Under the pieces are notes generated by a model that was not told where the DNA came from, did not search any database, and was given only the letters and a program-made list of their open reading frames with translations. Both the position numbers and the translations under genes were made by a program. Positions 1-64,000 of a stretch of DNA of 64,000 nucleotides are shown here, piece after piece (position 1 is the first letter of the stretch; the number at the start of each line of letters is the position of its first letter). Source of the DNA: an uncultured Methanoregulaceae archaeon (GTDB lineage Archaea > Halobacteriota > Methanomicrobia > Methanomicrobiales > Methanospirillaceae); NCBI GenBank assembly GCA_963841015.1, contig CAWJAX010000003.1, positions 320,001 to 384,000 of the forward strand, read 5' to 3'.

Positions 1-512
1 GGAGGGACACCCAGCCCTATTGCCTGCTCACGGTTGAACCTGCCAGGCCGCGCATCTTCCTCAAGAATATAGCCAAGGGAAGGAAGTCCGTGTTTTGTTA
101 AAAAAGCAGTTATGGTATACCCATCAAACCGCACCCATGAACCCTGCCCAAGCTCGACAGATTCAAGGGAAAATTTCAGATTGTACCGTGCGACCTGCCG
201 GAGGATACTGACAAATTCATGTACCCATTCAGGGCCATAAATCGTGAGGGGATCGGTCCGGCCATTAAATGACATGGTCTGGATGAGGCCGAAAAGACCG
301 AGGAAATGATCTGCATGCCAGTGGGAGATAAAAACTGCATTTACCGTAAAGCCGCACCGGGAACGCATCATCTGCTGCTGGGCACCTTCCCCACAGTCAA
401 AGAGAATTGTATCCGAACCGCGCCGGATCATGATGCAGGATGGATTCCGCGAAGGAGTGGGCAGTGCCCCTGCTGTACCAAGAAAATAGACATGCAGAGT
501 CTCACCGCTCAT
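1..512 (-). CDS. rnz: Ribonuclease Z (3' end runs off the window)
   Basis: Translated by hand from ATG 512: MSGETLHVYFLGTAGALPT...LFDCGEG...FISHWHADH, the RNase Z N-terminus and HxHxDH metallo-beta-lactamase motif. Absent from the ORF track because it is truncated. Confidence 0.92.
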   Translation of the reverse strand, partial: MSGETLHVYFLGTAGALPTPSRNPSCIMIRRGSDTILFDCGEGAQQQMMRSRCGFTVNAVFISHWHADHFLGLFGLIQTMSFNGRTDPLTIYGPEWVHEFVSILRQVARYNLKFSLESVELGQGSWVRFDGYTITAFLTKHGLPSLGYILEEDARPGRFNREQAIGLGVP

Positions 513-1283
513 AAAAAGCACTTCCTGAAAACTGAAAGACTTTTTTTCGCCTCATCGATTGACCTTCCTTCAATAACAACCACTCCGTTGTAGTTTGCAG
601 CTGATAGTCTTTCCGACAGCGGACCAGGAAATTGTCCCATCTCCAAGGGCAAGATGTTCATCACTCATACCGTTATTGTCGTGAATATGGATGTGATGTG
701 CTTTTTTTGTATAGCGAAGAAAATCGTTTACTTTCCCGATCGTGTTCGCGTGCCCGAAGTCAAATGTCATACCTATCCCCTCAATTCCTTCTGTCATACC
801 GATCAGTTCCTCAGGAAGCCGGCAGAGAAATTCCTTGATGCCGATCATATTTTCGAGGCAGGCAAGAACTGAATGCTCCTGTGCACATTTACCGATCTGC
901 CTGAGTGCTTCTTTCTGGAGATCCCAGACTTTCTGGGGCATAAGTTTGCCCACCGGAGACAGGTATCCGGGATGGATGACAACCTTATCTGTCAGCGCTG
1001 ATGCATGTTCAATACAGGTGCAGATCTGCCGTATCGACTCCCGCCATATCGGGTCGTTTAATGTAGCGAGGTTCAGGTCACCATACGGTGCATGTACCGT
1101 TATCTCCAGCTGCGTGCTTGCGATCACTTCTTCAATTTTTAAAAAACATGCAGGGTTATCGAGCTGGTAATTTCCATCACCAACAATCTCCCATCCTGCA
1201 TACCCCGCCTCTTTTATACCATATACCCAGGAAATATCATCCCAGACTTTTGATGAGGATGAGAAATAGGGTTTGAGCATCAT
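509..1283 (-). CDS. Sugar-phosphate isomerase/epimerase (AP-endonuclease-2/xylose isomerase-like TIM barrel), +1 frameshift near 603
   Basis: Motifs HAP, LENM, DFGHA and HIHDN..DEH. The shifted frame continues NYNGVVVIEGRS... to a TGA overlapping the rnz ATG. Confidence 0.8.
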
Positions 1284-1828
1284 CGATCACACCCAATAGT
1301 CTCGAGGAGGTTATGCGTTGCAACGAAAAATTCTGCAAGTGTCCCCTCATTGGAAAGGTGCAAATCGGCATCCTTCAGTGCGTTACCCAGACCCCAGCCC
1401 ATCTCGCGCAAATCCCGGGAACGGAGCCTGTCCGCCGATTCAAAATCGTCAGATCGACCCCGCACCCTGATACGGGCTAATCGTGTTTCAAAGGAGGAGT
1501 CGATGCTGATGAGGGTAAAACCGGGAAAAATTCTGCGAAACATCGTTACCTCTGCATCTCCCCGTATACCATCAATAAGTACAAGGGGGGCAGTCTGGCG
1601 TTGTATCTCGGGAACACAGAGGTGTGCGATTGCATCCATGCCCCGTTCCGCGCGGAGTCTGTTTGCCATTGCACCAAGATTTGCATCCGTCGGCTTTTGG
1701 CCTGCGTCTTTTACTGCATTCCGGATCATATCACCCATAACTATTACCGGGACACCCATTCCCGCCGCAATCTTTGAAAACTCACCTTTACCGCTTGCGG
1801 GAAGCCCGACGACTCCGATCACCTTCAT
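1280..1828 (-). CDS. P-loop kinase, dephospho-CoA kinase-like (UPF0200)
   Basis: VVGLPASGKG Walker A, MGD and IDGIR motifs, R..RGRSDD lid. Confidence 0.75.
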   Translation of the reverse strand: MKVIGVVGLPASGKGEFSKIAAGMGVPVIVMGDMIRNAVKDAGQKPTDANLGAMANRLRAERGMDAIAHLCVPEIQRQTAPLVLIDGIRGDAEVTMFRRIFPGFTLISIDSSFETRLARIRVRGRSDDFESADRLRSRDLREMGWGLGNALKDADLHLSNEGTLAEFFVATHNLLETIGCDR

Positions 1829-2519
1829 AGACAATTTCACCTCCTTCACGCGTCCGGATCTTTACGCTCCGAGCCAATGTATCCGCAATTTTTTTCAGTT
1901 CCGCTTCTGAAAGTGGACGGACTTCTCCGGTTACCCCCTGCTGCAGTACGATATCCACCCCACCAGCCTCACGGGCGATGATGGGGACTTCATCATCATA
2001 CCCGCGGAACAGGGTAATCACGACCTCAAATTCAGGTAAACGTCCCTTTTCGTGAGCCTCTCTGCAGATTGCAAGCGATTTCTGCACATCACTAACATAA
2101 TTTCCCTTGAGGAGGTTATTATACCGCGCCCAGCGCGCTTTTATATCGAGCGCAACGCGATCCACCATACCCTCCTGGATTAATGCTTCAAGCGTGTCCG
2201 GAAAGACACCATTTGTCTGGACACCCACTGCAAGGCCCATCCCTTTTGCTATCCGGGCAAGAGCAAGTAACGCATCCTTTTGCAGTGTGGGTTCACCTCC
2301 GGAAAAGACTACACCGCTTATAGCAAACAGCGAGCCCCGGATCATATCTGTAATTTCATCGATCCCGTGCTCATCTGTTCCGGAGACAATGGAAGAGTTC
2401 TGGCAGTATGTGCAGCGGACAGGGCATCCCCGGAAAAAGACCGTGCAGACCGATCTGCCCCGCCAGTCAACTGTTGAAAGCGGAACAAAACCCCCAAAGT
2501 TCAGTTTGATAGTAATCAC
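1788..2519 (-). CDS. Anaerobic ribonucleotide reductase activating protein-like radical SAM enzyme
   Basis: GCPVRCTYCQN (CxxxCxxC) and SGGEPTLQ. Confidence 0.8.
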   Translation of the reverse strand: MITIKLNFGGFVPLSTVDWRGRSVCTVFFRGCPVRCTYCQNSSIVSGTDEHGIDEITDMIRGSLFAISGVVFSGGEPTLQKDALLALARIAKGMGLAVGVQTNGVFPDTLEALIQEGMVDRVALDIKARWARYNNLLKGNYVSDVQKSLAICREAHEKGRLPEFEVVITLFRGYDDEVPIIAREAGGVDIVLQQGVTGEVRPLSEAELKKIADTLARSVKIRTREGGEIVYEGDRSRRASRKR

Positions 2520-2532
2520 CGTGCCGGATTAT

Positions 2533-3186
2533 TTAAGTACAGACAATATTTGAGAGTATTGAGTTGTAATTGCAGAGAGAAAAAACCATGTGCGGGGGGC
2601 GTCTTACCTGCAGTCTGATGATACCGGTATCCGTTACGATTATATCCATTATGGCATCGGTTGCATCTGCAGGGATTTCTTCTACTTCCTGGCAGGAAAA
2701 CGCAATCCCGATCCTCCTGAGGTGGGGGTGTAAAGAGAGGAAGCGATCATAATAACCGGCGCCATAACCAAGCCGGTTTCCTTTTTTATCGAACGCAAGC
2801 ATGGGAATGATTACTGTTTTTATATCAGAAGCCAATGCAGGCAGTTCACGGCCAACCGGTTCGGGTACATGAAATGTACTCTCCAGTAAAACATCGGGAT
2901 CTTTGAGGTACGACAGCCGCAGGGTTTTTGTATCCTTTTCAATAATGGGAACGACTACGGTTTTTCCCCCTGATATGAGATGTCCGATTAGTGCTTTTGT
3001 ATTTACTTCACGCGGTTTTGATGCATATATCATAAGAGGATCAGTACCATCAATCACCTCCAGCAGGCGCCTGCAGATAAGCCTGCTTTTTTCTTCAATC
3101 TCTGCGGCTGAAAGTGAAGCCCGTACGGTTCGTGCATGATCCCGCAGTAATTTTTTTTTGTCGTTGGAAGAAAGAGCGTCCGTCAT
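2533..3186 (-). CDS. 5-formyltetrahydrofolate cyclo-ligase
   Basis: IIPMLAFD..GNRLGYGAGYYDR signature; start approximate. Confidence 0.88.
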   Translation of the reverse strand: MTDALSSNDKKKLLRDHARTVRASLSAAEIEEKSRLICRRLLEVIDGTDPLMIYASKPREVNTKALIGHLISGGKTVVVPIIEKDTKTLRLSYLKDPDVLLESTFHVPEPVGRELPALASDIKTVIIPMLAFDKKGNRLGYGAGYYDRFLSLHPHLRRIGIAFSCQEVEEIPADATDAIMDIIVTDTGIIRLQVRRPPHMVFSLCNYNSILSNIVCT

Positions 3187-3280
3187 GATGCTGATACTAT
3201 CATTTGGCCCATCTATCCGATAATCCTGATCTTTATTTCTTTGTTGAGGGAGCAAAAAATAAAAAAAGAAACCCGCAGGA

Positions 3281-4567
3281 TTAGAATTTAAAATGCCGGT
3301 TAACTATTTTTATGGCACAGTAATCTCCGCACATGGTACAGGCATCAGTATCAGCCGGCATCCGTTCAGCTCGTATCGCACGGGCCCGGGGCGCATTAAT
3401 TGCAACCGCGAACTGGCGTTCCCAGTCTAAATCGCGGCGTGCATGGCCCATCTCGAGGTCTGCTTCGCGGGTCTTTTTGAGTTTTATCATATCACCGATA
3501 TGAGCGGCAATCCGGGAGCTGATAACACCCTCAAAAACTTCCTCCGGGGTCGGGAGTGCAAGGTGCTCAGCGGGGGTCACATAGCAGATGAAATCCGCAC
3601 CTAAGGATGACGATATCGCAGCTCCGATAGCTGCGACACGGTCATCATACCCCGGGGCAATGTCAGTGACAATAGGCCCGAGCATGTAAAAGGGTTTATT
3701 GTTGGTAACGCGTTTCATGAGGGTGACATTGGTGGCAATCTCATCAATGGGCACGTGTCCCGGGCCTTCGACAATAACCTGAACACCGTCGTTATGAGCC
3801 TTATCTGCAAGTTCAGCGTTGATGAGCAGTTCCTGCACGGCAGCCCTGTCGGTTGCATCGTGAACTGCGCCCGCTCTCATACCGTTTCCCATGGAAAGGG
3901 TGACTTCATGCTCCTTCATAATCTCAAGCAGGTAATCGAATTCAGCATAGAGGGGGTTCTCTTTTTCATTATGGAGCATCCATGCGGTCATAAACGCACC
4001 GCCCCGGGAAACAAGCCCCGCGTGCCGACCCTGGTTCCTGAGACGTTTGACCGTTTCCCAGTTGATGCCGGTATGAATGGCCATGAAGTTCGTCCCGAGT
4101 TTTGCCTGTTCTGCGGTGATCCGGAACAGGTCATCTTCCTTCATGTTGACAACAGCACCATCTTTCTGTGCTGCTTCAATAAAGGCCTGGTACAGGGGTA
4201 CGCACCCGACCGACAGTTTTGTATTGGCTATCACCTGTTTACGGATTTCTATGAAGTCTCCCCCGGTCGAAAGTTCCATCAGGGTATCAGCTCCGGCAAG
4301 TTCTGCCTGACGGGCTTTTTCAAGTTCCTCGGGTATATTTACAATGTCTGAAGAAGTCCCAATGGATGCGTTCACTTTGGTGCGCAGTCCTTCACCAATC
4401 CCACATATTTTGACTTTCCGGTAAGGGGAAACCGGGATGACAATATGCCCCTGTGCAACCCCGCGCCGGACAAAGTCCTCGGTAACTCCTTCCTGCTTTG
4501 CTACGATCTTCATCTCTTCCGTAACGATGCCATTCCTGGCATCAGTGATAATACTCATACCATACAC
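3281..4567 (-). CDS. thiC: Phosphomethylpyrimidine synthase
   Basis: TKVNASIG, VSRGG, EGPGHVP, YVTPAEHL and C-terminal CTMCGDYC. Confidence 0.95.
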   Translation of the reverse strand: MYGMSIITDARNGIVTEEMKIVAKQEGVTEDFVRRGVAQGHIVIPVSPYRKVKICGIGEGLRTKVNASIGTSSDIVNIPEELEKARQAELAGADTLMELSTGGDFIEIRKQVIANTKLSVGCVPLYQAFIEAAQKDGAVVNMKEDDLFRITAEQAKLGTNFMAIHTGINWETVKRLRNQGRHAGLVSRGGAFMTAWMLHNEKENPLYAEFDYLLEIMKEHEVTLSMGNGMRAGAVHDATDRAAVQELLINAELADKAHNDGVQVIVEGPGHVPIDEIATNVTLMKRVTNNKPFYMLGPIVTDIAPGYDDRVAAIGAAISSSLGADFICYVTPAEHLALPTPEEVFEGVISSRIAAHIGDMIKLKKTREADLEMGHARRDLDWERQFAVAINAPRARAIRAERMPADTDACTMCGDYCAIKIVNRHFKF

Positions 4568-4757
4568 GTTGCCGTAAAGACAAGATAAAGCCTCGGTTTT
4601 AAAATTCTGGACTAAATCTGGCTTGTTAAGTGAACAAGTAAAGTTGATTTGGACTAAGAAAGATTTTTTTGAGTTTCTTACCCTGCCAACGGATGTTTTT
4701 AAAAAAGTGGTTGTTTTAAACCCAAGGTGAGGTACAGAGCAGGGATTGCAAGAAACA

Positions 4758-4790
4758 TTTATATATAAATGAACGCTAACCTATGGTAAA
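4758..4790 (+). promoter_or_regulatory. TATA box plus HSR1-like element upstream of cdc48-hsp20
   Basis: TTTATATA at 4758-4765 preceded by a purine-rich BRE; CTAAC-N5-GTAAA at 4776-4790. Confidence 0.5.
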
Positions 4791-4812
4791 CCTTGAACTC
4801 CAGGGGGATTTT

Positions 4813-7206
4813 ATGATGACAGACAAAGATTTTACAGAAGTTACGGTAAAAGAAGCCGCTCACGAAGATGCAGGACGGGGCATTGCACGCGTGAGCATCG
4901 AAGTGATGAAGAAACTCGGGCTGGTCTCCGGGGACGTTATCGAGATCCAGGGCAAAAAGAAAGCAGCTGCAATAGTATGGCCGGGTTTTCAGCAGGATAC
5001 CGGATATGGAATTCTCCGTATAGATGGTAACATACGGGGTAACCTGAGCACGGGGATTGACGAGAAGGTAAAAATCCGGAAATCCGAGGCTGAATATGCC
5101 AAGAAGGTGGTGATCCAGCCCACGCAGCCAATACGCCTCGTGGGGGGTGAACAGTATCTGTCACGTGTCCTGCGCGGGCGGGCGGTATTTGAAGGCCAGA
5201 CACAAAGAATTGACGTGATCGGGAATTCCATCACCCTTGTAATTGCCAAGGTCCTGCCGAAAGGAATTGCAATTGTCACTGATGAAACCGAGATTGAACT
5301 CAAAGAAGAACCCTACAATCCCGAAGAGGGTAAAAAGGAAGTCTCTGACATTCACTATGAGGATATCGGGGGTCTTGGCCGGGAGCTGCAGCTCGTAAGG
5401 GAAATGATCGAACTCCCCTTGCGGCACCCGGAGATCTTTGAGCGGCTGGGTATCCAGCCACCCAAAGGGGTACTCCTTTATGGACCGCCGGGCACGGGTA
5501 AGACCCTTATTGCCAAAGCTGTGGCAAACGAGGTTGATGCCCACTTCATTTCACTCTCAGGGCCGGAAATAATGAGCAAGTACTATGGAGAGAGTGAGAA
5601 AGGACTCCGTGAAAAATTTGAAGAAGCTGAACAGAATGCTCCGGCAATTATCTTCATTGATGAGATCGATTCGATTGCACCCAAACGGGAAGAGACAAAA
5701 GGGGAAGTCGAACGGCGGGTGGTTGCCCAGCTCCTTTCCCTGATGGATGGACTCAAGGGCCGGGGGCAGGTCATTGTTATAGCTGCAACCAACCTTCCGG
5801 ATTCTATCGATCCCGCGCTCAGGCGTGGTGGACGGTTTGACCGGGAGATTGAGATCGGTATTCCTGATAAAAAGGGAAGGCTGGAAATATTCCAGGTTCA
5901 TTCCCGGGGTGTACCGCTCTCAGATGATGTGAAGATCGAGGAGTTCGCAAACTCCACACACGGGTTTGTGGGCGCGGATATCTCCCTCCTTGTCAAGGAA
6001 GCAGCAATGCATGCACTGCGCAAGGTTATACCGCAGATTAAGCTCGATGAGGACATTCCCAATGAAGTACTTGACCAGCTGAAAGTCACCAAAGAAGATT
6101 TCGATGAAGCACGAAAGCACGTTGAACCGAGCGCGATGCGTGAGGTGCTTGTTGAAGTACCGGATGTAACCTGGAAGCAGGTCGGCGGACTTGAGGACGT
6201 AAAACAGGAATTAAAAGAAGCGGTGGAATGGCCGCTTAAATTCCCGGATGTGTTCGACCGACTCCAGACCAAGCCTCCAAAGGGCATCCTCCTCTTCGGG
6301 CCGCCCGGTACAGGTAAAACCCTGCTTGCAAAAGCCGTGGCAAACGAAAGCGAATGTAACTTTATCGCCGTAAAGGGACCCGAACTTTTATCGAAGTGGG
6401 TAGGGGAATCAGAAAAAGGTGTACGGGAGATATTCCGCAAAGCACGGCAGGCATCCCCCTCGATCATCTTCTTCGATGAGATCGATGCGCTTGTTCCCAA
6501 ACGGGGGACCTACCAGGGATCATCCCATGTGACAGAAAGTGTGGTGAGCCAGATTCTCACCGAACTTGACGGTATGGAGGAACTTAAAAACGTCACGATA
6601 CTTGCAGCTACCAACCGCCCGGACATGCTGGATGAGGCACTGCTCCGTCCCGGGCGCCTTGAACGTCACATCTATGTTCCCGCGCCAGATGAGGAAAGCC
6701 GGAGGAAAATCTTTGAGGTTTACCTTGGGGGAGAGACTGGAAATATCCTTGCAAAAGACGTTGATATCGAGGCACTTGTCGAAAAGACTGAAGGATATGT
6801 CGGCGCTGACATTGAAGCACTGGTCCGGGAAGCGAAAATGGCGGCAATGCGTGACTTCATTATTCTGATGGGGACCAGGAATGAGCAGGAACGAAAAGAT
6901 GCCATCAAGAACGTGATGCTGACAAAGGCACACTTTGAAGCGGGAGTGTCTAAAGTCAAAGGCTCGCTTGACCGTGATGCGATTGAGAAATCCGAGCGTC
7001 AGGCATGGGAGATGCTCTATAACCAGGATCAGCGGACTATTCTTGACAAGGCGTCATCTGCCATCAATCGTGCCGGCATGATGCAGAAAAAGACTGATGA
7101 ACCGTTACTCAGTGACCTTCGAAAAGCAACGTACCAGAGAAAAAAGGATTTTGCCGGGATCGCAAAACTTACTGAAGCTATGGAAAAGAAAAACGAGGCA
7201 AAATAA
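4813..7206 (+). CDS. cdc48: CDC48/VCP-family AAA+ ATPase
   Basis: N-domain plus two AAA modules (GPPGTGKT twice, DEID, SRH motifs); SD-like GGGGGA before ATG 4813. Confidence 0.95.
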
Positions 7207-7241
7207 CCGTTTGAAAAAATGAACGAGTGGAGGAATTACCA

Positions 7242-7688
7242 ATGTATGACGATCCGCAGGATATGTTTTATGACATGGATGAACTATTCACCCATCTTTA
7301 TACACAGATGACCCGTAATTTTGCAACAGGGGATCCGGATACATTTGTTTACTACAGGATAATCCGGCAGAATGGACAATCACCCGTGATACCCTGTTCG
7401 CAGAGCAACCAGCTGAGGACAAACTCAGAACCGGTTGTAGAAATTCACCTGATTGGTGACGAGGTGAAAGTGATCACTGAACTTCCCGGTATGACAATGG
7501 ACGCGATAGAACTCAAACTCCTGGGATCTGCACTCACCATTGATGCAGACGGGGGTTCTTCGCAGTATCATACACACGCAGATTTACCACCGGTAGATTC
7601 GGGATCAATGCAGACCTCGTTTAAAAACGGGGTGCTTGAAGTGACGTTAAAGAGGTTACCGGATAACTCAGAAGCAGGAAGCTCGTGA
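7242..7688 (+). CDS. Small heat shock protein (Hsp20)
   Basis: ELPG...FKNGVLEV alpha-crystallin motifs; GGAGG SD; follows cdc48. Confidence 0.85.
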   Translation: MYDDPQDMFYDMDELFTHLYTQMTRNFATGDPDTFVYYRIIRQNGQSPVIPCSQSNQLRTNSEPVVEIHLIGDEVKVITELPGMTMDAIELKLLGSALTIDADGGSSQYHTHADLPPVDSGSMQTSFKNGVLEVTLKRLPDNSEAGSS

Positions 7689-7745
7689 AACAGCTTACCT
7701 TTGATTCTCTTTTTTTATATCGACAAATATTCTGTAATCTTTGTG

Positions 7746-7850
7746 CTGTCCGCCATGGCGGCCCTTCGGGAGCGGTGGCGATCATTGTAAATGGCGGCGT
7801 GTGAAAAAAAATCTCGTAGCATACCTGAATAGTTCAATTTTCATGGGAAT
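7746..7850 (+). repeat. Intergenic repeat module B (partial)
   Basis: GTGTGAAAAAAAATCTCGTAGCATACCTGAATAGTTCAATTTTCATGGGAA is nearly identical to 57700-57752. Confidence 0.8.
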
Positions 7851-7860
7851 CCCTTTTCCC

Positions 7861-8043
7861 TTGATATGAATTTCAGGCTGCTGGTACGATGAAGGAGGGG
7901 ACAGTGCCTGTCCCCCCATACCGCCCCTGCGCTGAGCGATGATGACGTAGCACCTGTTCAGGAGTTATCGCATCGGGGGAGCCACAGCAGCGGGGGTGAA
8001 ACGCCTTTGAGCGTTTAGCTTGAAATTGAGCATTTCTAAAGAG
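7861..8043 (+). repeat. Intergenic repeat module A, copy 1
   Basis: TTGATATGAA..GGAGGGGACAG-N3-CTGTCCCC..TTATCGCATCGGGGGAG..AATTGAGCATTTCT is shared with three other loci. Confidence 0.9.
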
Positions 8044-8836
8044 TTAAAAATCCGGATCTGGAGAACCGGACATGAATCTTTACGTTCACACTGGCATAAA
8101 AAAAATCGCCTGAAACGATGGACGCACGCTTCAGGGCCTTTCCAAAGCACAGCGGGGCAAGGAAGTTTTTTTTAATTTTTAGTTATCAATCCGCCGTGGG
8201 TGTGTCAATTCGGGGAAGGCGGTATTCATCGTACCTGAATAATAAAAAAAGCATCATCTCCGCGACATATCTGGATGCTACGATTTTCACGGGAAAAATC
8301 AGCACTGTTGAAATGTTTAAAAAAACCTGAACGCTCTTTTGATTTAAAATTCAAAAATATCTCGAATTTTGCTATTAAAAATAAATATTTCAACTATTTT
8401 AAGTTAAATTTAAAACAAAATATTTATATATAATTAAATAAAAAAGAAAAAAATATGCCCGAATTCATACCTTGTCCGAATAAGGGATGTAAAAACGGTA
8501 AAATTCATTTGTTTGTTGGTTTTGACATTTTCTGGAGTAATTGTCCGGTGTGCAGGGGATCGGGATTCATCGTAAAAAGTGTCCAGAAATCAGCATCGAA
8601 AATCGTAAAAGAGATCTGAGTGAATGCGAGAAGCAAAATAATACCAGTTCATCATTAAGGTGCACATATCTTGAATCTACAACACCCCCCAACATTCACG
8701 GATACAAGGAGAGGGAACTGGCTCGAAAATTAATTTCAAAATCAGAATAAGTCTGATAAACCTCTAGATCAAACTGCTACACAAATCAGGGTATCTTGGT
8801 AAAGTATGAAGGTGTAATACACTTTTGTGACAGAGG

Positions 8837-9769
8837 ATGGCGGTAAAAATGATACTCAAAGATTTCCTAATCAGCGCAGGAACAGAAAAAAATCTCACGG
8901 AGCTAATACTCTGTTTGAGCACCCAGGCCCGGCAGGTGAAGAATGGTTTTTTTCCTACCTGTATGAAAACACAGGCGTGTGAACTGACCAGAAATACTTT
9001 TGGCGAGGAGCAGATGGCTCTTGACAAGTATGCTGATGCGGTATTTATTTCCGGACTTAAAAAATCACGTCTTGTACATTATATTGCGACAGAAGAACAG
9101 GAACAGATCATAGAAGTCGAACATCCGAAAAACAATTTCGGGGTGGTCATCGATCCTCTTGATGGTTCATCACTCATTGATGTGAACCTCTGTATTGGAT
9201 CGATTATCGGCATTTACCCGGGTCATGTTCTTGAAAAGGGCGCAAAAATGGTGGCCGCCCTCTACATCCTGTACGGGCCACTTACCCTGCTGACACTGAC
9301 AACCGGCAAGGGAGTTCATGAATTCGTCCTGGATGATACGGGTGAATTTGTTCTGAAGGAACAGGATATCAAAATCCCGGAAGGGAAAATTTATGCACCC
9401 GGTGCCCTGAGGAAGGATTATCTTCCTGCTCATGCCCGATGGATTGAGCATCTCGAGCACGAGGGATATAAACTCCGCTTCAGTGGCTGTTTCGTTGCAG
9501 ATGTTCACCAGATCCTCCATAAAGGGGGTGTATTCACGTATCCCGGTTTCAAAGGCAGGGAAAAGGGAAAACTGAGACTCTTGTATGAAGCAAATCCCAT
9601 GGGAAAAATCATTCACGAAGCCGGGGGGGGAATCAGTAACGGAAGGACTGATATTCTCCAGATCCTACCGGAAAAGATCGATCAGGTCACTCCCATTTAT
9701 ATCGGGGGTAAAAAAGAGATCGGGCTGATTGAAAAGTATATGGCTCAAAAGATGATAAAAGAGGAGTGA
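8837..9769 (+). CDS. fbp: Fructose-1,6-bisphosphatase class I
   Basis: [19 protein letters not shown] and [11 protein letters not shown] motifs. Confidence 0.92.
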
Positions 9770-9776
9770 TGAGTCT

Positions 9777-10913
9777 ATGAAAAAGAACGATTATGGTCCA
9801 ATCCCTGGTTCAACGATTTTTCGCGGCATTTCCGGCCAGAAAACAATTATCATGGCGGCAAATACGCGGATTGCAACGGTGGCACAGGGTATTTTCAAAG
9901 CCGCAAAGGAGACTGATTCCGCAGTATTCATGGAACTTGCCAGGTCAGAATGTGACCTGAAAGGGGGATATACCGGTTTAACGCCGAAGGATTTCTCAGC
10001 AAAGATGAGAGAAGCTGCAAAGGCGGCGCAGTTTGATATCTGGGCTCTGCATGCAGACCATATTACGATAAAAACGGGAGAACCCGTAGAGATAGAGAGC
10101 ACAAAACAGTTAATCGATGCCCAGATTCAGGCAGGATACACCTCATTTGCCATTGACGCCTCTCATCTTTTCAATTTTGAAGGTAAAACTGTCAGGCAGG
10201 AACTGGATAAAAATATCACGGCAACCTCAGACCTGGCTCTCTATATTAAGAACAGGATGAAAAGCAAGGATTTCGGTCTGGAAGTGGAGGTTGGGGAAAT
10301 AGGAAGAAAAGATGGTCACGGGATGATCCTCACAAAACCCGAAGAAGCTGTTGAATTCATTAAAGCCCTGCAGGAAAACGATGTCTATCCCCAGGTGCTG
10401 GCAATTGCCAATGGAAGCACGCATGGGCATGTGTACGATGATCAGGGGAATGTGATCGAACAACTTTCCATTGATATCCCTCAAACGAAGGCAGTTGCAC
10501 AAGCCCTGCGGGAGAACAACCTGCATGTTGGCATCGCTCAGCATGGGATAACCGGAACCCCCCGGGATCTCATTAACCAGCATTTCCCGAAAGGGGATAT
10601 CATCAAAGGAAATGTAGGGACGTTCTGGCAGGACGTCGTTTTCTCAACACTGAAGGTGTACGAACCTGCACTGTATAAAGACATCCGGGAATGGACACTG
10701 GAAAAATACCGTCCCGCAAATACCGGGAAAAAAGACAGCCAGATATTTGACGGGAATTGCAAGTTTGCGATCAAAGAATTTTTCAAAGAGATTTATTCGG
10801 TAGAGGAAGGCACTGAACAGGCAATCAGGGCTATGGCCTATGCTGAAAGCCTTGTCTTTTTCAAAGCGTTCAGTTCGTATGGGTCAGCCTCCCGGGTCAG
10901 GAAGATCCTCTAG
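9777..10913 (+). CDS. Class II fructose-bisphosphate aldolase family protein
   Basis: LHADH, IDASH, EVEVGEIG, GSTHG, QHG and KGNVGT motifs. Confidence 0.85.
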   Translation: MKKNDYGPIPGSTIFRGISGQKTIIMAANTRIATVAQGIFKAAKETDSAVFMELARSECDLKGGYTGLTPKDFSAKMREAAKAAQFDIWALHADHITIKTGEPVEIESTKQLIDAQIQAGYTSFAIDASHLFNFEGKTVRQELDKNITATSDLALYIKNRMKSKDFGLEVEVGEIGRKDGHGMILTKPEEAVEFIKALQENDVYPQVLAIANGSTHGHVYDDQGNVIEQLSIDIPQTKAVAQALRENNLHVGIAQHGITGTPRDLINQHFPKGDIIKGNVGTFWQDVVFSTLKVYEPALYKDIREWTLEKYRPANTGKKDSQIFDGNCKFAIKEFFKEIYSVEEGTEQAIRAMAYAESLVFFKAFSSYGSASRVRKIL

Positions 10914-10966
10914 GGAACCAACGTAACTTTTTTCTTCTGCAGAGAGATTCTATACTGTGATTTCTC

Positions 10967-12067
10967 ATGCCGAAGACCACGATTTCTGTAATTAAGGCGG
11001 ATGTGGGAAGTTTCCCCGGGCACTCCCGTACCCACCCGAAGCTTCTGGAAAAGGCAGCAAAGATGCTCAAGGATGAGGAAGGTAAACTGCTCATCGACTC
11101 CTTTGTCACCCACTGTGGTGATGACCTTGAACTGATCATGACTCATACCCATGGCGTGGACAATGAAAAAATCCACAGGCTCGCATGGGATGTCTTTCTG
11201 GAATGCACAAAAATCGCAAAAAGTATGAAGCTGTATGGCGCCGGGCAGGATATGCTCGCCGATGCATTTTCCGGCAATGTTAAGGGTATGGGTCCTGGTG
11301 TTGCCGAGATGGAGTTTGAAGAACGAGGCAGTGATCCTGTTCTTGTATTCATGGCGGACAAGACCGAGCCGGGCGCGTGGAACTTCTTCCTTTACAAGAT
11401 CTTTGCCGACCCTTTCAACACGTCCGGGCTGGTAATTGATCCCTCGATGCATAAGGGCTTTGTCTTTGAGGTGCACGATCTGGTTGAAAAGCGCCGTATC
11501 ATGTTCAAGTGCCCGGAGGAGATCTATAATCTCCTTGCATACATTGGTGCCCCGTCACGCTACGTGATCAAGCATGTGTTCAAACGGGAGGGGGACATTG
11601 CTGCTTCAACCAGTACCCAGCGTCTGAGTCTGATTGCGGGACGGTACGTTGGTAAAGATGATCCGGTTATGATTGTCCGTTCCCAGAGCGGTTTTCCCGC
11701 TGTCGGTGAAGTGATCGAACCGTTCTGCATACCGGTCCTTGTTGCCGGATGGATGCGTGGATCCCATCATGGCCCGTTCATGCCGGTCGGACTGTGCGAT
11801 GCCAACTGTACCCGGTTTGACGGCCCGCCCCGGGTCATTTGTATGGGTTTCCAGATTAATAATGGCAAGCTCATTGGTCCTGCAGATATGTTTGATGATA
11901 TAGGGTTCGATCATGTGCGGGCACGGTGCAATGAAATTGCTGATCTCATGCGGGCCCAGGGACCATTCGAGCCGCACCGCCTCTCACTTGGGGAGATGGA
12001 ATATACCACCCTTCCGGGTGTTGAAAAGGAACTTTCGAAGCGCTGGGAGCCAATTCCCCAGAAATAG
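10967..12067 (+). CDS. Bifunctional FBP aldolase/phosphatase (FBPase class V)
   Basis: IKADVG, GDD, YGAGQD, ADKTEPG, YVGKDDP and GWMRGSH motifs. Confidence 0.95.
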   Translation: MPKTTISVIKADVGSFPGHSRTHPKLLEKAAKMLKDEEGKLLIDSFVTHCGDDLELIMTHTHGVDNEKIHRLAWDVFLECTKIAKSMKLYGAGQDMLADAFSGNVKGMGPGVAEMEFEERGSDPVLVFMADKTEPGAWNFFLYKIFADPFNTSGLVIDPSMHKGFVFEVHDLVEKRRIMFKCPEEIYNLLAYIGAPSRYVIKHVFKREGDIAASTSTQRLSLIAGRYVGKDDPVMIVRSQSGFPAVGEVIEPFCIPVLVAGWMRGSHHGPFMPVGLCDANCTRFDGPPRVICMGFQINNGKLIGPADMFDDIGFDHVRARCNEIADLMRAQGPFEPHRLSLGEMEYTTLPGVEKELSKRWEPIPQK

Positions 12068-12192
12068 GTTTTTCTGGCGTATTCCAGACTGCATTTTTTA
12101 CTCCGAACAGCACAGGATCTGCATAAGACGGGAGCGTACAGAACCGGAGTAATGAGCAAACTTTAATTATCTTACATCCCAAATTAGGGCAG

Positions 12193-12432
12193 ATGGTTAA
12201 CGGAATTGTTTTGCCGATAAAAAAAGTGTTTGGCCTTGTGGATTCAAAAATATCTGTCGAGATCAAAGACGAAGGCCGGAAACTGCAGGGGCGTCTCGTT
12301 GCTGTGGATGAGTACCTGAATATTCATATGGATGAAACGATTGAGTTTATTGATAACCAGCGGGGAAGAAGCCTTGGTACTGTCGTAATCAGGGGCAATA
12401 ATATTCTTACCATTGCACCGGTTATCGGATGA
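12193..12432 (+). CDS. Sm-like (Lsm) protein
   Basis: G.L.AVDEYLNI (Sm1) and VIRGNNI (Sm2). Confidence 0.92.
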   Translation: MVNGIVLPIKKVFGLVDSKISVEIKDEGRKLQGRLVAVDEYLNIHMDETIEFIDNQRGRSLGTVVIRGNNILTIAPVIG

Positions 12433-12791
12433 TGAAAAAGGTGGACAGCGTGGAAGATCCTGTTGATGAAGCACTGAAACTGATCCAGTCGAAACCAGAA
12501 GGCATTCTCCAGAGTGAGCTCTGGAAAGAACTGGGCGTAGACAGCCGGAAATGCTCCCGGATTGTCAAAAAGCTAGAAGATAGTGGACTCATTGACAGGA
12601 CCGAGTTCAAGAAAGACGGGATCAAGACGTACCTTCTGCATGCCAAACAGATGCCGGTGAATCCTGCGCACCTGCTTGCAGGAGATGAGCTGATACCCTG
12701 CATAAGCTGTGAACTTGAGTGCATCGTTGAGGAATGTCATCCCCTTATGGACTGGATGTACCAGCTGGCGATTGTCCAGCATACGGAATAG
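12429..12791 (+). CDS. Winged-HTH protein with C-terminal Cys cluster (RPC34/TFE-beta-like)
   Basis: GILQSELWKELG..SRIVKKLE..GLI.R, then PCISCELEC....C..L..W; overlaps the Lsm stop. Confidence 0.7.
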   Translation: MMKKVDSVEDPVDEALKLIQSKPEGILQSELWKELGVDSRKCSRIVKKLEDSGLIDRTEFKKDGIKTYLLHAKQMPVNPAHLLAGDELIPCISCELECIVEECHPLMDWMYQLAIVQHTE

Positions 12792-12872
12792 ACCTTCTTT
12801 TTTTCTGGCGATTTGTCGCTTCGTTTCGATATGCTCAATACCCACAACGTGAACACTTTTCCTGACAATCAT

Positions 12873-13367
12873 ATGAACAAGTTCAAGATTTCGCTCCTGC
12901 TCCAATGCCTTGTATTTTTAATACCCGTGAACATTTACGTCATTGGAGATTGGCTGGGTACCGGTGTGCAGTGGGTGCTGTTCCGGTACCAGCAAACGTA
13001 CCTGGGGAATAGCCTGATTCTCATAACCAGAGAGATTACCTTTGTTCTTTCCGGAACGATTGGCGGAAGGAGTGCAATCTCTATCACCCTCTGGGCGATC
13101 GGAGTTCTCCTGTTTATCATTGCAACATTCCTGGTTATTCTTGCAAACGTCAAAAAGGATTTCCCGCTGATAAAAAAAGCATCGTTTTTTACGATAGCCG
13201 GAGGGATAATTATTGCTGTATCTATCCTCTTCCGGTATGGCTTCCTGCTCAGCGGCCCATCAGGATTTGCTCTTCCCGTAGGGATTCCGATCATCCTCAT
13301 CATAGGATGGTGGATGTACCAGGAAGCGGATAATGAAACGGATGATGACAATTCTGGTCCTGAATAA
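12873..13367 (+). CDS. Hypothetical integral membrane protein
   Basis: About four hydrophobic segments and an acidic tail. Confidence 0.7.
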   Translation: MNKFKISLLLQCLVFLIPVNIYVIGDWLGTGVQWVLFRYQQTYLGNSLILITREITFVLSGTIGGRSAISITLWAIGVLLFIIATFLVILANVKKDFPLIKKASFFTIAGGIIIAVSILFRYGFLLSGPSGFALPVGIPIILIIGWWMYQEADNETDDDNSGPE

Positions 13368-13507
13368 AAATGTAAGGAGTAATAAAAGATTTTTTATGGG
13401 GGTGAGTATTCTTCTCCTGATAAAAAAATTATCGGACAACTATTTATCGCTCTACTATCCACCTCATATGAGTGAACAACCCACGATTTCCTTAAAAGAG
13501 ATCCACC

Positions 13508-15187
13508 ATGATTTCTGTTTTATATGTCGATGACAATTCTGATCTTTTCGGGCAGATCCGCTCTTTTTTAGAAAAGGCCGGAGATATCAGGATCGACAAC
13601 GCCCATTCCATAAAACAGGCGTTGGAAAAAATCAAAGGCCGGACTTATGACGTAATCATTTCCTACGAGCAGATCCCTGAAGTTAACGGTATTGAATTCA
13701 TGTCTGACATGAATGGGATTGAATTTTTACAGTACCTCAAATCAATAGGAAACACAGCACCGGTTATTCTGCTCTGCCGACGGGGAAATAATAAAATCGC
13801 TGTTGAGGAAGTCACCAATGCGACCGAGATCACTATTCCAAAAAGTGGTGATATCCGTCCGAATCTTCTGGAAATGGTCACGGTGATCAAGCAGACCATG
13901 CTCCGAAAAAAAGCGGAACGGGAGATAAAGGTGCAGAACGAACAACTTACCGCCATCCTTTCCGCAACACCTCTTGGCATATTTCAGGTACGCAACCATC
14001 TCATGACCTGGGTGAACCAGCAATTTTCTGAAATGCTCGGTTATGAAGAATCATACCTGGTTGGTAAAGAAATGGGTAGTATTTTTAAAACACCTGAAGA
14101 CTTCGATCTGGTATGCCATCAGCTCCAGGTCAAGCGCAGCTCCCGGGTTTTTGCTTGACAGAATGCAACCTTCTGAAAAAAAATAATTCGACCCTCGCAT
14201 GCCAGCTGCAGGCACAGATGGTTGACCCGCGGGATATCGGTAAAGGCGGGACATTTGTTGTAACTGACATATCGGAGAGGAAGAAAATTGCTGATGCGCT
14301 CAAAGAGAGTGAGGCAAAGTACCGGGAAGTTCTCCAGAATACCCAGAGCATCATTATCAGGATGGATACCTCGGGAAATATCACCTTCTTTAATCATTTT
14401 GCACTCTCATTCTTTGATTATTCCAGTGAAGAAGTGATCGGGAAGAACGTTGTAGGGACCATTGTTCCACAAAAAGCCCGCTCCGGTCATGATCTGTCCA
14501 TGATGGCAAATGATCTCGGGTTTAATGCTGAAGGCTATGCTGTCAACGTGAGCGAGAATGTCCGTCGCAACGGCGACCGGGTCTGGATTGCATGGATAAA
14601 TAAGGCAATCCGTGATGAAAAAGGCCATATCATTGAAATCCTGTGCATTGGCAACGATATTACCGATCGAAGGCGGAAAGGGGAGGTCCGTATCAGTACC
14701 TGATACGTGGAAGGACATCGTAATTGCCGAAACCGATGTTAAAGAGGAAGTGTTTGACGCTGTCTTCCACATAAGCACTGAAATTTCTATCGAGGGGAGG
14801 GAAGGAAAATCTGTTGGTACCACATTTCTGATCGGAGATGCGGATAATGTCATGGCAAAATCGCGACAGATATCGCTGAATGCATTTGAAGGGCAGAAAC
14901 CTGAATCACGCTGTATTACCAATCAGGATATCAAGGAAAACATCAAGGAATTTGCCCAGCTTGACGGGGCCTTTGTGATTGACGGTGACGGGTATATCCG
15001 GGCGCAGAGTCGCTATATCACCGTTGATACCAGTAATGTTACCCTCCCAAAAGGTATGGGAACCCGTCACAACTCAGTTGCGGCAATGACTCAGGTCACC
15101 AATACCGTTGGCATCGTAGTTTCCCAAAGTGGCGGGGGAATCACCATCTTCAAAAACGGCTTAATTCTCAAAAAAATTACGCTCTGA
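13508..15187 (+). CDS. Receiver-like/PAS/PAS/diadenylate cyclase (DisA_N) fusion, split by two single-base frameshifts (~14140, ~14700)
   Basis: VLYVDD receiver start; PAS segments ending TDISERK and NDITDRR; C-terminal LDGAFVID and GTRH DAC motifs. The three track ORFs join at single indels. Confidence 0.8.
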
Positions 15188-15264
15188 TACTTCTGCGTTC
15201 CTGCCACAGGAAAACAGTTTTTTTAAAAAATACAGTCCACTGTGAAAAATCGAAAAAAAGATAA

Positions 15265-15540
15265 GAGTGACGCTTCGCTACAAGTGGATCCCCTGCGCGA
15301 TGTTCGTGGGTCCCGGTCTGGAGCCCGTCCTCCCATAAGGGAGGCTATCATGCCTCACTCCATCTCTTTTTGGGGGGGGTGAGTGAAAAGGGGGAGTCGT
15401 TCTCCTTCCACAATGCCTCTAACGGACGCACCGAAGATTTCTGGAGCTCGATCCTTGCGTTCTCGTCCAAACATATCACCTTGGCGGATTTTATGGATCG
15501 GCCTCCCTGGTGGGGCACAAACCACCGAATCTGACAGGTA
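15265..15540 (+). ncRNA. Candidate structured non-coding RNA (family unassigned)
   Basis: Several consecutive hairpins with G-U pairs favouring the plus strand, in a GC-rich island between convergent genes. Confidence 0.35.
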
Positions 15541-15579
15541 TTATTCGATCAATCCAATGACACTCTTCCCTCTACTTCC

Positions 15580-17664
15580 CTATCTTGAATGTTTTGCATG
15601 ACGACAGTTTTTTCCATGATACTCTTCCCAGCAGATATGATGACAGACATTTCCTACTGCTTTGAACGCATCCTCAAGATCCGGGAAATTCGGGATCCCT
15701 GCATCCCGGAGTATGCGCAGTGGCGTCTTCATGGAATCACCGCCGATCATACATCCCACGATCATCTTGTGGGTGCTTTTTGAGAACCGCACCAGTTCAT
15801 TTGCAACGCGTACCGGATCTGATATTGCTGATGGCACTGCAATCACAAAAGCAATGTCCCAGGCATCCTGGTTTTTTATCATAACGTCAAAGGTCCTGGC
15901 AAACCGGTCAGCTGATGCATCACCTACCATGTCAATCGGGTTCTGCCGGTTCCAGTCAGCCGGCAGGATGATATCCAGTTCTTCAAGGATCACTTTGGGG
16001 AACTCCACCAGTTCTATACCGAATATTTCTGCATAATCTGATGATAAGACCGCAAATCCCCCTGCATTACTGATTACAATGGCACGGATTCCTTTGGGAT
16101 ATCCTTCAGATGACAGAAGTTCTGCTGTCTGAAATGCTTCACGCATGGATCGTACGGGTATTATTCCGGACTCCCAGAATGCTGCCATATATACTTCGAA
16201 ACTGCCGGCAAGGGATCCGGTATGGGAAGCTGCGGTCATCTGACCAATCCGGGATGAACCCGATTTGATTGCGACAACAGGTTTTTTTGCGGTGATCCCG
16301 CGGGCAATCTCCATGAACCGTTTTCCATTTCTGATCTCCTCAATGTACAGGATTATCGCCCGGGTATGGGGGTCATTGCCGGCATACACCAAAAAATCCT
16401 CAAAACAGAGATCTGCCTGGTTACCAATACTGATTACTGCAGAAAAACCGATTTCTTCGGGCAGGCTCCAGTCAACAATAGTTGAAATGATGGCACCACT
16501 CTGGGAGATGAAGGCAATTTTGCCGGGTTTTGGTGTTATCGGGTCAAACGTGGTATTAATTCCCTGGTGGGGCAGCATGAGGCCCAGGCAGTTCGGGCCC
16601 ATAATCCGCAGGTTAAAGCGTTTTGCAATAGTGAGCACCTGCTGTTCAAGTTCCGCCCCAGCGTTTCCTGACTCCCGAAAACCGGATGAGATGATGATGA
16701 CAAGGGGGACACCTTTTTCCCCGGCTTCCTCAACGATTTTTGGGACAAAACGCGCTGGAACTACGATGACGGCAATATCGACAGGATCAGGAATTGAGGC
16801 AAGTTCAGGGTATACCGTGCGCCCGAGAATTTTTCCGTGTCGGGGATTTACCGGATAGAGTTTTCCGGGAAATGCAAGGAGGTTGCGAAGGACTGCATAC
16901 CCGACCTTATTGGGTTCAGGAGTTGCTCCGATCAAGGCAATAGACCTGGCGTTCAGGATCTCCGGGAGCAAAGAGTGGGGCTGCTGTGCGGGTATCTCGT
17001 CAATAACATCGGTACTGAAGATCCGGGCATCTACTACACAAGCTCCTTTTTCGTATAAAAAAACCGGATTGAGATCAAATTCCACAATAGTGGGACTCTG
17101 GATAAAAAAACGTGCCACCTGGTCAATCAGCGAAATAAGTCCTTCCTTATCCCGTGCCGGTTCATTGCGAAATCCTGTAATCAAAGGGTATGCTTGCAGT
17201 TCCTGGAGCATCGCATCGATATCCTCAGTTGTGACCGGAAGCACCCGGATTGAGAGATCCCGGATGAGTTCGACATGCGTCCCCCCCATCCCGACAGTAA
17301 TTACCTTTCCAAAGGTTGGATCCGTCTTTCCCCCGACAAGGATCTCCAGTCCCGTTTCTTTTTGCTGTTCGATAATAAAACCAGAAATGATTGCGGAGGG
17401 ATCAAATGCTTTCACCTTGTGTAAAAGGGTATCAAATGCTGTTTCTGCATCTGCACTCGACCGGATACCGGTAAAAACACCTCCCGCATCGCTTTTATGG
17501 ATTACCTGGGGAGAGATGACCTTCATAACCAGCGGATATCCCAGCTGATCGGCAGCTTTTGCCACTTCCTGCCGGGTTCTTACAACCGTAAACTCAGGGA
17601 CCGGTATACCCTGTTTTTTCAGCAATTCATATCCTTTTGCTTCTGAAAGCATCGTGCGGGTCAT
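15580..17664 (-). CDS. ADP-forming acetate-CoA ligase (beta-alpha fused)
   Basis: N-terminal ATP-grasp (HKSDAGGV, DLNP), then CoA-binding GPNCLG, SQSGA and phospho-His SHTGSLAG. Confidence 0.9.
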   Translation of the reverse strand: MTRTMLSEAKGYELLKKQGIPVPEFTVVRTRQEVAKAADQLGYPLVMKVISPQVIHKSDAGGVFTGIRSSADAETAFDTLLHKVKAFDPSAIISGFIIEQQKETGLEILVGGKTDPTFGKVITVGMGGTHVELIRDLSIRVLPVTTEDIDAMLQELQAYPLITGFRNEPARDKEGLISLIDQVARFFIQSPTIVEFDLNPVFLYEKGACVVDARIFSTDVIDEIPAQQPHSLLPEILNARSIALIGATPEPNKVGYAVLRNLLAFPGKLYPVNPRHGKILGRTVYPELASIPDPVDIAVIVVPARFVPKIVEEAGEKGVPLVIIISSGFRESGNAGAELEQQVLTIAKRFNLRIMGPNCLGLMLPHQGINTTFDPITPKPGKIAFISQSGAIISTIVDWSLPEEIGFSAVISIGNQADLCFEDFLVYAGNDPHTRAIILYIEEIRNGKRFMEIARGITAKKPVVAIKSGSSRIGQMTAASHTGSLAGSFEVYMAAFWESGIIPVRSMREAFQTAELLSSEGYPKGIRAIVISNAGGFAVLSSDYAEIFGIELVEFPKVILEELDIILPADWNRQNPIDMVGDASADRFARTFDVMIKNQDAWDIAFVIAVPSAISDPVRVANELVRFSKSTHKMIVGCMIGGDSMKTPLRILRDAGIPNFPDLEDAFKAVGNVCHHICWEEYHGKNCRHAKHSR

Positions 17665-17918
17665 GGCATCAGTTTCCCTGTAGGTATAGCCGTTTCGTAG
17701 GATATGAGGGTTTTTAAAATAAACGGAATAAATCCCGCTTGCATCCGCGCAGTCACCCTCTTTCAACTGACCTGCCTTATTGATTCAGGTGAACATATTA
17801 TGAATTCTCCAAAACCTGAAATAACAGGCTCTCACGGTCCGTGACGGAATAACCGTGAATATTTCCCATCTATTACAAGCATAAAGTTAATAATATTCTA
17901 TGACCATCAGTAATCACA

Positions 17919-18475
17919 ATGCATATTCCCACCCCAGAAGAGACTCCGTGCCCGCCGTGAAGCACTCGGTATGAAACAGACTGAACTTGCAAAACGCGCC
18001 GGCATCAGCCAATCAATGGTCGCACGGATTGAAGCGGGAAATGTAGATCCCCGGATAAGTACCTTATCCAAAATTATTGTAGTTCTGAATAGCGCTGAGC
18101 CAAAAAAGATCAGGGCAGCACAGATAATGCATACGCCGGTTCTTTGTGTCCAGCCTCAGGATGCGATTACCCGTGCGGTAGAGATCTTTGAAAAGAATAA
18201 TATCTCTCAGCTCGCCGGTAATCGAACGGGGAGTGCCGGTAGGATGTATTTCTGAAACTGTGATCGTAAAGGCGATTGAACAACAGCGCCTGCACAAGAC
18301 ACACCTCTTTTTTGTCCGTGACTTTATGGAACCGGGATTTCCCACAGTACCGCCCGATATGGATGTGGAAACAGTGATAAATATCCTGCAGCAGAACCAT
18401 GCGGTACTTGTTGTCGAGGGCAGGGTAGTGAGGGGCGTGATTACCAAGCACGACCTTATCTCATTGATTGTATAA
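17919..18475 (+). CDS. XRE-HTH plus CBS-pair regulator, two +1 frameshifts (~17943, ~18213)
   Basis: MHIPTPE.LR..R..LGMKQTELAKRAGISQS..ARIE.G.VDPR followed by CBS motifs (PVIE.G.PVG, GVITKHD). Confidence 0.82.
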
Positions 18476-18579
18476 CTTCTTTTTTTACCTCACAGATGCA
18501 AGAACCATCAGCCATGTGTCCATTATCGAAGAAAAATCCTGTGACAGGGGTGTGTTGCATCCATTGAACTTAGTAATAT

Positions 18580-18654
18580 CTGGCAGCAGCGATCACAGTA
18601 AAGGGAGTAGTAGGGAGAAAATGTAATATCATACCTGAATAGCTCAATTTTCCG
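18580..18654 (+). repeat. Degenerate repeat module B end
   Basis: CATACCTGAATAGCTCAATTTTC matches the module B terminus. Confidence 0.55.
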
Positions 18655-18655
18655 G

Positions 18656-18832
18656 GAAAATGCTCATTTACCAGCTATTCGCTAAACGGGAATTTCACCC
18701 TCGCCGCTATGACTCCCCCGATGCGATAATCCCCCGAACAGGTGCAATATCATCCTCGCTCAGCGCAGGGGCGGGATGGGGTCAGTCACTGTCCCCTCCT
18801 TAATCGTGCCAGCATCCTGAATTTCATATCAA
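18656..18832 (-). repeat. Intergenic repeat module A, copy 2 (inverted)
   Basis: The reverse complement reads TTGATATGAAATTCAGGATGCTGG..GGAGGGGACAG..TTATCGCATCGGGGGAGTCATA..TGAGCATTT. Confidence 0.85.
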
Positions 18833-18949
18833 GGGTTAAGGAATTCTCAAGAGCCGTTTTTTTTTATTGAATACAAAAATTGTAGTGGCAACACACCCCA
18901 TCCACAAACATGTTATTCCTCTGATTGAAACTCTGTTCAAGGTACTTCC

Positions 18950-20224
18950 ATGAACAACCAATTCAGGATTAATAGGGTAATTACAGGTTTTCTTGTCATA
19001 ATCAGTCTGATCGGTAGTGTAACAGCAGTCAGCCTGGCACCATCCTGGCAGGAACATCCAGCCGATGACGCCACATTTTCTGATCCGATACTATCAACAG
19101 ATGGATCAATGGTTTTTGCCGGTGGGAACAAGTTGTTGGTCCGTTCATGGAATGGAGACACCCGATGGGGCAGTTTATCGGGAACCGTGGCGACGATGAG
19201 CCCGGATGGAAATTTTATTGTCTCTGCACTCAATGATAATGTCCGTACATTCAACAGGACCGGCGATGCAGTCTGGAACAGGATTACCGGCAGTCCATTT
19301 CGTGCAGTCGCTGTCTCGACTGACGGATCTCTGGTGATTGCTGCAGATGACAGGGGTTATGTACGTTCCTGGACCGTTGATGGTAAAAACCTGGGAGTGG
19401 ACAACGAAACTGATCAGGTGAAACGAATAGTAATTTCTCCATCACAATCTCTGGTGGTTGTTTCTACCATAGATAATCTGAAGGTTTTTTCACCGGAAAT
19501 GAAACTGGTCTGGGAAAAGAAAACCCTTGGAAACCGTGATGATTTCATCGAATTCTCTGCTGATAGTTCTACCTTGATTCTGGCAGGAGAAAACCAGGTA
19601 TCATCCTATACGGCCAAAGGATTACTGAACTGGGAAAAAGAGATAACCAATAATTTCATTATCGATATGACCTGTTCTGATGACTGTTCGACCATTGTTC
19701 TGGGAAGTCAGGATGGAAATGTCTGGGTTCTCAACAAAGAGGGGCAGATACAATGGAAATATCCGGCAGGTACCTGGGTCAATAGTGCAGGTGTTTCCCG
19801 GGATGGTTCTGTCATTGTGGCTGGAGCCCTTGACGGGACCGTGTATGTACTGGATAAGAATGGAAACCTGCTGGCCCGGACAAAAACAGATTCGGCAATC
19901 CTGCAACGATCTATTGCCGTCAATGAGGATGGCACCCGGATAGTTGTTATCACTGAGCGCACAATGTACGGTTATAGCCTTGATTATGATCGTTCTGGAA
20001 TTCCAAAAGCGACATATACAGAAATACCTATCCGGACAACCATTCCCCCTTCTACAATCACTACCCCGGTACCTGTCAAAACAACCCGGCCAATAACCAT
20101 TCCATCTCCAAAAGGTACTACGCTGCCAGAAACAAACAGCACCCCAAACTCAGCTCTTACCCCACTGCTCGCAATCTTCGCATTGGCAGGTCTGTTGTGT
20201 GAAATCAGGAGACGTAAAAATTGA
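18950..20224 (+). CDS. Secreted WD40/PQQ-like beta-propeller surface protein with C-terminal anchor
   Basis: Signal peptide, repeated S.DGS..G...W units, Thr/Pro linker, TM helix and RRRKN tail. Confidence 0.82.
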   Translation: MNNQFRINRVITGFLVIISLIGSVTAVSLAPSWQEHPADDATFSDPILSTDGSMVFAGGNKLLVRSWNGDTRWGSLSGTVATMSPDGNFIVSALNDNVRTFNRTGDAVWNRITGSPFRAVAVSTDGSLVIAADDRGYVRSWTVDGKNLGVDNETDQVKRIVISPSQSLVVVSTIDNLKVFSPEMKLVWEKKTLGNRDDFIEFSADSSTLILAGENQVSSYTAKGLLNWEKEITNNFIIDMTCSDDCSTIVLGSQDGNVWVLNKEGQIQWKYPAGTWVNSAGVSRDGSVIVAGALDGTVYVLDKNGNLLARTKTDSAILQRSIAVNEDGTRIVVITERTMYGYSLDYDRSGIPKATYTEIPIRTTIPPSTITTPVPVKTTRPITIPSPKGTTLPETNSTPNSALTPLLAIFALAGLLCEIRRRKN

Positions 20225-20502
20225 TACCTGCGTGACAGACACGTGCCGGATATGGAAAAGCCACAATGAAAAGGAATAACAAGGTTTAATTTTGCCTACC
20301 TATGACCGGGAGTGATGCAGGAAAGTGGACATCTGACCATAGGGTAATTCTCCCCGTTATCAAATTCATCATATTCATTTTTGGTTGCCATATAAATCGC
20401 TGATAATTTTTTAGCCTTGTATCTTCGCGTTCCAAGGCGCGTTAAAAAAACCACCATGAAAAACCCTTTTTATGGGATATTTATAAAAAAAATGTTTCCA
20501 GG

Positions 20503-21171
20503 TCAGAGTTTTGAGACCAGATCCCGGAGTACCACACCCGGCTCTTTTGCTTTCACAACACTGGATGCAAGAAGCACTCCATCAGTACCCAGATCAACGG
20601 CTATCTTCACGCACTCTCCCGACTGGATACCGGCACCCGTCAAAACCTTTACCTGAGGATTTATTGCATGAACAGCTGCAACAGAGCGCCTGATTATATC
20701 CGGGTTGGCTTTTGAGACCGAGACTCCGCTCCCGATCAGTTCCGGGGGTTCAATTGCTACATATTCCGGTGCAAGTGCTGCTGCACCGGCGCTGGTGGAT
20801 TCATTGTTCGAACAGACAACGGAAATAAGCTTTTGGGCCTGTAAAGCCCTGACGGATGCTTCAATCTCAGCAAGTCCCAGGCGTCTCTCTGAATGGTTGA
20901 TAAGGGATCCTGCAGCTCCAGCCATCCTGATTGCATCAGCAGTGATGTGCCCGGTGTGAGCGCCGGGTTCAAAACCATCAACATGCTGTGCGTATACCGG
21001 GATGGAGAAGTGATGACAGAGCGGGTGAAGATCCACATAGGATGGCGCAATCGCAATAGTTACCCCGCTTTCATGCGCTACGAGTTGTGCAGCATTCGCG
21101 ATCATATGACCGCGGTTGCCCATTCCCTCTTTGAACGTCTTTAAGTTTACCAGGATTAAGGGTGCAGACAT
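20503..21171 (-). CDS. tpiA: Triosephosphate isomerase (archaeal type)
   Basis: [18 protein letters not shown] and GVLLAS. Confidence 0.95.
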
Positions 21172-21264
21172 AGTAACTCCTCGTTTTTACGATATGATTT
21201 GGTCCCTGATACACCATTTCGGTTCAACGGTGATGAATATTTTGCCCTGGAAAGAAACGATCAG

Positions 21265-23919
21265 TTACGATTCCTGCAGCCCCCGGACGAAGTGACCGGC
21301 AGTAATTCCTCCGACAGCAAGGCGTTTTACTGCATCTTTGAGGTATCTGAAATGAGGATCATGGGCAGGGACTCCTTTTTCTGTCAGCAGTATTGCTTCC
21401 TGATAAAGATGGATCATATCCATGGTATAGGTACCGGTCCTGCCGCGTGCATCAATAAGCACTTCGCTGATGCCAATCTGCATGAGTGACGGGAGATGGT
21501 CAATAAGGCAAATCTCTGCAGAGTTGTAAATGTGCGAGCGGCATTCACCATCGATGCGTACGGGGAACGTATGCCCGGATGCATCCATGATGCCAAAGAA
21601 CCCGGAGGTATCTGTATCAACCGCTTTTCTTTTACAAGGTAGCCAGGGCTGGAGAATACAGTTCTCTGAAACCATTGCTTCAACACTTCCCTGCACGATA
21701 AGGGCAAACGAAGGTAAGGAGCCCCCAGGCCGGGCTCCATGGATCAACAGCCGGATCTCATCACGCGATAATTCCGGGGAAAGAGTGACCGATCCAAAAC
21801 GGGAAGGAAGGTGCCGGACTGCTTCATGATTGAAAATATTGAGCCCAATCGATCCAAAAAGAACTGATGCCGGAAGACACTGCATGAGAGCTTGGGAAGT
21901 GCCCCAGTTTTCCACCATAACTTCGGCGATTTCCGGACTCAATGTCTGCGACAGGAGGGGAAGGACTGAATCCAGGTAGTTGTTGTCAGTGATCCGGGGA
22001 AATTTGAGCACAAAGCGGATACCTGCTTCACGGCATATCCGGGATGCAGTAATTGTCTGTGATGCAAACGAGGGAAATCCGGCAGGGATCCTGCAGTTGC
22101 CCCCTGATGGCGTGAATACGGGTTCAAAACAGATAAAATCGCATCCGGCCTCTGCTGCCTTCTCAACGGACAGGAGCGAGTCTGTACAGACACCGAGAAC
22201 CAGTGAAGATGAGGGCAGGAGCTCGCTGGTTTCTGGTGGGCGGATAATTACCTCCGGTTTTAAAACATTCCATCGCATCTGTGCCTCTTCAACGCATTCC
22301 TGATGAGGATGGGAATGTGCAATCATCATCTCTTCAGCCCGTGCAAGGAGTTCCCTCCGAACCCGGTTCAGTCCTGCAAGGGGGGTAAATAAATCACCGG
22401 AATACTCAAGGGAAAAATTCCGTATCGCAAACGGGGTCCCTCCGGTTTTTTTCAACTGCTGCTCCAGCTGCTCCCGGGTTAATGGATGAGAACGGGCAGG
22501 CACCAGGCAAAAATCAGGGTGGTATATCAGGGGTATTGATCTCCCTCTCCGGGTATGTATCAATCCTTCAACCACCAGATTACCTCCCTTATCAATCCTG
22601 AATTCGAGATCCACGGGAACAGGATGCCGTAACCCGACTGGCGGATGAGCAATTATCTGCCGTGCACGCATCTCAAGATCTGATGAAGAGGTAATGAAGA
22701 CTCCAGTACCAGGTGCAACCGGGTGCGGAACCCTGATTACAATTTTACCGGCTTTCTGCACGGGAACTGTATTGAGGGAAAAACCATATTCCTGACGGGG
22801 ATTTTTGGGATGAGTGAGGAGGAGCCCGTCACCAGGAGAAGGAATGAGAGATCTATCTGACCTGACGGTTATGGTTTTTGATTTTTCATCATACCGGCTC
22901 ACACAGCCGATGCAGATGCCCCGGTTGTCCGAAGCATCCGTTCCCATGATAGCTGCAGGGGATTTTTCAAAAAGATATCCTGAAGTAAAACCGCGGTTGA
23001 AGGCGAGTTGGAGATCCTGAAATGCCCCGGGATATTTGTACTCATTTCCCGCGGCAATTGCATCGAGAGCCCGCCGGTATGTAGAGACGACAATCGCAAC
23101 ATATTCCGGTGATTTCATACGACCTTCGATCTTCAGCGAGATGACCGGGGAGTTGGCGAGCTGGGGGAGGTTCTCATAGGTGCAGAGGTCTTTTGGGGAA
23201 AGCAGGTAACGCCCCGTGGAGGGAAGTTCGCGAAGACCTGTCGGCCGGCCATATACGTCGGTATCCCCGGCCAAAAGAGTGTAGGGTTTCCGGCACGGCT
23301 GGGCACACATGCCACGATTCCCGCTCCTTCCGCCGATCACTGATGAGAGCAGGCATTGACCGGAATAGCAATAACAGAGTGCCCCGTGAGCAAACACTTC
23401 AAGTCCGATGCCGGATTCACCGGTTTCCCGTGCTATACGCAGTATGTCGTTGAGCGAAAGCTCCCGGGCAAGAACGACCCGGGAAAAGCCCTGTTCCGCA
23501 GCCCATCGTACCCCTTCACTTGAATGAATTGTCAGCTGGGTTGAGCCATGAAGCGGCAGCAGGGGGACAATATCCCGGGCGAGTGCGGCAATTCCTGTAT
23601 CCTGCACAAGAACAGCATCAACACCGATCAAGTACAGCCAGATAAGATATTCAGCCACATCTGATAATTCCCTGTCGTGGATAAGGGTGTTTATCGTAAT
23701 ATAAACACTGATATCCTGTCGGTGGGCAAAGCTGACTGCCTCTTTTATCTCACCCTCGGTAAAATTCGTGGCAGATCTCCGGGCACCAAATCTCTTTCCA
23801 CTCAGGTAAACAGCATTCGCACCACCAGCGACAGCTGCCCGGAACGCTTCGGGTGACCCGGCAGGTGCGAGAAGCTCAGGGATCTCTTTTTCTTTCCGGA
23901 TGTGAGGAGAAAACGGCAT
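21265..23919 (-). CDS. Peptidase U32 family protein with DUF3656 (RlhA-like)
   Basis: ELLAPAG, LARELS, HGALC..YSGQC..S..IGGRSGNRG.CAQPCR, KIEGRMK and K.GGTPF. Confidence 0.88.
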   Translation of the reverse strand: MPFSPHIRKEKEIPELLAPAGSPEAFRAAVAGGANAVYLSGKRFGARRSATNFTEGEIKEAVSFAHRQDISVYITINTLIHDRELSDVAEYLIWLYLIGVDAVLVQDTGIAALARDIVPLLPLHGSTQLTIHSSEGVRWAAEQGFSRVVLARELSLNDILRIARETGESGIGLEVFAHGALCYCYSGQCLLSSVIGGRSGNRGMCAQPCRKPYTLLAGDTDVYGRPTGLRELPSTGRYLLSPKDLCTYENLPQLANSPVISLKIEGRMKSPEYVAIVVSTYRRALDAIAAGNEYKYPGAFQDLQLAFNRGFTSGYLFEKSPAAIMGTDASDNRGICIGCVSRYDEKSKTITVRSDRSLIPSPGDGLLLTHPKNPRQEYGFSLNTVPVQKAGKIVIRVPHPVAPGTGVFITSSSDLEMRARQIIAHPPVGLRHPVPVDLEFRIDKGGNLVVEGLIHTRRGRSIPLIYHPDFCLVPARSHPLTREQLEQQLKKTGGTPFAIRNFSLEYSGDLFTPLAGLNRVRRELLARAEEMMIAHSHPHQECVEEAQMRWNVLKPEVIIRPPETSELLPSSSLVLGVCTDSLLSVEKAAEAGCDFICFEPVFTPSGGNCRIPAGFPSFASQTITASRICREAGIRFVLKFPRITDNNYLDSVLPLLSQTLSPEIAEVMVENWGTSQALMQCLPASVLFGSIGLNIFNHEAVRHLPSRFGSVTLSPELSRDEIRLLIHGARPGGSLPSFALIVQGSVEAMVSENCILQPWLPCKRKAVDTDTSGFFGIMDASGHTFPVRIDGECRSHIYNSAEICLIDHLPSLMQIGISEVLIDARGRTGTYTMDMIHLYQEAILLTEKGVPAHDPHFRYLKDAVKRLAVGGITAGHFVRGLQES

Positions 23920-23935
23920 ACTTACTCCCGATTAT

Positions 23936-24469
23936 TTAAAAGACCAGGCTGAAAATTCCCATCGTTGCAAGAATCGTTACGATGGAGATAGTGATATATC
24001 CTGCCATTATCAGGAGGATTGATCGGGTTTTTTGCCACCCGACTACCCAGGATACCGGGGGACAGACATAAAATCCCAGGGTCATTACACCAGGTACAAG
24101 GCCATAGATACCATATTTTGTCAGGAAAGAGGATTGTTTTGCCCGGTCTGATGACTTTTTTAAGAACCGTGATACCCTTTCTGAATGCTCCCCCATGATA
24201 GCAAATATATCAAACAATACCAGGGTGACCCCCAGTGCAACGCAGACCAGTACATACAATACAAAAACCGGGTGCAGACCAAGCCCGAGACCAATCGGTG
24301 CCGCACCATATTCGATTATCAAGGTGCCGGTGATGAGCGCAAGGGTGGAGGGGATGGGGATAGATAAAAGGAATGCGGCCGCAAGAGGTAATACAACAAC
24401 CAGAACAAGAGCTTTTATGATTGCCCCCAGCAGGGGGACCAGATAATCGGGGATAGTTCCGGTCTCCAT
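23936..24469 (-). CDS. Small multi-TM membrane protein (small multidrug-export/COG2426-like)
   Basis: Hydrophobic with a KYG..G motif; paralogous to the N-terminal part of 54941-56348. Confidence 0.65.
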   Translation of the reverse strand: METGTIPDYLVPLLGAIIKALVLVVVLPLAAAFLLSIPIPSTLALITGTLIIEYGAAPIGLGLGLHPVFVLYVLVCVALGVTLVLFDIFAIMGEHSERVSRFLKKSSDRAKQSSFLTKYGIYGLVPGVMTLGFYVCPPVSWVVGWQKTRSILLIMAGYITISIVTILATMGIFSLVF

Positions 24470-24606
24470 ATCAGTAACAGGAGTATCGTCACCGTGAGAT
24501 AAACAGGTATCTTTAAAGGATAACGGAGGGACGGGAAAGAGGTTGAAACAGATCGGTTTTTTCCTGCATGGTTCCAGTTTTTAAGGTCTGGAGAATTCAT
24601 TTTCTA

Positions 24607-24793
24607 TTGATATGAAATTCAGGATGCTGGTACGAATGAAGGAGGGGACATGAGCCTGTCCCCACATGCCACCCCTGTGGTGAGCGATGATGACGTAGCA
24701 CCTGTTCGGGGGATTATCGCATCGGGGGAGTCATAACAGCGGGGGTGAAATCCCCTTCCAGCGTTTAGCTTGGAATTGAGCATTTCTCCAGAG
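24607..24793 (+). repeat. Intergenic repeat module A, copy 3
   Basis: Full-length match to copies 1 and 4. Confidence 0.9.
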
Positions 24794-24805
24794 CACATTT
24801 CCGAT

Positions 24806-24995
24806 AAAAATTGAACTATTCAGTTATAGTACGAGATTTTTTTTCATGCTCCTCCCTTTACGAGGAACGCCACCGCCCCGCAAGCGGTCGCCCTGCGGCG
24901 GATCAGGAACAAACAATTTAAAAAAAACCTGCCCGATGTGCCACAGAGAGGCCCTGAGCCGGAGTTCCATCGTATACAATACGATTTTCATGGTT
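24806..24995 (-). repeat. Intergenic repeat module B (full, inverted)
   Basis: The reverse complement aligns end to end with 57558-57750. Confidence 0.85.
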
Positions 24996-25096
24996 CCGGA
25001 GTGACCCTCAGAGAATCAGATCTGTTTCTCCAGACTCGTTTTTTATAAGGACCAGAGCGGTTCTTTTTTTACACCACAAACCAAGAGAGAGTAACA

Positions 25097-25735
25097 ATGA
25101 AGATCATTGCAGCGCTCACGGACCCACTCGATGCCTCCCGGGCGCAGGATCAGGGTGCCGATATGGTCGAACTCCGGTTCGACTTAATGGCAGGAGACCC
25201 GTTCAACCTTGTCCGGACATGTAAAGACGTATGCTCCTTACCCGTCATTGCTACAATCCGTTCTGCGCAGGAGGGCGGACAGTTTTTCGGCGACGCTACA
25301 GAATGGTTTGAGAAGATCCGGCCGGTCATCCCGCTTGTTGATTATATTGATGTTGAGCAGCGGTTTGCATCCAGGGCTCTTGATATAAAAGAAGCCGGAA
25401 AACAGATCATTGCCTCGTACCATACAGGGCAGATGATGCCCCTCCATGACCTGTTCAGGCTTGAGCGTGATCTCAAGGTGTTTGGTGATATTGTAAAAAT
25501 CATTGTTACTCCTCAGAATGAAGAGGATATTATCGAGCTGATCGCTTTTACTCATGCGGTAAAAAAACCTGCCTGTACGGGAGTGATGGGAGCGCAGTTC
25601 CGGTACGCCCGTGCCATCCTTCCCCTGTTTGGTTCAGAACTTGTCTATTGTCATACCGGGAACCGGACTGCAGAAGGGCAGTATTCAGTGCAGGAATTTA
25701 TTGCCCTGGTAAAATTGCTGACAAGCGGAACGTAA
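25097..25735 (+). CDS. aroD: Type I 3-dehydroquinate dehydratase
   Basis: ELRFD, ATIRS..EGG, DVE, SYH, IVK, MG...R and TAEGQ. Confidence 0.9.
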   Translation: MKIIAALTDPLDASRAQDQGADMVELRFDLMAGDPFNLVRTCKDVCSLPVIATIRSAQEGGQFFGDATEWFEKIRPVIPLVDYIDVEQRFASRALDIKEAGKQIIASYHTGQMMPLHDLFRLERDLKVFGDIVKIIVTPQNEEDIIELIAFTHAVKKPACTGVMGAQFRYARAILPLFGSELVYCHTGNRTAEGQYSVQEFIALVKLLTSGT

Positions 25736-25871
25736 TGTTTACTTAAAAAGCCGGTAAAATTATTGGTATATCTCATTCTATACCGGCATTTTATGCAAAC
25801 AATATTGCTTGAGAGATTTTCCTTTCCGGCATGAAACAAATCAATTCACGCCCGTTTCTTAAAGACACCTT

Positions 25872-26858
25872 TTATTGATACTTGACCTGTTCCAGCCAGC
25901 AATCCATCAGCACAAGTGCGAGCATTGCCTCGGCCACAGGTACAATGCGGGGGACAATGCAGGGGTCGTGTCTCCCGCCAACGGATAGTTCAACGACATT
26001 ACCGTGAATGTCCCGGGTCTGCTGAACCTTTGCAATCGAGGATGTCGGTTTTACCGCTATGCGAACGACAATTTCCTGTCCTGAAGAGATGCCCCCGAGA
26101 ATGCCACCGGCATTGTTGCTGAGAAACCCTTCACGGGTCATCTGATCGTTGTTCTCACTTCCAAATCTTCCGGCTACTCCAAATCCATCACCAATCTCGA
26201 CCCCCTTGACTGCACCTATTCCCATCATGGCTCCGGCAATAAGCGCGTCCAGTTTGCCAAAGACCGGGTCGCCAAGGCCCGGAGGGCATCCGTCAGCAGT
26301 AATCTCAACGATACCCCCGACTGAATCGCCCATCTCTTTTGCAGACATTATTTCCTGTTCGAATTCACCAGGTTTTGTTTTTCCATGGATTTTCAGAATT
26401 TTACCGGTTATGGTGATGCCATGTTCTGCAAGGTACGTTACTGCAACGGCCCCCGCAGCAACTCTCCCCAGGGTCTCGCGTCCGGAACTCCTTCCCCCTC
26501 CACGGTAATCATGGATACCGTACTTTTCCCGGTAGGTGAAATCCGCGTGGCCTGGCCGGAATTTTTCACGAATTTCATCATATTCCTTCGATTTCTGATT
26601 TATATTTCGAACCATCAGTGCAATCGGCGCGCCTGTAGTTGTACCTTCAAAAATCCCGGAGAGTATCTCTACCCGGTCCATCTCATCCCGGGAAGAGGTG
26701 AGAGGGGATGTACCCGGGCGCCGCCGGTCAAGCATCGGTTGTATATCCTGTACTTTCAGTTTCATCCCTGCCGGGCAACCATCGATGATAACCCCGACAG
26801 CGGCACCGTGACTCTCACCAAAGCTGGTAATCCGGAAATTTCTGCCAAACGAATTCAT
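25872..26858 (-). CDS. aroC: Chorismate synthase
   Basis: GESHG, RPGHAD, GGGRSSGRET, KPTSSI and GRHDPC. Confidence 0.96.
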   Translation of the reverse strand: MNSFGRNFRITSFGESHGAAVGVIIDGCPAGMKLKVQDIQPMLDRRRPGTSPLTSSRDEMDRVEILSGIFEGTTTGAPIALMVRNINQKSKEYDEIREKFRPGHADFTYREKYGIHDYRGGGRSSGRETLGRVAAGAVAVTYLAEHGITITGKILKIHGKTKPGEFEQEIMSAKEMGDSVGGIVEITADGCPPGLGDPVFGKLDALIAGAMMGIGAVKGVEIGDGFGVAGRFGSENNDQMTREGFLSNNAGGILGGISSGQEIVVRIAVKPTSSIAKVQQTRDIHGNVVELSVGGRHDPCIVPRIVPVAEAMLALVLMDCWLEQVKYQ

Positions 26859-28246
26859 AGGACCAGTTCCCTCACTTTCTCCACCGGGACATCTATACCG
26901 AAGAACAGGTAGAACTGCTCCCGTGCCTGTTCGATGAACATTTCAACACCGGTAATAGTCCGGCACCCCTGTGCCCGTGCGGCTTCGATCAGTGGTGTTA
27001 CCGGGGGGGTATACACCAGATCGAACACAGTCATGTCTTTATGCAGCTGATCCATTCTTAAAGGATTTCGGGTATCCGGTTGCATGCCAAGCGGAGTGGC
27101 ATTCACCACAAGCTCCGGTTTGATCCTGTCAAATTCGTCCCAGCTGCCCCACCGGCACCCGAACCGTTCAGCAAGTTTTTTTGCGTTTTCCGTTGTCCGG
27201 TTCAAAATCGTCACATCCATATCAAGATCAGTAAGTGCATATGCTGCACCTGCCGCAACACCTCCGGCACCAAGAAGCACAGCCTTTGCCCCTTTCATCG
27301 GGACAAGAGGCTTACGTACCCCGAGCCAGTCCGTGTTATACCCGATGGTTGTCCCGCACGCAAACACAACGGTATTCACTGCGCCAATCTCCTGTGCTGC
27401 GTGTTCATCGATCTCGTCGAGGTATTCTATCACCTCATGTTTGAACGGGATGGTGACAGACAGGCCTTTCGCATCAATCATTTTCGCAACGTTCATGATC
27501 TCGTCCAGTTCAGGATCCTCAAACCAGGTATAATGGCAATCAAGGTGATAGAAATCAAAGAGTGCATTGAAGAGCTTCGGACTCCTGCTGTGAGCACACG
27601 GGTAGCCGGCAACCCCCAAAATCCGGGTGCGGGGGTTACGATCCGGCCCGGTGAGGATATCTTCAAGTTTTTTCAAGGGATTGGAGGGGAGCCGACCGGT
27701 TTTGAAAAATGCCAATGCACTATTCCGCTGGCTCTCAGTCGGAACCCCGGTCTGCAGGAGTGCAAGAATTTTTTCGCCAGCCAGAGTTGGTGAAGTATCG
27801 CTGGTATCCATACAGAAATCTGCGGAGGCATAATAATTCCACCGGCGGCGATCCATCATCGCAGCAATTTCTTCATGCAGGGTGAGACTGGTAAGAGGGG
27901 GTCTTGGTTTTGTTATTAATCGTTTTTCGATCGTATCCAAATCAGCAAACAGGAGCACTACCGTGCTGTCACGGCGGAGGCGTTCCATGTTTTTTGGATC
28001 ACATATAACACCACCTCCCGTGCTTACGATTACATCCGCTGCGGGAAGTGACGCGATAACCTCGCGTTCAATGCTGCGGAACCGTTCTTCTCCGTCATCA
28101 TGGAAAATATCAGGTATTGACCGTCCGGTCATTGTCTCAATGAGATCATCGGTGTCAATCAAAGGAACATTCAGCCTTGAGGCAAGGATCTTTCCTATTT
28201 CGGTTTTTCCGGTCCCGCGAAAACCGGTCAATACAATCCTTCTCAT
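26855..28246 (-). CDS. aroE: Shikimate kinase (bacterial AroK-type) / shikimate dehydrogenase fusion
   Basis: N-terminal GFRGTGKT, GEERFR.IE and STGGG; C-terminal HSRSP, VTIPFK, GAVNT, NTD, GAGG and NATPLG. Confidence 0.9.
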   Translation of the reverse strand: MRRIVLTGFRGTGKTEIGKILASRLNVPLIDTDDLIETMTGRSIPDIFHDDGEERFRSIEREVIASLPAADVIVSTGGGVICDPKNMERLRRDSTVVLLFADLDTIEKRLITKPRPPLTSLTLHEEIAAMMDRRRWNYYASADFCMDTSDTSPTLAGEKILALLQTGVPTESQRNSALAFFKTGRLPSNPLKKLEDILTGPDRNPRTRILGVAGYPCAHSRSPKLFNALFDFYHLDCHYTWFEDPELDEIMNVAKMIDAKGLSVTIPFKHEVIEYLDEIDEHAAQEIGAVNTVVFACGTTIGYNTDWLGVRKPLVPMKGAKAVLLGAGGVAAGAAYALTDLDMDVTILNRTTENAKKLAERFGCRWGSWDEFDRIKPELVVNATPLGMQPDTRNPLRMDQLHKDMTVFDLVYTPPVTPLIEAARAQGCRTITGVEMFIEQAREQFYLFFGIDVPVEKVRELVL

Positions 28247-29508
28247 TTCATAACTCCGGCAAGTATATCCCAGAATCCCGGGAATGACTTGCTCACGCAA
28301 TCAGCATCCGTGATGGTAATTCCTCCAATGCCCAGACCAAGCACCGCAAAGCTCATCGCTGTCCGGTGGTCATTATCGGGGTTAATAATCCCACCATGAA
28401 GAGGAGTCGGGCAGATTGTTATTCGATCATCTTCTGCCAGAACGTTCCCCCCAAGCGCCTGCAATCGTTCTGCAGTACCTGAGATACGGTCACTTTCCTT
28501 GAACTTTAAATGGCCGATACCGGTGATTGCTGTGGGTGTTTTTGCCATGGCTGCAACCATGCAGAGGGTCTGGACGGTATCCGGCGATGAAGACATATCA
28601 AACGTGATACCCCGGAGATCTCCGCACCTCTCAACAGTCACTGCATTCCCTGAACAGGTCACTGTACATCCCATTAACCTGAGCGCATCAAGAAACCTGC
28701 GGTCACCCTGAACGGAATCAGGAATGAGATTTTTTACCGTCACCCTGCCCCCACAGATTGCCGCAATGGCAAAAAAATACGATGATGACGAGTAATCACC
28801 TTCAATAATATATGTCCTGCCCACATACTGTCTGCGATTACTGACACAAAACCGCACATACTCATCCCGCGTGACGTGCGCACCAAATACCTGCATAACC
28901 TCAAGAGTGATATCCAGGTAGGACTGTGATGCGGGAGGTGACGGGATCACGACTTCAACTTCGGTTTCTGCATAGGGTGCGGCGATGAGCAGTGAGGTAA
29001 TGAACTGGCTGCTGATCGTTCCGTCAACGAGAACCCTGCCCCCCTTGAGATGACCGCTTACTTTCAGCGGAGGATATCCCTCATTTTTTAAAAAATCAAT
29101 AGTTCCCCCAAGGCTAAGAAGCGCCTGTGCAAGCGGGCCGACAGGGCGTTCCTGCATTCGCTGGCTGCCCGTAAGTATCACCGGATGCCTGCAAAGAAGG
29201 GCAAGAGAGGTGAGCAGGCGAAGGCTTGTTCCTGAGTTATCAAGATCGAGAAGGGTTGTATCACGGGTGGGAAATCTGCCGCTGCATCCCTCAATAATTA
29301 TCTGGTCCGGATGTACCGTTATGGACACTCCCAGTAGTCTCAGGGCATGTAGGGTGAGCCGGGTGTCTTGTGCAAAGAGCGGCTGCAGGAGCGTTGTTGT
29401 ACCGCTCCCCAGTGCCCCGATAATAAGAGCCCGGTGCGTGTAACTCTTTGATGGTGGCGCTGTAACCACCAGATCCACGCTCCCGGTGCGGGGAGGCTTA
29501 ACTATCAT
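28243..29508 (-). CDS. aroA: EPSP synthase
   Basis: PPSKSYTHRA, NSGTSLR, SSQF, KESDR and DHR.AM. Confidence 0.95.
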   Translation of the reverse strand: MIVKPPRTGSVDLVVTAPPSKSYTHRALIIGALGSGTTTLLQPLFAQDTRLTLHALRLLGVSITVHPDQIIIEGCSGRFPTRDTTLLDLDNSGTSLRLLTSLALLCRHPVILTGSQRMQERPVGPLAQALLSLGGTIDFLKNEGYPPLKVSGHLKGGRVLVDGTISSQFITSLLIAAPYAETEVEVVIPSPPASQSYLDITLEVMQVFGAHVTRDEYVRFCVSNRRQYVGRTYIIEGDYSSSSYFFAIAAICGGRVTVKNLIPDSVQGDRRFLDALRLMGCTVTCSGNAVTVERCGDLRGITFDMSSSPDTVQTLCMVAAMAKTPTAITGIGHLKFKESDRISGTAERLQALGGNVLAEDDRITICPTPLHGGIINPDNDHRTAMSFAVLGLGIGGITITDADCVSKSFPGFWDILAGVMK

Positions 29509-30296
29509 GGCGGGACTCCGATGTTCCGGTAGCAGCCCAGCTCCTTTACCGTAGAAATGGATTTAAGTTCATCAAGTGCCTCGCAGGTATCCGTTGTCCA
29601 GGCATAATCCAGAAAGAACACATAATTCCCCATACCTCTTTTTGACGGACGCGATTCGATCCTGGTGAGATTAATCTCCCGCCGGGCAAAGACTCCCAGA
29701 AGATCATGAAGAAGACCGGCACGATCGATGGTGGGGTCAATAACAATACTGCATTTTTGTGCACCGGTTTTTTGTGAAGCAGCGCGTGAAATGCGTACAA
29801 ACCGGGTTGTATTGGATGCATTGTTCTCAATGTTGGAGACGAGGACAGGCATTTTGTAATAGGATGCAGCGGATGCAGAGAGTATCGCACCCGCGTTGGG
29901 GGTTTTTTTTGCTTCTAGGGCACTGGATGCATTGCTGCTGGTATGGATAACGGGAAGTGCCCATTTTTCAAGATGCCCGCTGCACTGCTCATGGGTCTGG
30001 GGGTGTGCATAAATAACCCGCATCCGTGAAAACGGAACCAGGGAAGCGAGATGGTGGTGAATAGGCATGTACATCTCTGCGGTAATGAAAACAGGGAACC
30101 GTAATAATCCATCAAGTGTTTCGCCGACTCCTCCCGCTTCTGAATTCTCAATTGGTACTATTCCATCCCCTTCCCCTCTGGCTACTGCCGAGAAGATGCC
30201 GTGAATAGTTGCTGCCAGACGCACAGACTGACATCCCATCTTCAGGGCAAGTTCATGAGAGAACGTCCCTTCAGGCCCCAGCGTGATTATCGTCAT
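29505..30296 (-). CDS. pheA: Prephenate dehydratase with ACT domain
   Basis: LGPEGTFS, PIENS, NTTRF and INLTRIESRP. Confidence 0.92.
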   Translation of the reverse strand: MTIITLGPEGTFSHELALKMGCQSVRLAATIHGIFSAVARGEGDGIVPIENSEAGGVGETLDGLLRFPVFITAEMYMPIHHHLASLVPFSRMRVIYAHPQTHEQCSGHLEKWALPVIHTSSNASSALEAKKTPNAGAILSASAASYYKMPVLVSNIENNASNTTRFVRISRAASQKTGAQKCSIVIDPTIDRAGLLHDLLGVFARREINLTRIESRPSKRGMGNYVFFLDYAWTTDTCEALDELKSISTVKELGCYRNIGVPP

Positions 30297-31118
30297 CGGT
30301 TCACCATACATTCTATCAGGGCATCGGTCATTTTCATGGCTTCATCGCAATAGGTGCCGAGATGCCGGGTGTTTTGAAGGAAGAATTCCCGGAATAGTTC
30401 AGGATCCTCTGAATCCACAATCCTGCGGAGATTCTCTGCTGATGAAGTACATATCGACAGCACCTCCGGCACAAAAGGATTCTGCTGAAGAATATCTGCG
30501 TAGAGGGACGGATCCTGCGACAATAATCTTCCGACAAGGGAGAGTTCAATATGGTAGACCGGGCTGGTGAATGCCCGTGTTGTTTCGATATCGATTCCCA
30601 GCCGCCTTACTGAATCAGCCATGCAGAGCGTGACGAAATGGGTGAGACCCTGTACTACCGCCATCATCCGGTCGTGCTGTTCGGGCGTTGCGACAGTGCA
30701 TTGTGCCCCTTCACATCGGAAAATGGACAGGAGGGATTCGACCGTTTTCTCATCGGCACGGGCTGGACAGACGATAATTGTCTGTTGCCGGAGTGATTGT
30801 ACCGTTGGCCCGAACAGCGGGTGTAACCCGATCACACGGGCTTTTGAATTGAGCATGGCAGCTATCGGGTACTGCTTTGAGCGAGGTGAAATCACAGAGA
30901 ATCTGATCTTTTTTAAGAACCGGTGAAATCTCATTAATAACCCGGACAGTATCATGAATTGGAACTGATACGATGACAAGATCACATTGTTTTGCCAGTT
31001 CTGTATTTGTCAGAAGGGTTGACCTCCCAGAAACCACTACCTCATACCCCGCACGTTCAAAAACCGGGATGAAGAGCCTGCCCATTTTTCCGGTCCCACC
31101 AATAATTCCTGCCTTCAT
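30293..31118 (-). CDS. tyrA: Prephenate dehydrogenase, +1 frameshift near 30867
   Basis: IIGGTGKMG...DFTSLK joins HPLFGP...HDRMMAVVQGLTH when one G is removed from the GGG at 30867-30869. Confidence 0.9.
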
Positions 31119-31121
31119 GTA

Positions 31122-32108
31122 TCACTTCTCACGAATGGTCTCTTTGACTGCCATGCCAAAATGCCTGCCGCCATCAAGGGTGCAGCCCATGATGGTGTCG
31201 CCCTTCTGGAGGTTCACTACAGAGATGGCTTTCCCGTCCTCTCCGACAAGCCGGATAGTCTCCGCATTCTGGAGGATAAGGCTGACCTTTGCCTTTCCGG
31301 CTTCAGCCTCAACCAGCAGCAGGGGCCGGCGCTCGATCTTGGTCCTGCCGATGATGGCGGTATGAGATGTTCCCTTCCCATCAGTGACCAGCACCTGGCC
31401 GCCTATGGCAAGGTCCGACAGGTACGCGGTCTTCCCATCCGGCAGGAGAATGTAGGCATGGACTGCCCCTGCATTCACCCGGAACGGGCGGGGTGCAACG
31501 TACGGGTTCTCCAGCGTCTCGGCATGGACGAGCAGCATGGCTGACGAGGTGTTACCCATCAGCATGCCTTCGCCATCGCTGAGCAGGGAGCAGGTATCAA
31601 CGCAGACCCGGTCGCCCATCCCGACCGGGTGGATCTTCGTCACCTTAAAGGGAACGAGACCTACCTTACCTTGGGGTGATTTCAGGATTGAAGCAACGGA
31701 TTTCACCATGGCCGGACTGTCAGTTTTCAGGAGGATGCCATGCGTTCCTTTCTCAAGCACGTGGAGTGCCATCCGGGTATCATTCTCATCTCTGACCAGC
31801 GCAATGATCTTATCGGACTGCGCCACAAGATTCTCGAGCGGGATGACCGTCCAGTCACTTGTCGCAACGATGACGAGCGTGTGCTTTCCCAATTCGGCTG
31901 CCTTGTTCTCGCTTGCCTTATCCGTGATCGTGCATTCAATCACATCTTTTCCGGACCTGATGTCCCCGTCGGGGGCAACGGTGGTGATGCGCCCGAGCCT
32001 GCGGACGTCCTCTGCCCGGTCAACGACCAGCGCATCCGCTCCGCTCTCGATTGCCGTTGTGGCAATCTCCTTGTTCCATGGCCTGATATCGACCCAGAAC
32101 TGTTTCAT
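31122..32108 (-). CDS. 3-dehydroquinate synthase II (archaeal AroB')
   Basis: W.VIPLEN, GDRVCVDTC, RPFRVNAG.VHAY, LQNAET and GRHFG. Confidence 0.93.
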   Translation of the reverse strand: MKQFWVDIRPWNKEIATTAIESGADALVVDRAEDVRRLGRITTVAPDGDIRSGKDVIECTITDKASENKAAELGKHTLVIVATSDWTVIPLENLVAQSDKIIALVRDENDTRMALHVLEKGTHGILLKTDSPAMVKSVASILKSPQGKVGLVPFKVTKIHPVGMGDRVCVDTCSLLSDGEGMLMGNTSSAMLLVHAETLENPYVAPRPFRVNAGAVHAYILLPDGKTAYLSDLAIGGQVLVTDGKGTSHTAIIGRTKIERRPLLLVEAEAGKAKVSLILQNAETIRLVGEDGKAISVVNLQKGDTIMGCTLDGGRHFGMAVKETIREK

Positions 32109-32896
32109 TTGTGCTGCTCCAGCGCCTTTGCCGGATCCACGTTGTTATGCACCACATTGCAGAGTGCCTGGACAAACGATTTCGTGTCCTTGCGCTGGAA
32201 GGCGTTCCGGCCAACACAGACCCCGGCGCCCCCGCCATTGACCGAGTCCCGGATGATCTGGAGAGACTCGAGGTCGCCGGTCTTCTCGCCGCCGGCAATA
32301 AAGACAGGTACCGAGCAGGCTTTCACGATCTTTTTGAACGCCTCAGGGTCATTGGGGTAGTTGGTCTTGATCATGTCAGCGCCAAGCTCCTCAGCTACCC
32401 TTACAGCATGCCCGATCGACTGCGCCGAGAAGGAGTCAATCCCCTTGCCCCGCGGGTAACTCATGATAAGGAGCGGCATGCCCCAGCGGTTGCAGTCGCG
32501 TGCAACATTGGCACCGATCTCGAGCATCTTGGACTCATTGGGCGAGCCGAGGTTGATGTGAATAGAGACCGCGTCGGCGCCGAGCGCAATCGCTTCTTCA
32601 ACCGTGCAGACCTGCACCTTGTCGTTCGGATCCGGGTTGAGCGAGGTACTCCCCGAGAGATGGATGAACAGGCCGATGTCACGGCCGTGCTTCCGGTGCC
32701 CGCGCTTGACGAGCCCCTTGTGGAGCACTATCGCGTTTGCACCACCTTCGCTCACGTCCGAGATGACTTTTGTCATATCCAGCAATCCCTCGATCTGTCC
32801 CATGGAAAAACCGTGGTCCATCGGTACGATCACTGCTCTTCCCGTGTTCCGGTTTATGATCCGTTCGATCCTGATGTCCTTTCCAATCATCTTCAT
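32105..32896 (-). CDS. ADH synthase/DhnA-type class I aldolase (AroA' family), paralogue 2
   Basis: PMDHG, HLSGST, YPRG, GAD.IKT, AGG and GRN.FQ. Confidence 0.88.
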
Positions 32897-33684
32897 TCCT
32901 CCAGAATTTTCAGTGCTTCCTCTACGCTCTTGTTTGCATGCACGATACAGGCCGCTGCCCGGACGAACTTAGCCGGGTTCTTGTGCTGGAATGCGTTCCG
33001 GCCAATCGAGATGCCTGCTGCGCCTCCGGCCATCGCGCCTTCTATCAGTTCCAGGGTTGTGCGGTCATCGGTCTTTGAACCTCCGGCCACCACGACCGGT
33101 ACCGGACAGCCCCGGGTGACCTCACGGAAGCTCTCCGGGTCACCGGTATACACGGTCTTGACAATATCAGCCCCGAGCTCTGCTGCTACCCGTGCCGCGA
33201 GTTTCACGTTCTCCGTATCGTTCTCCGCTTTCACCTTCTTTCCCCGAGGGTACATCATGGCAAGGAGCGGCATGCCCCACTCCATGCACTCAACCGCGAC
33301 CACGCCAAAGTCGGCGAGCATCCGGGCCTCCGATTCGGCTCCGATATTCACGTGGATCGAGACCCCGTCCGCACCCATCTTCAGGGCATTCTGTACCGAG
33401 TTCACGAGCACTTTCTCGTTCGGGTCCGGCCCGAGCGAGGTGCTCGCGGACAGGTGCAGGATTAATCCTATGTCCCTCCCACCCTGCCGGTGGCCGTGGA
33501 GCGCGAGCCCCATGTGCCCTATCACGCAGTTCGCCCCGCCGTCCGCAACCAGGTTCACAGTCTGGCCCATATCGATAAGCCCGGGAATCGGCCCGTTCGT
33601 AACCCCGTGGTCCATGGGCACGATGACGGTTTTTTTCGTATTACGGTTCATGATTCGTTCAAGACGGATTTCCTTTCCTCTCAT
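32893..33684 (-). CDS. ADH synthase/DhnA-type class I aldolase (AroA' family), paralogue 1; first operon gene
   Basis: PMDHG, HLSAST, MMYPRG and GADIVKT; ATG 33684 is preceded by GGAGGAG. Confidence 0.9.
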
Positions 33685-33747
33685 GGTAACAACAACTCCT
33701 CCCCCTGCATTCACACAGATTTTAATTTTTAGTGCAAACCAGAGGGC

Positions 33748-33909
33748 TTACCGGTACCAGAAAAAATACCGGAAATAATAGCTGGAATAAATGCCAAAGT
33801 CGCGATACGCGGACGTACCTGCGTTCACGATTTCAGAAACGGTTGCTTCGATGCAGTGGGCGGGTGAACTAGTTGAGATAAAGACATTCACGGGCAAAAA
33901 AACCCTCAT
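33748..33909 (-). CDS. Putative aromatic-amino-acid-rich leader peptide (53 aa)
   Basis: Hand translation MRVFLPVNVFISTSSPAHCIEATVSEIVNAGTSAYRDFGIYSSYYFRYFFWYR*. The stop lies 63 nt before the first aro gene; start uncertain. Confidence 0.7.
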   Translation of the reverse strand: MRVFLPVNVFISTSSPAHCIEATVSEIVNAGTSAYRDFGIYSSYYFRYFFWYR

Positions 33910-33956
33910 GAATGCGGTGGCACTCGTCCTGCATGATCTTTTGTATGATGTGCTTT

Positions 33957-33987
33957 GTATTTAACTATGTGTGCTACAGTGTAGCAC
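33957..33987 (-). promoter_or_regulatory. Putative aro operon promoter: TATA-like box plus perfect palindrome
   Basis: TTAAATAC on the minus strand (33964-33957); GTGCTACA-G-TGTAGCAC at 33971-33987. Confidence 0.55.
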
Positions 33988-34261
33988 GGTCGAAGTGTGA
34001 ATAAATAGATATGGTTTTTGTCTAAGGACATTGGAAAAAAATTTCAATCTTTTTTTAGGAGAAAATCTAATATGAATAAAACCTACTGAATGAATCAAAG
34101 CGGTCAGACACATGGGATGCATAGGGAAATAAAAAACCTGTGACTTCTCAATATTTCGCACATTTTTTTTCAGAACCGGAATCCATGCTGCAATGAAATT
34201 GAAGACAGGGCCGGTTTCGAATCCGGTTCCGGGTCCACCCCCCACGCATACTCATGAATCC

Positions 34262-34891
34262 CTACCGTTGCGGCAGGGATCCCATCAGGGCATAGAAATA
34301 CTCAGGCTGCCGGGTGGTGAAAAGACCGTGCCAGGCTTCGAGCGTTGCAGGTGCCATGACATCAAGACTCCGAAATATATGGTACGCGAACTCTAATGGT
34401 GCAAGTCCGCTTGCAGTGATGAGATTGCCGCCAGTCACTGCGGGTTCGTTCACATAATAATTCTCGCCACGGTAGTTCGGGCAGAACATTTTCAGGGCTG
34501 TAGGATCGTTGCTGGTATGCGGGCGTTTGTCCAGCAGGCCCGCGTTTGCAAGGCCAAGCGTCGCACCGCAGATAGCGGCAACAAGTATTCCTTCATCAAG
34601 CAACCGGCCTGCCACCTTGAGGGTGGGCACCTGTGCCGTATCAAGCCAGGTATCTGCTCCCGTCAGCACGAGCACGTCGCCAAGTACCGGGTGGATATCC
34701 CTTATGAGAACTTCCGGCGTCAAATGCAACCCGCCCATGGTGGTCACTGGGTCTGATGTACTGCCGCACAGTACAACAGAATACCTGAGCGCCGGATCTT
34801 TCAGGTAACGTCCGGAGCGGAGCTCGGCCGTGACATGGCCCGGTTCCCAATCGGAAAGGGTATCGAGGATATAGAGATAGAGTGTGCGCAT
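34262..34891 (-). CDS. DJ-1/PfpI family protein
   Basis: DWE, T.GGL, AAICGA, HTSN and LITASG. Confidence 0.88.
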   Translation of the reverse strand: MRTLYLYILDTLSDWEPGHVTAELRSGRYLKDPALRYSVVLCGSTSDPVTTMGGLHLTPEVLIRDIHPVLGDVLVLTGADTWLDTAQVPTLKVAGRLLDEGILVAAICGATLGLANAGLLDKRPHTSNDPTALKMFCPNYRGENYYVNEPAVTGGNLITASGLAPLEFAYHIFRSLDVMAPATLEAWHGLFTTRQPEYFYALMGSLPQR

Positions 34892-35339
34892 GATTCACCA
34901 GTATAGATTATTGAACGGGATTGAGATATCTCTACTCCTTATGTTTCATCCCCATTCGCTTCCCAGTGCCTTTTGATCCGGCAACTGACTGCAGCACTAT
35001 AAGGAGTTACCAGGATCGTCAAATTAATTCTTCCCCTTTCTCTCCTTCCCTCATTCAACTCATGCACCAGTTATCCTTAATCAAAAATTTTTAAAACACA
35101 TACAGGATTTTTTTGTCAGTGTTCATCTCCCAGGGACGAATGAGGAATAGGACAGCCCGGTGAATCAAAGACCTGGTGATTGAGGATCCGTGAAAAGGGA
35201 TTCCTTTCAGCTGTACCAGGTGCATGACGACCATCATCACACCAGACTGATCGGCAGGAAAATATTCCCCTGAATGGCTGAGGGGCGAACCGGAGTTGGC
35301 ATCCCCGGCCCATCCCCCATCCACTATGTTTTTATCCGC

Positions 35340-36401
35340 ATGAGTGAGAATACAGCGTTGAGTACATCCTCCATGTGGGAGATTGCAGTAATTACGGTAC
35401 TTCTGGCGTTTGCGTTTACCTTCACCAATGGTTTTCAGGATGCCAGTTCAATTGCTGCGACATTCATTGCTTCACGTTCGGCATCACCAAAAAACGGCAT
35501 CATCTTTATTGCAGGTGTGTCCCTGCTCGGGGCGATCCTTGGGGGGAGCGCCGTCGCCTTCACCATTTCGGGTCTCCTTATCCTTCCTTCAGATGAACAA
35601 ACCCTGCTTGTCCTCCTTATCGGACTTCTGACTGCAACCATCTGGAACCTCATCACCTGGAAATACGGTCTTCCTTCCTCATCCACGCAATCCCTGATCG
35701 GGGGGCTGGTCGGTGCAGGCATTGCAGCTGCCGGAATTGGGGGGATTTACTGGGGTTTTGAAGAGCTTGTTAATCCTCCGTATGAATTAACAGGTTTTGT
35801 CAAGATCCTATTCTTTTTTGGTATTTCCATCGTGATCGGTTTTGTCGGGAGTTTTATGATGCACAGGTGCACGGGTTTCATCCTCCGCAATGCAGAGAGA
35901 ACGGTAAACAAATCGATAATTTTCTTCAACTGGTGCGCTGCCGGGATCATGGCTTTTTCAAACGGGGCAAACGATTCACAGAAACAGCTGGGTATTATCG
36001 CTCTTGCCCTCTTTGCTGCCGGGCTGTCAACGGCTGCAGAAGTGCCGTTCTGGGCCCGGGTTACCTGTGCAATCCTCATCGCTGCAGGAACACTGAGCGG
36101 GGGATGGCGTATCATGAACACGCTGGGACGCAGGATTTTTAAAATTGAACCCATCCACTCATTTGATTCACAGGTCTTTTCGTCCGCATCCATTGCCGTT
36201 TCAACCCTGGCCGGGGCACCGGTATCATCCACCCAGATCATCACCATGTCAGTACTCGGGGTGGGCGCAGCGGAGAATCCAAGGAAAGTGAAATGGTCAA
36301 CAGGAACTCACATTCTCATAGCCATGATTATTACCATCCCCGTCACCATGGTGATGTCAGCTGCCCTGTATCTGTTCATTTTCCCTTTTATTGGAGTGTG
36401 A
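35340..36401 (+). CDS. PiT-family inorganic phosphate transporter
   Basis: NGFQD, GLPSSST, NGANDSQK and PVSSTQ. Confidence 0.92.
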   Translation: MSENTALSTSSMWEIAVITVLLAFAFTFTNGFQDASSIAATFIASRSASPKNGIIFIAGVSLLGAILGGSAVAFTISGLLILPSDEQTLLVLLIGLLTATIWNLITWKYGLPSSSTQSLIGGLVGAGIAAAGIGGIYWGFEELVNPPYELTGFVKILFFFGISIVIGFVGSFMMHRCTGFILRNAERTVNKSIIFFNWCAAGIMAFSNGANDSQKQLGIIALALFAAGLSTAAEVPFWARVTCAILIAAGTLSGGWRIMNTLGRRIFKIEPIHSFDSQVFSSASIAVSTLAGAPVSSTQIITMSVLGVGAAENPRKVKWSTGTHILIAMIITIPVTMVMSAALYLFIFPFIGV

Positions 36402-36407
36402 TTAACG

Positions 36408-37073
36408 ATGGTTACCGATAACATAAAACAGCATACAGATCCCGAGGTGAAGAAAAAAAAGAACCCATTCTTTGAAATTTTCCCCCGGGAGTATGATTTT
36501 GAATCGATGCTTTCCCTCCAGTCAGAAATGACGGTATCTGGTGTGAAGGCATTTATCGTATTGCTGGAGACCCGTCCCCTTTCAGATCCCCACGAACTGC
36601 AACGCATAGAAACCGAAGTGGACATCATGCGCAAGGATCTGGAGGAGAAACTGATCAAATCATTTTCCACACCGTTTGACCGGCAGGATATCTTCAGTAT
36701 TTCCCGACAGATGGATTACATCCTCAACTTCTCCAATGAAACGGTAAAAGAAATGTATGCTTTCGGGGTGCAACCGGATCCTTCAATACTGGCAATGGCA
36801 AGATACCTGCTGAGCGGGACTGAGTGTATCTCCCGGGGGATCAGGAATATCACCTCGGATAAAACCGCAGTGGAAGCAGAGATCCGTCATGCCCGTGATG
36901 CGTATCACAGAATTGAAGAGGTGTATATCGCCGGCATGACCGAACTATTGAAAACGACCGACGCGATGAATGCCTTGCGGACGCGGGAGATCTACCACCA
37001 CCTCCGGGATGCAGGGCGGGCGATGCGGGATACGCTGGATATCCTGCACAATGCGGTTATTGATCTGGCTTAA
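36408..37073 (+). CDS. DUF47/PhoU-like phosphate transport regulator
   Basis: L..SFSTPFDRQDI motif; directly after pit. Confidence 0.88.
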   Translation: MVTDNIKQHTDPEVKKKKNPFFEIFPREYDFESMLSLQSEMTVSGVKAFIVLLETRPLSDPHELQRIETEVDIMRKDLEEKLIKSFSTPFDRQDIFSISRQMDYILNFSNETVKEMYAFGVQPDPSILAMARYLLSGTECISRGIRNITSDKTAVEAEIRHARDAYHRIEEVYIAGMTELLKTTDAMNALRTREIYHHLRDAGRAMRDTLDILHNAVIDLA

Positions 37074-37098
37074 AAAGAGTTGATTTTTCCAGGTATTG

Positions 37099-37611
37099 TT
37101 ATTTTTTTACTTTCCTGATAATGGTCAGATCACCGAGCGTGGGAGTGAGTTTACTCTGAACCTTCTTTTCTGATTCCGGGACAGGGGCATCGATGAGGCG
37201 AATCTCAAGAACTTTCTCCAGTTTTTTGCGTACGGCTTCCTCAGGGATCAATTCACTGTTCTCAATCTTTTTGATGAGATGTTCACGTTCCTTGATCTGC
37301 ATGGCCAGATCTTTTGCAGAGAGCCCTTTTTCCATCCGTGCTTTTCTTATGCGGGCTGCATAATCCTCAACGATCTCTCCTTCCATGTAATCAAAGAGAT
37401 CCCGTTTTCTCCGGTCAACAGGAACTACGGTCGTCGGTGTTTTTCCCGGTCGGGGTGCTGCAGTGCTCGGGCGTGCAATATCTGCACGCCGTACCTGCTG
37501 CACTTCAGTGCCGAATTTCTCGCACTTGGTGCAGACCTGCAGTTCGGCACCCTCGACCCGAACTAATTTGGCGGCGCCCCGAATCGTTTCTCCACACATT
37601 TCACACTGCAT
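37099..37611 (-). CDS. mbf1: Archaeal multiprotein bridging factor 1
   Basis: CEMCG..C..C..FG zinc ribbon, HTH and TLGD. Confidence 0.9.
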
Positions 37612-37665
37612 ATTCTCACAAACACTTTATATGCAGTTTCCCTATATAGCTATTTGAGAAACGAG

Positions 37666-38976
37666 ATGGGAGACATCCTCCACCAATCACCGGAACCTCA
37701 GACGCCAGAGGAGCTCTACCGATTGTACCGCACACTTTCGGAACAGCTTCGCGGACAACTGAGCCAGATCGAAAACGACAAGCATGAACTCGAGATACAG
37801 ATGATGGATCGGGTGGGAAACCTTGAATCCCGCAATCTTGAACTCCGCGAGCAGTTACGGCAGGTTGAAGCGGACAAACGGTATATCGAGACCCAGAAGA
37901 TCCGCTACGAACGTGAAGTCCGGAAACTCAAGAGTGAAAGCGAGCAGCTTCGCAGCCCGCCCCTGATCATCGGTACTATCACCGATGTAGTCGATGCTTC
38001 CCGTGTCATTGTGAGGAGCAGTGCCGGCCCGCGTTTCCTGGTACGGAGTTCTCCCTCCATCAGTGCTGAAGAGATCAAGCCCGGTGTCCGGTGTACGCTT
38101 AACCAGCAGTCGCTTGCTATCGTTGAGCTGCTGCCAACCAGCTTTGATGCGCAGATCTATGGCATGGAACTGGTGGATTCCCCGCAGGAAACCTATGCAG
38201 ATATCGGCGGTCTTGAGGTCCAGATCAACGAGATAAAAGAGGCAGTCGAACTCCCGCTGAAGCGTCCTGAACTTTTCCTCAGGATTGGAATTGATCCCCC
38301 AAAAGGTGTACTGCTCCATGGACCGCCGGGTACAGGAAAGACGTTGCTGGCAAAAGCTGTTGCCCATGAAACCAACGCTCATTTCATGCGGGTGGTAGGA
38401 TCCGAGCTCGTGCAGAAATATATTGGTGAAGGGGCACGACTCGTCCGCGAGCTCTTCGATCTTGCCAGGAAAAAAGCCCCGACCATTATCTTCATCGATG
38501 AAATTGATGCAGTAGGCGCATCACGCTCTGAGGCAAACACCTCCGGCGACCGTGAAGTACAGCGAACGCTCATGCAACTCCTGGCAGGTATGGACGGATT
38601 TGAGAACCGGGGGGATGTGAAGATTATCGGCGCAACAAACCGCATCGACATCCTTGACAGGGCATTACTCCGTCCCGGTCGGTTTGACAGGATTATCGAG
38701 ATACCGCTTCCGGATGAAACAGGACGGTTGTCAATCCTGAAGGTCCATTGCCGGGCATTGACCATTGAAGAGAATGTTGACCTCGGTGAAGTCGCACGGC
38801 AGACGGACGGCAAGAACGGTGCAGACCTTCGGGCAATCTGTATGGAAGCCGGTATGTTTGCGATCAGGAAAGATCGCCCGGCTATTACCCAGGAAGATTT
38901 CCTTGCCGCAATAGCCAAAATACGTCTGGATTTCAACCGCGGTACGGCTGATGTTGAAGGCGCTATGTTTGCATAA
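37666..38976 (+). CDS. pan: Proteasome-activating nucleotidase
   Basis: Coiled coil, PPL OB fold, [22 protein letters not shown] and C-terminal MFA (HbYX-like). Confidence 0.95.
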
Positions 38977-39018
38977 GGACTTTTTTCCTTTTTTCTGACA
39001 AATCTCACAGGTATCACG

Positions 39019-39390
39019 ATGCCGGACGAGAACCATTCCAATGATTGCGATTCTCAAAAGAACGATGCACCCCCACCGGAGGATGGTTTCCTGACAATGG
39101 TTCCTGTAGGTATGACCCTGGAGAATATTATTGATCGTACCGGAGAACTTGAACACTTAAACGAACTGGTTATGCTCCAGCTCAATAAAGCAGGGGGATT
39201 CACGTGTACTGAATCTTATTTTTCGCTTGTGCAGCCACTTCTGGATCTGCTTGAAGTCGAGATCCGGCTCCGATACTATCATGGGATGTCTGACCAGGAG
39301 ATGAAACTCCTTGTCCAGGACTGGATAGACAGAGAGATTGCGGAATTGAGAAAAACATGCGATGTGCAGGACCCGTTCACTCAACGGTGA
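39019..39390 (+). CDS. Hypothetical protein
   Basis: Acidic, helical 123-aa ORF with plausible composition downstream of pan. Confidence 0.6.
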   Translation: MPDENHSNDCDSQKNDAPPPEDGFLTMVPVGMTLENIIDRTGELEHLNELVMLQLNKAGGFTCTESYFSLVQPLLDLLEVEIRLRYYHGMSDQEMKLLVQDWIDREIAELRKTCDVQDPFTQR

Positions 39391-40027
39391 TGGGGGTCTG
39401 AAAACTCATTTAGGATCCCGTTTTGGTTTTTTTCATCGCTTCGACATTTGATAAAATAAAGGTGATTTGGCACATCCAATACACGGAAGAATTGTGAAAT
39501 TTTTTTCCCGTTGTTGTGCTTCTTCAAAGTTTTCAATTTCAAGGAAGCATGATTGGTTGATTGGGCGGAAACCTTCATTCCCTGGTGCGGTGATGAAACC
39601 GATAATATCGTCAGACAACATATCCCGGGAACCTATAAGGGGTACTACTCCCCCAAGGGTAAAATAAGCCCGTTTCGGGCTCCGTTTGCTCTTTTTTCGT
39701 GCCCGGAAAACCCCGCAAAACGCTCCGATAGTATCTGGTCCAGAAATCCGACAATTGAGGGTTATTTGAACAAAAAAACACCATATTGGCCTCAAATTCC
39801 TGAGCCTGGAAGCTGCGTGGGTTTTGATCCTGAGCCTGCTTTGGCCTGTCATGGTCGGGATCGGCCACGCAAAGGGCATTGGCGGCCTCGAAAAAAGGGA
39901 TCGAAACAGGCGAATATTCAGGAATATTTTCGCTAAATAACCGTGATTTCGAGTTATTTTGGAACGACAGCGAGGAAATGGATGATAATAAAAGAGGATT
40001 TTTTGGCTCGGGAGAATTCCTTTTCCA

Positions 40028-40213
40028 TTGATATGAAATTCAAGATGTTGGTACTAGAGTAGGAGGGGACAGTACCTGTCCCCCCATACCGCCCCTGTGC
40101 TGAGCGGATGATGACGGAGCACCTGTTCGGGAGTTATCGCATAGGGGGAGCAACAGCGGAGGAGATGAAACCCCCCTGAGCGTTTCAGCTTGTAATTGAG
40201 CATTTCTCCAGAG
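40028..40213 (+). repeat. Intergenic repeat module A, copy 4
   Basis: Full-length match to copies 1 and 3. Confidence 0.9.
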
Positions 40214-40289
40214 CAGATATTTTGGCATGGTGGGCAGAGAGGAGGGTTCTTTCCGGCCATTTCCTGCCCAGGAAAAAACCAAAATACTA

Positions 40290-41495
40290 TCAGATCCATC
40301 CGGTAAAAAATGCCCACATATTCTGAAGTCCCGTCGAGATAACAACACGGGGATCAATTCCCAGAACCGGGAAGACGAAAATGAAATAGAGGACTGTCCC
40401 TAAGAGGCTGCCGAGATTTGCGAGAGCAGCAACGAGAACAACCCGGAAGAGCGGGATTTTTGCCATATCGGTCAGGGACTCGGCTTCATAGATCTTCCTG
40501 AAGTCTGTGACCGGAGGTTTTCTCACCCTGGCCTCGACATATGCACCAATCCAGCCGGCGTGGATCATGGGGTTTAGGGAAGTAAACCATGCTACGCAGA
40601 AAACGGTAAGCGCTGTGTAGGGATGTCCGCCCGCAAGGAGCGTGAAGACTGCTGCAAGCACCCCGTGAATGATTACCCAGAAAAGGAACGCATACAGCAG
40701 CACCTCCCAGCCGACACCGGAAAAAGCGATCGCCGCGAGAAGCAGGAAAAAAACCGCTGATACACCGAACCCGAACACTTTGCCCCAGGGGAATGATTTT
40801 GGTTCCCGGGTAAGCGGTTCGAAAGGAGGAAGGGTTGCCGGGTTATCAAGGTAATTTGCTATCCCCTGCCGGTGGCCGGCACCAACAACCGCGAGGATAC
40901 GCCCTTCTGGTCGCTGGGCTTTCAGGAGGATGAGCTGGTGTGCGATGAAAGCATCCCGCTCATCAATCAATGCACGGGCACCATTGGGGGAGAACTTCCG
41001 GAATTCCTCCATGACTGCATCGATCACATTTTGTTCCTTGAGCGATTCGATATCAATCTCCTGACCATTGTCAATTTCAGCAATTGACGCGATGAGGGCC
41101 CAGAACATCTTAATTTTTTCAAAAAAACCCAGAGAACTCCAGAAGCGTAAAAGCGTGAGGCGTATATCCCGGTCTACCAGAGCGAGGGGAATGCCCCGCT
41201 GCTCTGCCTCATCAATGGCAATTTTCATCTCAGCCCCGGGTTCAACACCGACATCGATGCCGATCTTGCGCTGGAGGTAGGCAAGCAGCCACTGAACGAG
41301 GAGCGAATTGAAGTTCTTCACTTCTAGCACATCGTTTACCGAAGGGTCCCGGGCCTGCTTTTTTAATGCGGTAAATCGCGATGTATCGAGTTCAATGGCC
41401 ACAACATCCGGCCTGAAATCCCCGATTGCTGCCCGCACTTCATCGACACTCTGCTGCGAGACATGTGCTGTCCCGATGATCTTTATCTCTGCCAT
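40290..41495 (-). CDS. TraB/PrgY/GumN family protein
   Basis: IGTAHVS, ELD..R, PGAEM, DRDI, LIDERD, VVGAGH and a C-terminal TM region. Confidence 0.9.
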   Translation of the reverse strand: MAEIKIIGTAHVSQQSVDEVRAAIGDFRPDVVAIELDTSRFTALKKQARDPSVNDVLEVKNFNSLLVQWLLAYLQRKIGIDVGVEPGAEMKIAIDEAEQRGIPLALVDRDIRLTLLRFWSSLGFFEKIKMFWALIASIAEIDNGQEIDIESLKEQNVIDAVMEEFRKFSPNGARALIDERDAFIAHQLILLKAQRPEGRILAVVGAGHRQGIANYLDNPATLPPFEPLTREPKSFPWGKVFGFGVSAVFFLLLAAIAFSGVGWEVLLYAFLFWVIIHGVLAAVFTLLAGGHPYTALTVFCVAWFTSLNPMIHAGWIGAYVEARVRKPPVTDFRKIYEAESLTDMAKIPLFRVVLVAALANLGSLLGTVLYFIFVFPVLGIDPRVVISTGLQNMWAFFTGWI

Positions 41496-41977
41496 CGATC
41501 TCCGTTATGCCTTTATTATCTGTGCTTCATCCACATTAAGGATGATGGGGGGATAGTGGTGCAGATTTTTTTAAAGGTAATTCCCCGCGCAGGAAAAATT
41601 GACAATGCGATTATGTCGGGGGTACGGCGAGGGGTAGTACTGGAATAAAAGTCATGGAAGGATTCTTACCCTGTCTGTGTTTTTTTCGGGTTACCGCTTT
41701 TTTAAGGAATCATACGGAAAAATACCCGCTGTTCCACTATTGAATGGTGTGAGACCAGATCTTCGTCTCCTGTTTTTTTCAGAACTGATAGTATTGCGAT
41801 GACCCATAAGTTATGAGCGTTATTCAGCGCGTAATATCTTTTTTTTAATCTTTTTACAGGGTCGTGTATTTTCGGATTTTTGTGATTCACTTATTTCTAT
41901 ATAAAAATTTGATTTTTATTTTCAGCATAACATTTATTATATAGTGATAGGAGTATTCAATCAGAGGTATTGTAACT

Positions 41978-42811
41978 ATGGCATGTGTTGAACCTGGTTG
42001 GAATGGAACTAAAGCATTTGGAACAACTGTCAATGTCACCGATCCTGTTCAGGGAGGAGTCCCCAAAAACTGTTCATTTATCGCTGGAATTGCATCCCTT
42101 GCCTGGAAACAGAAAGTAGGTCTCCAGCAAGGTCCGACATACACTTTCAATTTTTATCGCATAGCGAATAATGTAACCATTTCAGATCCTCAACAAACAG
42201 ACGGGGTAGTCCCCAATCCGTTGCAAGCAAAGTCTGATGATCCGACCGAATTCTGGCCTGCCTTGTACGAGAAAGCATATTACCAGTGGTTGGAAAACCT
42301 CGGACTCACCAAACCATCGGCACGACCAAAATACTGTTCGCACACCACATGGCAAAATCCGAGTACGGTCTTGTTCCAGCTTACGGGAAAGACGGTAATC
42401 ACAAAAGGTTGCACGGATTGGAACACTGTTTTTAACGATATCAATGGATTCTGCACGAATTGCCCCAGAAGTATAATAAATAGAATGATAAACTCCCCTG
42501 CGGTTGCATGGACATACGATCCAGCGGTATCCAACCCCAACGGTGCGGTGTATTCCGATGCAACAATTGCCGCCAGACATACCTATTCACTGCTTGGCGT
42601 AGTGAACCTGGGAGACACCATGGATAAAAGATTCATTGTACTGCGCAACCCGTATGGAAAGAGTAAAGGTGATCCGAATATGCCCGGATATCTCTATACC
42701 AGCGCACCCTGGTGTAATAATATCATTCTTGGAGATGTTGACGGGATATTCGCGCTCCGTATCGACCAGTTTGTGAAGTATTTTGAAAAATATGCTTGGG
42801 CCACGGTATGA
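41978..42811 (+). CDS. Calpain-like (peptidase C2) cysteine protease
   Basis: QGG..NCSFIAGIASL, FWPALYEKAY, HTYSLLG and LRNPYG give a complete Cys-His-Asn triad. Confidence 0.8.
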   Translation: MACVEPGWNGTKAFGTTVNVTDPVQGGVPKNCSFIAGIASLAWKQKVGLQQGPTYTFNFYRIANNVTISDPQQTDGVVPNPLQAKSDDPTEFWPALYEKAYYQWLENLGLTKPSARPKYCSHTTWQNPSTVLFQLTGKTVITKGCTDWNTVFNDINGFCTNCPRSIINRMINSPAVAWTYDPAVSNPNGAVYSDATIAARHTYSLLGVVNLGDTMDKRFIVLRNPYGKSKGDPNMPGYLYTSAPWCNNIILGDVDGIFALRIDQFVKYFEKYAWATV

Positions 42812-42834
42812 TTATCCGGTTACAGGGATGATCT

Positions 42835-45800
42835 ATGCGTAAAGACAGGAATGGGAAAGAAAGGAAGCCAATACAGTTGCCTTTCTCTTTTGTTTTCTGT
42901 GCTTGCATTCTTTTCTTATTTTCAACTGTCGTTTTTCCGGTTTCTGCACTACTGAATGGTACGGAAACGCTGATTACTACTGAGGTCTATAAAACCCTCA
43001 CGTATCCGCCGGCCATAAACGGAGACCGGATAGCCTGGGCAACACAGGATATCGTAGATGATCCGGCATCAGGCTACAGTAGCAGATATATCATGATAAC
43101 GAACCTGACAAGCGGTGATCAATATACAATTCCTTCTCCAATGACCTCCTGGAATTCTGCACCCTCTCTTGAGAAAGATACCCTTGTCTGGATGCAGGAT
43201 CCGGATGGTTTGAATTTTAAAATCATTGCTTACAATTTGGCGACCAATACCGAGATCGCTGCAATCCCGGTAACTCCGGGTGATTACTATACTGACCCAA
43301 AGAATAATATCTTCCCAAAAATATCCGGCAATTCTATCATCTGGCAGGATTATTCCAATGGGAACTGGGATATATTTCATTATAACCTGACCCTGCCTCC
43401 GGGAACACCTCCGGAACAGATTATTACCGGGGGAGAAGACCAGAAAAATCCGGTAATTTCCGGAGATTATGTTGTGTATGAGAACTGGAGCGGACTCAGC
43501 TCCACATTGTATCTTTACAACCTGTCAGACAGAACATCAGTCCGGATTTCACCATCAGCAGATGAGATAAATCCTGCAATAGACGGCATGAATATCGTAT
43601 GGCAGAACCTCAGTCCAACGGGTAAAAAGAGGATACTATTTTACAACATCACATCCGGAGAAACCCGCCAGATACCCCCGGCAGATTTATCGTTTGATCA
43701 GACACATCCCAAAATCTTTGGGAAGTATATCGTCTGGGAAGATACCCGAGAACGCAACCCGTATACTGATATCTACCACTATGATCTCACCGATGGTTCT
43801 GAACGTTTGCTCACGCTAGGGTCACCCGGGAGTAAATTAATGCCGGCGGTGTCTGAAAACCGCATCGTCTGGGAAGACTGGCGTGCGATACATAGTGGTG
43901 AATATAACCCCGATATTTACCTGCTGACCCTTGGCACTCCGGAAACCTGTCCCGGAGCTAATTTCACAGCAAATTATCTCGTGGATCCCCCGGGGGGTCT
44001 GGTAACGTTTACTGACGCTTCCTCATCAGGTACGACTCCCATAGCGTATCGTATCTGGAACTTCAGCGATGGATCCTCATGGGAAAATGATCCTGCACCA
44101 GTCACGACCCACAGCCACATGTTCAGCCAGGATGGAGTATATACTGTCAAATTAACAACAGGCAATGCAAAATGCAGAAATATTTCAACTGGCGGACCAA
44201 GCCATACATTCTTTATCAACAGCTCCCCGATTGCTGATTTCACCGCAACGCCGCTGGAAGGATTATCCCCACTTACCGTCACATTTACTGACAGATCCTA
44301 TGGTGGCCCGACAAGACTTACATGGGATTTCGGCGATGGCAGTCCGGTAGCCAATGGCAGTTCTGTGAATCACCTGTTTACAGAAACCGGGAAAGAATAC
44401 AACGTTACGTTAACCGCATCGAACGGCCATGGCTCCTCAACAGCGACAAAAAACATCCGGACACTCATGGGAGCTCAGAGTGCAGCTTCGACACCCATCG
44501 ATGGCATCAGGGTTGATACCCGGTACAAAGGGCAGTTCCTTACCTATAATGCCACAATGCTGCCATCATTTATTCCGGCTGTTCCGACAACCATTCTCAC
44601 ATCCTTCCCACCCCTCCAGTACGGATGGCAGAATATCACCTTTGTGATTGCTGATAACGAGGCTATCAGTACGGATCCATCAAATACCACATTTTACGCA
44701 AACATTTCACGGTTCTCCTTAACGTCAAACGATACGATTGCCACTACAACCGGCTCGATTCCGCGGATTGGCAACAACTGGGGTGTCAGCTACCAGATGA
44801 ATACTACCGTTTATCCGTCACCGGCATCATTCATGACTGATACACGGGAAGGTGCATCGGCAGGTGATCGTGCAGTATTTGATGATATTGCTTCAAAGGT
44901 CTGGCCTTCTGGTACGCTTGTACGCGATATTGCCTATACCGCAACATTCACGAAACAGAATATCAGACACGAAGGTACTGCAATAATTAATATGAGTGTC
45001 GCCGAAGACTGGGTGAAGGGTCCAGCTGCATCTGTAACCGAAGGCCGGAATTATACCTATATTATGGCATATGGGTATGATACTGAGGGGAACAAGCAGG
45101 GGGCGATCCTATCCAAGCGCTATATTACTACCCATAATGGCCTGGACTATTATGAGGCGGAAGTTCCGGAATCAGCACTCTATCTCTCAAAATTCGCTCT
45201 CGTTAAACTTTCAGGTTCCGGAAATCCCTTCCAGCTCATCACTCTTACCGTTGCAAGCCATATTGATTTAGGTGATGGCGGAGGGGGAGGGGGTAGTGCT
45301 CCGGTTGCTGTTCAGAACACCTTAACCCCGGAGATAAAACCAGCAGCACTTCCTGATTCGGGAAAAACAGCCAAAATCTACGCAAACCTGCAGGGGGTCA
45401 TATCTCAGGCGACCATTCTCCAGTCAAGTGACGGGCTCACATCGGTTACCCTTGGTGAGGGGATTGTTGCAAAAGACAGCGTCGGTAAGTCACTTTCATC
45501 AATAGCCATCAAGGCAATTCCTGCAGATGAGATGCATGCGATCCCCCCAGGTTCTGCATTTACGTTCCAGGGTATGGCTTATGATCTGCAGCCGGATAAC
45601 GCAACATTCTCCCCGGAAATAACAATCAATTTCACTGTCCCGCAGGCAAGGTGGGGACAGGTGTTCGTTGTAAAAACATTTGATACCCCCTCTGGTACCT
45701 GGCAGGATGTCCCCACCAGATATAACCCAAATACCGGTATAGTAACTGCCCGCGTATCGCATTTCTGCTGTTTTGCTCTCTTTGCCAAAGCAGTTGCTCC

Positions 45801-46017
45801 CTCCCCAACCATAACTCCTGTTCCTGCGCTTCTCGCCCCGCAGGTAGCAGCACCACCTCCCCCCACTGCGATGTCCACATTCTCAGGTATGGTCCTGTGG
45901 ATAATTGATGTAGTATCGAAAAATGTTCTGGTCATTGCAGGAATTGTAATCCTCGCAGTTGCCTTATTCCTGTATGGAGGGAAACGGCGGCGTGACCGGT
46001 CGAGGTACCTTCGCTAA
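42835..46017 (+). CDS. Large cell-surface glycoprotein: beta-propeller, two PKD domains, C-terminal TM anchor
   Basis: Signal peptide, P.ISG..IVW.D repeats, WNFSDG/WDFGDG PKD motifs, many NxS/T sequons, TM plus KRRR. Confidence 0.85.
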   Translation: MRKDRNGKERKPIQLPFSFVFCACILFLFSTVVFPVSALLNGTETLITTEVYKTLTYPPAINGDRIAWATQDIVDDPASGYSSRYIMITNLTSGDQYTIPSPMTSWNSAPSLEKDTLVWMQDPDGLNFKIIAYNLATNTEIAAIPVTPGDYYTDPKNNIFPKISGNSIIWQDYSNGNWDIFHYNLTLPPGTPPEQIITGGEDQKNPVISGDYVVYENWSGLSSTLYLYNLSDRTSVRISPSADEINPAIDGMNIVWQNLSPTGKKRILFYNITSGETRQIPPADLSFDQTHPKIFGKYIVWEDTRERNPYTDIYHYDLTDGSERLLTLGSPGSKLMPAVSENRIVWEDWRAIHSGEYNPDIYLLTLGTPETCPGANFTANYLVDPPGGLVTFTDASSSGTTPIAYRIWNFSDGSSWENDPAPVTTHSHMFSQDGVYTVKLTTGNAKCRNISTGGPSHTFFINSSPIADFTATPLEGLSPLTVTFTDRSYGGPTRLTWDFGDGSPVANGSSVNHLFTETGKEYNVTLTASNGHGSSTATKNIRTLMGAQSAASTPIDGIRVDTRYKGQFLTYNATMLPSFIPAVPTTILTSFPPLQYGWQNITFVIADNEAISTDPSNTTFYANISRFSLTSNDTIATTTGSIPRIGNNWGVSYQMNTTVYPSPASFMTDTREGASAGDRAVFDDIASKVWPSGTLVRDIAYTATFTKQNIRHEGTAIINMSVAEDWVKGPAASVTEGRNYTYIMAYGYDTEGNKQGAILSKRYITTHNGLDYYEAEVPESALYLSKFALVKLSGSGNPFQLITLTVASHIDLGDGGGGGGSAPVAVQNTLTPEIKPAALPDSGKTAKIYANLQGVISQATILQSSDGLTSVTLGEGIVAKDSVGKSLSSIAIKAIPADEMHAIPPGSAFTFQGMAYDLQPDNATFSPEITINFTVPQARWGQVFVVKTFDTPSGTWQDVPTRYNPNTGIVTARVSHFCCFALFAKAVAPSPTITPVPALLAPQVAAPPPPTAMSTFSGMVLWIIDVVSKNVLVIAGIVILAVALFLYGGKRRRDRSRYLR

Positions 46018-47540
46018 TACCTGTCCTGAAGATTATAGACCTGGGGTGCCGGTTTCTGTTTGGTCACATCATCCTGAATCCCCTTGAAGATCCCAAGGGC
46101 AATAATAATCACCGGAACAATCTCAAGTCTTCCCAGCCACATGAGAACAATAAAAATCCATTTAATGGAGAGCGGACTTGCTGCAGAGATGAATCCTACC
46201 GTAAGTCCCACATTGCTCAGCCCTGAAACCAGTTCAAAAATTACTTCATCGAGCCGGAACGAGGTAATGTACACATGCAGGGAGATAATCGTCGCGACAA
46301 ATATTGTCAGAACATAGACAACAATAACGAGCATGTTCCGGGAGATCGCCAGCTCCGAGATCTCCCCTGAGAGTGTTTTCCCACCAAAACGGAGCGGTAC
46401 AAGGACGCGGCTGCTCACGAAGAAACGCCGGAACCACCATTTCACTCCCTCATAGGCAAGCATAACACGGTTTACCTTGATTCCTCCTGCAGCACTTCCC
46501 ATAGATCCGCCAATGAACATCATCATCCCGACAACAGCGATCGGGATTGCCACCCATTGATGCGGATCAGAGTTCTGCAGTCCGCAGGTGCAGAGTCCGG
46601 ATATTGCCGTGAAGGTGCCCTGCCGGAATGCAGTTGCAAGTGACAGATTGCCCAGAATGTACAGATCCCAGGAGGTTATGAGGGATCCTGCAAGGGCAAT
46701 CAGCAACAGCATTCTAACCGTAGTATCACGGAACATATCACGGACTTTCCCATGATACAGGAGAAAGAAGACCTTGAACGGGATCGCACCGGCAAGCATC
46801 ACCGGAATAAGCAGGATTTCCAGGAGCGGGTTGTTGTAGTACGCCAGCCCTCCGGAATGGACGGTGAAACCACCCGTAGCGATTGCCACCATCACAAGGT
46901 TAAGCGAATCCCAGAGAGGTATGCCCACGAACATGATAAGACCGGTGAATGCAAAGGTCAATACCAGGTAGATCATCCACATCCGCCGGCTGGTTGATGC
47001 CGCAGGAGAGACGAGTTCTTCTTCGCGCCCTTCAGCACGATAGAGCCGGAACAGTGATACCCGGGTTTTCCTTCGCAGTGAAATCCCGAATGCGATAATT
47101 CCGATACCCCCGATCCAATGGGTAAAAGACCGCCAGAAAAGAAGCGTTTTCGGGGTTGTGTCAAGTGAGGAAATCATGGAAAAACCGGTACCGGTCCACC
47201 CGGACATGGACTCAAAAAAACTGTCAGTAAAGTTCATGTGCAGACCGAACATGAAGGGAAGTGAACCAATAAGGGCAATCGCAAGCCACGAGAACGCAAC
47301 TGCAATAAGGGTACCGGAGAACGTTGGTTCAAGATCCTTATACGAAAGGCGTGATAACAGGCCTCCTGATGCCAGGAAAACGACAGGAGCAGACGCCATA
47401 GGAAGGAGCATATGCCACTCACGGAAAATAACCAGCACGAGAAATGGCAGCAGTGAAGCGATGCCAAGGAACTCAAAAATGCGACCCATGTCGTGAGCGA
47501 TCATGGCGATATGCTCGATGCGCTTCATCAAAATAATCAT
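46014..47540 (-). CDS. trkH: TrkH-family potassium uptake membrane protein
   Basis: FESMSGWTGTG, ATGGF, GGIK and GRLE. Confidence 0.9.
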   Translation of the reverse strand: MIILMKRIEHIAMIAHDMGRIFEFLGIASLLPFLVLVIFREWHMLLPMASAPVVFLASGGLLSRLSYKDLEPTFSGTLIAVAFSWLAIALIGSLPFMFGLHMNFTDSFFESMSGWTGTGFSMISSLDTTPKTLLFWRSFTHWIGGIGIIAFGISLRRKTRVSLFRLYRAEGREEELVSPAASTSRRMWMIYLVLTFAFTGLIMFVGIPLWDSLNLVMVAIATGGFTVHSGGLAYYNNPLLEILLIPVMLAGAIPFKVFFLLYHGKVRDMFRDTTVRMLLLIALAGSLITSWDLYILGNLSLATAFRQGTFTAISGLCTCGLQNSDPHQWVAIPIAVVGMMMFIGGSMGSAAGGIKVNRVMLAYEGVKWWFRRFFVSSRVLVPLRFGGKTLSGEISELAISRNMLVIVVYVLTIFVATIISLHVYITSFRLDEVIFELVSGLSNVGLTVGFISAASPLSIKWIFIVLMWLGRLEIVPVIIIALGIFKGIQDDVTKQKPAPQVYNLQDRY

Positions 47541-47648
47541 GCTGATTGGTTGTTTTATATTGTTATGGGTATCGTTTTTTTAGTGCAGTGCCAGTAAAAA
47601 ACCCGGCACAGCTATTAATTTCAGGACAGGTACAATAGGTAATCATTC

Positions 47649-48681
47649 ATGAAACATCTCAATTCCGACCTTTTTCCCTTTGCACTCTTAGTCATTCTTA
47701 TTCTCGTTGGATTCATTGCCTTCTGGTCGGTTGCGGATGTGGTAATACTCGGAGCTTCACTTGCAGTTGTCCTCATCCCGCTGCACCACCGGATTTCAGA
47801 GCACACCATTCCGGAGATCTCAGCGGCAATTGTGACCCTTGCGATTTTTCTGGGAGGGTGCATCATGGTACTATTCACGTACCTCGTCCTTTCTTCAAAC
47901 GTCGTTATACTGACCGGATTGTTTGGAACGATTGGAATATGGCTGAATAATCCTGCAACCAATCCCCTGGATTTTGGTATCCCGGTTGCCAAAGCCACAT
48001 TGTTTGACCTGCTCAATAAAGGGACAGCCCTTTTTGTAGACTACCAGGCAACCCTGCTCGGCAACCTGTCCCTTATCGTATTCAGGATATTCGTGTTTTT
48101 CGTTTCTTTGTTTTCCCTGCTGAGATGGGGTGAACGAGCTCAACATGAAATTCACGAGTCACGTTCCCGAAGTTTTGTCAGGGTATTTCAGGAAGTTGTC
48201 CGGAGTAACCGTGGATACGCTGTATGCAATTTACATTGTCCAGATCGCAATCGCGGCTCTCACGTTCTTCATAGCATTACCGGTTTTTTACCTGCTGGGA
48301 TACGGAAATGTCATTTTTTATTCCTTCCTCGCTGCTTTCTGTGAGCTTATCCCTATTCTCGGGTCATCTGTCGTATTCCTCCTGATGGGGACGTATGCAT
48401 TTGCTCTTGGGGATACCCGGGGAGTCCTCATCCTGTTCTTCCTGGGTTACCTGATTGTTTCCTGCGTGCCGGAATTTTATATCCGTCCCGTGCTTGTGGG
48501 CAGGCGGGTGAAGATTCATCCGGTTATTATGTTTATTGGCATTGTCGGAGGCACCCTCACCATGGGACTTGCCGGTTTCGTGCTGGGCCCGGTCATCATC
48601 GTCCTCATCATCACGAGCTTCCGAATCTATGTGCAGGAAAAAAAAGAACGATCCGTACAGGGAACTTCATCTCACCCTTAA
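47649..48681 (+). CDS. AI-2E family transporter, +1 frameshift near 48136
   Basis: LIPILG, IRP.LVG, IHP and G.AGFVLGP; two overlapping ORFs join. Confidence 0.82.
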
Positions 48682-48752
48682 TAAACAAATTATATCCCCC
48701 GTATTAAAAGAGAAAGGATTATACCTTATTTCTGACGACAGGTATTGAAGGA

Positions 48753-50567
48753 ATGCTTAAAAACTATTTCGCAATCCCGGGAATCGTCAAGTCGATGGGA
48801 CTTGTCTTTGGAGATATCGGCACGAGTCCGATTTATACCTTCACGGCAATTTTTCTCCTCATCCCCCCCACTCCTGAAAATGTGATGGGTATCCTTTCAC
48901 TGATTATCTGGACGCTCACAATTCTTGTAACTGTAGAATACACGTACCTCGCGATGCACCTTGGTAAGAAGGGTGAAGGCGGCACCATAGTGCTCAAGGA
49001 GATCCTTTTACCCTTATTGAAAACAGGAAATCAGGTTGCTTTTGTTTCATTCCTCACGATTGTAGGAATCGCTCTCTTTATCGGCGATTGTGTCATCACG
49101 CCGGCTATCACTATCCTTTCTGCAGTTGAGGGGGTACTCCTGATTCCGGGTCTGGAGAATACCTCTCAGGTCACGCTTATGGTCGTTGCCGGAATAATTG
49201 CCATTGTTCTTTTTTCAGTCCAGGCACGCGGTTCGGAAAAAGTTGCCTGGGCATTTGGCCCGGTAATGGTAATCTGGTTTTTAGCGCTTGCATCCGGCGG
49301 ACTGATGGCACTCTTTGCCGCCCCGCAGGTGCTCCTTGCACTCAATCCGATGTACGGTATCAATTACCTGCTACATAACGGTCTTGCAGGATTTCTTATC
49401 CTCTCATCGGTAATCCTGTGTGCAACCGGCGGCGAGGCATTATACGCAGACATGGGTCATCTGGGAAGAGAGCCTATCGTAAGGGCATGGTATCTGGTCT
49501 TTATTGCGCTTTCCATTAATTATTTTGGACAGGGAGCATTTCTGATCACCCATCCCGGTGCACAAAATATTCTTTTTGAAATGATGTACTCAGAGATGCA
49601 ACTGCTGTATATTCCGTTCCTGATTCTCAGCATCATTGCTTCCGTGATCGCCTCACAGGCAATGATATCGGGAATTTTTTCAATTATCTATCAAGGCATC
49701 ACTACCCGCATCATGCCCCTGCTGCATATCGATTTTACGTCCCCTCAACTCCGGTCGCAGATTTATATTGACATTGTCAACTGGTTCTTACTCTTTGCTG
49801 TCCTTCTCATGATTATCATATTCAAAACCTCAAACAACCTCACGCATGCTTATGGTCTTGCAGTCAGTGGCACCATGGTAATCACCGGTCTCATGATACT
49901 TTGGATTCTTTTCCTCCGCGGTGAGATTGTGAAGACATCGATCGCTTTGGGCGTGTTATCGGTTAATATGGTTTTTTTACTCGCAAACCTGAACAAAATT
50001 CCCTACGGGGGATACATTTCCCTGCTTATCGCTTTTATTCCGTTCTCCATCATATTTATCTTTGTTAAGGGCCAGAAAAAACTCGCCGCTGCCCTGAAAC
50101 CAGTTCCCCTCGATGAATTCCTGGGACAGTATAATGAACTGTATAAATCTATCAACAGGATTTCAGGATCGGCACTGTTCTTAGCCCGCGACTTCCGCAG
50201 CCTGCCCCCGTATATCCCACGGATTATGTTCACGAACAATATCATGTATGACGATAATATTATCGTTTCAATTATCCGGACAGAACAACCCTTTGGCGTA
50301 ACGTGGGGTGTCACCCGCGAGATCGCAAAAGGACTCTCAATCTTTGAGATATACCTTGGGTATATGGAGATAGTCGATATCGGGGCAATATTAAAAGAGG
50401 CTGAGATCGAAGAAAAGACCATCTTCTATGGTATGGAAGACATTGTGACCACCCACCCGATCTGGCGTATCTTTGCGGCGATAAAGCGTCTTTCGCCGGC
50501 ATTGGTCCAGTTTTATAAGCTGCCATCAGACAGGATCCATGGTGTTGTTACGAGGGTTGAGTTATAA
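48753..50567 (+). CDS. kup: KUP/HAK/KT potassium transporter
   Basis: VFGDIGTSPIY, GEGG, TPAI..LSAVEG, GGEALYADMGH, SQAMISG and AYGLAV. Confidence 0.93.
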   Translation: MLKNYFAIPGIVKSMGLVFGDIGTSPIYTFTAIFLLIPPTPENVMGILSLIIWTLTILVTVEYTYLAMHLGKKGEGGTIVLKEILLPLLKTGNQVAFVSFLTIVGIALFIGDCVITPAITILSAVEGVLLIPGLENTSQVTLMVVAGIIAIVLFSVQARGSEKVAWAFGPVMVIWFLALASGGLMALFAAPQVLLALNPMYGINYLLHNGLAGFLILSSVILCATGGEALYADMGHLGREPIVRAWYLVFIALSINYFGQGAFLITHPGAQNILFEMMYSEMQLLYIPFLILSIIASVIASQAMISGIFSIIYQGITTRIMPLLHIDFTSPQLRSQIYIDIVNWFLLFAVLLMIIIFKTSNNLTHAYGLAVSGTMVITGLMILWILFLRGEIVKTSIALGVLSVNMVFLLANLNKIPYGGYISLLIAFIPFSIIFIFVKGQKKLAAALKPVPLDEFLGQYNELYKSINRISGSALFLARDFRSLPPYIPRIMFTNNIMYDDNIIVSIIRTEQPFGVTWGVTREIAKGLSIFEIYLGYMEIVDIGAILKEAEIEEKTIFYGMEDIVTTHPIWRIFAAIKRLSPALVQFYKLPSDRIHGVVTRVEL

Positions 50568-50762
50568 TCAGATTTTATGGCAGGGATTGTTTTGTGGATT
50601 CGCCCCAGAATACCGGACACTCTTTTAAACCAACTGCAGGAACAATTCCCGAAAGGCAACAGATCGTGAATTGAATCGGTTTAGAACTGCTGCGAATCAG
50701 GGACCAGAGGGATATACTGAATTCGCTCAACTACCGTTCCGCTTCACAAAAAATTGATGATT

Positions 50763-51419
50763 TCAGATATATCCTACTCTTAACAGGAGAGAGATCAGCG
50801 AATAGAGTGCAAAGGAGAATACCACGAGGGTAATAATCAGAATACCTGTCCGTATCTTTATTGAATCCCACCGGGTATAGATGCCACAGAAGAAAAGAAC
50901 AATCGCAAAGAGGACCGTGTTGGAGATGTAGAGATCCCCGTTTGTATTTGCATCCTTGCCGTCGTTAAATGCGGTTGTTGCCATTGCTTCCAGATGGGCA
51001 CTCTCATTATATTTGGCCAGGGAATATTCAGGAAGTTCAAACGGTGTTCCCGGGGGAATCGGGTTTGTTGTACTGGCTTTGGCAATCCAGACTTCAAAAG
51101 CAGGTTTGAACTCTTCCCTGAAACGCTCTTCTAAAAATTTTGCTTCTCTGAGATCACCTTTGCCCATTGCATCGACCCAGCTCGTAAAAGTCTGAACATC
51201 GATTATCACCTGGGTATTGGCCGCGGTTGACGCCCTGACCGATTCTGTGCGGTACTTTGAAGCATCACCGAAATCAACTGCCTGGATTCCATTCCACCGT
51301 GTGGCCTGGTAGACGCAGAACGCTGTTGAGAGTGTGGCAATCAGGAGGAGGATGGCAAAAATGATATCCATCTTCGGAATGCCTTTTTGCGGAATTTTCA
51401 TCTGACCTGGAATGATCAT
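50763..51419 (-). CDS. Hypothetical membrane protein with extracellular loop
   Basis: N-terminal TM, soluble loop and two C-terminal TMs. Confidence 0.7.
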   Translation of the reverse strand: MIIPGQMKIPQKGIPKMDIIFAILLLIATLSTAFCVYQATRWNGIQAVDFGDASKYRTESVRASTAANTQVIIDVQTFTSWVDAMGKGDLREAKFLEERFREEFKPAFEVWIAKASTTNPIPPGTPFELPEYSLAKYNESAHLEAMATTAFNDGKDANTNGDLYISNTVLFAIVLFFCGIYTRWDSIKIRTGILIITLVVFSFALYSLISLLLRVGYI

Positions 51420-51614
51420 GGTAGATACCTTCGGATTCTCTATGAGATAATCTCCTCGATACTATAATTAGGTAACCAAATTCAGATAATCGCCTCTATC
51501 GGTAAGGAGGGATTAATCCGCAAACATCGAATAATCTTTTCACCTGATGGAGGAAAAGAGATATGTTTTCATCTGTCACTTTTCAGCTCTGTCTCTCTCC
51601 AGCCGAACTGAGCC

Positions 51615-52296
51615 TCAAATCTCACCGGTACCCTCATCAGGCTGTTTGTGAAGGTTTCGGACCAGGACAATAACACTTACCACCAGCACCCATCCCGGGA
51701 AGATCAGGGTCACCCAGGAGGAATAATCGATACTCAGCAATAACACAAGCGCCAGAACGTATGTCAGGTATGCCCAGCCACGGTGCATCAGACCGGTGCG
51801 GAGCAGAATGCTGGCCAGAGATATCATGAAAACACCTGACATTCGTATGGCATAGATGTTGAAGACATGATACAACACCATCCGGCTGTAGGTCAGTACA
51901 CCGCTCTGTATAAGGATACTCGATTCGATAGCGTAGCTGCTCAGCAGCCCGGCTGCCAGAGCTGCGCCTATGAAGGTCAGGGCCAGAAACAGCAGACCAC
52001 TACCGAGGAACACTGTCGCAAAGAGGCGATCTTCCATGTCGCTCATGAGATCACGAATTACACCGATGAACCAGAGAAAAGCAATCCCTGCAAACGGAAT
52101 AAGGTTCAGCGCCAGAGTGACCGTTGTTGTGTCTGCCTCCAGCCACGCGAGGAAAGCTGTGGGATCGTGGGGAAGGGAGTCTGTTTATGAGTACCATGCT
52201 GGTTCCGTACAGGACAGAAAAGATTATCCCGGCAATTGCCGCAGCACGCGGTGTTTTCAGTGCCTGACGTTTCGATGCGCCAGATGTTTCCGTCAT
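51615..52296 (-). CDS. Hypothetical multi-TM protein, frameshift near 52183
   Basis: LKTPRAAAIAGI... continues in the shifted frame as LIPFAGIAFLWFIGVIRD..EDRLFATVFLGSG. Confidence 0.7.
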
Positions 52297-52612
52297 GGGC
52301 TTATCCGTTCCTTCAGGATTTGTTCATAGATGATTATCTCCCCCGACAGGCAACAGGTTGCTTCTTCATTTGTTAGTTTACCTGTACATGAATGAACAAT
52401 TTTTGTGAGAGAGATTTGATTGAATTCTAACACTGAACAGTGTGCGCAATTCCTGTGCAGCCAAAAGTCTTCTGTGAGGCTTTTGTTCTCTTTTTATATA
52501 GTAATATCCCTGGAGCAAACATCTGTTCATCAGGCACTATTCTCTTAAAAATTTTTAGCTGGGAAAATGCGAACCTATTTCACCGGGATACTCCCAACAA
52601 TTCTCTGATATA

Positions 52613-53547
52613 GTGAAAAAGTCCCCGGGTCTTCTCTGGTATGGTGTGCTGGCATTCGGTATCCTGATCCTATGTTGCACCATACTTATCGGTTATATGT
52701 ACTGGGAAGCCGGGACCGTTGAAGTCACAGCCCTTTCTGTTCCCGGGGCCCCTTCCGGCATTGTTTTTATCGCCGATCCTCATGTAAGACCAGAGAACAT
52801 TGAGCATACACGAGGGGTAATCAGGGCAATAAACAGCCTGCACCCTTCGGTAGTCCTCATCGGGGGGGATTTTTCTTACCACGGGCATGAAAACCTCTCG
52901 CTCCAGGAAGTATGGAAAGAGATCGATGCCCCGGTATATGCCGTTTTAGGGAACCATGACTATCTTGCTGGTATTGACGGTGGTGGAATGAAGGGGCGGA
53001 TATCATGGCTGCAGGAACTGTTGCTCCGCTCAAACGATCATGATGCCGGGTTTCTGTACAGTGATTTCCCGGATCCGGACCATGCACAGGCTGTCGTTTC
53101 GGTTCTGGAACAGAACGGGGTAACCGTTCTCCGGAATGAGTACGTGGACATTGACCTTGACGGGAAGCACCTTATGCTGGTCGGTGTTGATGACATCTGG
53201 GCGGAGAGGGATGATCCCCCTGAGATTCCCGATACCGGAGCCTATGTTATCTACCTAGTCCATGAACCCGCATGGCGATCAGACTGGGATGCTGACCTCG
53301 TCCTCTCCGGTCACACGCATGGCGGGCAGTACAAATTCCCCCTGTCTGGGTCATAGAAAAACTCCAGATAATCCAGATACGGGGTCTTTCCTGGAAGGGT
53401 GATGTCCCGCTGTACGTAACCCGTGGAACGGGAACCTCGGATCATGCCATGGAGTTCCGGTATCTCTCACCTCCGGAAATAGTGGTGATCAATCCTGAAC
53501 CGGGAACCCTTCCGGATAATGCCGTTCATACTATTGTTTCCCGCTGA
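52613..53547 (+). CDS. Membrane-anchored metallophosphoesterase, frameshift near 53345
   Basis: ADPH, GGD, GNHD, HEP and GHTHGGQ; the shifted frame supplies YVTRG.G...PPEIVVI. Confidence 0.85.
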
Positions 53548-53639
53548 CAATTGCACGGACTTTTTCCAACAGTGCGGTCGCAGACAGACACGTCATCTTC
53601 GAATTGATTGCGATTCATGGCATTTTTTTTTGAGTACGG

Positions 53640-53880
53640 AAGGTATATTTCGCGAATCTGTTTCCGTCAGGTATCAGACCCCCCACCAACCACCAGAAGA
53701 TACAGCAGAATCAGGATAATTAACAAAAACATACCGATGATAGAGCTCCCGATCCACGTCACTTACCCGGTGTTCCCCAAGACAGATACAGGATGGGCCA
53801 ATGAGCACAATCAGAGCGGCATCGACAGAAATGACTGCCCACCGCATCCATCCTTTGAGCTATCCATCGTAGCTGACAAG
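53640..53880 (-). pseudogene. Possible remnant of a membrane-protein gene
   Basis: Broken hydrophobic frames (..TWIGSSIIGMFLLIILILLYLLVVGG..) with no start. Confidence 0.3.
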
Positions 53881-53952
53881 GCCGGGTAATTCACCCTGAA
53901 ACATTCAGGCCAGGGGTATTACCGGACCACGGTCTCAAGAAAAAAAATTGTA

Positions 53953-54843
53953 TTAAAGTGATGCTGAGGGCTTTTTCCCGGACCCGGATGCAGGTTTCTT
54001 TCTCCACTTTGCTGCAATCACCGCGCTCATGATGATCTGGACAATGATGTATGCCACAAGAACCGCGAGAATGTCGCCAAGCTCTGATGAAATGCTGGTA
54101 GCAAAGAGCAGGGCCATACCGGCGTTACGATTGGCAGAACCAAAGGCAAGCGAGCGGCGGTTGCCCTCCGCTGGTCCGCCGAAGAGGTATCCAAGGATCA
54201 GCGATATCCCCACCGCAAGAGCAATTGCGAGGATGCCCAGGGTTCCGAAGAGATCTCTCAATCCTCCGACAGGGTCAGGTGAGAATATTTTATACAAAAG
54301 GAACACTACGAACACAACAAGGATCATAATGTAGGAAGTCCAGACTACCGGTGACATCAGCTTTTCCGCTACCTTGGGCCATCTGGCACGGATGAAAAGG
54401 CCGATAACCATGGGGATGAACATCAGCAGGAGGAGCGTACGGATAACCGGCCAGACACTGACCGTACTTCCCTCAGGGAGAAGGAGTAGTATCGTGATGG
54501 GCGCTGAAACAAGTGCTATGGTGGACAACAGGAACATGAGCCCGGTTGAAAAAGGCACATTCCCCTCGGCAATCTCGGCAATCCTCGGACTATAGGATGC
54601 CCCGGGGGCACTCGTCATCAGGAGAAAGCCAATAATCATCGAGCCGGAAAGGGCAAAAACCGTAGCAATCAGGTACCCCGCAACCGGTATCAGGATGAGG
54701 TTGACAAGGAGTGCGAACAGGACAAGTTTCACGTTTTTGAAAGGGGCCAGAATGTCCCGCCAGGTATGGCCAAGCCCGATAAAGAGCATGGACGTGATGA
54801 TAAAAAGATAAATACTGACGGTTATGATGGTTTCAGAATTCAT
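53953..54843 (-). CDS. Bile acid:sodium symporter (BASS) family protein
   Basis: ML..GL, NL.LIP, APGA and NRN.GMAL; about nine TMs. Confidence 0.85.
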   Translation of the reverse strand: MNSETIITVSIYLFIITSMLFIGLGHTWRDILAPFKNVKLVLFALLVNLILIPVAGYLIATVFALSGSMIIGFLLMTSAPGASYSPRIAEIAEGNVPFSTGLMFLLSTIALVSAPITILLLLPEGSTVSVWPVIRTLLLLMFIPMVIGLFIRARWPKVAEKLMSPVVWTSYIMILVVFVVFLLYKIFSPDPVGGLRDLFGTLGILAIALAVGISLILGYLFGGPAEGNRRSLAFGSANRNAGMALLFATSISSELGDILAVLVAYIIVQIIMSAVIAAKWRKKPASGSGKKPSASL

Positions 54844-54940
54844 TTATTCTCTCCATGCTTCTCTTTTTTGATCCGGGAATATAAATAACAGGAGGAAATC
54901 GTTTTTTTCCGGTTATCGTCTCTTCTATCGTGGGGAAAAA

Positions 54941-56348
54941 TCAGATTGAACTGCCCTGCTTTGCAAGCCGCTTTCCAACAAACAAAAGAATGATCAGGGC
55001 GGCAATACCCAGCAACACGATCATGAGAAGGACTGTCGGATCATACACGGACGAACCGGGGTTTATCTCATATACCAGAAGGCTGAGAAGGGGAAATACC
55101 AAAGCTACAGAAAGACCCCTCTGGGCAGTCCCGAATGCTAAAACCGCCCGCATGTGCTGATTATATCCTCCCAAGAGATACCCGATGCCAAATGCAGCCA
55201 GCGTAAAGAGGATGATCGCAAGCAAACCACCATACCCGATAATAGCGGTCAACTGAACGGAAAACACAAATATTACGCCGATAAAAGTTGCAAAAAATGC
55301 ACCATACGATGTCCTGTCCAGCCAGGGAAGTACCCGTGCGATCTTTTCTTCTCTGCCGGACCGCAGGAACAGCGCCAGAAAAAGCGGGATAATGATTAAA
55401 ATTACCAATGTTATGAATAAAAGAACAGGATCTATTACAGACTCACCAGGAACGAGGAATGGTGCGATCAGGGGAATATAGAAAACGGAGAAAATGGTAA
55501 GCAGAACCCCAAGACCACCGGCTGTTCCGCGATTATCAGCAGGTATCTGGTTAGCTCTGGCAAGGAATGGCGATCCTGCCGCAGTACCAACCAGGATCAA
55601 TCCAATCGCAATGCCGGCAGGGAGATGCAATCCGGTAACCAGCAGATACGCAATGACGGGAACAAGTATGAAATTGGCAAGGATTGCGCGGCTGATGAGG
55701 TTTTTATCTTTCAGCGGGGCAAGCACCTGGGAAACGGTAGTCGACAATCCCAGTGTTACCATGCTGACGATAATGAAGATCATGGCCCCGAGGTTTGCAG
55801 CCAGTAACATGATCTCGGTTATCTTGTTGGCAAAGAATAAGACAAAAAGTGAAGTCTACCGTGAAGGAGGCAACGATGATGGGAATTGCGTGCCATCGTT
55901 TCCAGTTCATAAGCCATGCAAATACCGGTGCACCATAAATGCCAAAGGGGGGAATCCACGCAATGAAAAAACAGGAGATAACACCATATTTCTGAAGCTG
56001 GGGATATTTTGCACTCGCTTTTTCCATCTTTTCAAGCCATTTCTGTACCCGTTCTGATGTTTCAGACAGGCTGTCACATATCTCAAAGACGGCTAGCACC
56101 ATGCCGAGGGCAAAACAAAACATGGTTATGATGATTACCGGATTTGAAATACCCAGGCCCACCCCAAGTAACGGAGCACCAGCCTGAAGTACGAAAGTTG
56201 AGGTGATGAGCGTGAGTAAACTGGCAATCGAGGTTCCGGTAACTGTGCCAACAATAAGCGGTATTGCCAGTGCGATTATCACGAAAAAAATGATCGCCTT
56301 TGAGAGTTTTTTGAGGATAATCTTCCTTGTATTTGCCCCGCTTTCCAT
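54941..56348 (-). CDS. BASS-family symporter with probable N-terminal COG2426-like domain (+1 frameshift near 55857)
   Basis: The 56348 ORF shifted by one base reads TSLFVLFFANKITEI directly into MLLAANLG of the BASS ORF. Confidence 0.7.
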
Positions 56349-56536
56349 ACTTTATGATAACGCAGGGAATATATATAAATAAGGACTCTTTGTGCATTTT
56401 TTTAGAGAGAAAATAAAAAAAATCCCGGTAAAGATATGGCAGACACCGGGATATCCCTTTACCCGATATCCAAGATCACATGCCATTACCTGAAAAGATA
56501 TAAGATACCAGATACCACCGGATAGCAGATCACCGG

Positions 56537-57445
56537 ATGAATCTTCGCCTTCCCGAAACAAACTACATGCGATACCTAACCCTGGTTATTCTTGTTGGGT
56601 TTCTCCCCGCATCTCTTGGGTATATGTATAATGAGGGGAAGTCACCTGCTGAGATAACCAGTCTCGAAGTTGAAGGTGCACCTGCAGGAATCGTGTTTAT
56701 CGCAGATCCTCATTTGAGAGAGAGTAATTTCAATCAGACCCGGGAGATTGTCCGACAGATTAATGAACTTCATCCTTCGCTGGTCCTGATAGGGGGGGAT
56801 TTTGTCTACGATGATGAAGAGAATCTCACATTCCAGAAGGTGTGGTCAGACATAGATGCACCCGTGTATGCAGTGCTGGGAAATCATGACTATAAATCGG
56901 GCATCGTTGCTTCAGGCTGCTGGGAAAAGACGCTGAATGACCCCCATCCCCCGCTGAAAGCCGGAGATTACAGTGCACTCAGGGTTCATGATGATTCCGC
57001 AGATTATGGATATGCGGATAAAGTAGCCGGTGTCCTGGCCGAAAACGGGGTCAGGGTGCTCCGCAATGAATATGATAAGATCCTTATAGGTAACCAGAGC
57101 GTGATCATTGTCGGTGTGGATGACGGCTGGGCCGGAATGGCAAATCCACCGCATGTGCCGGACGAACTGAAAAATGACTCGTTTATTATTTACCTGGTCC
57201 ATGAACCGTCATACCGTGGCGACTGGGATGCAAATCTGACGCTGGCCGGGCATACTCATGGTGGTCAGATCATTCCGTCAGGATCTGAACGGATTATTTC
57301 TGGGGGGCTGGTCACGTTAAGCGGGGAGATAGAAGAGGGAGATACCATCACCTACATAAGCCGGGGTATAGGAACATCCAACCTTGATGTCAGTTTACGG
57401 TCTTCGCCCCCTGAAATTGTGTACATCAATCCTCAAACAACCTGA
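56537..57445 (+). CDS. Membrane-anchored metallophosphoesterase (paralogue of 52613)
   Basis: Same motif set; shares GIVFIADPH and IDAPVYAVLGNHDY. Confidence 0.88.
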   Translation: MNLRLPETNYMRYLTLVILVGFLPASLGYMYNEGKSPAEITSLEVEGAPAGIVFIADPHLRESNFNQTREIVRQINELHPSLVLIGGDFVYDDEENLTFQKVWSDIDAPVYAVLGNHDYKSGIVASGCWEKTLNDPHPPLKAGDYSALRVHDDSADYGYADKVAGVLAENGVRVLRNEYDKILIGNQSVIIVGVDDGWAGMANPPHVPDELKNDSFIIYLVHEPSYRGDWDANLTLAGHTHGGQIIPSGSERIISGGLVTLSGEIEEGDTITYISRGIGTSNLDVSLRSSPPEIVYINPQTT

Positions 57446-57557
57446 ACGCAGGTCACTTTAGCGTTCAGCTGGATGTATACCAGACCACAAAAGAAAATCC
57501 TGTTTTTTGTATATTCTGACTCTGGTGAAACGGGCATAAACAGAGTGGTCGCACCCA

Positions 57558-57750
57558 AACCATGAAAATCGTAATATATGCGATGGAACCCCTCCTCAAG
57601 GCCTCTCCGAGACACGGCGGCAGGGGTTTTTGAATTGTTAGTTCCTGATCCGCCGCGGGGGGACCGTTTGCTGGGCGGCGGCAATCATCGTACAGGGATG
57701 CGTGTGAAAAAAATCTCGTAGCATACCAGAATAATTCAATTTTCATGGGA
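57558..57750 (+). repeat. Intergenic repeat module B (full)
   Basis: AACCATGAAAATCGTA..GTTCCTGATCCGCCGC..AAAAAATCTCGTA..TTCAATTTT matches the reverse complement of 24806-24995. Confidence 0.85.
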
Positions 57751-57826
57751 AAATCATAGTCCAGAAAAAAAGAAGAAATATCTATCCCCCTGCTGATAGG
57801 GAATAGGAATTTATCAGGAGAATACC

Positions 57827-58405
57827 ATGAAAGTTATTGAAGCGATACACCGTGAAGAAAACGGACGAACCATCGTGAGCCTGAAATTTAAAACCAGAGA
57901 TCAGTTATTTGATTCTGAGGATACATCTCCACTCCCAAAAAAAGAACTCACCCAGGATGCAGAAGATGCGATTCTGAATAATGTGTTTGCTTATAGGGTG
58001 AAAAAGCCTGTTAATATTGAGATACAGCTCCCGATGATTCCGGATCCTGGATCCACGAAAGATATTTCTGATGCAATTCGTAATCATTTCCGCTTTGTAC
58101 TCACTGAACATAAACGCGACACCGCAATTTTCATCCGGGAAAGGAGAACCGCCCTTGCCTTTACAGGATTAAATATCCTGATTGCCCTGCTCTATGTAGG
58201 TTATGCCTACATGAACGAGGACTGGATGTCCACAATTGCAGGAACTCTCGTCGGGGGATTGGTTATAATTATCAACTGGGCTACCATTTGGGATACCTAC
58301 GAATTTTTTATCTTCGACTCACGTGAAAAGTATCAAAGGAAAAAACTGCTCACTAAAATCATAGACGGAGAAATTCAGGTGATTCCCCTTGAAGAAAAGA
58401 ACTAA
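57827..58405 (+). CDS. Hypothetical membrane protein
   Basis: AGGAG SD; two C-terminal TMs. Confidence 0.7.
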   Translation: MKVIEAIHREENGRTIVSLKFKTRDQLFDSEDTSPLPKKELTQDAEDAILNNVFAYRVKKPVNIEIQLPMIPDPGSTKDISDAIRNHFRFVLTEHKRDTAIFIRERRTALAFTGLNILIALLYVGYAYMNEDWMSTIAGTLVGGLVIIINWATIWDTYEFFIFDSREKYQRKKLLTKIIDGEIQVIPLEEKN

Positions 58406-58790
58406 ATCCTGAAATACCTGAAACTCCATTCTCTCTCCAATTTTTTTCGTATTTTGCAATTTCTTTCTCATAATCGGCAGAAAAAATCGGAATTCAGGAA
58501 TATTCCTTCCCTGATGCAGAGCAAAGAATTCTGCCGGATCAATGATTCATTCCACTCATTAGCGCAGTATATACCTGCAATTGGATCTTTTAAACGCTAA
58601 CAATCGAATTGCATTCTCCCGTTCTATCGTGTCTCCATGCTGATTCAGGATCAGCACAACCTGCTTTGATCCGGAAAATCAGGGTAAATGCACTTTTGAC
58701 ATCAGGAAAATGTCAGGCTATTCTTTACTAAAAAAATTACGTTGGCACATCATCTCGCCGCCAGGTCATCTCTAAATAACAAAACTAAAT

Positions 58791-59438
58791 ATGGATATAC
58801 TACAAAAAAACTACACCATGTCTGAACGTTCATATGGAATGTATCTGGCTTACTTCACCCAGGCAGCCCTTGGTTTTAATGTCCTGATTGCAATATACCT
58901 GGGCTTTGGAGTCGCCTCAGGAGTTTTAGGATTCCTGATAGCATTGGTTCCCTATCTTGTCACCAAATTTACCAGGATTAAATTCCCCTGGTTTGTGTAC
59001 TTCCTCATATCGCTGGCGCTCCTGATTCACATTTCGGGATATATCCAGGGACGGTATCTCAATATCCCCAACTGGGATACCCTTGCCCACACGGTTTCAG
59101 GATCGATTTTAGCCCTGCTAGGGTTTATTCTGGTTCTCTTTATGGATAAGATCCGGAAATATAACCTGGATCCTTTATCTATTGCAGCCTTTACCGTCAT
59201 GTTTGGATTGACAGGTGAATATCTCTGGGAGATCTATGAATTCCTTGTCGACACCATCCTTGGAGGCTCCCTTGCCGGCAAGATGCAGGCTGACAACACG
59301 GATACCATGATGGATATGATCTTTGTATTTCTTCCATCACTCATCATCGCAATTGTATGTTATTATTACGTGAGTAAATACAAAAAAGAGACAATCGTAC
59401 ACGAAATGCTTAAGGATAGTACCTTTTTCCCCGAATAA
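58791..59438 (+). CDS. Hypothetical membrane protein (DUF2238-like)
   Basis: WD.LAH..SG, WEIYEF and DTMMD motifs. Confidence 0.7.
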   Translation: MDILQKNYTMSERSYGMYLAYFTQAALGFNVLIAIYLGFGVASGVLGFLIALVPYLVTKFTRIKFPWFVYFLISLALLIHISGYIQGRYLNIPNWDTLAHTVSGSILALLGFILVLFMDKIRKYNLDPLSIAAFTVMFGLTGEYLWEIYEFLVDTILGGSLAGKMQADNTDTMMDMIFVFLPSLIIAIVCYYYVSKYKKETIVHEMLKDSTFFPE

Positions 59439-59485
59439 TTTTTCACTTTGGGGACCGGAGATGCCACCGGAAAAAATAATTTTTT

Positions 59486-59776
59486 TTAAAATTTATCGAT
59501 CGTTTCCGGGATCTCAAACTCGGGAGTAGACGGGGGGCTGGTATATACCTTCCAACAGAAAAAGGCAACACAGGTAATGATGATACCAGCAAGCAGGATT
59601 GCACTTATTACATTTTCAGTAACATTCGTGCTCACCGGAATATTAATCCCCGTCGAATCGTTGAGTAATGCGATCACCAGGGCTAATCCAAAAAACAGGA
59701 ATAATCCAACAAAAATCCCAAGGATAACTGCGGCGACAACTCTGAGTATAGCGGGTTTGGGGGCATTTTCTGGCAT
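59486..59776 (-). CDS. Small two-TM protein
   Basis: ATG 59776; two hydrophobic helices. Confidence 0.6.
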   Translation of the reverse strand: MPENAPKPAILRVVAAVILGIFVGLFLFFGLALVIALLNDSTGINIPVSTNVTENVISAILLAGIIITCVAFFCWKVYTSPPSTPEFEIPETIDKF

Positions 59777-60181
59777 AAAATCACTATTTATTCCTGTAAT
59801 ATATAGTAATTGGCATTGACCATACCGGGTGTACTTCCGTGATCTCCCCTGAGATCTCTCTCTGAAGGAAAATAACTGAATACAAAGAGCAAGGAGCGAT
59901 GTAACAGTCCCCCGCCGGAACACAGAAGTAAACATGAGGAAACTCCCTGCAGACCAGGATATAATCCGCACCCGAATCTGACGATACGCTCATATTTTCT
60001 CCGCACCAATATATCGACACGCGAGCGTTCCCCTGCATGCTCAGTATGGTTGATTAAACCTCGCGTACAGATACGGGCAATACCGTTTAAAGGGAGGATA
60101 CCCGGGTCGGTTCAAAGGAGCGGGATTCAGGGAACGTTATGAAAGTTCGCTCAAAGCCCGTAAAAAGCATAGTACAATCGT

Positions 60182-60266
60182 GCGAGGATTGCCAAGCTTG
60201 GTTAAAGGCGCAGGGCTTAGGACCCTGTCTCGCAGGAGTTCGCCGGTTCGAATCCGGCTCCTCGCA
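60182..60266 (+). tRNA. tRNA-Leu (anticodon TAG)
   Basis: GCGAGGA/TCCTCGC acceptor stem, CAGGG-CTTAGGA-CCCTG anticodon arm, long variable arm, GGTTCGAATCC; no encoded CCA; T-tract follows. Confidence 0.96.
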
Positions 60267-60430
60267 TTTTTCCATTTTTCCTTGGGGTTTAGATAACTAA
60301 AAAATTGCCACTCCAGATATCCAGTGGGCGATTAGTTCTAAAATACATTAATAACAAATCCGGGCCGGGTGCATTGCACTGGCGCGTTGCACGAATTTAT
60401 CAGGAATCGTGTATGAGCGACTAATCACCT

Positions 60431-60829
60431 ATGAGTGAGAACAAAGATTCCCAGTTTCAGACTCAGTATATTCTGGTAAAAAAATATCACCGTCACGTTC
60501 TCTGGCTTATTCTGGGATTATTATTTGCCCTGGATATTTTAACAACATCCATGAGTCTGCACCTGGGGAATTTTGAAAAAAATCCCTTCATGGTCCCCTT
60601 TGTCAATAACCCGCTTCTCCACGGGATAGTAAAAATGAGTGCGTATATTTTCCTTTTTTTCGTCATTGAAAGAGCGGTCGTGTTCATACAGGAAAAACGA
60701 CCTGAAAACAAACCTTTCTGGATTAAACTGAATTTCCAGACATTGTACGGCTTGATAATTTTTGTTCTGATTTATTTAATCTGGGTTTACCTCTACGTGG
60801 TGATGAGCAATATACTGGTAATTTCTTAA
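60431..60829 (+). CDS. DUF5658-like membrane protein
   Basis: LD.LTT...L..G..E.NP.M and K motif. Confidence 0.7.
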   Translation: MSENKDSQFQTQYILVKKYHRHVLWLILGLLFALDILTTSMSLHLGNFEKNPFMVPFVNNPLLHGIVKMSAYIFLFFVIERAVVFIQEKRPENKPFWIKLNFQTLYGLIIFVLIYLIWVYLYVVMSNILVIS

Positions 60830-60952
60830 GCGATTTTTTAGAAATCTGAAAAATCTGATAATATCAAAATCCGCTTCGAGCCTTCCAGGGTTCTTTGGAA
60901 AAATTGCAGAGGATCTGACAGTTTCAACAACCAGCGATACTAATAATCCTTC

Positions 60953-61265
60953 TTTTTCGTGGATCATCGTCAGCATCATTTTAAACCGTTGCTATGCCTG
61001 GAGGGCATGCGGTTTGTTTGCCGGCATGATGATTATCTGACCATCTTTGAGCAGGTATTGCGTCTTCTCTATAGAGATCTCCGCTTCACCATCAATTATC
61101 GTGGCAATTGCATCGAATGGTGCCGTATGTTCCGACAGATCTTTACCGGCATCAAAGGCGAAGAATGTGATAGTACCACTCCTTTTAGACGAACATCCGG
61201 CTCACTACGGATCCTTCCATAGAGGTGATAAGGTCTCTTGGATTCAGGATTTTTCCGGCAGGGAT
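60953..61265 (-). pseudogene. Degenerate copy of the cupin gene
   Basis: Aligns with 62527-62835 but has a GAG>TAG nonsense change (~60992), a small deletion and no start. Confidence 0.85.
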
Positions 61266-61375
61266 AGCAATAATTTCCCTGGCCGTGGATGATACCCGGA
61301 TCTCATATGTACTATTGGATTCACAATATTTAAATAAGCAATTTATTTAAATAAATTAAAAATATACATATAGTT

Positions 61376-61630
61376 ATGGCAACCATCACCATCAGCGTGG
61401 ACGATGAAACAGAGAAAAAGTTCCGTGAAGTTGTAACACGTATGCACGGCAAAAGAAAAGGAGCATTGGGTGAAGCCACAACAGAAGCACTGAACCTCTG
61501 GGTTAAGGAAAAGAAGCAGGAAGAGATCTCCCGCACTGCCCTTATTCTCATGGAAAAGGAGTACGACCTGGGAGTTCGGCATTACCGCACACGAGAGGAT
61601 CTCCATGGACGGCTCACCAGCGTTGATTGA
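61376..61630 (+). CDS. RHH-type antitoxin (VapB-like)
   Basis: MATITISVDD...EAL..WV; overlaps the PIN gene. Confidence 0.8.
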   Translation: MATITISVDDETEKKFREVVTRMHGKRKGALGEATTEALNLWVKEKKQEEISRTALILMEKEYDLGVRHYRTREDLHGRLTSVD

Positions 61631-62054
61631 TACCAATATCCTGGGATATGTATTCGATTCCCGGGAACAGGAAAAGCGGCAGATATCTCACGATCTGCTT
61701 GCCAGATGCTGGAAGGGGGAGATACAGTATGCAGTTTCGGTCCAGAATCTTGCCGAATTTGCTGTCATCGTAACAGAAAAAGTGGCCAATCCCCTACCAT
61801 CTGACACCGTCCAGGCATTCATCCACGCGATAGTTGCATACGACGGATGGATAAAAATCGGGTATTCTGGTAAAACAATAGAGGAAGCAATTACCCTCCA
61901 GGCACTCCACAAGATTCATTTCTGGGACGCGCTGATCATTGCTTCGATGAAAGAGCATGGGCTTTCTCATATATATTCTGAAGACCGGCATCTCGCCCGC
62001 GTACCTTCAATCACCGTTATTAATCCATATCATAAAGCAAAGGAGTTCAGATAA
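61605..62054 (+). CDS. PIN-domain toxin (VapC-like)
   Basis: IDTNIL, QNLAEF, FWDALI and YSED. Confidence 0.9.
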   Translation: MDGSPALIDTNILGYVFDSREQEKRQISHDLLARCWKGEIQYAVSVQNLAEFAVIVTEKVANPLPSDTVQAFIHAIVAYDGWIKIGYSGKTIEEAITLQALHKIHFWDALIIASMKEHGLSHIYSEDRHLARVPSITVINPYHKAKEFR

Positions 62055-62524
62055 AAAAGGATAATAAATATCTGATTTCGGTGCGTTCTTTGGTCTCTCC
62101 ACTGATGATGCGGGTTCAAAGATAGCCTGGTTCTCTCGCATATCTGAACTCATGTTCACAGATCTGATCTTCATCGCACCACAACCCGGGATAGACGGTT
62201 ATTTGCAGAATTTCTGATGACACATGCTGGTGTTTTTTTGGACTGATTCTGTTGGAAAACCGACAGTACAATCGATACCCGGTTCAGCTTATTCATCAGC
62301 TGATTTTTGTGCTGGAAATACCGCAATAACTCAGATTTTACCTCAAACCAGACTCCAGAAATGCAGGAAAATGTATCCTGATGATTGCATTTGGAGGCGG
62401 ATCGGAGTTCGATCAAATATACGGATTTGGAACAAAAAAGAAAACCTGTTTTTTAGTGTCCTGTCTGACACAAGAGTATGCTTCATCGGGAGCAATACAC
62501 CAAATGGATACGATTCATTGCTGG

Positions 62525-62860
62525 TTATTCGTGAATCATCGTCAGCATCATTTTAAACCGTTGCTCTGCATGGAGGGCATGCGGTTTGTTTGCCGGCATG
62601 ATGATCATCTGGCCTTCCTTGAGCAGGTATTGGGTCTTCTCAATGGAGATCTCTGCTTCGCCATCAATTATTGTAGCAATTGCATCGAACGGTGCGGTAT
62701 GTTCTGACAGGCCTTCACCGGCATCGAAGGCAAAGAGGGTTATGGTCCCGCTCTTTTTGTACACGATCATGCGGCTCACTACGGATCCATCCTGGTAGGT
62801 GATGAGGTCTTTTGGATTCAGGATTTTTCCGGCAAGGTTTTCGTGGGATTTTTCTGGCAT
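62525..62860 (-). CDS. Cupin-domain protein
   Basis: FAFDAGEGLSEHTAPFDA and MPANKPHAL. Confidence 0.88.
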   Translation of the reverse strand: MPEKSHENLAGKILNPKDLITYQDGSVVSRMIVYKKSGTITLFAFDAGEGLSEHTAPFDAIATIIDGEAEISIEKTQYLLKEGQMIIMPANKPHALHAEQRFKMMLTMIHE

Positions 62861-63580
62861 GGGATCACTTATGCATCTTATTGTGCAGGTGTTCATAAAG
62901 ACCTGTTTTGAGGACTGTCCGCTCCAGGTAGTTCCTTATAAGCGATACCAAGCAGGATACGAACTTACCCGATTTTGCACTCATTGTTAAGATAAAATAT
63001 TCAATTCCGTGAAACCCATAGTTCCATGATTTCAAGGCTGACAAAAGACCAAAAGATGACTTGCAAAAAGTGAAAAAAACAGTATTACTTATCCTACGGA
63101 AATTCTGACTGCTTAAAGGAATTGAGTTCATTTGAGCATTCTGAGACAAATAAGTAATTCGCTAAAAGGCGCAATTATAGAACTCATCTGATATCTTGTT
63201 CGCCATCGGAAATACCCAATGGTAATCCTGATCCTTATTCTGTCGATTGGATCCTAAAGATCAATCGGGCATGATGTAATTTGTGATATTAGCACCTCGA
63301 TCACGTTATAAAGGTGTGATTCGGTGGTATGTCATTAATTATCAGATGCACATCCAATTGAAAGTTTACACATCAGAACAGATGAATAACACTTTGCACA
63401 AAGTGTCTGATAATAGCATGCTAGATGCATACGCGGAAATTATGTAAGTCATGATTGCACCTTGATGACGATGAGGTGATCTGCATTTCATTTGCACGAC
63501 ATCTGCACGAGGAATAGAGGACAATACTTCAATGAAAACATAAATTGAATCATTGCAGTGAATACAAAAAAAGGTTGGAT

Positions 63581-64000
63581 TTAGACGTAGGTATCCAGTA
63601 ATACCTGATTGTGATCCATCGTCAAATGAACCAGCAACAACAACAGTGATGTTCTTGACCTGATGCTATAAGAACCAATAACGTCGAATGACGTTCCAAC
63701 CGACTGGGTTTGGTAGTTGCCGTTCCAATAGCGACCAATTCGTAGCCGCATCATAATCAGATGTATTGTATAGCATGTGCCATTTGGTGCAGTAACCATC
63801 AATATATTAAAGGGTTGAATCGTCCTGTCCACCATGTATGTCATGACATATACAGTTTGCATCTGGCTTCGTGCAGCAGTAGACTGCAACAACCTTGGTC
63901 TTGCTGATATTACCCGACATTCCAAACACGAACGCAGCAATGACTGCTGCGAGGATCACTGTAATAGCGACCATCAGGATCACACCGATAACGGGTGATA
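63581..64000 (-). pseudogene. Archaeal type IV pilin, 5' end outside the window, multiply frameshifted
   Basis: SPVIGVILMVAITVILAAVIAAFVFG class III signal/pilin helix; GGQD and terminal QVLLDTYV lie across frame breaks. Confidence 0.8.

Follow-up and report, generated by a model that had tools for sequence, protein, structure and literature searches.

A short open reading frame with an aromatic codon tail ahead of the aromatic amino acid operon of Methanomicrobiales, a candidate leader-peptide attenuator in Archaea

A short ORF that ends in a cluster of codons for aromatic amino acids is, as judged by sequence comparison, conserved ahead of the aromatic amino acid (aro) operon across the Methanomicrobiales. 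It probably belongs to a cis-acting leader of this operon, which would act by ribosome stalling in combination with a hairpin. The leader was analysed in a stretch of 64,000 nt from an uncultured Methanoregulaceae archaeon (the window, with positions counted from its first letter), and all features described below are located on the minus strand.

The leader ORF (uORF2) spans positions 33748 to 33909 and comprises 53 codons with the translation MRVFLPVNVFISTSSPAHCIEATVSEIVNAGTSAYRDFGIYSSYYFRYFFWYR, followed by a stop codon. Exactly this translation had been quoted in the sequence-only reading, in which the ORF was proposed as the leader peptide of a ribosome-mediated attenuator. Recounting on the translation gave the reported numbers of aromatic codons, namely 11 in the last 19 codons (6 Tyr, 4 Phe and 1 Trp; aromatic codon tract, 33751 to 33807) and 8 in the final 10. 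The distance of 63 nt between the leader stop and the ATG at 33684 was correct as well, and the remaining landmarks, i.e., ATG 33934, GTG 33891, a TATA-like box and the A7 run at 33896-33902 (plus strand; T7 on the minus strand), were all found in the sequence. The ATG at 33684 belongs to aroA′ (2-amino-3,7-dideoxy-D-threo-hept-6-ulosonate synthase, ADH synthase; 32893 to 33684), which was identified by TIGR01949 with 355.5 bits (cut-off 299.45). It is the first gene of the operon, and the eight co-oriented aro ORFs that had been claimed downstream of the leader were confirmed by NCBIfam. They encode two ADH synthase paralogues, dehydroquinate synthase II, prephenate dehydrogenase, prephenate dehydratase, EPSP synthase, a shikimate kinase/dehydrogenase fusion and chorismate synthase.

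Aromatic clusters of this density are rare in the source genome (2.28 Mb, counted in all six frames). At least 8 aromatic codons were found in 11 of 3,214,243 stop-free windows of 10 codons, corresponding to 6 loci, and at least 7 at 78 loci. None of the other aromatic clusters in this genome has relevant genes downstream. No Trp-rich leader was found upstream of trpE in the source genome; the region upstream of this gene contains TGTACA/TGTATA-like boxes. A crude genome-wide scan for other amino-acid-rich leaders was noisy and missed the aro leader itself, which was masked by a spurious antisense ORF. Contigs from RNA libraries of two studies span positions 33644-33992. Since only contigs are available, some of which continue into unlike sequence, they are uninformative regarding the TSS, the 3′ end and slippage at the T-run.

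A lack of in-frame aromatic clusters in orthologous leaders had been named beforehand as a result that would refute the proposal. Such a cluster is present at all 29 usable aroA′-anchored loci, which represent 10 genera from 6 families. The 5′ part of the leader ORF contains an 18-nt repeat block (33877 to 33909) with the pattern RTGRRKRYYTTTTYSCYNSKGNNNGNYTTTAYC, which reads M/V-x-V-F-[SL]-P-V-N-V-F-I in the aromatic frame. This pattern was found in 130 of 201 Methanomicrobiales genomes (71 without), and the reversed control pattern gave no match. At 115 of the 119 loci found by the pattern an aroA′ homologue is located at most 1200 nt downstream, and in genomes without the pattern the leader was present at 11 of 13 loci. 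At two loci of genus g74 a leader could not be recognised, and none was found in 20 genomes from 14 other families of the phylum. The source genome contains one exact match of the block; a second near-match in this genome (C3:459700) lies within a long coding gene and was dismissed as a chance match.

The enrichment in aromatic codons is specific to one frame. In 131 distinct leader ORFs, the final 12 codons include on average 6.76 aromatic codons in frame vs 2.24 and 0.99 in the other two frames, and at least 5 aromatic codons were counted in 122 of these ORFs. The final aromatic codon is the last sense codon in 77 and the second-last in 46 cases (123 of 131 in total). Tail codons interchange among F, Y and W as well as among synonymous codons in this set. 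Repeated in-frame indels are evident from 26 length classes within 37-90 codons (29 of the 30 classes listed lie within 26-128 codons), and premature stops or frameshifts were observed in 7 of the 131 ORFs. The leader drifts faster than the enzyme while its composition is retained, as seen at locus L102, where aroA′ is 99.2% identical and the tail shows several F/Y/I/S swaps. The idea that one leader integrates the charging of all three aromatic tRNAs has to be corrected, as Trp codons occur in only 84 of the 131 tails. For this reason, Phe and Tyr are regarded as the universal signals.

Directly behind the leader ORF lies a covarying hairpin (P4, 33701 to 33746), with a 5′ arm that starts about 2 nt past the leader stop and a 3′ arm that reaches into and terminates within the G-run of the purine-rich region GGGGGAGGAG (33696 to 33705). 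Based on its sequence complementarity, this region is presumably the Shine-Dalgarno (SD) region of aroA′, with a spacing of 11 nt to ATG 33684. Among 117 distinct stop-to-ATG sequences, the first MFE helix begins at most 10 nt past the stop in 114 (median 2), and it contains at least 6 stacked pairs in 86 vs 36% of shuffles. The 3′ arm of P4 ends at most 20 nt from the ATG in 99 of the 109 short-gap sequences. In the long-gap variants (L007, L011, L025 and L028; 106-127 nt) the position of the hairpin behind the stop is retained, but the distance to the SD is large.

In total, 85 distinct pairs of P4 arms were obtained from the orthologues. In alignment A2, 80.8% of the cells are paired vs 33-60% with a slid partner, and double changes were found in 24 cells vs 13.6 ± 2.9 in shuffles, a value reached by 3 of 500 shuffles. 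A2 was scored with the structure mapped from the window's own fold, a choice that leans towards structure. RNAalifold recovered nothing from the MAFFT alignment A2 and only the P2 hairpin, without double compensatory change, from the MAFFT alignment A1, which is explained by misaligned arms. The SD is paired in 71 of 101 MFE folds (70%) vs 77% in a composition-preserving shuffle. Because this pairing does not exceed that of the shuffles, the folds support no more than the existence and location of the hairpin, and not a sequestration of the SD. P4 is followed by GGAGGAGUUGUUGUU and not by a U-run, so a classical terminator of hairpin and U-tract is not evident, with the caveat that archaeal termination signals differ from the bacterial ones. 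A conserved alternative structure (anti-hairpin) to P4 was not found in whole-leader MFE folds.

At the 5′ end, a TATA box (TTAAATAC, 33957 to 33964) is separated by 22 nt from ATG 33934 (33932 to 33934), which is a conserved 5′-proximal ATG. Among 125 distinct orthologous contexts, 116 show a comparable spacing, with the best TATA-like 8-mer ending 22-25 nt upstream of this ATG. The promoter geometry suggests a leaderless mRNA starting at ATG 33934; this start is inferred, as TSS data are lacking. ATG 33934 opens another ORF (uORF1, 33869 to 33934; MQDECHRIHEGFFARECLYLN, followed by a stop codon) in the -1 frame relative to the aromatic ORF. The uORF1 orthologues follow the pattern M-x-G-E-C-F-F-A-G-E-C-[LF]-Y-L-x, are mostly 15-21 codons long and always end after the second repeat.

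In at least 116 of the 119 pattern loci, either 7 or 25 nt separate the 5′ ATG from the block. The frame of this ATG relative to the aromatic ORF goes with the block: loci with the block show an offset, and those without it do not, as seen in 10 of 10 block-less leaders from 7 genera (L019, L021, L024, L173, L174, L176, L179, L181, L183 and L185). A miscounted homopolymer (A7 instead of A6) had been considered as the cause of the offset in the window. This was rejected, as the offset occurs in at least 116 of the 119 pattern loci, with T-runs of 4 to 7. Of the start codons proposed for the aromatic ORF, the position of ATG 33909 is occupied by ATG or GTG in all 28 distinct block sequences (drawn from 30 aroA′-anchored loci), whereas GTG 33828 is not conserved; an ATG at the position equivalent to 33909 was found in 33 of the 131 distinct ORFs. 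Its use as a start is unproven because the codon also belongs to the repeated RNA motif. Due to the out-of-frame 5′ ATG, it is unresolved how ribosomes enter the aromatic ORF in block-bearing lineages.

The block is an 18-nt tandem repeat conserved at the nucleotide level across 6 families. In addition, a long-range helix (P1) is predicted in nearly all sequences, which in the window is formed by the strands AUGCAG (33929 to 33934) and CUGCAU (33851 to 33856), the latter within the central part of the leader ORF, which is variable elsewhere. The AUGC:GCAU pairing was found in 23 of 23 Methanoregula-type sequences with both strands being invariant, and matching changes on both strands were observed in other families. 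In alignment A3, GCAT is the sole fully conserved stretch in the middle of the leader ORF. Cognate P1 duplexes average -12.1 kcal/mol vs -10.1 kcal/mol for 5′ ends combined with windows of other classes. P1 and P2 share a GGUGA segment, and no link of either to P4 was found.

From these features the following mode of action can be proposed. The mRNA probably begins at or beside ATG 33934, and ribosomes would read a short ORF whose final 10-20 codons are mostly Phe/Tyr and often Trp and whose stop is located about 2 nt before a stable hairpin adjoining the aroA′ ribosome-binding site. If aromatic aminoacyl-tRNAs are plentiful, the ribosome would complete the ORF and depart, the hairpin would stand and downstream expression would be low. 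If they are scarce, the ribosome would stall on the final aromatic codons and keep the 5′ arm of the hairpin unpaired, which would permit expression of aroA′ and of the genes linked to it in translation. The regulatory codons are situated at the 3′ end of the ORF, within ribosome reach of the downstream hairpin. The earlier interpretation as a ribosome-mediated attenuator is supported by the conserved in-frame tails, and a hairpin right after the stop fits it; whether transcription or translation would be controlled is not shown. Stalling as well as the direction and level of control are inferred, since there are no Ribo-seq or expression-response data.

The offset of the 5′ ATG permits a different explanation, which is possible but doubtful. 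Initiation would always occur at the leaderless AUG of uORF1, and in block-bearing lineages the aromatic tail would be reached only via a +1 slip at YUU-UUY/YUU-UAY, which slow Phe/Tyr codons in the A site would favour; without a slip, translation would end at the stop of uORF1, a long way from the hairpin. Starvation might then be sensed twice, by a hungry Phe/Tyr codon causing a +1 shift at CUU-U/UUU-U and subsequently by a stall on the Phe/Tyr/Trp tract that opens the hairpin, a combination that can be put forward only tentatively. CUU-U and UUU-U also serve for re-pairing in known +1 shifts, e.g., that of prfB. The candidate slip sites in the uORF1 frame are the T7 run (site 1, YUU UUY; 33896 to 33902, read as GGU UUU UUU) and CTT TAT (site 2, YUU UAY; 33878 to 33883). 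The A site would be occupied by a Phe codon at YUU UUY and by a Tyr codon at YUU UAY. In the uORF1 frame, neither YTT TTY nor YTT TAY varies among the 28 distinct block sequences, but the same nucleotides encode V-F-S and V-F-I, so this invariance is not independent evidence. The frames overlap as expected for a frameshift, with the downstream ORF in +1 to the upstream ORF that holds the sole 5′ AUG. The -1 position of this AUG at block-bearing loci and its in-frame position in block-less leaders also agree with a shift; however, they would likewise be expected if GUG were the true start and loss of the block forced the use of the 5′ AUG, and the counts are not independent as the lineages are related. 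Starting with site 1, synonymous changes agree with the aromatic frame (3 codons each for Ser and Pro). In L183 (genus g76) one T is missing exactly in CTTTAT compared to its relative L018, whereby the ATG comes into the aromatic frame, and its peptide (..G-C-L-I-A..) equals the predicted product of a shift at site 2. L176 (M-C-G-E-C-V-L-P-V) and L185 (M-C-E-E-R-F-L-P-V) combine a uORF1-like N-terminus with FLPV from the uORF2 frame, joined at site 1. Two in-frame genera can be read, from the aligned sequences, as 1-nt deletions at the CUU-U/UUU-U sites, but for g77 a gap-free alignment is also possible, so the fusion in this genus depends on the alignment. Moreover, an ATG or GTG belonging to the aromatic ORF itself occurs at a constant position in all 28 block sequences, which makes internal initiation the simpler explanation, and a trans-frame peptide has not been observed.

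It is unlikely that the conserved 5′ domain (P1, repeat hairpins and block) is the real regulator, acting as a protein- or ligand-binding RNA or as a DNA operator shortly behind the TSS, and that the aromatic ORF is secondary. Such a role would agree with the nucleotide conservation of the tandem repeat, the widespread P1 with GCAU invariant inside a variable stretch, and the overlap of the block with the inferred TSS-proximal region, in which archaeal repressors act. In seven genera that have lost the block, the aromatic tail and the hairpin nevertheless persist, together with the ATG and an open frame; the block can therefore be dispensed with, unlike the tail. Furthermore, no Rfam family reached its threshold (an Rfam 15 scan of 33400-34500 gave 3 weak matches with E-values of 3.6-8.2 and 15-16.5 bits vs gathering thresholds of 40-62), RNAalifold recovered from A1 only P2 and no double compensatory change, and frame-specific aromatic codons are not explained by a pure operator or riboswitch. 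Less credible still is that the ORF encodes a small, aromatic-rich protein with a function of its own, for which sharing a transcript with the aro genes would be incidental. Its N-terminal 11 residues are conserved and the frame stays open, but the N-terminal conservation can be attributed to RNA structure and overlapping frames, and the middle and tail evolve fast with indels, with composition alone being kept. A Pfam search with the leader peptide returned no family, and gene callers almost never annotate the ORF (1 match among 5.8 billion clustered proteins); its invariant position right before aroA′ and the bias towards end-product codons point to a role in cis. Hardly any weight is left for the view that the ORF is a chance product of intergenic DNA rich in T, or that an oligo-T terminator region merely has the appearance of Phe/Tyr codons. 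The intergenic G + C content is indeed lower than that of the window (42% vs 48%) and T-runs are present within the aromatic tract, and an inflation of Phe/Tyr codons by T-rich DNA had been raised as a caveat. This is contradicted by an enrichment of threefold to sevenfold over the other two frames in 131 distinct sequences, in a frame that stays open through many indels. The rarity of the single locus is not decisive here; chance is discounted because over 130 distinct orthologous leaders show conservation that is specific to the frame.

The stalling leader with its hairpin, as the preferred reading, can be compared with known systems. Bacterial leader-peptide transcription attenuators include trpL, pheL, hisL, thrL and ilvL of E. 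coli. Like the trpL/pheL type, the archaeal leader consists of a short ORF upstream of a biosynthetic operon that is enriched in end-product codons near its end, with a hairpin close behind, and the codon cluster is kept in frame while the peptide sequence drifts. Unlike it, the archaeal leader has no U-tract after the hairpin, no antiterminator was found in the predicted folds, the start is apparently leaderless, Phe, Tyr and often Trp codons are combined for the common pathway, and a structured 5′ domain with two overlapping frames is present. In translational attenuation of the ermC/cat type, the stall responds to an antibiotic and the nascent peptide; here too a stalled leader ribosome would open a hairpin beside a ribosome-binding site, but the stall would arise from scarce aminoacyl-tRNA. 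Overlapping frames, a CUU-U/UUU-U site and relatives with fused frames resemble bacterial prfB (CUU-UGA), yeast Ty1 (CUU-AGG) and antizyme, and as in programmed +1 shifts the decoding speed in the A site could set the shift rate. In contrast to these, the A site would hold a sense codon for the regulated amino acid and the product would be a regulatory leader, for which there is no experimental evidence. TrpY, a DNA-binding repressor of the Methanothermobacter trp genes that acts at TRP boxes, also represents archaeal control of aromatic amino acid biosynthesis genes, but by a DNA-binding protein rather than a translated leader.

For the mycobacterial leaderless poly-Cys sORF Ms5788A, translational control has been shown, with the Cys tract pairing with the SD (10.1101/834739). 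The two share a leaderless first cistron (inferred in our case), regulatory codons at the 3′ end and RNA structure before the next SD, and the archaeal leader differs by a separate hairpin just past the stop, SD pairing not above the composition control, another amino acid and another domain of life. A full-text literature search yielded no description of an archaeal amino acid leader-peptide attenuator, and in passages from archaeal ribosome-profiling papers uORFs are mentioned only as uncharacterised. The leader appears to be the first equivalent of the bacterial leader-peptide attenuators to be seen in Archaea.

Attenuation by leader peptides is known from textbooks as a mechanism of bacteria. 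A concrete, order-wide and testable candidate case from Archaea is described here, in organisms that have a eukaryote-like transcription machinery and yet couple translation to transcription. Natural variants with and without the block, with fused or offset frames and with short or long gaps can serve as ready-made controls. If the frameshift reading were true, it would represent a new sensing principle and a natural regulatory use of starvation-induced frameshifting, and several genera would have hard-wired the shift through a 1-nt deletion. For the methanogens themselves, the leader would show how the DKFP/ADH-type shikimate pathway is tuned.

The minus-strand aromatic ORF upstream of aroA' (33909-33748) yields the same translation as that given by the sequence-only reading, and the aromatic codons counted there (8 of the last 10 and 11 of the last 19; 6 Tyr, 4 Phe and 1 Trp) as well as the 63 nt between the leader stop and the aroA' ATG at 33684 were reproduced. 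The proposed set of eight co-oriented aro genes also holds: aroA' (minus strand), encoding 2-amino-3,7-dideoxy-D-threo-hept-6-ulosonate (ADH) synthase, is followed by seven further aro ORFs for a second ADH synthase paralogue, dehydroquinate synthase II, prephenate dehydrogenase, prephenate dehydratase, EPSP synthase, a shikimate kinase/dehydrogenase fusion and chorismate synthase. Within this operon, the prephenate dehydrogenase gene tyrA (30293-31118, minus strand) is split over two frames, with the N-terminal nucleotide-binding part in ORF 31118-30750 (PF02153 positions 40-85) and the remainder in ORF 30985-30293 (PF02153 89-152 and PF20463), due to either a frameshift or an assembly error. 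About 300 nt with several T-runs lie between the leader promoter and the co-oriented upstream gene, which encodes a DJ-1/PfpI family protein (34262-34891, minus strand; PF01965, 72.7 bits). RNA-library contigs from two studies span the leader, and transcript ends are not visible in them. The leader region matches no Rfam family. Since the peptide matches no Pfam family and has a single similar predicted protein among 5.8 billion clusters, an unnamed hypothetical, the ORF is essentially unannotated.

In the six frames of the 2.28 Mb genome, 11 of 3,214,243 stop-free 10-codon windows contain at least eight aromatic codons. As these belong to six loci, a single cluster is unusual, but no proof on its own. 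The search for ADH synthase in 41 related genomes gave matches in 36, from which 30 loci were taken; one (L008) was excluded for having only 16 nt upstream. All 29 remaining loci (10 genera, 6 families, window included), among them L024, carry an upstream ORF ending in an aromatic tract, so that the expected cluster in orthologous leaders is present. Among the loci compared, this ORF has no constant frame with respect to the aroA' ATG, which identifies the leader as an independent ORF.

A degenerate pattern for the conserved block of 18-nt repeats at the leader 5' end detected at least 119 stretches in species-representative genomes. Among the matches listed, nearly all record titles name Methanoregula, Methanolinea, Methanoculleus, Methanospirillum, Methanogenium, Methanocalculus or Methanomicrobiales, 115 of 119 ORFs are followed by an aroA' homologue, three ORFs are cut by a contig end, and the closest titled relative is a Methanoregula MAG (L102) with an aroA' 99.2% identical to that of the window. 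Four leaders (L033, L053, L097, L101) lie on contigs titled as bacterial MAGs (Spirochaetia, Bacillota, Bacteroidales, Rokubacteria); their aroA' genes are 77-91% identical to that of the window, and they are probably mis-binned Methanomicrobiales contigs. The exact pattern matches 130 of 201 Methanomicrobiales genomes (≥80% complete), the reversed control pattern none. A genome-wide search found no second copy of the block in the window's genome, and no comparable ORF precedes the aroA' orthologue in 20 genomes that represent 14 further families of the phylum (5 families left out).

For codon statistics, 144 leader ORFs were used, of which 131 are distinct. The last 12 codons contain on average 6.76 aromatic codons in frame, compared to 2.24 and 0.99 when the same bases are read in the other two frames; T-rich DNA, raised earlier as a caveat, is thus insufficient as the sole cause. 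At least five aromatic codons are reached by 122 of the 131 in frame and by 3 and 0 in the other frames. The final aromatic codon is the last sense codon in 77 ORFs and the second-last in 46, and synonymous codons are both in use (TTT 340, TTC 159, TAT 352, TAC 68). The 30 ORF lengths listed range from 26 to 335 codons (26 classes within 37-90, 29 within 26-128; the only 335-codon ORF is a fusion with aroA'), from which it follows that the frame outlasted many indels. Seven distinct ORFs with a premature stop or shifted tail (L068, L088, L104, L108, L110, L122, L128) reflect either decay or assembly errors. The idea of one leader for all three aromatic amino acids is supported for Phe and Tyr, which are abundant in the last 15 codons (499 and 420, Trp 94), and only partly for Trp, which occurs in 84 of 131 tails.

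The stretch between leader stop and aroA' ATG was folded for 117 distinct sequences together with shuffled controls (median z-score -1.89). In 114 of 117, at most 10 nt separate the stop from the first helix (median 2 nt); the helix has at least six stacked pairs in 86 (74%) versus 36% of the shuffles. There are 85 distinct arm pairs, wholly unlike between families with complementarity kept (e.g., CCCUCUG/CAGGGGG, UUCCCGG/CCGGGAG, CCCAUUUU/AAAAUGGG, CAGCAG/CUGCUG). When the window's hairpin was mapped on an alignment of 39 Methanoregula-type sequences, a member's own structure and hence biased in favour, 80.8% of the cells were paired versus 33-60% with the partner slid. Double changes occur at 8 of 15 pairs, in 24 cells versus 13.6 ± 2.9 in shuffles, with 3 of 500 shuffles reaching 24. 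Of 109 short-gap sequences, 99 have a 3' arm that ends at most 20 nt from the aroA' ATG; the hairpin of four long-gap loci adjoins the stop and is distant from the SD. Because SD pairing (71 of 101 folds) is not in excess over the shuffle control (77%), the claim is limited to a hairpin abutting the SD, and sequestration is unproven. No T-run follows the hairpin in the window sequence.

In a Methanoregula subgroup (L007, L011, L033, L098), about 60 extra nt between hairpin and aroA' include a stretch similar to the original GUUGUUGAUU-GAGAG start region, which gives the impression of a duplicated junction. In Methanoregula, the hairpin 3' arm GAAUGCAGGGGG (33701-33716, minus strand) repeats the transcript 5' end AUGCAGG (33929-33934), so that the mid-leader UGCAU could pair with either partner; this repeat was not seen in other families.

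In 116 of 125 distinct contexts, 22-25 nt separate the end of a TATA-like 8-mer from a conserved ATG downstream; in the window, the box TTAAATAC (33964-33957, minus strand) precedes ATG 33934. Inferred from the usual geometry of archaeal promoters, without TSS data, transcription is expected to begin at ATG 33934 or right beside it, which would make the mRNA leaderless. Adjoining the box on its upstream side, AGCACACA (33968-33975, minus strand) is conserved in Methanoregula-type loci (as ..TAGCACACAnnnTTAWATAC); it is absent from other families and could be a BRE-like element or the site of an extra factor.

ATG 33934 opens uORF1 (33934-33869, minus strand; MQDECHRIHEGFFARECLYLN*; M-x-G-E-C-F-F-A-G-E-C-[LF]-Y-L-x-* in other loci), whose frame differs from that of the aromatic ORF. 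Among the matches listed, the 5' ATG is out of frame in at least 116 of 119 pattern loci, with T-runs of 4, 5, 6 or 7; an A7/A6 sequencing error, previously considered as the source of the offset, is therefore excluded. In the aroA'-anchored loci, all 28 distinct sequences open the aromatic ORF itself with an ATG or GTG at a constant position, and this codon also lies in the 18-nt repeat unit GGUGAAUGU.., present twice and in Methanoregula three times.

In MFE folds, the very 5' end with both candidate start codons pairs with a segment 50-65 nt downstream, and the variants are matched (AUGCAAGG with CUUGCAU; AUGCGUGG/AUGUGUGG with CCACGCAU; AUGCUGGG with CCCGUGCAU). Cognate duplexes average -12.1 kcal/mol versus -10.1 for 5' ends with other-class windows and are better than more than 80% of these in 24 of 39 cases, which is supportive of a long-range helix, with relatedness uncorrected. 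AUGC/GCAU is invariant in 23 Methanoregula-type sequences, GCAU being the only fully conserved stretch within the variable region. The first repeat folds as GGUGAA/UUCGCC, where changes are confined to G-U. What this domain does is unexplained; possible roles are restricting initiation to the co-transcriptional window, pausing of the polymerase, binding of a factor and stimulation of a frame change.

In 15 pattern-negative genomes, 13 aroA' loci were inspected. Four loci have diverged blocks (L177, L178, L180, L182). Seven (L173, L174, L176, L179, L181, L183, L185) have lost the block and kept TATA box, ATG, open frame and aromatic tail. The remaining two (L175, L184; genus g74, family f6) have no aromatic-tailed ORF within 500 nt upstream of aroA'; the pattern is missing from all 27 sampled g74 genomes, and this lineage may have lost the leader. 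Together with L019, L021 and L024, ten block-less leaders from seven genera are available, and all ten have the 5' ATG and the aromatic tail in one common frame. L183 aligns without gaps to its relative L018 except for one T missing in CTTTAT, and L176 (MCGEC-VLPV) and L185 (MCEER-FLPV) have a uORF1-type N-terminus, followed by the aromatic frame from near the T-run. When the two repeats are read in the uORF1 frame, all 28 distinct sequences show YUU-UUY and YUU-UAY, a predicted +1 re-pairing site followed by a Phe or Tyr codon. Such putative slip sites and the in-frame block-less leaders are what a +1 frameshift into the tail of block-bearing leaders would lead one to expect; the data are also compatible with initiation at an internal GUG/AUG that gave way to the 5' AUG in leaders whose block decayed, and the frameshift is a possibility that is less likely than not.

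The best-supported interpretation is a translated leader that senses the supply of aromatic aminoacyl-tRNA via ribosome stalling. The ORF, its aromatic tract, the hairpin and their conservation are observed; the leaderless start, the stalling, and the direction and level at which control acts are inferences. When aromatic aminoacyl-tRNA is scarce, the ribosome would stall at the end of the leader ORF and keep the hairpin open beside the aroA' ribosome-binding site. Control via transcription cannot be excluded, e.g., by factor-dependent termination, which acts on uncoupled RNA, and neither can control via mRNA stability. A stalled ribosome likewise opens a hairpin next to the ribosome-binding site in erm/cat leaders; trpL and pheL share the logic of the aro leader, but their terminator criterion is not met by it. 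The mycobacterial leaderless poly-Cys sORFs work alike, and for them control was shown to be translational (10.1101/834739).

No Trp-rich leader precedes trpE in the window's genome. The trpE upstream region (L150; G000:C5:403600-403900 of the same genome, outside the window) contains TGTATA/TGTACA-like boxes, which resemble TrpY-type TRP boxes and suggest a different control of the Trp branch.

No archaeal amino acid leader-peptide attenuator was found in the full-text literature, with supplements and most subscription journals outside the scope, and passages of the archaeal ribosome-profiling papers PMC7261190 and PMC11456600 refer to uORFs solely as uncharacterised. The element combines bacterial-type logic with archaeal, apparently leaderless, machinery, together with an unexplained structured 5' domain and a possible frameshift.
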